Notes: generated from the sequence alone by a model not told the origin. Numbered from the stretch's first letter, positions 1-24,000 are shown. The stretch is DNA of 24,000 nucleotides from Micromonospora sp. CPCC 205371 (GCA_026130045.1 JAIBNX010000059.1:14913-38912); one strand, 5' to 3'. Program-made: numbers and translations.

Positions 1-29
1 ATCTGCCGCCGAAGGATTCCGGCGCGCGA

Positions 30-395
30 ATGCTTCTCGAAAACGCCATCGCCACATACGGCATCGACGATCCGGGCGAGCACCGCCGGGTGGCGAGTGA
101 GACGTACGAAATCGGCAGCGTCATCGAATGCGTCTCGCTGCTGCACGAGCGCGGACTGCCGACGCCGCTCGTGCTCGCCCCGTCGGACGTCGCGCTGGTC
201 TACAAGCCCGGCATGCGCTTCGGCGGCGCGGGCGTCGAGCACTCCCGCTGGGTGCCGCTGCACCACGAAGGCGCGCCGTTCCGGCTCGACGTGCACGTCA
301 CCACCGCGAACCCGCGCCCCCGCTACCTGCGCCCCCTCGTCGCCCTGCTGCAGAAGATCTGCGGGGACGAGCCGGGGCTCAGCGGTCCACTATGA
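30..395 (+). CDS. hypothetical protein, possibly 5'-truncated by the window edge
   Basis: The ORF has strong third-position GC bias. The frame stays open back to nt 3, so the ATG at 30 may not be the true start. I recognise no motif. The TGA at 393-395 overlaps the 3' end of convergent lutC by 17 nt. Confidence 0.5.
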   Translation: MLLENAIATYGIDDPGEHRRVASETYEIGSVIECVSLLHERGLPTPLVLAPSDVALVYKPGMRFGGAGVEHSRWVPLHHEGAPFRLDVHVTTANPRPRYLRPLVALLQKICGDEPGLSGPL

Positions 396-993
396 CCACG
401 TCGAGGCGGCGCGGTCCGTGTACGCCCTCGACGCGGTTCAGCTCGATGTCGCTGGTGGCGGACGGCCCCGACACCAGCGTGAGGGGCCGTGTCGGGTCGG
501 CCAGTCGCCGCAGCGCCTGCGGCACACCGCCCACGATCTGTCCGCTGTGGACGACGCATATGTGGTGGTCGGGCACCAGGGTCAGCGCCCGCCGGCCCTG
601 GTCGGGGCCGGCGTCGAGAATGAGCGTGCCGGTCTCGGCGACCGCCACCGCGCATCCGGTCACGACCGCCACCCCCGGCGCGTCCAGGTCGGCCACCGCG
701 AGGGGCCGCGGCTCGTCGCGCAGCACTTCGCCCTGGTACGCGGACAGCCACCCCTCCGGCACCCCAGAGGGAGCGACGATCCGCTCGGTGCCGGCCAGCA
801 CCTCGGCGAGCACGCCGCCCAGGCCCTCGACCGAGCAGCGCCGCACCGTCGCCTTGTAGTCCACGAGCCGGTCGACCAGCATCTCCACCAGGTCGTCCGG
901 GGCCCGCGCCACCTCGTACTCCCGCGGCACCACGACCTGCTCCGCGGGCCGAGCAGCCCGCACCCGTCGCAGAATCTCCTCACGAGCGCTCAC
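379..993 (-). CDS. lutC: lactate utilization protein C (LUD domain, LutC/YkgG family)
   Basis: It is the last gene of a lutA-lutB-lutC array, and its sequence has the LUD-domain pattern (VAETGTLIL...PDHHICVV...GPSATSDIE). I place the start at GTG 993 (Val34 of the track ORF, VSAREEILRRV). This gives a 14-nt overlap with the lutB stop (980-982); the track start at 1092 would run 110 nt into lutB. Confidence 0.8.
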   Translation of the reverse strand: MSAREEILRRVRAARPAEQVVVPREYEVARAPDDLVEMLVDRLVDYKATVRRCSVEGLGGVLAEVLAGTERIVAPSGVPEGWLSAYQGEVLRDEPRPLAVADLDAPGVAVVTGCAVAVAETGTLILDAGPDQGRRALTLVPDHHICVVHSGQIVGGVPQALRRLADPTRPLTLVSGPSATSDIELNRVEGVHGPRRLDVVIVDR

Positions 994-2386
994 GGGCCCA
1001 CCATTCGCGGAAGGTCTGCTTTGGGGGGAGCGGCGCGTCGCGGGCGGCTGTCCACGCCGACATGGGCCACGGGAGGCGGCGGACCGTCCCACCGGTCACC
1101 CAGCGCAGGGGAGCCGCGCCTCGGCGGGCCGCGCGCAGGGCGGCGGCGTACCGGCGGCGGCTCCGCATGGTCCACGACAGCGCGCGCATCGCGGCGCGCT
1201 CGGCGGCCGGGTGCGGCCCGGTCTGCCGCAGGTGCACCAGCACCTCGGGAATGTTGATCCGCACGGGGCAGGCGTCGTAGCAGGCACCGCACAGCGTCGA
1301 CGCGTACGGCAGGGTGTGGTTGGCGCCCTCGCCGCTCATCTGAGGGGACAGGATCGCGCCGATCGGTCCCGGGTACACCGAGCCGTAGGCGTGCCCGCCG
1401 ACCCGCTCGTAGACGGGGCACACGTTGAGGCAGGCGGAGCACCGGATGCAGCGCAGCGCCTGCCGGCCGACGTCGTCGGCGAGCGTGTCGGTGCGCCCGT
1501 TGTCGACGAGCACCACGTGTACCGTCTGCGGCCCATCGCCGGGCGTCACGCCCGTCCACAGTGACGTGTACGGGTTCATCCGCTCGCCCGTCGACGAGCG
1601 CGGCAGTAGCTGGAGGAAGACCTCCAGGTCGCGGAACGTCGGCACCAGCTTCTCGATGCCGACCACGGAGATGAGCGTCTCCGGCAACGTGAGGCACATC
1701 CGGCCGTTGCCCTCGGACTCGACCACGGCCAGTGTGCCCGACTCGGCGACCGCGAAGTTGGCGCCGGAGATCGCGACCTTGGCGGAGAGGAACTTGGCGC
1801 GTAGGTGCCGCCGGGCCGCCTCGGCGAGGGCGGGCGGGTCGTCGGTGAGCGCGGTCAACCCGTTGCGGGCGAAGATGTCGCGGATCTGGGAGCGGTTGTA
1901 GTGGATGGCCGGCACCAGGATGTGCGAGGGCGTGTCGCCGGCCAGTTGGACGATCAGCTCGGCGAGGTCAGTCTCGACGGCGGCGATGCCAGCCGCTTCG
2001 AGCTCCTCGTTGAGCCCGATCTCCTGGGTGGCCATCGACTTGACCTTGACGACCTCGGTGGCGCCGGTGGCGCGTACCAGATCGGTCACCAACGCGGCGG
2101 CCCCAGCGGCGTCGCGGGCCCAATGCACGACGGCGCCCGCCGCGGTGGCCGCCGCTTCGAACTGCTCCAGCAGTTCCGGCAGCCGCGACAGCACATCGTC
2201 TTTGATGGCCGCGCCGGCGACCCGCAGTGCCTCCCAGTCGGGCACCTCGGCGACCACCCGCAGCCGCTTGTCACGGATGGTGTGGGTGGCCCGGCGCAGG
2301 TTGGCCCGCAGTTGGGCGTCGGCCAGCTTCTCCTTGGCGGCGGCCGGGAAGGGCCGCCGCGCCACGATGTTCCCGCCGCCCGTCAC
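980..2386 (-). CDS. lutB: lactate utilization protein B, iron-sulfur LUD-domain protein (LutB/YkgF family)
   Basis: 468 aa with two ferredoxin-type Cys clusters (CIRCSACLNVCP and CGACYDACP) downstream of a LUD-type domain. Its start shares an ATGA overlap with the lutA stop at 2383-2386. Confidence 0.9.
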   Translation of the reverse strand: MTGGGNIVARRPFPAAAKEKLADAQLRANLRRATHTIRDKRLRVVAEVPDWEALRVAGAAIKDDVLSRLPELLEQFEAAATAAGAVVHWARDAAGAAALVTDLVRATGATEVVKVKSMATQEIGLNEELEAAGIAAVETDLAELIVQLAGDTPSHILVPAIHYNRSQIRDIFARNGLTALTDDPPALAEAARRHLRAKFLSAKVAISGANFAVAESGTLAVVESEGNGRMCLTLPETLISVVGIEKLVPTFRDLEVFLQLLPRSSTGERMNPYTSLWTGVTPGDGPQTVHVVLVDNGRTDTLADDVGRQALRCIRCSACLNVCPVYERVGGHAYGSVYPGPIGAILSPQMSGEGANHTLPYASTLCGACYDACPVRINIPEVLVHLRQTGPHPAAERAAMRALSWTMRSRRRYAAALRAARRGAAPLRWVTGGTVRRLPWPMSAWTAARDAPLPPKQTFREWWARERS

Positions 2387-3081
2387 GATGCCGCCAGGAT
2401 CCCGGCGTAGTGGATGGGTTTGGCGCCCGCGTCATGGCGGGAGAGGCCGCCGCCGATGTGCGCCAGGCAGGAGTTGTCGACCGCGGCGACGTACTCCGCT
2501 CCGGTGTCGACGATGGCGTCGCACTTGTCGGCGAGCATCGCGCCCGAGACGCCGGCGTTCTTCATCGCGAACGTGCCACCGAACCCGCAGCACTCCTCGG
2601 CGCCGGGCAGATCGATCAGCTCCAGCCCGCGCACCGCCCGCAGCAGGGCGCGCGGCCGGTCGCCGAGGCGAAGCATGCGCAGGCCGTGGCAGGTCGGGTG
2701 GTAGGTGACCCGGTGCGGGAACGCCGCGCCGACGTCGGTCACTCCGAGCACGTCGACCAGCAACTCGGACAGCTCGTAGGTGCGGCCGGCCACCGAGGCC
2801 GAGCCGGGCACCAGGCGCGGATACGAGTCACGGACCATCGCCACGCACGAGCCCGACGGTGCGACCACCGCGTCGTACGGATCGAACGTCTCCACGAAGT
2901 TGCGCGCGAGCGGCAGCGCCTCGGCGCGGTATCCGCTGTTGGCGTGCATCTGGCCGCAACAGCTCTGCCCGGCGGGGAACTCGACGGTGTGTCCCAGCCG
3001 CTCCAGGACGCGCACGACCGCCTTGCCGGTGTCGGGGAACACCAGGTCGTTTACGCAGGTCACGAACAGCGCGATCTTCAT
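2383..3081 (-). CDS. lutA: lactate utilization protein A, (Fe-S)-binding CCG-domain oxidoreductase (LutA/YkgE family)
   Basis: 232 aa starting MKIALFVTCVNDL, with two cysteine-rich CCG motifs (QSCCGQ and EECCGFGG). ATGA overlap with the upstream GntR gene at 3078-3081. Confidence 0.85.
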   Translation of the reverse strand: MKIALFVTCVNDLVFPDTGKAVVRVLERLGHTVEFPAGQSCCGQMHANSGYRAEALPLARNFVETFDPYDAVVAPSGSCVAMVRDSYPRLVPGSASVAGRTYELSELLVDVLGVTDVGAAFPHRVTYHPTCHGLRMLRLGDRPRALLRAVRGLELIDLPGAEECCGFGGTFAMKNAGVSGAMLADKCDAIVDTGAEYVAAVDNSCLAHIGGGLSRHDAGAKPIHYAGILAAS

Positions 3082-3734
3082 ATCGGCCGTGCCGCGAAGT
3101 AGGGGAGGTGGCGCTCGCGGGCGGCCGAGATGTGCTGGCGCATGGCGGTGCCGGCGGCGTCCGGGTCGCGGTCGGCGATCGCGTCGACCACCAGGTGGTG
3201 CTCGCGGGCGCTGATGCCGTAGTGGGCGGGCGGGAAGTGCAGCCGGAAGAGGTGCAGGTGCGACCGGAGCCGCACGATCGCCTCGTGCAGCATCCGGTTG
3301 CCGGCCAGCTCGGCGAGCAGGTGGTGGAAGCGGGCGTCCTGCGCGGTGAACGCGGCGATGCCGGCGTCGCGGTCCGGCAGGTCGGCCTCGGTGCGCAGCG
3401 CGCCGGCGCCGACATCGCCGGCCGCGGCGCGCCGGGCGGCGGCCGGCTCCAGGATCAGGCGCATCTCGACGAGCTCCTCGAACTCGGCGCGGGTGAGCAG
3501 GGGAGCGGCGGTGTATCCGGCCAGCGGGCGCTTGCGGACCAAACCGTCGGCCTCCAGCCGGGCGAGCGCTTCGCGCACCGGCGTCGGTGAAACCTCGAGC
3601 TGCCGGGCGAGGGCATCGATGTTGATGCGTTCTCCCGGTGCCACCACATGGTCCATGATCAGCGCTTGCACCGAGGTGTACACATCCTCGGTGAGCGTGA
3701 GGCGCCGGGCGGGCCGGATGGGTGACATGATCAA
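3078..3734 (-). CDS. GntR-family (FadR/FCD subfamily) transcriptional regulator, first gene of the lut operon
   Basis: N-terminal winged-HTH pattern (INIDALARQLEVSPTPVREALARLEADGLV) followed by an all-helical FCD-like C-terminus. Translationally coupled to lutA. Confidence 0.85.
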   Translation of the reverse strand: MIMSPIRPARRLTLTEDVYTSVQALIMDHVVAPGERINIDALARQLEVSPTPVREALARLEADGLVRKRPLAGYTAAPLLTRAEFEELVEMRLILEPAAARRAAAGDVGAGALRTEADLPDRDAGIAAFTAQDARFHHLLAELAGNRMLHEAIVRLRSHLHLFRLHFPPAHYGISAREHHLVVDAIADRDPDAAGTAMRQHISAARERHLPYFAARPI

Positions 3735-3736
3735 AG

Positions 3737-3748
3737 ATCCTATAGGAT
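3737..3748. promoter_or_regulatory. perfect 12-bp palindrome ATCCTATAGGAT, candidate GntR operator in the divergent promoter region
   Basis: Read directly from the sequence. It sits 3 nt upstream of the GntR start codon, in the 33-bp gap between the GntR-lutABC operon and the lactonase gene. It is AT-rich in a GC-rich genome. GntR/FadR operators are typically short palindromes with a T/A core. Confidence 0.4.
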
Positions 3749-3767
3749 TGCCGAGACTCTAGGAAGG

Positions 3768-4841
3768 GTGCTCGCGCTCTGGTTTGATCTCTTTGTGACT
3801 GCCGAGGGTGAGATTCTCTTCATCGGGTGTTACACGCGAGAGACCGGGGGCGAAGGAGCCGGCATCACCGCTGCGCGGCGAGATCCCGGCACCGGTGCCC
3901 TCACGCCGCTCGGCGTCGTGGCGCGTACGCCGTCTCCCTCGTTCCTGACCTGGCACCCGACCCTCCCCGTCCTCTACGCCGTCAACGAGTTCGTCGAGGG
4001 CGCCGTCAGCGCGTGGGCGGTCGAGGGTGCCAGCCTCAGCCCGCTCGGCACGGGAGAGACCGGTGGCGCCCACCCGTGCCACCTCGCGGTGACACCCGAC
4101 GGCCGGCATCTGGTCACCGCCAACTACACCAGCGGCAGCGTCGCGGTACACCGGCTGGATGGCACGGGGGCGCTGGGCGAGCGCACCGACCTGCTGGTGC
4201 ACGACGGCGCCGGTCCTGACCCGAAACGGCAGGAGCGGGCGCACGCGCACATGGTCTCGCCGAACCCCGGCGGTGGCGCGATCCTGGTCGTCGATCTGGG
4301 CACCGACGCCGTGTACCGGTACGAGGTGGAGCACGCGACAGGGCGGCTGGTGCCGCTCGCGCCGCGGGTGCGAACGCACGCGGGCGCCGGGCCGCGTCAC
4401 CTCGCCAGGCACCCCGACGGCAAGCGCGCGTACCTGGTCGGCGAGCTGGACGCCTCGGTGACCGCGTACGAGATGGACGGGGCGAGCGGGGTCCTGCACG
4501 AGCGGTCCAGGGTGACCGCGAGCGAGCATCCGGACGCGCAGCCGTCCGAGATCGCGGTGCGCCCCGACGGGCGGTACCTCTACGTCGCCATCCGAGGCGC
4601 GGACACCATCTCGGTGATCGCTCTCGATGGACCGGCGCCCGCCTACGTGACCGAGGTACCCACCGGCGGGCACTGGCCGAGGCACTTCGCGATCATCGGC
4701 GAGCACCTGTACGTAGCGAACGAACGGTCACACACCGTAGTCGCCTTCCGCCTCGACGGGGAATCCGGTGTCCCCCAGGAACCGGGTGTAGTGACGCAGT
4801 TGCCCAGCCCAACGTGCGTTTTGCCCGCTAAGTCCTTGTAG
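3768..4841 (+). CDS. lactonase-family 7-bladed beta-propeller protein (6-phosphogluconolactonase / muconate-lactonizing-enzyme-like)
   Basis: The sequence pattern is typical of the Lactonase family (ILFIGCYT...LTWHPTLPVLYAVNE...HLAVTPDGRHLVTANYTSGSVAV...PRH...HPDGKRAYLVGELD...RPDGRYLYVA). An alternative start at GTG 3795 is possible. Confidence 0.75.
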   Translation: MLALWFDLFVTAEGEILFIGCYTRETGGEGAGITAARRDPGTGALTPLGVVARTPSPSFLTWHPTLPVLYAVNEFVEGAVSAWAVEGASLSPLGTGETGGAHPCHLAVTPDGRHLVTANYTSGSVAVHRLDGTGALGERTDLLVHDGAGPDPKRQERAHAHMVSPNPGGGAILVVDLGTDAVYRYEVEHATGRLVPLAPRVRTHAGAGPRHLARHPDGKRAYLVGELDASVTAYEMDGASGVLHERSRVTASEHPDAQPSEIAVRPDGRYLYVAIRGADTISVIALDGPAPAYVTEVPTGGHWPRHFAIIGEHLYVANERSHTVVAFRLDGESGVPQEPGVVTQLPSPTCVLPAKSL

Positions 4842-4898
4842 CTCTATAACGACAATTAACAGTGTCAGTTGAACTCTGCCCCGAAAAAGCATGGTTTG

Positions 4899-4926
4899 TT
4901 GAAGATTGCGGGAGCAAGGATAGACT
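4899..4926 (+). promoter_or_regulatory. candidate sigma-70-type promoter (TTGAAG - 16 nt - TAGACT) for the VWA gene
   Basis: Hexamers read at 4899-4904 and 4921-4926, in the only AT-rich stretch of this intergenic region. This is pattern matching only. Confidence 0.25.
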
Positions 4927-4934
4927 GAGTGGAA

Positions 4935-4993
4935 ACGTTCGGCTACGGACCGCTACCGCGGATGTTTCTCATCCGTAACTTTCGGCCGAACGT
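4935..4993 (+). promoter_or_regulatory. nested-hairpin leader element upstream of the VWA gene
   Basis: The outer stem ACGTTCGGC (4935-4943) pairs with GCCGAACGT (4985-4993). The inner stem CGGATG (4959-4964) pairs with CATCCG (4970-4975) around a TTTCT loop. The element lies between the candidate promoter and the start codon. Confidence 0.35.
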
Positions 4994-5023
4994 ACCTGGC
5001 AGGTCGGCCGGTGTCTGCGCAGT

Positions 5024-6781
5024 ATGGGGACCGTGCCGGGTCGCCATCGCATGCGTAGAGACTTCCGCGGAGCAGGCGCCATCGCAGCAGCGGTGGCGCT
5101 TGTCGTCGTGGTGGGTGGGTCGTGGTTTGGATATCAGGAGCTGGCTGGCAACCGCTGCAGCGGCGAGGTGAAGCTTGCCGTGGCAGCTCCGGTTGAGATC
5201 GCACCGGCTGTCCGTTCCACCGCCGACAAGTGGGCCGACGAGGGCGGTGACGTCGACGGCACGTGCGTGATCGTCTCGGTCGCCGAGGTCAACCCCGTCG
5301 ACATGGCGGCGGCGGTGGCGGCCGACCACGGCATCGGCCTCGCCGGCGTCGGCGGTGCCAGCGGCACCACGGTCATCCCGGATGTCTGGTTGCCCGACTC
5401 CTCCACCTGGCTGGTCCGGCTCAAGGCGGCCGCCCCTGGCTTCACGCCGACCGACGAGGCCTCGATCGCGCGCAGCCCTGTCGTGGCGGCCATGCCGGAG
5501 CCGGTGGCCGAGGGCTTCGGCTGGCCGGAGAAGAAGGTGGGCTGGACCGACCTGCTTCAGAAGGTCAACTCCGACGCCACCGTGCGCACCGGCATCGTCG
5601 AGCCCACCCGCGACGCGGCCGGCCTCTCCGGGCTGCTGTCGCTGGCGTCCGCCGCCGGCAACGCCCAGGAGACCCGGGTCGCGGCCCTGCGGTCGCTGGC
5701 CACCGGCCGCTCCGCGCTGCGCGACGACCTGCTGGCCAAGTTCCCGCAGGCCGCCGACGCGTCCTCGCTGGCCTCCGGCCTGAGCGTCGCCGCGCTGTCG
5801 GAGAAGGACGTCATCGCGTACAACGCGAGGAAGCCGCCGGTGCGGCTGGCCGCGCTGTACGTCGAGCCCACCCCGGCGCCGCTCGACTACCCATTCGCGA
5901 TCATGCCGGGCATCGATCCAGGCAAGGTCGCCGCGGCCAACGCGCTCCACAAGGTGCTCAACACCAAGGGCTTCCGCGACCAGCTCGGCGCCCAAGGCCT
6001 GCGCGCGCCGGACGGCACATGGGGCTCCGGGTTCTCGCCGCCGACCGGCGCACCCAGCCCCGCCGGCGTCCCGCCATCGCAGAACGCGAACCCGGGCGGC
6101 TCGGCCGCGGCCGGCCTCGACGCCGGTGCGGTCGAAGGCACGCTGGCCACCTGGACGGCGGTCACCGCGCCCGGCCGGATGCTTGCGATCATGGACGTGT
6201 CCGGCTCGATGCTGGAGACGGTGCCGGAGGCCAACAATGCCACCCGGATGCAGGTGACGCTGGCGGCCGCCGAGCGCGGCCTATCCCTCTTCGACGACTC
6301 GTGGGCGCTCGGCCTGTGGATCTTCTCCACCGAGCTTCAGGGCAGCCGGGACTACCGCGAACTGGTGCCGATCGGGCCGCTGAGCAGTGGGCGCGACCGG
6401 GCGCTCAACCAGCTGCGGCAGATCACTGCCAAGAGGGGCGGCGCCACCGGCCTGTACGACACGCTGCTCGCCGGGTACAAGGCGGTGCAGGATGGCTGGC
6501 AGGCCGGCCGCATCAACTCCATCGTCATGTTCACCGACGGCAAGAACGAGGACGACAACGGGGTCAGCGAAGCCAGCCTGCTGAACCAGCTCAAGGACCT
6601 CAACGATCCCAAGCGGCCGGTGCAGGTGATCATCCTCGGTATCGGTGACGGCGTCGACCAGGGACAGCTGGAGCGCATTACGAAGACGACCGGTGGCGGC
6701 GTCTTCATCGCCAAGGACCCGACGAAGATCGGTGACATCTTCCTGAAGGCTCTGGCGCTGCGCCCGGCGGCTCCTCGGTAA
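5024..6781 (+). CDS. solute-binding-like domain + von Willebrand factor A (VWA) domain protein, N-terminally membrane-anchored
   Basis: The N-terminus is basic then hydrophobic (RRDFRGAGAIAAAVALVVVVGG). The C-terminal VWA domain has a MIDAS DxSxS motif (DVSGS, nt 6194-6208) and a TDGKNED motif. The start could instead be ATG 5051. Confidence 0.8.
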   Translation: MGTVPGRHRMRRDFRGAGAIAAAVALVVVVGGSWFGYQELAGNRCSGEVKLAVAAPVEIAPAVRSTADKWADEGGDVDGTCVIVSVAEVNPVDMAAAVAADHGIGLAGVGGASGTTVIPDVWLPDSSTWLVRLKAAAPGFTPTDEASIARSPVVAAMPEPVAEGFGWPEKKVGWTDLLQKVNSDATVRTGIVEPTRDAAGLSGLLSLASAAGNAQETRVAALRSLATGRSALRDDLLAKFPQAADASSLASGLSVAALSEKDVIAYNARKPPVRLAALYVEPTPAPLDYPFAIMPGIDPGKVAAANALHKVLNTKGFRDQLGAQGLRAPDGTWGSGFSPPTGAPSPAGVPPSQNANPGGSAAAGLDAGAVEGTLATWTAVTAPGRMLAIMDVSGSMLETVPEANNATRMQVTLAAAERGLSLFDDSWALGLWIFSTELQGSRDYRELVPIGPLSSGRDRALNQLRQITAKRGGATGLYDTLLAGYKAVQDGWQAGRINSIVMFTDGKNEDDNGVSEASLLNQLKDLNDPKRPVQVIILGIGDGVDQGQLERITKTTGGGVFIAKDPTKIGDIFLKALALRPAAPR

Positions 6782-6957
6782 ACGCCCAATCGGGGCTCTC
6801 ACCTGGCCATTCGGCTCGTTTGCCGGCGTGAACTGACAGGTTTCCGTCGGAAGTCCCACGGGCGGTCGCGGGTGCGCGAAGATAACTTGGTCTTCCGGCC
6901 CGGGCACTCCTCGGCGACCGGATATCGCGTCGACAAGAGCAAGCTGGGGGAGGGCTG

Positions 6958-8463
6958 GTGACGTCGGCGACTCTCCTGACGCCCGCCAGGGTCGGTCTTG
7001 AGTCCACATTAGTGACTCCGGCAGCGCGTGTGCGCGCCCGGATGCGGGCTTACGCCCGCGCGTTGATGCTTATCGATGGCGCCATCGTCGCCCTGGCGGT
7101 GGTCGCTGGATACTTCGGACGGTTCAACTTCACCTTGGAACCGCTCGGCGGCGCACTGCCGTACGGATCTGAGATCCCGTACGCGGTGCTGTGCCCAGTT
7201 CTCGTGCTCGCCTGGCTCGCCAGCCTGAAGGTGCTTCGCGGCTACGACCTCAACGTGCTCGGGTACGGGGCCGACGAGTACCGGCGGGTGACCTCGGGCA
7301 GCCTGCGCCTGGCCGGTGCGGTGGCGATCCTCGCCTACATCGCGGGCGTCGGCGTGGCCCGTGGCTTCCTGGCGCTGTCGTTCGCGGGCGGCACGATCGG
7401 CTTGGTCACCGGGCGGTACGTGGCCCGCAAGTGGCTGCACCGGGCCCGCACCCGGGGCGCCGGATGGTCGCGCCGCGTGCTGGTCGTCGGCGACGCGCCG
7501 CACGTACTGGAACTGGTGCGCACCCTGCGGCGCGAGCCGTACGCCGGATACCGGGTCGTCGGCGCGTGCATCCCCGACGCGCTGCTCGCACCCGTGCCGC
7601 AGCGGCTGGGTGACGTGCCGGTGGTCGGTTCGTTCCGCAGCATCCTGGAGTCAGCCGCCGCCACCGGCGTCGACACCGTCGCGGTGACCGCCTCTGGTGA
7701 GCTGACCGCCGCCCGCCTGCGCCGGCTCGGCTGGCAGCTGGAGGGCACCAACATCGACCTGGTGCTCGCGCCCGCGCTGACCGACGTCGCCGGCCCGCGC
7801 ATCCACACCCGACCGGTCGCCGGGCTGCCGCTGATCCACGTGGAGGCGCCCGAGTTCCGCGGCACCCGCAAGCTCGTCAAGGGCTTGGTCGACCGGGCCA
7901 GCTCGGCCATCGCTCTGCTGCTGGCGCTGCCGCTGCTGCTCGTGATCGCGATCGCCATCAAGCTCGACAGCAAGGGGCCGGTGATCTTCCGGCAGATCCG
8001 CGTCGGGCAGGGCGGCCGCGAATTCGGGGTCTACAAGTTCCGGACCATGGTCGTCAACGCCGACGAGATGCTGGCCAAGCTGGCCGCACGCAACGAGCAC
8101 GACGGGCTGCTGTTCAAGATGCGCAAAGACCCGCGGGTCACCCGGGTCGGGCGCATCCTGCGCAAGTACTCCCTCGACGAACTGCCCCAGCTCATCAACG
8201 TGCTGATCGGCGACATGAGCCTGGTCGGCCCGCGCCCGCCGCTGCCGTCCGAAGTGGCCCGATACGACGGCGACATCGCGCGGCGGCTGCTGGTCAAGCC
8301 CGGCATCACCGGGCTGTGGCAGGTCAGCGGCCGGTCCGACCTCTCGTGGGAAGACGGCATCCGGCTCGACCTGTACTACGTGGAGAACTGGTCGCTGGCC
8401 TCCGACGTGGTCATCCTCTGGAAGACCATCGGCGCGGTCGTCGGGAGCCGAGGGGCGTACTAG
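6958..8463 (+). CDS. exopolysaccharide/glycan-initiating polyprenyl-phosphate sugar-phosphate transferase (WbaP/CpsE bacterial sugar transferase family)
   Basis: Multi-TM N-terminus, a Rossmann-like middle region (RVLVVGDAPHVLELV), and the hallmark C-terminus (KGPVIFRQIRVGQGGREFGVYKFRTM...DELPQLINVLIGDMSLVGPRPP). GTG start preceded by GGGGGAGGG. Confidence 0.9.
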   Translation: MTSATLLTPARVGLESTLVTPAARVRARMRAYARALMLIDGAIVALAVVAGYFGRFNFTLEPLGGALPYGSEIPYAVLCPVLVLAWLASLKVLRGYDLNVLGYGADEYRRVTSGSLRLAGAVAILAYIAGVGVARGFLALSFAGGTIGLVTGRYVARKWLHRARTRGAGWSRRVLVVGDAPHVLELVRTLRREPYAGYRVVGACIPDALLAPVPQRLGDVPVVGSFRSILESAAATGVDTVAVTASGELTAARLRRLGWQLEGTNIDLVLAPALTDVAGPRIHTRPVAGLPLIHVEAPEFRGTRKLVKGLVDRASSAIALLLALPLLLVIAIAIKLDSKGPVIFRQIRVGQGGREFGVYKFRTMVVNADEMLAKLAARNEHDGLLFKMRKDPRVTRVGRILRKYSLDELPQLINVLIGDMSLVGPRPPLPSEVARYDGDIARRLLVKPGITGLWQVSGRSDLSWEDGIRLDLYYVENWSLASDVVILWKTIGAVVGSRGAY

Positions 8464-8478
8464 CCGCCCTTCTCTCCG

Positions 8479-8499
8479 TGATCAAGGACGCCTTGATCA
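8479..8499. terminator. hairpin TGATCAAGG-ACG-CCTTGATCA between convergent genes, probable bidirectional terminator
   Basis: Perfect 9-bp stem with a 3-nt loop, 16 nt after the sugar-transferase stop. The right arm contains the PP2C gene's stop codon (complement of 8497-8499). Confidence 0.6.
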
Positions 8500-9621
8500 T
8501 GCAGGGAACCAGTCGAGGCAGACGGCGACCGCGTCGTCGACCAACTCGCCGCCGACGAACGCGCGCAGGTTCGCAAGCAGCGAGCGCACCGCTTGCAGCG
8601 GTGCCAGCAGCCGGGTGTCGCGCACGAACTGCGCCAGCTGCTGGTCGCCGTACCGGCCGGTGTCGGAGATCGCGTCGAGCACGCCGTCGCTGACCACGAA
8701 GAGCCGGTCACCCACCGCGAGATGGAAGCGCTGCTCGTGGTACAGGGTGCCCTCGAACATGCCGAGCGGGAACTGCGCCACCAACTCCTGCTCGATGACC
8801 TCGCCGTCGCGCAGGATCATCAGCCGGGGCGAGCCGGCGTCGACCGCGGTCACCAGCCCGGTCGGCAGGTCGAGCCGCAACAGCAGCGCCGCCACGTGCT
8901 GGGTGCCGCCGTGGTACGCCCACACCGCCTGGTCGGCGAGCGCCGCCTGGTCGCTGAGCTCCAGCCCGGCCCGGCGGGCGTTGCGCAGCGCGTTGGTGGC
9001 GAGGCTGCTCAGGGTGGCCGCCGCCACGCCCTCGCCCATCCCGTTGAGCGTGGTGAGGTAGACCTGGCCGGGGTCGTCGGCCCAGTCGAAGCTGTCGCCG
9101 CGCACCGCGTACGCCGGTTCGAGCTGGCCCGCGAGGCTGAACGCGGGCCGCACGCGGCTGCGGCCGGGCAGCAGCTCCCACTGCATCTCCGCCGCCAGGC
9201 TGAGCCGCTGGCTGCGGGCCGCCACCGTGTACCGGTCGGTGCTGCCTCGCACCGCCGCCAGCTCGTGGGCCAGCATGGAGGCGGTCTCGGCCAGCTCGCC
9301 CGGCTGGCCGGTCGCCGGCGCCAGCCTAAGGACCCCGAACCGCTCGCCGCGCATGGTCACCGGCAGGTAGCGCACGGCCCCGTCGATCACCTCGGCCTGC
9401 TCGTCGAACGAACGCCACGCCGGGGCGTCCACACCGGTCAGCGCCTGCCCGCCGGCGAGCGGAAGAAGAGCGGCCAACCGGTAGTCGACCTGGTAGAGCT
9501 CGGCGTCATCGATCCCGTACGCCTTGGCGAGGTGGTCGGCGAGGTGCTCGACCACGAGGTGTGCGGGCGCCTCGGCGAGTGCCCGCCGGGCCGCCGCGAG
9601 TCGTTCGTGCATCTGCCTCAC
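8497..9621 (-). CDS. PP2C-family (SpoIIE-type) serine/threonine phosphatase with an N-terminal GAF-like sensor region
   Basis: The C-terminal half has PP2C/SpoIIE motifs (RGDSFDW, LLLRLD, LFVVSDGVLDA). The N-terminal ~130 aa look like a small sensor domain. Confidence 0.8.
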   Translation of the reverse strand: MRQMHERLAAARRALAEAPAHLVVEHLADHLAKAYGIDDAELYQVDYRLAALLPLAGGQALTGVDAPAWRSFDEQAEVIDGAVRYLPVTMRGERFGVLRLAPATGQPGELAETASMLAHELAAVRGSTDRYTVAARSQRLSLAAEMQWELLPGRSRVRPAFSLAGQLEPAYAVRGDSFDWADDPGQVYLTTLNGMGEGVAAATLSSLATNALRNARRAGLELSDQAALADQAVWAYHGGTQHVAALLLRLDLPTGLVTAVDAGSPRLMILRDGEVIEQELVAQFPLGMFEGTLYHEQRFHLAVGDRLFVVSDGVLDAISDTGRYGDQQLAQFVRDTRLLAPLQAVRSLLANLRAFVGGELVDDAVAVCLDWFPA

Positions 9622-9664
9622 CGCCAGCCATCCGAACCGTCACAGGAGTAGTCTCGGCTCCACC

Positions 9665-10153
9665 ATGTCCGGAAACCATGGGTCGGACGGGCCGGACCAG
9701 AGTATCGCCGCCGCCGTCGACGAGGCGGCGGAGGCGTTGCTGGGCGTGTGGGAAGCGACCCGCGAGCAGGCGTCCAGCCGGTTGTCCGGTTCGCAGCTGC
9801 GTGCGTTGCTCTTCGTCGAGCGCGAAGAGGGCGTCAACCTGCGCGGACTGGCCACCGGGCTCGGCATGATCCTCTCGTCCGCGAGCCGCCTCTGCGACCG
9901 GCTGGTCGCGGCCGGTGTCCTGGAGCGCGAGCCGGGGCGCGCCGACCGCCGCGAGATCGCACTGCACCTCACCGCCGCCGGGCACGCGCTGCTGGGCGAG
10001 CTGCGCGCCGAGCGCCGGGCCCGGCTCGCCAAGGTGCTGGACGGCATGACCGAAGCCGGCCGCGACGCACTCCTTCGTGGCCTCCGCGAGTTCAACGCCG
10101 CCTCGGACCACCATCGTGATCAGGGCGTCCCTCAAGTCTTAAGAGCGACTTGA
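9665..10153 (+). CDS. MarR-family transcriptional regulator
   Basis: Winged-HTH core (LSGSQLRALLFVEREEGVNLRGLATGLGMILSSASRLCDRLVAAGVLEREPGRADRREIALHLTAAG). I place the start at ATG 9665 (MSGNHGSD). The track start at 9524 lies inside the divergent PP2C gene and encodes Arg/Ala/Ser-rich off-frame sequence. Confidence 0.8.
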   Translation: MSGNHGSDGPDQSIAAAVDEAAEALLGVWEATREQASSRLSGSQLRALLFVEREEGVNLRGLATGLGMILSSASRLCDRLVAAGVLEREPGRADRREIALHLTAAGHALLGELRAERRARLAKVLDGMTEAGRDALLRGLREFNAASDHHRDQGVPQVLRAT

Positions 10154-10169
10154 GGGACGCCCTGATCAC
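10116..10169. terminator. 54-nt inverted repeat (perfect 23-bp stem, 8-nt loop), probable bidirectional terminator or REP-like element
   Basis: GTGATCAGGGCGTCCCTCAAGTC (10116-10138) and its exact reverse complement (10147-10169) flank the loop TTAAGAGC. The element contains the marR stop (10151-10153) and the ROK gene stop (complement of 10166-10168). Confidence 0.6.
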
Positions 10170-11344
10170 GGGAGAAGGGCGCGGGACAGCCACCTTGCCG
10201 GGTGGTCGCGGATCTCCCGCACCACCGCGCCTGCCGCCCCGACCGAAGCCGCGTCGGCACCGAGCAACGACCGGCGCACCCCGACCGGCGACCACGCCGC
10301 GGTCAGCACCCGGCGCTCGACCTCGGCCTCGACGGGCGGGCAGAGCCAGCTAGACAGCGGGGCGTAGACGCCGCCGAGTACGACGGTGTCGAGGTCCAGC
10401 ACGTTGACCACGCCGGCGACCGCCACACCGAGGGCGGTGCCGGCGTTCGTAAGTGCCTCGTGTGTCGCGGGATCGCCGTCTTCGGCTCGCCGCATCAGCT
10501 CCTCGGTGTCCGCGGTGCCAGCCGCGCGCAGTATGGCCTCCTGGCCGGCGTACTGCTCGAGGCAGCCCTGGGCGCCGCAACGGCAGGTCGGCCCGTCCGG
10601 GCGGACGGCCACGTGACCGAGCTCGCCGCTCCAGCCGCGGGCACCCCGGTAGAGGGCGCCGTTCAGCACGATGCCGGCGCCGATGCCGATCTCGCCGGAG
10701 ACGTACAGGAAGCTGGTCGGGCCCGGTGGGCCGGTGTGCAGCTCGCCCAGCGCCGCCAGGTTGGCCTCGTTGTCGACGGTCACGGTGAGTCCGTCGAGTC
10801 CGAGCCGAGCGGGCACGTCGACGTCGCGCCAGCCGAGGTTGGGCGCGAGCCGGACGAGGCCGCCGGCTGCCACCAGACCCGGCACGGCGACCGCCGCCCC
10901 GGCCACCTCGACGCCCTCGCGCTCCGCGCGGTCGCGGGCCGTCGCGGCCAGCTCGGCCAGCTCACCCAGAACCTCGTCCGGCCGGCGTGGGCGCTGGTCC
11001 GCGCGGCGTACACGATGATGCCGGACCGCACCCGCGAGATCGACGACGCAGGCGGCGAGGTAGTCGATGTTGATCTCCAGGCCCAGCCCCGCCGGACCGT
11101 TCGCGGCCAGCACGAGGCCAGCCGCCGGGCGGCCCGCGCCGGCCCGCGGCGCCGGGTCGACCTCGGCCAGCAGCCGGCCGGTGATCAGGTCGTCGACCAG
11201 CGCGGACACGGTGGCGCGGGTGAGACTGGTAGCGGCCGCGATGTCGGCCCGCGACGGCGGCCGGGGCGCGCTCGCGACCTGCCGCAGGACCAGCCCGAGG
11301 TTGTGCTCGCGCAGCGAGCCCTGCCGCACGGGAAGGTCACTCAT
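10166..11344 (-). CDS. xylR: ROK-family transcriptional repressor, likely xylose repressor
   Basis: N-terminal wHTH (SRADIAAATSLTRATVSALVDDLITGRLL) and a ROK sugar-kinase-like body with GELGH and the Zn motif CRCGAQGCLE. It is divergently adjacent to xylA-xylB, the classical XylR position in actinomycetes. Confidence 0.7.
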   Translation of the reverse strand: MSDLPVRQGSLREHNLGLVLRQVASAPRPPSRADIAAATSLTRATVSALVDDLITGRLLAEVDPAPRAGAGRPAAGLVLAANGPAGLGLEINIDYLAACVVDLAGAVRHHRVRRADQRPRRPDEVLGELAELAATARDRAEREGVEVAGAAVAVPGLVAAGGLVRLAPNLGWRDVDVPARLGLDGLTVTVDNEANLAALGELHTGPPGPTSFLYVSGEIGIGAGIVLNGALYRGARGWSGELGHVAVRPDGPTCRCGAQGCLEQYAGQEAILRAAGTADTEELMRRAEDGDPATHEALTNAGTALGVAVAGVVNVLDLDTVVLGGVYAPLSSWLCPPVEAEVERRVLTAAWSPVGVRRSLLGADAASVGAAGAVVREIRDHPARWLSRALLP

Positions 11345-11348
11345 GGCC

Positions 11349-11389
11349 TTGACAGTGCCATAGCCACGGCAAATAATTCAACCGTTGAA
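11349..11389 (+). promoter_or_regulatory. candidate xylA promoter (TTGACA, about 18 nt, ATAATT) overlapping the palindrome TTCAAC-C-GTTGAA (candidate XylR operator)
   Basis: TTGACA at 11349-11354 and ATAATT at 11373-11378. The 13-bp inverted repeat at 11377-11389 overlaps the -10 hexamer by two bases and runs downstream of it. GGAGG at 11409-11413 precedes ATG 11419. Confidence 0.4.
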
Positions 11390-11418
11390 CAAATCAGAGA
11401 CATGTCCTGGAGGTCACG

Positions 11419-12606
11419 ATGAGCGTCCAGCCCACCCGCGCCGACAAGTTCTCGTTTGGCCTCTGGACCGTCGGCTGGCAGGCCCGCGACCCGTTCGGCG
11501 ACGCGACCCGCGCGCCCCTCGACCCGGTCGAGGCGGTGCACAAGCTCTCCGAGCTCGGCGCCTACGGGCTGACCTTCCACGACGACGACCTGGTCCCGTT
11601 CGGGTCCGACAGCGCGACGCGCGACGACCACATCGGGCGGTTCCGCAAGGCGCTCGACGAGACCGGCATGGTGGTGCCGATGGTGACCACCAACCTGTTC
11701 ACCCACCCGGTGTTCAAGGACGGTGGCTTCACCAGCAACGACCGCTCGGTCCGGCGATACGCGCTGCGTAAGGTGCTGCGCAACCTCGACCTGGCCGCCG
11801 ACCTGGGTGCACAGACCTTCGTCATGTGGGGCGGCCGAGAAGGCGCCGAGTACGACCACGCCAAGGACGTGCGCGCCGCGCTCGACCGGTACAAGGAGGC
11901 CGTCGACCTGCTGGCGCAGTACGTGATCGACCAGGGCTACGGGCTGCGCTTCGCGATCGAGCCTAAGCCCAACGAGCCGCGCGGCGACATCCTGCTGCCG
12001 ACCGTCGGGCACGCGCTGGCGTTCATCTCCAACCTGGCGCACCCCGAGCTGGTCGGGCTCAACCCGGAGGTCGGCCACGAGCAGATGGCCGGACTCAACT
12101 TCGCACACGGCATCGCGCAGGCGCTGTGGCACGGCAAGCTCTTCCACATCGACCTGAACGGCCAGCGAGGCATCAAGTTCGACCAAGACCTGGTCTTCGG
12201 GCACGGTGATCTGCTCAACGCGTTCGCGCTGGTCGACCTGCTGGAAAACGGCGGACCGGCGGGCGGGCCCGCCTACGAGGGGCCGCGGCACTTCGACTAC
12301 AAGCCGTCCCGCACCGAGGACTACACCGGCGTGTGGGAGTCGGCCAAGGCCAACATGAAGATGTACCTGCTGCTCAAGGAGCGGGCCGCGGCCTTCCGGG
12401 CCGACCCGGAGGTCCAGGAGGCGCTCGCCGCCGCTCGGGTGGCCGAGCTCTCGAAGCCCACGCTGAACGATGGCGAGACCTACCAGGACCTGCTCGCCGA
12501 CCGCTCGGCGTTCGAAGACTTCGACCCCGACGCGGTGGGCGAACGGGGCTACGGCTTCGTCCGCCTCAACCAGCTCGCGGCCGAGCACGCGCTCGGCGCG
12601 CGCTGA
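11419..12606 (+). CDS. xylA: xylose isomerase (class I, actinobacterial type)
   Basis: The 395-aa protein is near-collinear with the Actinoplanes/Streptomyces glucose isomerases as I recall them ([58 protein letters not shown]). Confidence 0.97.
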
Positions 12607-12623
12607 CACTGGGAGGGCCCAAG

Positions 12624-14036
12624 ATGCTGGTCGCCGGCGTCGACTCGTCCACACAGTCCTGCAAGGTCGTCATCCGTGACGCGGAGTCCGGAGAGCTGGT
12701 CCGCGAGGGGCGGGCCAGCCATCCGGACGGCACCGAGGTGCACCCCGACGCGTGGTGGTCGGCGCTCCAGGAGGCCGTGGCACAGGCCGGCGGGCTCGAC
12801 GACGTCGCCGCCGCGGCGGTGGCCGGGCAGCAGCACGGCATGGTGTGCCTCGACGAGCACGGCGAGGTCGTCCGGCCGGCCCTGCTGTGGAACGACACCC
12901 GCTCGGCCGGCGCCGCCAGCGACCTGATCGAGGAGTTCGGCGGCGGCCAGGCCTGGGCCGACGCGGTGGGTCTCGTACCGGTGGCCAGCTTCACCATCAC
13001 CAAGCTGCGGTGGCTGGCCCGCCACGAGCCAGAGGCCGCCGACCGCACCGCCGCCGTCTGCCTGCCGCACGACTGGCTGACCTGGAAGCTCGCCGGCGCG
13101 CAGGGGCTCGACGCCCTGCGCACCGACCGCAGCGACGCCAGCGGCACCGGGTACTGGTCCGCCGCCACCGGCGCGTACCGGCTCGACCTGCTGCGGCACG
13201 CGTTCGAGCGGGAGCCGCTCGTGCCGGTGGTGCTGGGCCCGACCGAGCCGGCGGGCGGGCTGCCCTCCGGTGCGCCGCTCGGCCCTGGTGCCGGCGACAA
13301 CGCCGCCGCTGGGCTGGGCGCCGGCGCCCTTCCGGGCGACGTCGTGGTCTCCATCGGCACCTCCGGCACGGTTTTCAGCGTCGCCGACACCCCGGCCGCC
13401 GACCCGACCGGCATCGTGGCCGGGTTCGCCGACTGCACCGGGCGGTACCTGCCGCTGGTGTGCACGCTCAACGCGGCCCGGGTGCTCGACGCGGCCGCCG
13501 CGCTGCTCGGGGTCGACCACGAAGAGCTGTCCCGCCTCGCGCTGAGTGCGCCTGCCGGCGCCGACGGGCTGGTGCTCGTGCCGTACCTGGAAGGCGAGCG
13601 CACCCCCAACCGGCCACTGGCGACCGGTTCGGTGCACGGGCTCACGCTCGGCACCTCGACACCGGCGCACCTGGCCCGAGCGGCCGTCGAAGGCATGCTG
13701 TGCGCCCTCGCCGACGGCCTCGACGCCCTGGTGGCGCAGGGCTCGACGGTCAACCGCGTGGTACTGGTCGGCGGCGGAGCCCGGTCCGAGGCGGTGCGCC
13801 GCATCGCACCCGAGGTCTTCGGGTGCCCGGTCGTCGTGCCGCCGCCAGGCGAGTACGTCGCCGATGGGGCGGCCCGGCAGGCGGCGTGGATCGCCGTCGG
13901 CGGTGCGGAGGCGCCGGCATGGACAGGGCGCGAGGCTCCGGAGTACGCCGCTCCGCAGTATGAGGGGAAGCCCGTGCCGCACATCCGGGAGCGGTACGCC
14001 TCAGCGCGCGACCACATCCTTCCCAGGGTCGCCTGA
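12624..14036 (+). CDS. xylB: xylulokinase (FGGY carbohydrate kinase family)
   Basis: [20 protein letters not shown]-terminus, then GDNAAAGLG and VLVGGGARS motifs. GGGAGGG precedes ATG 12624. The track start at 12333 lies inside xylA in another frame. Confidence 0.9.
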
Positions 14037-14058
14037 CAGGGCCGTATAGGGTGGTGCC

Positions 14059-14784
14059 GTGGTCGACCGGTGGGAGGCGGAGCTCATCGCGGCGCCATGG
14101 GTCAACCAGGACCTTTCGGTTGGCGCGGCGCGCGATTACGAGGTGCACGAGTTCGACCTGGGGTACGCCTTTTCGCGAGTCTTGCCGATGGGCACGGCCG
14201 AAGACGTGGGCTCCGGGCGGATCGTCATTGACAAGAAAAACGGCGAGCTGACGTACTGGCCGTCTTCCCCGATCCCGGAGATCGTCGACCAGTACCGGGC
14301 GTTCCGCGCCGATACGCCGGCGGCGCCGCTCAGCTGGGACCCGGTCGTGCGCGCCCGGCACGACCGCGTGCGGGCGGCCTACCCGGTCGACGTCACCCAC
14401 CTCGGGCTGCCTCGCGGCCGGATGCGGATGGCGCAGACCATGAAGGGCGAAGGCACGCCCAACCTGCACCCCCTGGTGCGTGAGTTCCTCGACGACCTTC
14501 CCGTGCGATACCGCGAACGCGGCAGCGACCGGTGCGCCGAGGTGGCCGCGCTCTCCGACGCCCTGCACGCCGAAGACGCCCGCCGCGCGCTGTCCGGCGA
14601 GCCGCCGATCACCCTCGACGACGCCCGCACCGGCCTGCTGGCCGGCGCCGACCTGGTCACGTACCGCGTCCGCGAGCCCGGCGACCCCACCGGTGGGCAG
14701 CCCACGTCGCCGTGCGTGTCGTGCCAGGCGCTGCTGCTTCACTTCGGCTTCGCCCTCCAGCCCCCTTCGGAGGACGCGGTATGA
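14059..14784 (+). CDS. deaminase-fold protein (YwqJ-like / toxin-type nucleic-acid deaminase signature) with an N-terminal YrhB-like module
   Basis: CAE at nt 14533-14541 and PCVSC at nt 14710-14724 form the C/H-A-E...PCxxC zinc signature of the cytidine-deaminase fold. The C-terminal ...PCVSCQALLLHFGF resembles the tails of actinobacterial YwqJ-related deaminases. The N-terminal ~80 aa (YEVHEFDLGYAF...GRIVIDKKNGELTYWPS) follows the YrhB/immunity-type pattern. I see no signal peptide or LXG, WXG or Rhs module. GTG start. Confidence 0.7.
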   Translation: MVDRWEAELIAAPWVNQDLSVGAARDYEVHEFDLGYAFSRVLPMGTAEDVGSGRIVIDKKNGELTYWPSSPIPEIVDQYRAFRADTPAAPLSWDPVVRARHDRVRAAYPVDVTHLGLPRGRMRMAQTMKGEGTPNLHPLVREFLDDLPVRYRERGSDRCAEVAALSDALHAEDARRALSGEPPITLDDARTGLLAGADLVTYRVREPGDPTGGQPTSPCVSCQALLLHFGFALQPPSEDAV

Positions 14785-15836
14785 GCGAGCGCTTCGCACC
14801 CGACGTCGAGGCCGCGCTGCGCGACGCCGGCTGGCATCCGGGCCGCACGCTCGACGCCGAGGCACTCGCCGAGATGCATCGCGCGGTCTCCGCGCAGAGC
14901 GGCGTCTTCGGCGGCAAGCTGACCGTCTCGTTCGCCGCCGATCCGGTACTGGCCGAGTTCGGGGGCCTGGTCATCGGTGGTGACCGGGAAGGGCTCCAGG
15001 TCAGTCCCCGCCCGTTCGCCATCGACCCCAGGATGGCCGCGCACAGCGTCGAGACGCTCATCGACGCCGGCCGCGCACTCGGCACCCGGCTCTACCCCAT
15101 CGGCGTTGAAGGGGACGACGAGGCGGTGCTCGCCATCGCCTCCACCGGTGCGGTGCTCGCCATCGACTCCGTCGGCGAGTGGCTCCTCGGCGACACGTTC
15201 GACGAGGCCCTGGAGACGCTTGTCACCGGTCGAGCGCCACGACTGCTGCCCACCGGCGGCATCCACGAGCCCGACTGGCTCCCGCCGCCCCCCGACGAGC
15301 TGGCACAGGGTGACCTGCTGCCGCAGTGGGGCCTGAAACGCCCGATCGGTGCGGCGTTCTACCTGCCCCGCACCCCGGCCAACCTGCATTACGTGTTGCT
15401 TCCCAGCCTGCTCAGCAGGATCGGCACCGTGCCCTGGGTCAACGAATCCGACCCCGTCACGTTCTGGGTGGAGTGGGGCGGTCACAGCTGCGAGGTGCGG
15501 CTGCTCGACCTGGTGGAAAACTACACGGTACTCGTGCTCGCCTTCGAACAGCGCGCATTCCGCGAGCGGGGTGGCCAGGCGGTCCAGGAGGCATTCCGCA
15601 ACGCTTGCGCGGGGCTCGCGCCCGACCTGGACGCGGCCTTCCTGCATGTGCGACGCGTGCCCAACCTGCTCCAGGTCGTGGTCGATCGGGCGTACGACGT
15701 GGTCACCGCCGACGGTGACGTGCTCGTCGACCAGGGCTTCGAGCTGCTGTACCTGACCGACAAGATGGACTACGGGGTGGCGCCCCGCGACGAGTTGCCG
15801 GTCACCGGCGGCCACCTCTTCGCCGGGTCGCTATGA
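14781..15836 (+). CDS. SUKH-3-type immunity-family protein with a ~190-aa uncharacterised C-terminal extension
   Basis: The ATG at 14781 overlaps the upstream stop (ATGA). The first ~160 aa match the SUKH-3 pattern as I recall it (AALRDAGWHPGR...LAEFGGL...PFAIDP...LYPIGVEGDDEAVLAIASTGAVLAID...GDTFDEALETLVTG). I recognise no motif in the C-terminal half. The track start at 14532 is an out-of-frame run inside the deaminase gene. Confidence 0.75.
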   Translation: MSERFAPDVEAALRDAGWHPGRTLDAEALAEMHRAVSAQSGVFGGKLTVSFAADPVLAEFGGLVIGGDREGLQVSPRPFAIDPRMAAHSVETLIDAGRALGTRLYPIGVEGDDEAVLAIASTGAVLAIDSVGEWLLGDTFDEALETLVTGRAPRLLPTGGIHEPDWLPPPPDELAQGDLLPQWGLKRPIGAAFYLPRTPANLHYVLLPSLLSRIGTVPWVNESDPVTFWVEWGGHSCEVRLLDLVENYTVLVLAFEQRAFRERGGQAVQEAFRNACAGLAPDLDAAFLHVRRVPNLLQVVVDRAYDVVTADGDVLVDQGFELLYLTDKMDYGVAPRDELPVTGGHLFAGSL

Positions 15837-17263
15837 AAGGCACACTGGCGGACGCCTGGGGCAAGCACCGCCGCAAGCTCGTCAAGGCGCTGCACCGCTC
15901 CGACCGGGACCGCTTCGACGCGCTGGTGCTCGACCTGCTCGACCTGGCGCTGCACGGCCAGCCGCCGACAGCGCCATGGCACCCGACGATCATGCGGATC
16001 GGCGTCGACACCGCGCTCACCCTCGCCAAGGAGGCGCCGCCGGACCCCGAGCTGCTGGCTGCCGCGGTCGCCCTGCCCTGGTTCGACAACGGCCTGCTGG
16101 GGCCGCGGTCGCCGCTGTCCGCGCGGGGCCGCCCGCTCGACTGGACCGCCGCGATGGTGCTGGCCATGGCGCCCGCCGGCCTGCGCGGAGAGGTCGAAAA
16201 CGACGGGTACCTCCGGCAGCTCGCCGCGTTGCCGCCGCTGCTGCGCGCCACCGCGATCCTCGAACGCGCCTTCGCCGGGGCGGCGCAGCAAGGCCCCGGG
16301 ATGCCGCTCGGGCCGGCGCTGGCGTTCAACGACGCCGAGGTGGCCACCCTGTCCACGGGCATCCCACCCAAGCTCCTCCCGCCCGGTGGGCTGCCGCCCG
16401 GCCCGCCGCCCGAGCCGCTCCCACCACCCGTCGGCAGCCCGGCCGAGGCGATCGAGCTCGTACGCAAGCACGCGAAGGAGCCGTTCGGCTCGTACCGGTT
16501 GTTCGTCGAGGGCGATCCGGGGTTCGTGGTCACCGGCACCGAGCTGGTGTACCAGGTGCGCTGGGACGTCCCGCTCGACCAGATCGTCACCATCGGCGGC
16601 CCGGTCACATATCCGGGCGACACCGAGGCCATCCGGCCCGACGAGCCGGGCTGGATCGTCGACCGAGTCACCCGCGAGGTGCACCCCGTCGATCTGGCCG
16701 GCTCGACGCTGGAGCGGTACGTGTCGGCCCGCCGCATCTTCCCGCTGCCGCCCGGCTGGCGCATCGACGGCCGCCCTCCCATCCCCGAGGGCCTGGCCGC
16801 CATGCTGCCGGTGTCCGCGGTGGCGACCGTGCAGCCAATGCTGGGCGAGGCGATCGCCCGGTACACGTCGGTGCTCGCCACCGAGTCGTGGCCGGACTAC
16901 CTGGTCGCGTGGCGGATCGCCTGCGAGACCGTAGACGCGCTGCTGACCGCGGGATACGGCGATCCGGACACTCTGACGGCGGGGCTGCTCGCCGCGCAGG
17001 GCCCCGCTCCGACCGACACTGTGGTCGGTGAGGCGTCACCGCTGTGGCACACGCTGGCTGGCCAGTACGCGCTGGCCGCCCGCCCGACGCCCGACGAGAC
17101 CGACGGCCCGGGCGCCGCCCGCCGCGCCGCCCGCCTGGCGTCGGCTTCGCCCGAGGTGAGGGCGGTGGCCGTAGCAAACGCCGAAGCCCGCCTGACCGTC
17201 GAGACGGCCCTCTTTGGCGTGGCTCCCGCCTCCCGCGAGGCCGAACTGTCCGCCCTCTCCTAA
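15833..17263 (+). CDS. hypothetical 476-aa protein: helical N-domain, poly-Pro linker, YrhB-like module, helical C-domain
   Basis: ATGA overlap with the SUKH-3 gene at 15833-15836. High GC3. Pro-rich linker PPKLLPPGGLPPGPPPEPLPPPVG. Residues ~202-290 (nt 16436-16702: AEAIELVRKH...YRLFVEG...GWIVDRVTREVHPV) repeat the YrhB-like pattern seen at the N-terminus of the deaminase. Function unknown. Confidence 0.6.
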   Translation: MKGTLADAWGKHRRKLVKALHRSDRDRFDALVLDLLDLALHGQPPTAPWHPTIMRIGVDTALTLAKEAPPDPELLAAAVALPWFDNGLLGPRSPLSARGRPLDWTAAMVLAMAPAGLRGEVENDGYLRQLAALPPLLRATAILERAFAGAAQQGPGMPLGPALAFNDAEVATLSTGIPPKLLPPGGLPPGPPPEPLPPPVGSPAEAIELVRKHAKEPFGSYRLFVEGDPGFVVTGTELVYQVRWDVPLDQIVTIGGPVTYPGDTEAIRPDEPGWIVDRVTREVHPVDLAGSTLERYVSARRIFPLPPGWRIDGRPPIPEGLAAMLPVSAVATVQPMLGEAIARYTSVLATESWPDYLVAWRIACETVDALLTAGYGDPDTLTAGLLAAQGPAPTDTVVGEASPLWHTLAGQYALAARPTPDETDGPGAARRAARLASASPEVRAVAVANAEARLTVETALFGVAPASREAELSALS

Positions 17264-17268
17264 CCCCC

Positions 17269-17325
17269 GCCCCGCGTGCGCCGCGCCGCCCCGCGTGCGC
17301 CGCGCCGCCCCGCGTGCGCCGCGCC
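17269..17325. repeat. perfect tandem repeat, 3 x 19 bp (GCCCCGCGTGCGCCGCGCC)
   Basis: Counted directly: units at 17269-17287, 17288-17306 and 17307-17325, followed by a partial GCC. It begins 6 nt after the TAA stop at 17261-17263. Confidence 0.95.
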
Positions 17326-17335
17326 GCCTCCCGCC

Positions 17336-17392
17336 GATCAAGGGCAAACGCACGCGGTTCGATCTGTTTTTCGCGTGCATTCGCCCTTGATC
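17336..17392. repeat. imperfect inverted repeat (21-nt arms, 19/21 paired, 15-nt T-rich loop) with a GATCAAGGGC core; terminator-like
   Basis: GATCAAGGGCAAACGCACGCG (17336-17356) pairs with CGCGTGCATTCGCCCTTGATC (17372-17392). The loop contains TTTTT. A further CCTTGATC copy lies at about 17404-17411. Confidence 0.7.
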
Positions 17393-17527
17393 CATGCGGA
17401 TCTCCTTGATCGACGCTGTTGTGTTCGGCGATCCGGCGCCGCATCAAGGCCGCGTCAGCGCGCCCGGCCGGCGCGCCACTAGGCGCCCCCACGCCCGGCC
17501 GGATAGTCCCGTTCCGCGCTGCCGAGC

Positions 17528-17904
17528 ATGCGTTTCTACAGCACCGTCGGCAACGTGATGGAGGGGACCGGCGAGCCCGGCCCCCAGCAATTCCTTCCCG
17601 CCCTCTTCGCGGCGTTGTACGGCACCGAGCCCTCGGACTGGGAGACGGAAGACGGCACTCGCCGGGACGGGCTTCCAGAGGGCGGCCGGTGGAAAGCGAC
17701 GGGCCGCCGCGGCGGGCCAGACGCGGGATTCCGCTTCGAGGCGCGCGGCGTCGTCGGCGAATCCACGTCCTACTCGGAGAGCCTTACCAGCTACAACCTG
17801 CCCGGGATGCGGCTGTCGTGGGACATGGAGAGGAAGCCGAGGCGCTATTCCGCGCCGTGTGGGAGCAGGTGTTCGGACAGTCACCGATGTTCGGCGGAGA
17901 CTAA
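17528..17904 (+). pseudogene. small immunity-like ORF that appears to need a frame change near 17825-17835 (1-nt deletion, sequencing error, or a genuinely different gene end)
   Basis: The frame of ATG 17528 reads as plausible protein up to ...NLPGMRLSWDME. It then becomes Arg/Cys/Ser-rich with rare codons (AGG, AGA, TGT) until 18022. The frame one nt back reads GEEAEALFRAVWEQVFGQSPMFGGD and stops at TAA 17902-17904. Confidence 0.35.
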
Positions 17905-17961
17905 GCGCGAGCGCCTTCCCGCTGGACACGAGGATGCGCCGGGGCCGGTAGAGTCGCCCAC

Positions 17962-18423
17962 GTGGACGCACTCGTCGAGTTCTCCCAGACAGGCAACCTG
18001 GGGCCGCTCCAGAAGGACATGACGGCGGTCGAGGTGGTGCGGCTACTCGGTCCGCCGGACAGCAGCAGGTGGATCCAGGGCGACGACAACGTCCAACACT
18101 ACCGGTACGGCAGCCTGTCGTTGCGGTTTAGGCGCCGCCTCGGAGACCCTGCGGGTGACGAAAATCTGCTCCTGCGGTCCCTCCGCCTGTCCTTCGACCG
18201 GCTCCCGTTTGAGCTGCCCGAGCCGGTTGCGAGTCGGCTGGAGCACCGCTGGTTGTCGACGCGCCTTGACGACGTACTGGCTGTGTTTTATCAAGCCAAC
18301 GCAGAGGCCGTGCTGGACTACGAGTCGGTCAAGGACGGTGAGATCTACCAGCGCTACCGCGTCGGTGAACGGCGAGTGTCACTCAATGTATTCGACGGGG
18401 AAGTCGTCGACATCGAAGGATAA
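17962..18423 (+). CDS. small hypothetical protein (153 aa), immunity-protein-like, convergent with the giant gene
   Basis: GTG start. The opening LVEFSQTGNLGPLQKDMTAVEVVRLLGPPDS...YGSLSLRF is a pattern common in small immunity-type proteins. GC is lower (about 55-65% in hand-counted 60-nt blocks) than in neighbouring genes. The TAA stop at 18421-18423 is only 7 nt from the stop of the giant gene. Confidence 0.65.
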   Translation: MDALVEFSQTGNLGPLQKDMTAVEVVRLLGPPDSSRWIQGDDNVQHYRYGSLSLRFRRRLGDPAGDENLLLRSLRLSFDRLPFELPEPVASRLEHRWLSTRLDDVLAVFYQANAEAVLDYESVKDGEIYQRYRVGERRVSLNVFDGEVVDIEG

Positions 18424-18430
18424 GTGTGGG

Positions 18431-19200
18431 TCAGTATGGTGGTTCGCGGCGTAGAACGACCATTGAATCCTTGATGTCGGGGTTATCAGGGAAGAGTTGA
18501 CTGAGCTTCCGGACGATGCGCTTCCCCAGATCGTTCAGCTCGGGTGCCACATCAGGATTCTCCGGGTCTGGGAAGATTTTGCCGCGGCTGATCTGCTCCG
18601 GTGCGTTCTCCATGACAGAGTCGTAGAGCCGGTCGAACTCCGCCTGATGGATCACGTACAGGTCCACGTCGAACGCGCGTAGGTCGGCGTGCGCCATGGC
18701 CTTGTGCGGTCCGCGCATGCCGTCCTGCATGCTGCCGATGTAACCGAGCGGCTCGCCCATGTAGTCGAATCGCGCGACGACCTCGTTGATCGCCGTCCGG
18801 TACTCCTCGTATCGCGCACGCCACGCCTGCTCGCCGAGCTCGACCGCCCGGTCGAATCCGGAGTCGCGCAGGTCTTCGATGCCGTTCCGGTCGACCCAGT
18901 CGCGGATCTCACCCAGCATGGCCTCGGTGCGGTCGACGAGCGGCTGCACCTCGGCACGGGCCGCCGCGTCAACGTCCGGTGGGAGGGCGCGCTCCGCAGA
19001 CGTCGATGGGAAGAACTCCTTGTACAGTGCCTTGAATTGCGTTAGAGCGTCCTTCTGGAACTCGCGAATCTGGGGCAGCATCTCACTTTCGAAGGCCTGC
19101 CGGAGTTCCGGCGGAAGATGCGTTTCAGCGTAGTAGCTGAAGTTGTCGATGGCTTCGTACGGCGCCCGGAACTCGTCCGACATCGGCAGGAACGAGCGCG
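18431..19200 (-). other. lower-GC C-terminal module (~250 aa) with a possible Pol-beta-type nucleotidyltransferase motif
   Basis: YIGS(1691)MQDGMRGPHKAMAHADLRAFD(1712)VD(1714)LYVI at nt 18662-18742 resembles hG[GS]...D-h-D-h, with a longer-than-usual spacer. Hand counts give about 54-59% GC for 18431-18630 and about 55% for 19021-19140, against about 75% at 21001-21060. Confidence 0.3.
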
Positions 19201-22200
19201 CCTTCGAGCTGGCACCCACCACACTGTCGGGATCGGCCATCGTGGAAACGATGGCTCGGGCGCCGTCGGACATCTCGGCCCACACCTCGTCGCGGCGTGC
19301 CTGTGTGCCCGGGTCCGGGTCGGTGCGGTGCTCCGGATCGAGGATGCCGAGCCGCTCGGCCTGGGCCCGGAACTCGCGGGTCAGTCGCGCGTCCTCCTGC
19401 GCCCACGCTTCACGTTGTGCCGCGGGCGCGTCCGTGGCGTGCTTGAGCTGATGCTGTACGCGCGCCTGTTCCGTGGCGAGCACGTCCAACTGCCGGAGTC
19501 CGCCCGCGTCGGGGCGACCGCCCGTCTCGACGGCGACCACAGTGGTCACCTGATCGACGAGTGCCCGGACGACGTCCTCACGGCCAATCGTCTCGGAGAT
19601 CCGGATGATGTGCTCGCCAGCCTGGGAGTCGAAGCGACTCGTGGTCCAGCCGTCGGCGACCGGCCCGACCTCGACGCGCATGGCGATGGCGCCGCCGTCC
19701 GGCGAGGAGATGCGCAGGGTTTCGCCACTCACCTGCACCCAGTCGTGAGGGAAGTACGGCCGTACCTCCGCCAACGCGCGAGGTAGCTCCGACCGGACCG
19801 CAGCCGCCGGTGTCTCCGGGTGGCCGCCGGGCGGCTCCGCGTGTGGCGGGCCGGTGGGCGGATCGGCGTGCGGTGCGCCTTCCGGCGCCTCCGGGCGCGG
19901 AGGCGGCGTCGGGCCGCCGTCGGGCGGCCGCGGTCCGTCCGGGGGTGGCGGGGCGTCGACCGGGCGCGTGCCGTCGATGACGTGTACGCGGTGCGGGAGC
20001 TCTGCGCCCGTCACCGGATCCTTGATCCGGATTCCCTCCAGGATCGCCGCCACGTCCGGATCCACGCCGCGTGTGAAGTGCCACTCCAGGCGTGGCGGGT
20101 GGCCGTCGACGTGGTGCGCGGTGTCGAACACGAGCGCACGCAGCTGCGTCTCGATCTGGCGGGTGAACTTGCCTATGTTCTTACTGCCCGGGCCGAACGG
20201 GTTGTAGTTCTTGGCATCTCGCCAAACCCGGCCGCCCTCGGCCACCACGTCGACATCGGTCTCGTGCAGCTTGCCATCGGGACCGACCGCCGAGATGTCC
20301 TTGCTGACCTCCACCACGCCGTGGGACCGTTCCGCGAGGATCAACTCGCCCTCGATACCCCGGATGTTGTTGCCGTGGTCACGGGCGAGTTGCACGGATG
20401 GGTCGCCCTTGCCCTGCTGCTCCGCCCGCAACGGCGCGACCTCGTTACGGACGTCCCCGAGCCAGCTTTCGGTGCCGCGGACCTCGGGGTGGGTGCGCGC
20501 GTACTCCTCGATCCGGCTGCGCACCTCGTCCGCGGCGCGCAATTGGTTGTCGATCTCGCGCAGGACCTCGGGCGGCGGTGGCTGGATCGCGTCCTTGGCG
20601 GCCTGCTTCGCCACCTCCGCCTCGTGCTTGTCGATCAGTGAGTCTTCGAGCGTGCGCCCGTTCTGGACGGCCTTCCGCTCCATGTTGTCCAGTGCCGTCT
20701 CGAACCGCTCGCCGACCTTGTCGTACAGCCGCTCGAACTGCTCGCGGGCACGCTGGTCCTGCAGCGCGTCGTACCGGTCACGCAGGTTCTCTGGCAGGTT
20801 GTCGCGGTTGAACGGCTCCCGTGCGGCTCCCGGCGCCCCCGGGTCGGTCAGCCGCTCATTGCGCAGTTGGCTGTGCCACGCCTCGGCGGCGTCCTGGAAC
20901 TGGTCGCGAGTGGCCCGGTCCTTGGCCGCCTCGGCTCGTTCGGCGGCGGCGGTCTGCTCGGCCGTCTGCGCATCCTGACGGTGCTGCGCGGCGCGCGCTG
21001 CCGCGTCGTCGCGGACCTGTGCGTGCTGGTCGGCCTCCACCCGGTGCTGGTGGGCGACCTGGGGGTCGACCGGGTCCCACTGGCGGGCCCGCTCGGCGGC
21101 GGCCGCCCGGCGCTGCTCGGCGGCGTGTGCCGCCTGGGTGTCGCGTGCCGCATGCTGGCGGCTCGACTCGGCGGCCTGTGCGTGCTGGTTGGCCCGCTGG
21201 TCGTGCGCCTCGGCGGAGCGCTGGTAGTGCTCCGCGCCCCGGTACTGGCTGGCCGCCTTCTCCGCCGCTTCGGCCATCCGGTCCTGGTGCTGGGCGCGCC
21301 CCTCCTCCAGTTGCCGGACCGGGTCGTTCGGCGGGTGCTGGGCGGCCTGCTGCCGGTGCTGCGCGGCCTCCGCCCTCGCCTGGGCGGCCTGCTGGTCGTG
21401 GGCGTTCGCGGCCTGGTCGACGTGCTGCCTGTACCGGGCCTCGGACTGCTGCGCGCGTTGCTCGTGCGCCTGGGCGGCCTGCTCGTGCTGACGAGCCGCC
21501 TGCTCCGCATAGCCGCGCCGGTTTTCGAAGTTGCTGGCCGCCTCGGTGGCCCGCTGCTGCTGGAGCTCCGCCTGCTGGCGCAGGCCCTCGTGCTCGTGCG
21601 CGCGGACGCGGTGCGCGTTGGCTTCCTGCCGCGCATGCTGCGCCTGCTCGCGGTGGTGCCGCTCCATCTGTTCGGCGTGGCGTGCCTGCTCGGGCGTACC
21701 CCGGCTTTGGCTCTCCGCCCACTGGCGGGCCGCGGCTTCGTGCTGCTGCGCGACCTGGTCGCGGCGCGCGCCCTCATTCCACGCCGCGTCGCGGTCGGCC
21801 CGGTGGGTGGCCGCGCGGTTCGCGGCGTCCTGTGATTGGGTACGCGCAGCCTGCGCGTCGTTGGCGTGCTGCTGCGCGTCCGTTCTGGCCTTGTTCGCGA
21901 GGTCGGTCTGTTGCCGTGCCTGGTCGGCCTCGGCGCGGGCGGTGCCGTGCTCGGCGTGCGCGCCCTGCGTGGCGCGCACGTCCGGCGGCTGGTGCGCCAG
22001 GTACTCCGGGGTGAGCGCCCTGTCGTTCCAGGTGCCGGCGGGCCGGTCGGCGAAGGGCATTGGCCGCGCGTTGCCGTCCACGACCAGCGCGTCCATGGCC
22101 GTGATCTGGGTTCGGCTGTGGATCGGGTTCTGGACGACCTGCCCGGTGTCGGCGTCGACGAACTGCGTGCCGTGGGGCGTGTCGACCGCCGTCACGACCT

Positions 22201-24000: not shown

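Follow-up and report, generated by a model that had tools for sequence, protein, structure and literature searches.

A YwqJ-type deaminase/SUKH-3 gene cassette of Micromonospora, a likely component of a polymorphic-toxin island

We analysed three consecutive genes, ORF1 to ORF3, in a 24-kb window of Micromonospora DNA (the window is the whole stretch that was examined). On balance, we read them as a cassette that is conserved in polymorphic-toxin islands of actinobacteria, usually linked to a T7SS, and not as an isolated defence operon. The deaminase encoded by ORF1 and the SUKH-3 protein encoded by ORF2 are very probably a toxin-immunity pair, and it is likely that the cassette as a whole belongs to a toxin island linked to a T7SS.

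The operon and the deaminase of ORF1

ORF1 (positions 14059-14784, plus strand) has a GTG start and encodes 241 aa, with an Imm35/YrhB-like module at the N-terminus followed by a deaminase domain of the YwqJ clade. ORF2 (14781-15836, plus strand, 351 aa) carries a SUKH-3 domain and a C-terminal extension, and the product of ORF3 (15833-17263, plus strand, 476 aa) is without a known family. The coordinates and the ATGA start/stop overlaps by which the original prediction had linked the genes were reproduced (ORF1/ORF2 at 14781-14784, ORF2/ORF3 at 15833-15836). GC3 was 0.90-0.92 in all three ORFs, which is typical for genes of this window of 72% GC, and their dN/dS compared with two close relatives was 0.12-0.32; at the level of sequence comparison, ORF1 is under purifying selection. 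The genes are also co-conserved, as about 10 loci of Micromonosporaceae and Actinomadura carry all three.

The proposal that ORF1 is a deaminase held up well. Residues 113-229 (14395-14745, plus strand) matched the YwqJ-like deaminase model PF14431 with E=5.9e-25 (88.5 bits; cutoff 25.9). The motifs CAE (C159-A-E161; 14533-14541) and PCVSC (P218-C-V-S-C222, with the cysteines C219 and C222; 14710-14724) are conserved, and the catalytic and zinc residues (C[AS]E and PCxSC) were kept in 31 of 33 aligned homologues. The two exceptions, P0047 and P0056, have HAE and have lost both downstream cysteines. Because the catalytic residues are conserved, we conclude that deaminase activity is selected for and that the domain is not a relic. 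H137, invariant in the same alignment, follows strand 122-126 and precedes the catalytic helix 160-178 in the AF2 model of ORF1 (pLDDT 91.4, pTM 0.87). When this model was compared with the PDB by Foldseek, the best matches were blasticidin-S and cytidine deaminases, and these were weak (E about 0.1).

By its sequence, ORF1 belongs to the YwqJ clade of deaminases (Iyer et al. 2011). YwqJ domains are found in polytoxins together with a papain-like peptidase, and their immunity protein is SUKH3 (PMC3239186). For the family prototype, YwqJ of B. subtilis, a 2026 report describes secretion by the T7SSb, cytidine deaminase activity on ssDNA and neutralisation by YwqK (PMC13648612). This makes the earlier remark on an unknown substrate partly outdated; the prototype is the only member whose activity has been assayed. 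For ORF1 we infer the substrate by analogy with B. subtilis YwqJ, and the protein would be an active zinc deaminase that probably acts on cytidine in ssDNA. The ywqJ-ywqK(-ywqL) operon also has the gene order seen here, in which a third gene comes after those for a PF14431 deaminase and a SUKH-3-type immunity protein, and the Zn/Glu catalytic motifs of YwqJ are present in ORF1. The two systems differ in several respects. YwqJ is equipped for trafficking by LXG and PT-TG domains and works with small helical partners, whereas ORF1 lacks a trafficking domain and carries an Imm35-like module of the alpha/beta type; the first zinc ligand is His in YwqJ and Cys in ORF1; and the product of ORF3, unlike that of the third gene of the B. 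subtilis operon, is no endonuclease V and is without a known domain.

That ORF1 is free of recognisable trafficking modules, as had been proposed, was confirmed by a domain profile search, which gave no match to WXG100, LXG, Rhs or PAAR, and by a hydrophobicity scan, in which none of the three proteins showed a transmembrane-like segment (maximum KD19 of 1.1-1.5). A signal-peptide-like N-terminus was likewise absent from ORF1 to ORF3. Polymorphic toxins are defined by an N-terminal trafficking or secretion domain (Zhang et al. 2012); ORF1 instead begins with an immunity-type module.

Partner domains and a recurrent architecture

This N-terminal module (residues 1-92; 14059-14334, plus strand) is a divergent domain of the Imm35/YrhB superfamily with the fold helix, four strands, helix in the AF2 model. 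An HMM built from 134 module sequences scored 20.1 bits (full-length) against E. coli YrhB, while the best of 2000 shuffles reached 9.5, and hhalign aligned the module with YrhB over 80 columns (probability 90.7%, E=1.3e-6). The alignment was collinear over the full length of YrhB and included the IIDKxSGE hairpin motif. The Pfam Imm35 model (PF15567) found no match at E<=10 in residues 1-112 of ORF1 and matched 0 of 143 module-bearing proteins, whereas E. coli YrhB itself matched it at E=4e-23. The suspected YrhB-type character of the N-terminus is backed by the HMM score, set against the shuffles, and by hhalign, and is missed by the Pfam model. In size (about 90 aa) the module resembles Imm35/YrhB; it differs from that family in falling below the Pfam model and in being fused to toxin (deaminase) domains and not only to immunity domains. 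Its profile matched 237 representative proteins, and its fusion partners were almost exclusively deaminases and SUKH-3/4. We conclude that the N-terminal part of ORF1 is a globular domain with a wide distribution of its own and not a recombination stub.

In ORF2, residues 5-150 (14793-15230) matched SUKH-3 (PF14433) over the full model, 1-146, with E=5.5e-35 (121 bits; cutoff 23). The remaining C-terminal extension (15246-15833, plus strand; about 190-195 aa) has no assigned fold, is lineage-restricted and occurs almost only fused to SUKH-3, in agreement with the original description of ORF2 as a SUKH-3 domain with some 190 additional residues. The identity of ORF2 to its M. zhanjiangensis orthologue was 54%. 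ORF3 gave no Pfam or NCBIfam match. Its AF2 model (pLDDT 89.2, pTM 0.88) has a helical domain (residues 1-173), an alpha/beta domain (about 203-300; 16439-16732, plus strand) and a second helical domain (317-476), and structurally there was only a weak HD-fold resemblance. Of the claim that ORF3 holds a YrhB-like module between two helical domains, the layout stands; the YrhB likeness comes down to weak hhalign scores against YrhB or the ORF1 module (E=0.002-0.008, probability 5-13%), with no Pfam Imm35 match of the middle domain at E<=10. The C-terminal domain of ORF3 is shared with a 554-aa protein encoded upstream of a deaminase in Carbonactinospora.

The order Imm35-like module, deaminase, cognate SUKH is a recurrent architecture at the sequence level. 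It occurs with two deaminase clades, often as one polypeptide and without a secretion domain, and the literature that could be searched yielded no account of it. After clustering at 50%, the YwqJ type comprised 18 fused proteins (N-module, deaminase and SUKH) versus 10 split ones, and the XOO_2897/SUKH-4 type at least 5 confirmed fusions, with 8 representatives matching each of these two Pfam models. The N-module is the constant part and precedes alternative C-terminal toxins, YwqJ in 26 representatives and XOO_2897 in 8. One relative additionally bears a CHAT protease domain, and a Streptomyces locus clusters three signal-less units (WHH with SMI1_KNR4, N-module with XOO_2897 and SUKH-4, and YwqJ with SUKH-3). 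Because the deaminase is covalently joined to SUKH in many relatives, simple export is hard to square with this arrangement and the idea of an intracellular function stays alive.

Such a function was the original proposal, namely a toxin-antitoxin or abortive-infection system that stands alone in the cytoplasm, with the deaminase retained in the cell. SUKH-3 would restrain the deaminase in trans (in the fused relatives, in cis) until the enzyme is set free to mutate replicating ssDNA; the trigger might be a phage protein, or a toxin entering the cell, that attaches to the Imm35-like or SUKH module. This would parallel the cis-inhibited fused toxins EzeT and CapRel, which are single-polypeptide toxin-antitoxins with a cis-acting antitoxin. 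The fused relatives likewise join a toxin and its cognate inhibitor domain in one signal-less cytoplasmic protein; the folds of both domains are unrelated to those of EzeT and CapRel, however, the version in the window consists of two genes, and no phage link was found. The missing secretion signals and tight translational coupling of ORF1 to ORF3 favour this proposal, as do the fusions, which arose independently with YwqJ/SUKH-3 and XOO_2897/SUKH-4, the CHAT-bearing relative and the Streptomyces locus. Its weak side is the genomic context, described in the next section, and we regard it as rather unlikely.

Genomic context and linkage to toxin genes

The spacer that follows ORF3 contains a perfect 19-bp tandem repeat of 3.3 copies (17267-17328) and a hairpin with 21-nt arms (17336-17392). 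It is indel-polymorphic, with a length of about 0.7 kb here and about 0.4 kb in one of the two closest relatives, L008, and is absent in the other, L009. Beyond it is an ORF of 153 aa (17962-18423, plus strand) without a Pfam match, probably the fourth gene of the operon. This ORF is conserved in L008 and L009 (dN/dS about 0.2), and in L009 it begins 33 bp after ORF3 and is the fourth gene of the operon. Convergent to the cassette is a gene for a giant polytoxin-like protein of 1790 aa (18431-23803, minus strand), which has a Tox-PL1/Gln_amidase domain (PF15644) at residues 408-535 (22199-22582; E=2.8e-25) and in which no WXG100/LXG domain, signal peptide or transmembrane segment was found. 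Its C-terminal 290 aa co-vary with the 153-aa ORF, a candidate immunity protein for this C-terminal domain. Giant homologues were located near the cassette in L008, L009, L014, L015, L017 and L034. Neither the giant gene nor the 153-aa ORF in the flank had been mentioned in the original prediction.

A full-length toxin gene adjoining the cassette might suggest that ORF1, silent and trafficking-less, is stored there with its immunity gene as a spare part which recombination could move onto the 3' end of the toxin gene, as in a scheme proposed for polymorphic toxin systems. The mosaic divergence of the giant's C-terminus and the 153-aa ORF is consistent with such cassette exchange. ORF1, however, has its own start codon, is under purifying selection, is translationally coupled to ORF2 and ORF3 and starts with a widespread globular domain. 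Moreover, it is full-length in many actinomycete genera (45-93% identity) and lies on the strand opposite to the giant. We consider the spare-part explanation very improbable.

The comparison covered the window and 31 loci of other genomes, 32 distinct related loci in all, and we scored neighbours within 10 kb. SUKH-3 adjoined or was fused to the deaminase in 29 of them. At least one T7SS gene, WXG100 toxin or Tox-PL1 giant was present near the cassette in 25/32 loci: eccB/C/D adjoined in 9 and a mycP-like S8 peptidase in 4 more (13/32 together), Tox-PL1 giants in about 13 and WXG100_2 in 7. The linkage to T7SS or polytoxin genes is strong and far above chance, which we estimate at <1% (assuming a 20-kb stretch, an 8-Mb genome and 1-3 T7SS loci). 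The cassette in the window is flanked by xylR/xylA/xylB on one side and by toxin-island genes on the other.

This context bears directly on the stand-alone proposal. Although 7/32 loci were without a secretion or toxin neighbour, the linkage in the 25 others, the giant next door and the T7SS clusters in which the N-module is fused to SUKH-3 alone, and there reads as ordinary immunity, argue against isolation. A role in defence found no support either: no phage, integrase or defence-island genes were seen among the neighbours, and PADLOC models matched none of ORF1 to ORF3, the 153-aa ORF or the giant.

The taxonomic family and the island type are shared with the T7SS clusters of Micromonospora (L039-L048) that encode polytoxins led by WXG100_2, with a YwqJ deaminase and a Gln_amidase (Tox-PL1) domain. 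Between eccB and eccD, these clusters contain 1-3 tandem genes for an immunity protein consisting of N-module and SUKH-3, each domain of which corresponds to one domain of the polytoxin. The parts are the same as here (YwqJ deaminase, Tox-PL1, Imm35-like module, SUKH-3) and their connections differ. In those clusters the deaminase belongs to the same chain as the secreted WXG100 toxin, and it is SUKH-3 that carries the Imm35-like module; in the window the deaminase is separate from the giant and itself carries the Imm35-like module, and SUKH-3 is a protein apart with a new extension. Imm35 is reported to occur in specific association with Tox-PL1, and it has been suggested that it might inhibit a protease (PMC3482391). 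In line with this, Tox-PL1 was found beside the Imm35-like module in the window, where the giant adjoins, in about 13/32 deaminase-type loci and in 7/7 loci of the module-SUKH-3 type.

From the Imm35-Tox-PL1 link one could also argue that the main function of the plus-strand operon is to supply immunity, domain by domain, against the giant polytoxin. The N-module of ORF1, and perhaps the middle domain of ORF3, would then act against Tox-PL1, the ORF2 extension against the giant's middle domain and the 153-aa ORF against its C-terminal domain, with the deaminase/SUKH-3 pair a passenger captured by fusion and without separate delivery. Consistent with this are the position of the 153-aa ORF as the fourth operon gene in L009 and its co-variation with the giant's C-terminus, as well as the co-occurrence of homologues of the ORF2 extension and ORF3 with giants in the window, L008, L009, L014, L015, L017 and L034; in L034 the extension homologue directly follows the giant homologue, the classical position of an immunity gene. 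The conserved catalytic residues of the deaminase speak against a passenger, however, L010, L016 and L018 have the three-gene cassette and no giant within 10 kb, and the Imm35-like status of the ORF3 domain rests on weak matches. We think that an operon devoted mainly to immunity is distinctly unlikely.

A possible role of the cassette in the toxin island

We return to the reading of ORF1 to ORF3 as a toxin-island cassette, which has difficulties of its own. ORF1 to ORF3 and the giant are without export signals, and T7SS genes are absent from the 24-kb window and from the 20-kb loci of L008 and L009, although a Tox-PL1 giant lies beside the cassette in all three. Tox-PL1 occurs within 10 kb in only about 13/32 loci, and it is awkward to suppose that a toxin is exported while covalently linked to its immunity domain. 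To deliver an immunity-type module that inhibits Tox-PL1 along with Tox-PL1 would, in addition, be counter-productive. Export of the deaminase by hitch-hiking appears unlikely to us.

The toxin-island reading suggests the following course of events. ORF2 would be translated in step with ORF1, and its SUKH-3 domain would bind and block the deaminase inside the producer. The Imm35/YrhB-like N-terminus of ORF1 is presumably a protein-binding module, and we tentatively suggest that it may dock on the Tox-PL1 (papain-fold/Gln_amidase) domain of the convergent 1790-aa toxin. Docking could neutralise Tox-PL1 in the producer, anchor the small ORF1 protein to the giant, or do both. ORF3, the ORF2 extension and the 153-aa ORF would serve this island as additional partners, for immunity or in accessory roles. 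The outcome would be a non-covalent counterpart of the covalent WXG100-YwqJ-Tox-PL1 polytoxins of Micromonospora.

The operon and its predicted deaminase toxin

The cassette consists of three plus-strand ORFs: ORF1 (14059-14784; GTG start, 241 aa), ORF2 (14781-15836; 351 aa) and ORF3 (15833-17263; 476 aa). The original prediction had them chained by ATGA start/stop overlaps, and these were found at 14781-14784 and 15833-15836. We regard all three as real genes because their third-position GC content was 0.90-0.92 in a window of 72% GC; dN/dS against the two closest relatives was 0.12-0.32. The left flank is of housekeeping type (lutABC, a GntR regulator, a lactonase and xylR/xylA/xylB), and the gap between the stop of xylB and the GTG of ORF1 is only 22 bp (14037-14058), as in both close relatives. 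A scan of 13700-18600 returned no promoter or terminator under sigma-70/E. coli rules, which are uninformative for a 72% GC actinomycete. The cassette may be transcribed by read-through from the xylose operon.

ORF1 had been proposed as a deaminase from its zinc signature, and Pfam YwqJ-deaminase matched residues 113-229 (E=5.9e-25). CAE (14533-14541) and PCVSC (14710-14724) were located as predicted, and in an alignment of 33 homologues C159, E161, P218, C219 and C222 were near-invariant and H137 was invariant. A database search yielded 188 homologues from many actinomycete lineages, nearly all of ~240 aa and full-length, which carry the NCBI label "YwqJ-related putative deaminase". The AlphaFold2 model (pLDDT 91.4, pTM 0.87) has two domains: residues 4-85 form a helix, four strands and a helix, and residues 95-228 the deaminase core. 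Foldseek against the PDB gave weak top matches (E=0.09-1), nearly all of them blasticidin-S or cytidine deaminases; a PDB sequence search retrieved no solved relative of ORF1, ORF2 or ORF3. The family prototype, B. subtilis YwqJ, has recently been shown to be an ssDNA cytidine deaminase with T7SSb as its delivery route and YwqK as its neutralising partner (PMC13648612); for the substrate of ORF1, this activity on ssDNA cytidine offers the best guidance. The prediction that ORF1 is an active deaminase toxin is well supported. Two homologous proteins, P0047 and P0056 (loci L021 and L024), have HAE in place of CAE and serines for both downstream zinc cysteines (PPSLSS) and are probably catalytically dead; their genes still adjoin SUKH-3.

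ORF2 starts with a SUKH-3 domain, as expected (Pfam, residues 5-150, E=5.5e-35). That this domain is the cognate inhibitor of ORF1, co-produced by translational coupling, is a well-supported prediction. The C-terminal 195 residues belong to no family and occur nearly always attached to SUKH-3, rarely alone. In distant MAGs, stand-alone homologues of this extension lie 5' of the deaminase gene (L034 6241-7611, L026 8110-8652, L035 7652-8212). The one in L034 directly follows the end of a homologue of the 1790-aa giant protein encoded right of the cassette, which is the usual immunity position, and this placement is a hint of an immunity role for the extension, directed at the middle region of the giant.

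ORF3 had no Pfam or NCBIfam match, and its 32 detectable homologues are all hypothetical proteins. Its AlphaFold2 model (pLDDT 89.2, pTM 0.88) comprises a helical domain (1-173), an alpha/beta domain (~203-300) and a second helical domain (317-476). The middle domain has the same order of elements as the N-terminal module of ORF1, and its hairpin GWIVDRVTRE resembles VIDRxTGE of the module; hhalign matches were weak (E=0.002 for 37 columns aligned with YrhB, E=0.008 for a broad module profile). Foldseek pointed to an HD-like helical fold (small alarmone hydrolases, lmo0812), again weakly (E>=0.68). We rejected ORF3 as an active HD phosphohydrolase, as the 27-sequence family alignment contains no invariant His, HD motif or conserved His/Asp catalytic set. 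We keep the resemblance as a lead, since an HD hydrolase is among the polytoxin partners of YwqJ named by Iyer et al.

The N-terminal module and its partners

The N-terminus of ORF1, here delimited as residues 1-92, was predicted to be YrhB-like. The Pfam Imm35 model, which recognises E. coli YrhB at E=4e-23, did not match ORF1, and Pfam and NCBIfam searches at E<=10 gave nothing useful for the N-terminus of ORF1, the extension of ORF2 or the three segments of ORF3. With narrow alignments, hhalign against YrhB was no more than suggestive (E=0.004-0.03). Despite the Pfam miss, the prediction held with a 134-sequence alignment: its HMM scored YrhB at 20.1 bits over the full length (best of 2000 shuffles: 9.5 bits), and hhalign aligned module and YrhB over 80 columns (probability 90.7%, E=1.3e-6). 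On the strength of these two results we place the module in the Imm35 superfamily, as one of its divergent branches.

A module profile run against 1.84 billion representative proteins gave 237 matches at E<=0.001, mostly in N-terminal position. Three long repeat proteins with many matches (P0167, P0181, P0250) were set aside as spurious, the hairpin motif alone being matched. Across 143 proteins scanned with Pfam only four partners recurred: SUKH-3 (42), YwqJ-deaminase (26), XOO_2897-deaminase (8) and SUKH-4 (8). Module, YwqJ and SUKH-3 are joined in a single chain in 18 representatives and split as in the window in 10; another 26 combine module and SUKH-3. XOO_2897 and SUKH-4 followed the module within one polypeptide in all five proteins scanned individually, and one module-bearing relative adds a CHAT protease domain. 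These recurrent partners and their fusions make the module the mark of a tripartite unit of Imm35-like domain, deaminase and cognate SUKH. The unit has been built with two deaminase clades, and each of them is paired with a SUKH family of its own.

In Streptomyces sp. PLK1-5 a cluster of signal-less toxins with cognate SUKH domains was observed (L038 6086-10932). It encodes a WHH nuclease with SMI1_KNR4 in one 398-aa protein, the module with a Pro-rich linker, XOO_2897 deaminase and SUKH-4 in one 827-aa protein, and a YwqJ deaminase without module followed by SUKH-3. This cluster suggests that covalent toxin-immunity units are a broader actinomycete theme.

The convergent giant and the context of related loci

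Convergent to the cassette, the minus strand encodes the giant (18431-23803, 1790 aa), which carries a Tox-PL1/"Gln_amidase" papain-fold toxin domain at residues 408-535 (E=2.8e-25) and looks like a multi-domain polytoxin. Two motifs visible by eye only, and missed by Pfam, are PD-(D/E)xK-like (~1230-1260) and nucleotidyltransferase-like (GS...DxD, close to the C-terminus). Pfam also detected no WXG100 domain in the other regions of the giant or upstream of it up to the window end at 24000. A small minus-strand ORF of ~75 aa (VGILVDFRKVREDNQTVEYLFGYPEMDRR...; 23776-24000), slightly overlapping the giant just upstream, is kept in the two closest loci and has no Pfam match. Since the window stops at 24000, a WXG100-type partner gene may lie further upstream.

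Closest to the window are the loci of Phytohabitans aurantiacus (L008, 93% ORF1 identity) and Micromonospora sp. CPCC 206061 (L009, 92%), and both have the window's gene order xylR-xylA-xylB-ORF1-ORF2-ORF3-153-aa ORF-giant. The plus-strand 153-aa ORF (17962-18423) starts 33 bp after ORF3 in L009 and is thus a fourth operon gene there. Compared with the window, the last 290 residues of the giant and the 153-aa ORF are 86% and 76% identical in L008, and 96% and 93% in L009. The two diverge jointly in a mosaic whose flanking parts behave differently, and GC content dips to 0.64-0.66 across them. This pattern is what would be expected if the tip of a polymorphic toxin and the matching immunity gene were swapped as a cassette, and it suggests that the C-terminal 290 aa and the 153-aa ORF are such a pair, in an unusual convergent orientation.

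The spacer between ORF3 and the 153-aa ORF (17264-17961) is indel-polymorphic, measuring 33 bp in L009, ~0.4 kb in L008 and ~0.7 kb in the window. It contains a perfect 19-bp tandem repeat (x3.3, 17267-17328) and a hairpin (17336-17392; arms of 21 nt) that L008 shares. An apparent frameshifted ORF remnant lies at ~17528-17904. The spacer could represent a small insertion of mobile or REP-like type.

We tabulated the available flank, up to 10 kb, of 32 distinct loci with a module-deaminase gene. SUKH-3 was adjacent or fused to the module-deaminase in 29. Nearby genes included eccB/eccC/eccD (9 loci), a mycP-like S8 peptidase only (4), Tox-PL1 or giant-homologous segments (about 13) and a WXG100_2-like domain (7); 25 of the 32 had at least one of ecc, mycP, Tox-PL1 and WXG100_2. 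Co-conservation of the three genes, as the original prediction implied, was seen in about 10 Micromonosporaceae/Actinomadura loci that hold the full cassette, including the ORF2 extension and ORF3, often directly beside eccC-eccD-eccB-mycP. This context supports the view that the cassette is part of polymorphic-toxin islands, usually T7SS-linked. In Carbonactinospora the order is a WXG100_2 giant, a Gln_amidase+Scabin toxin, an SseB protein, a 554-aa protein whose C-terminal domain is shared with ORF3, the deaminase and a short SUKH-3. A 184-aa family with no Pfam match, absent from the window, forms 4-5 tandem diverged copies (29-65% identity) around cassette and T7SS genes (L002 7284-7838; paralogues in L010, L013, L016 and L017), an arrangement that resembles an immunity-gene array.

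Most informative are the Micromonospora T7SS clusters, which encode a giant with WXG100_2 (17-163), YwqJ-deaminase (980-1125) and Gln_amidase (1215-1319), and one to three tandem module-SUKH-3 genes between eccB and eccD. Module-SUKH-3 is here a textbook case of an immunity protein whose two domains answer to a polytoxin of two domains. This agrees with earlier work, in which Imm35 is reported to associate specifically with Tox-PL1 and to be a possible peptidase inhibitor (PMC3482391), and SUKH3 is given as the immunity protein of YwqJ deaminases, which are found in polytoxins together with a papain-like peptidase (PMC3239186).

Export or intracellular action

The covalent joining of YwqJ and Tox-PL1 in the Micromonospora polytoxins suggests, by a domain-fusion argument, that the Imm35-like module may have the Tox-PL1 domain of the adjacent giant as its binding partner. 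The window giant has no YwqJ, and the deaminase is encoded in trans on a Tox-PL1-partner fold. Binding would either protect the producer only or additionally tether the deaminase for co-export. Against export, Pfam found no WXG100, LXG, PAAR or Rhs domain in ORF1, as predicted, or in ORF2 and ORF3; all three lack a signal-peptide-like N-terminus and any transmembrane-grade hydrophobic segment; the window contains no T7SS gene; and the many covalent toxin-immunity fusions among relatives suggest a self-inhibited intracellular enzyme. The stand-alone cytoplasmic defence system of the original prediction also places the deaminase inside the cell. We treat it as a minority rival because no PADLOC model matched and no phage or mobile-element neighbours were seen.

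A bolder reading, which we consider improbable, takes the module as a dedicated sensor or adaptor instead of a plain immunity domain, defining a signal-less class of Imm35-like, deaminase and cognate SUKH parts that was assembled independently around two deaminase clades. As an adaptor, the module would attach a compact deaminase, without a covalent bond, to the Tox-PL1 domain that a giant T7SS toxin carries, an effector hitch-hiking via an immunity fold. In the sensor version, the whole unit would be a self-inhibited intracellular deaminase that fires once its module or SUKH domain is engaged by a phage protein or by a Tox-PL1 toxin entering the cell, and bacteria would have a counterpart of APOBEC-type restriction.

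All the parts (YwqJ deaminase, SUKH-3, the Imm35 superfamily, Tox-PL1) are known, and they follow the general logic of polymorphic toxin/immunity systems, but ORF1 lacks one of the defining features of a polymorphic toxin, the N-terminal trafficking domain, and its module falls below the Pfam Imm35 threshold, so we class the cassette as a variant and not a plain member. In the searchable literature, to which subscription journals mostly do not belong, descriptions of the Imm35-like-deaminase-SUKH architecture or of an Imm35-like-deaminase fusion did not turn up. What is out of the ordinary is not the toxin-immunity core but the architecture and the question of export versus intracellular action.

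For base-editor discovery, the deaminase domain is useful because it is compact (~140 aa), comes with a ready-made SUKH-3 inhibitor and hundreds of natural variants, and belongs to a family whose prototype deaminates cytidines in ssDNA. In the searchable literature, antibacterial toxins of the T7SS have been studied experimentally in Firmicutes only; the cassette marks toxin islands tied to actinobacterial type VII secretion and is of interest for T7SSa toxins outside mycobacteria. If the proposed docking is true, it would represent a third organisation of bacterial deaminase toxins, besides the C-terminal domain of a secreted giant and the classical toxin-antitoxin pair, in which an immunity-type fold is re-used as a handle, either to attach a small toxin to a large one or to sense the large one.
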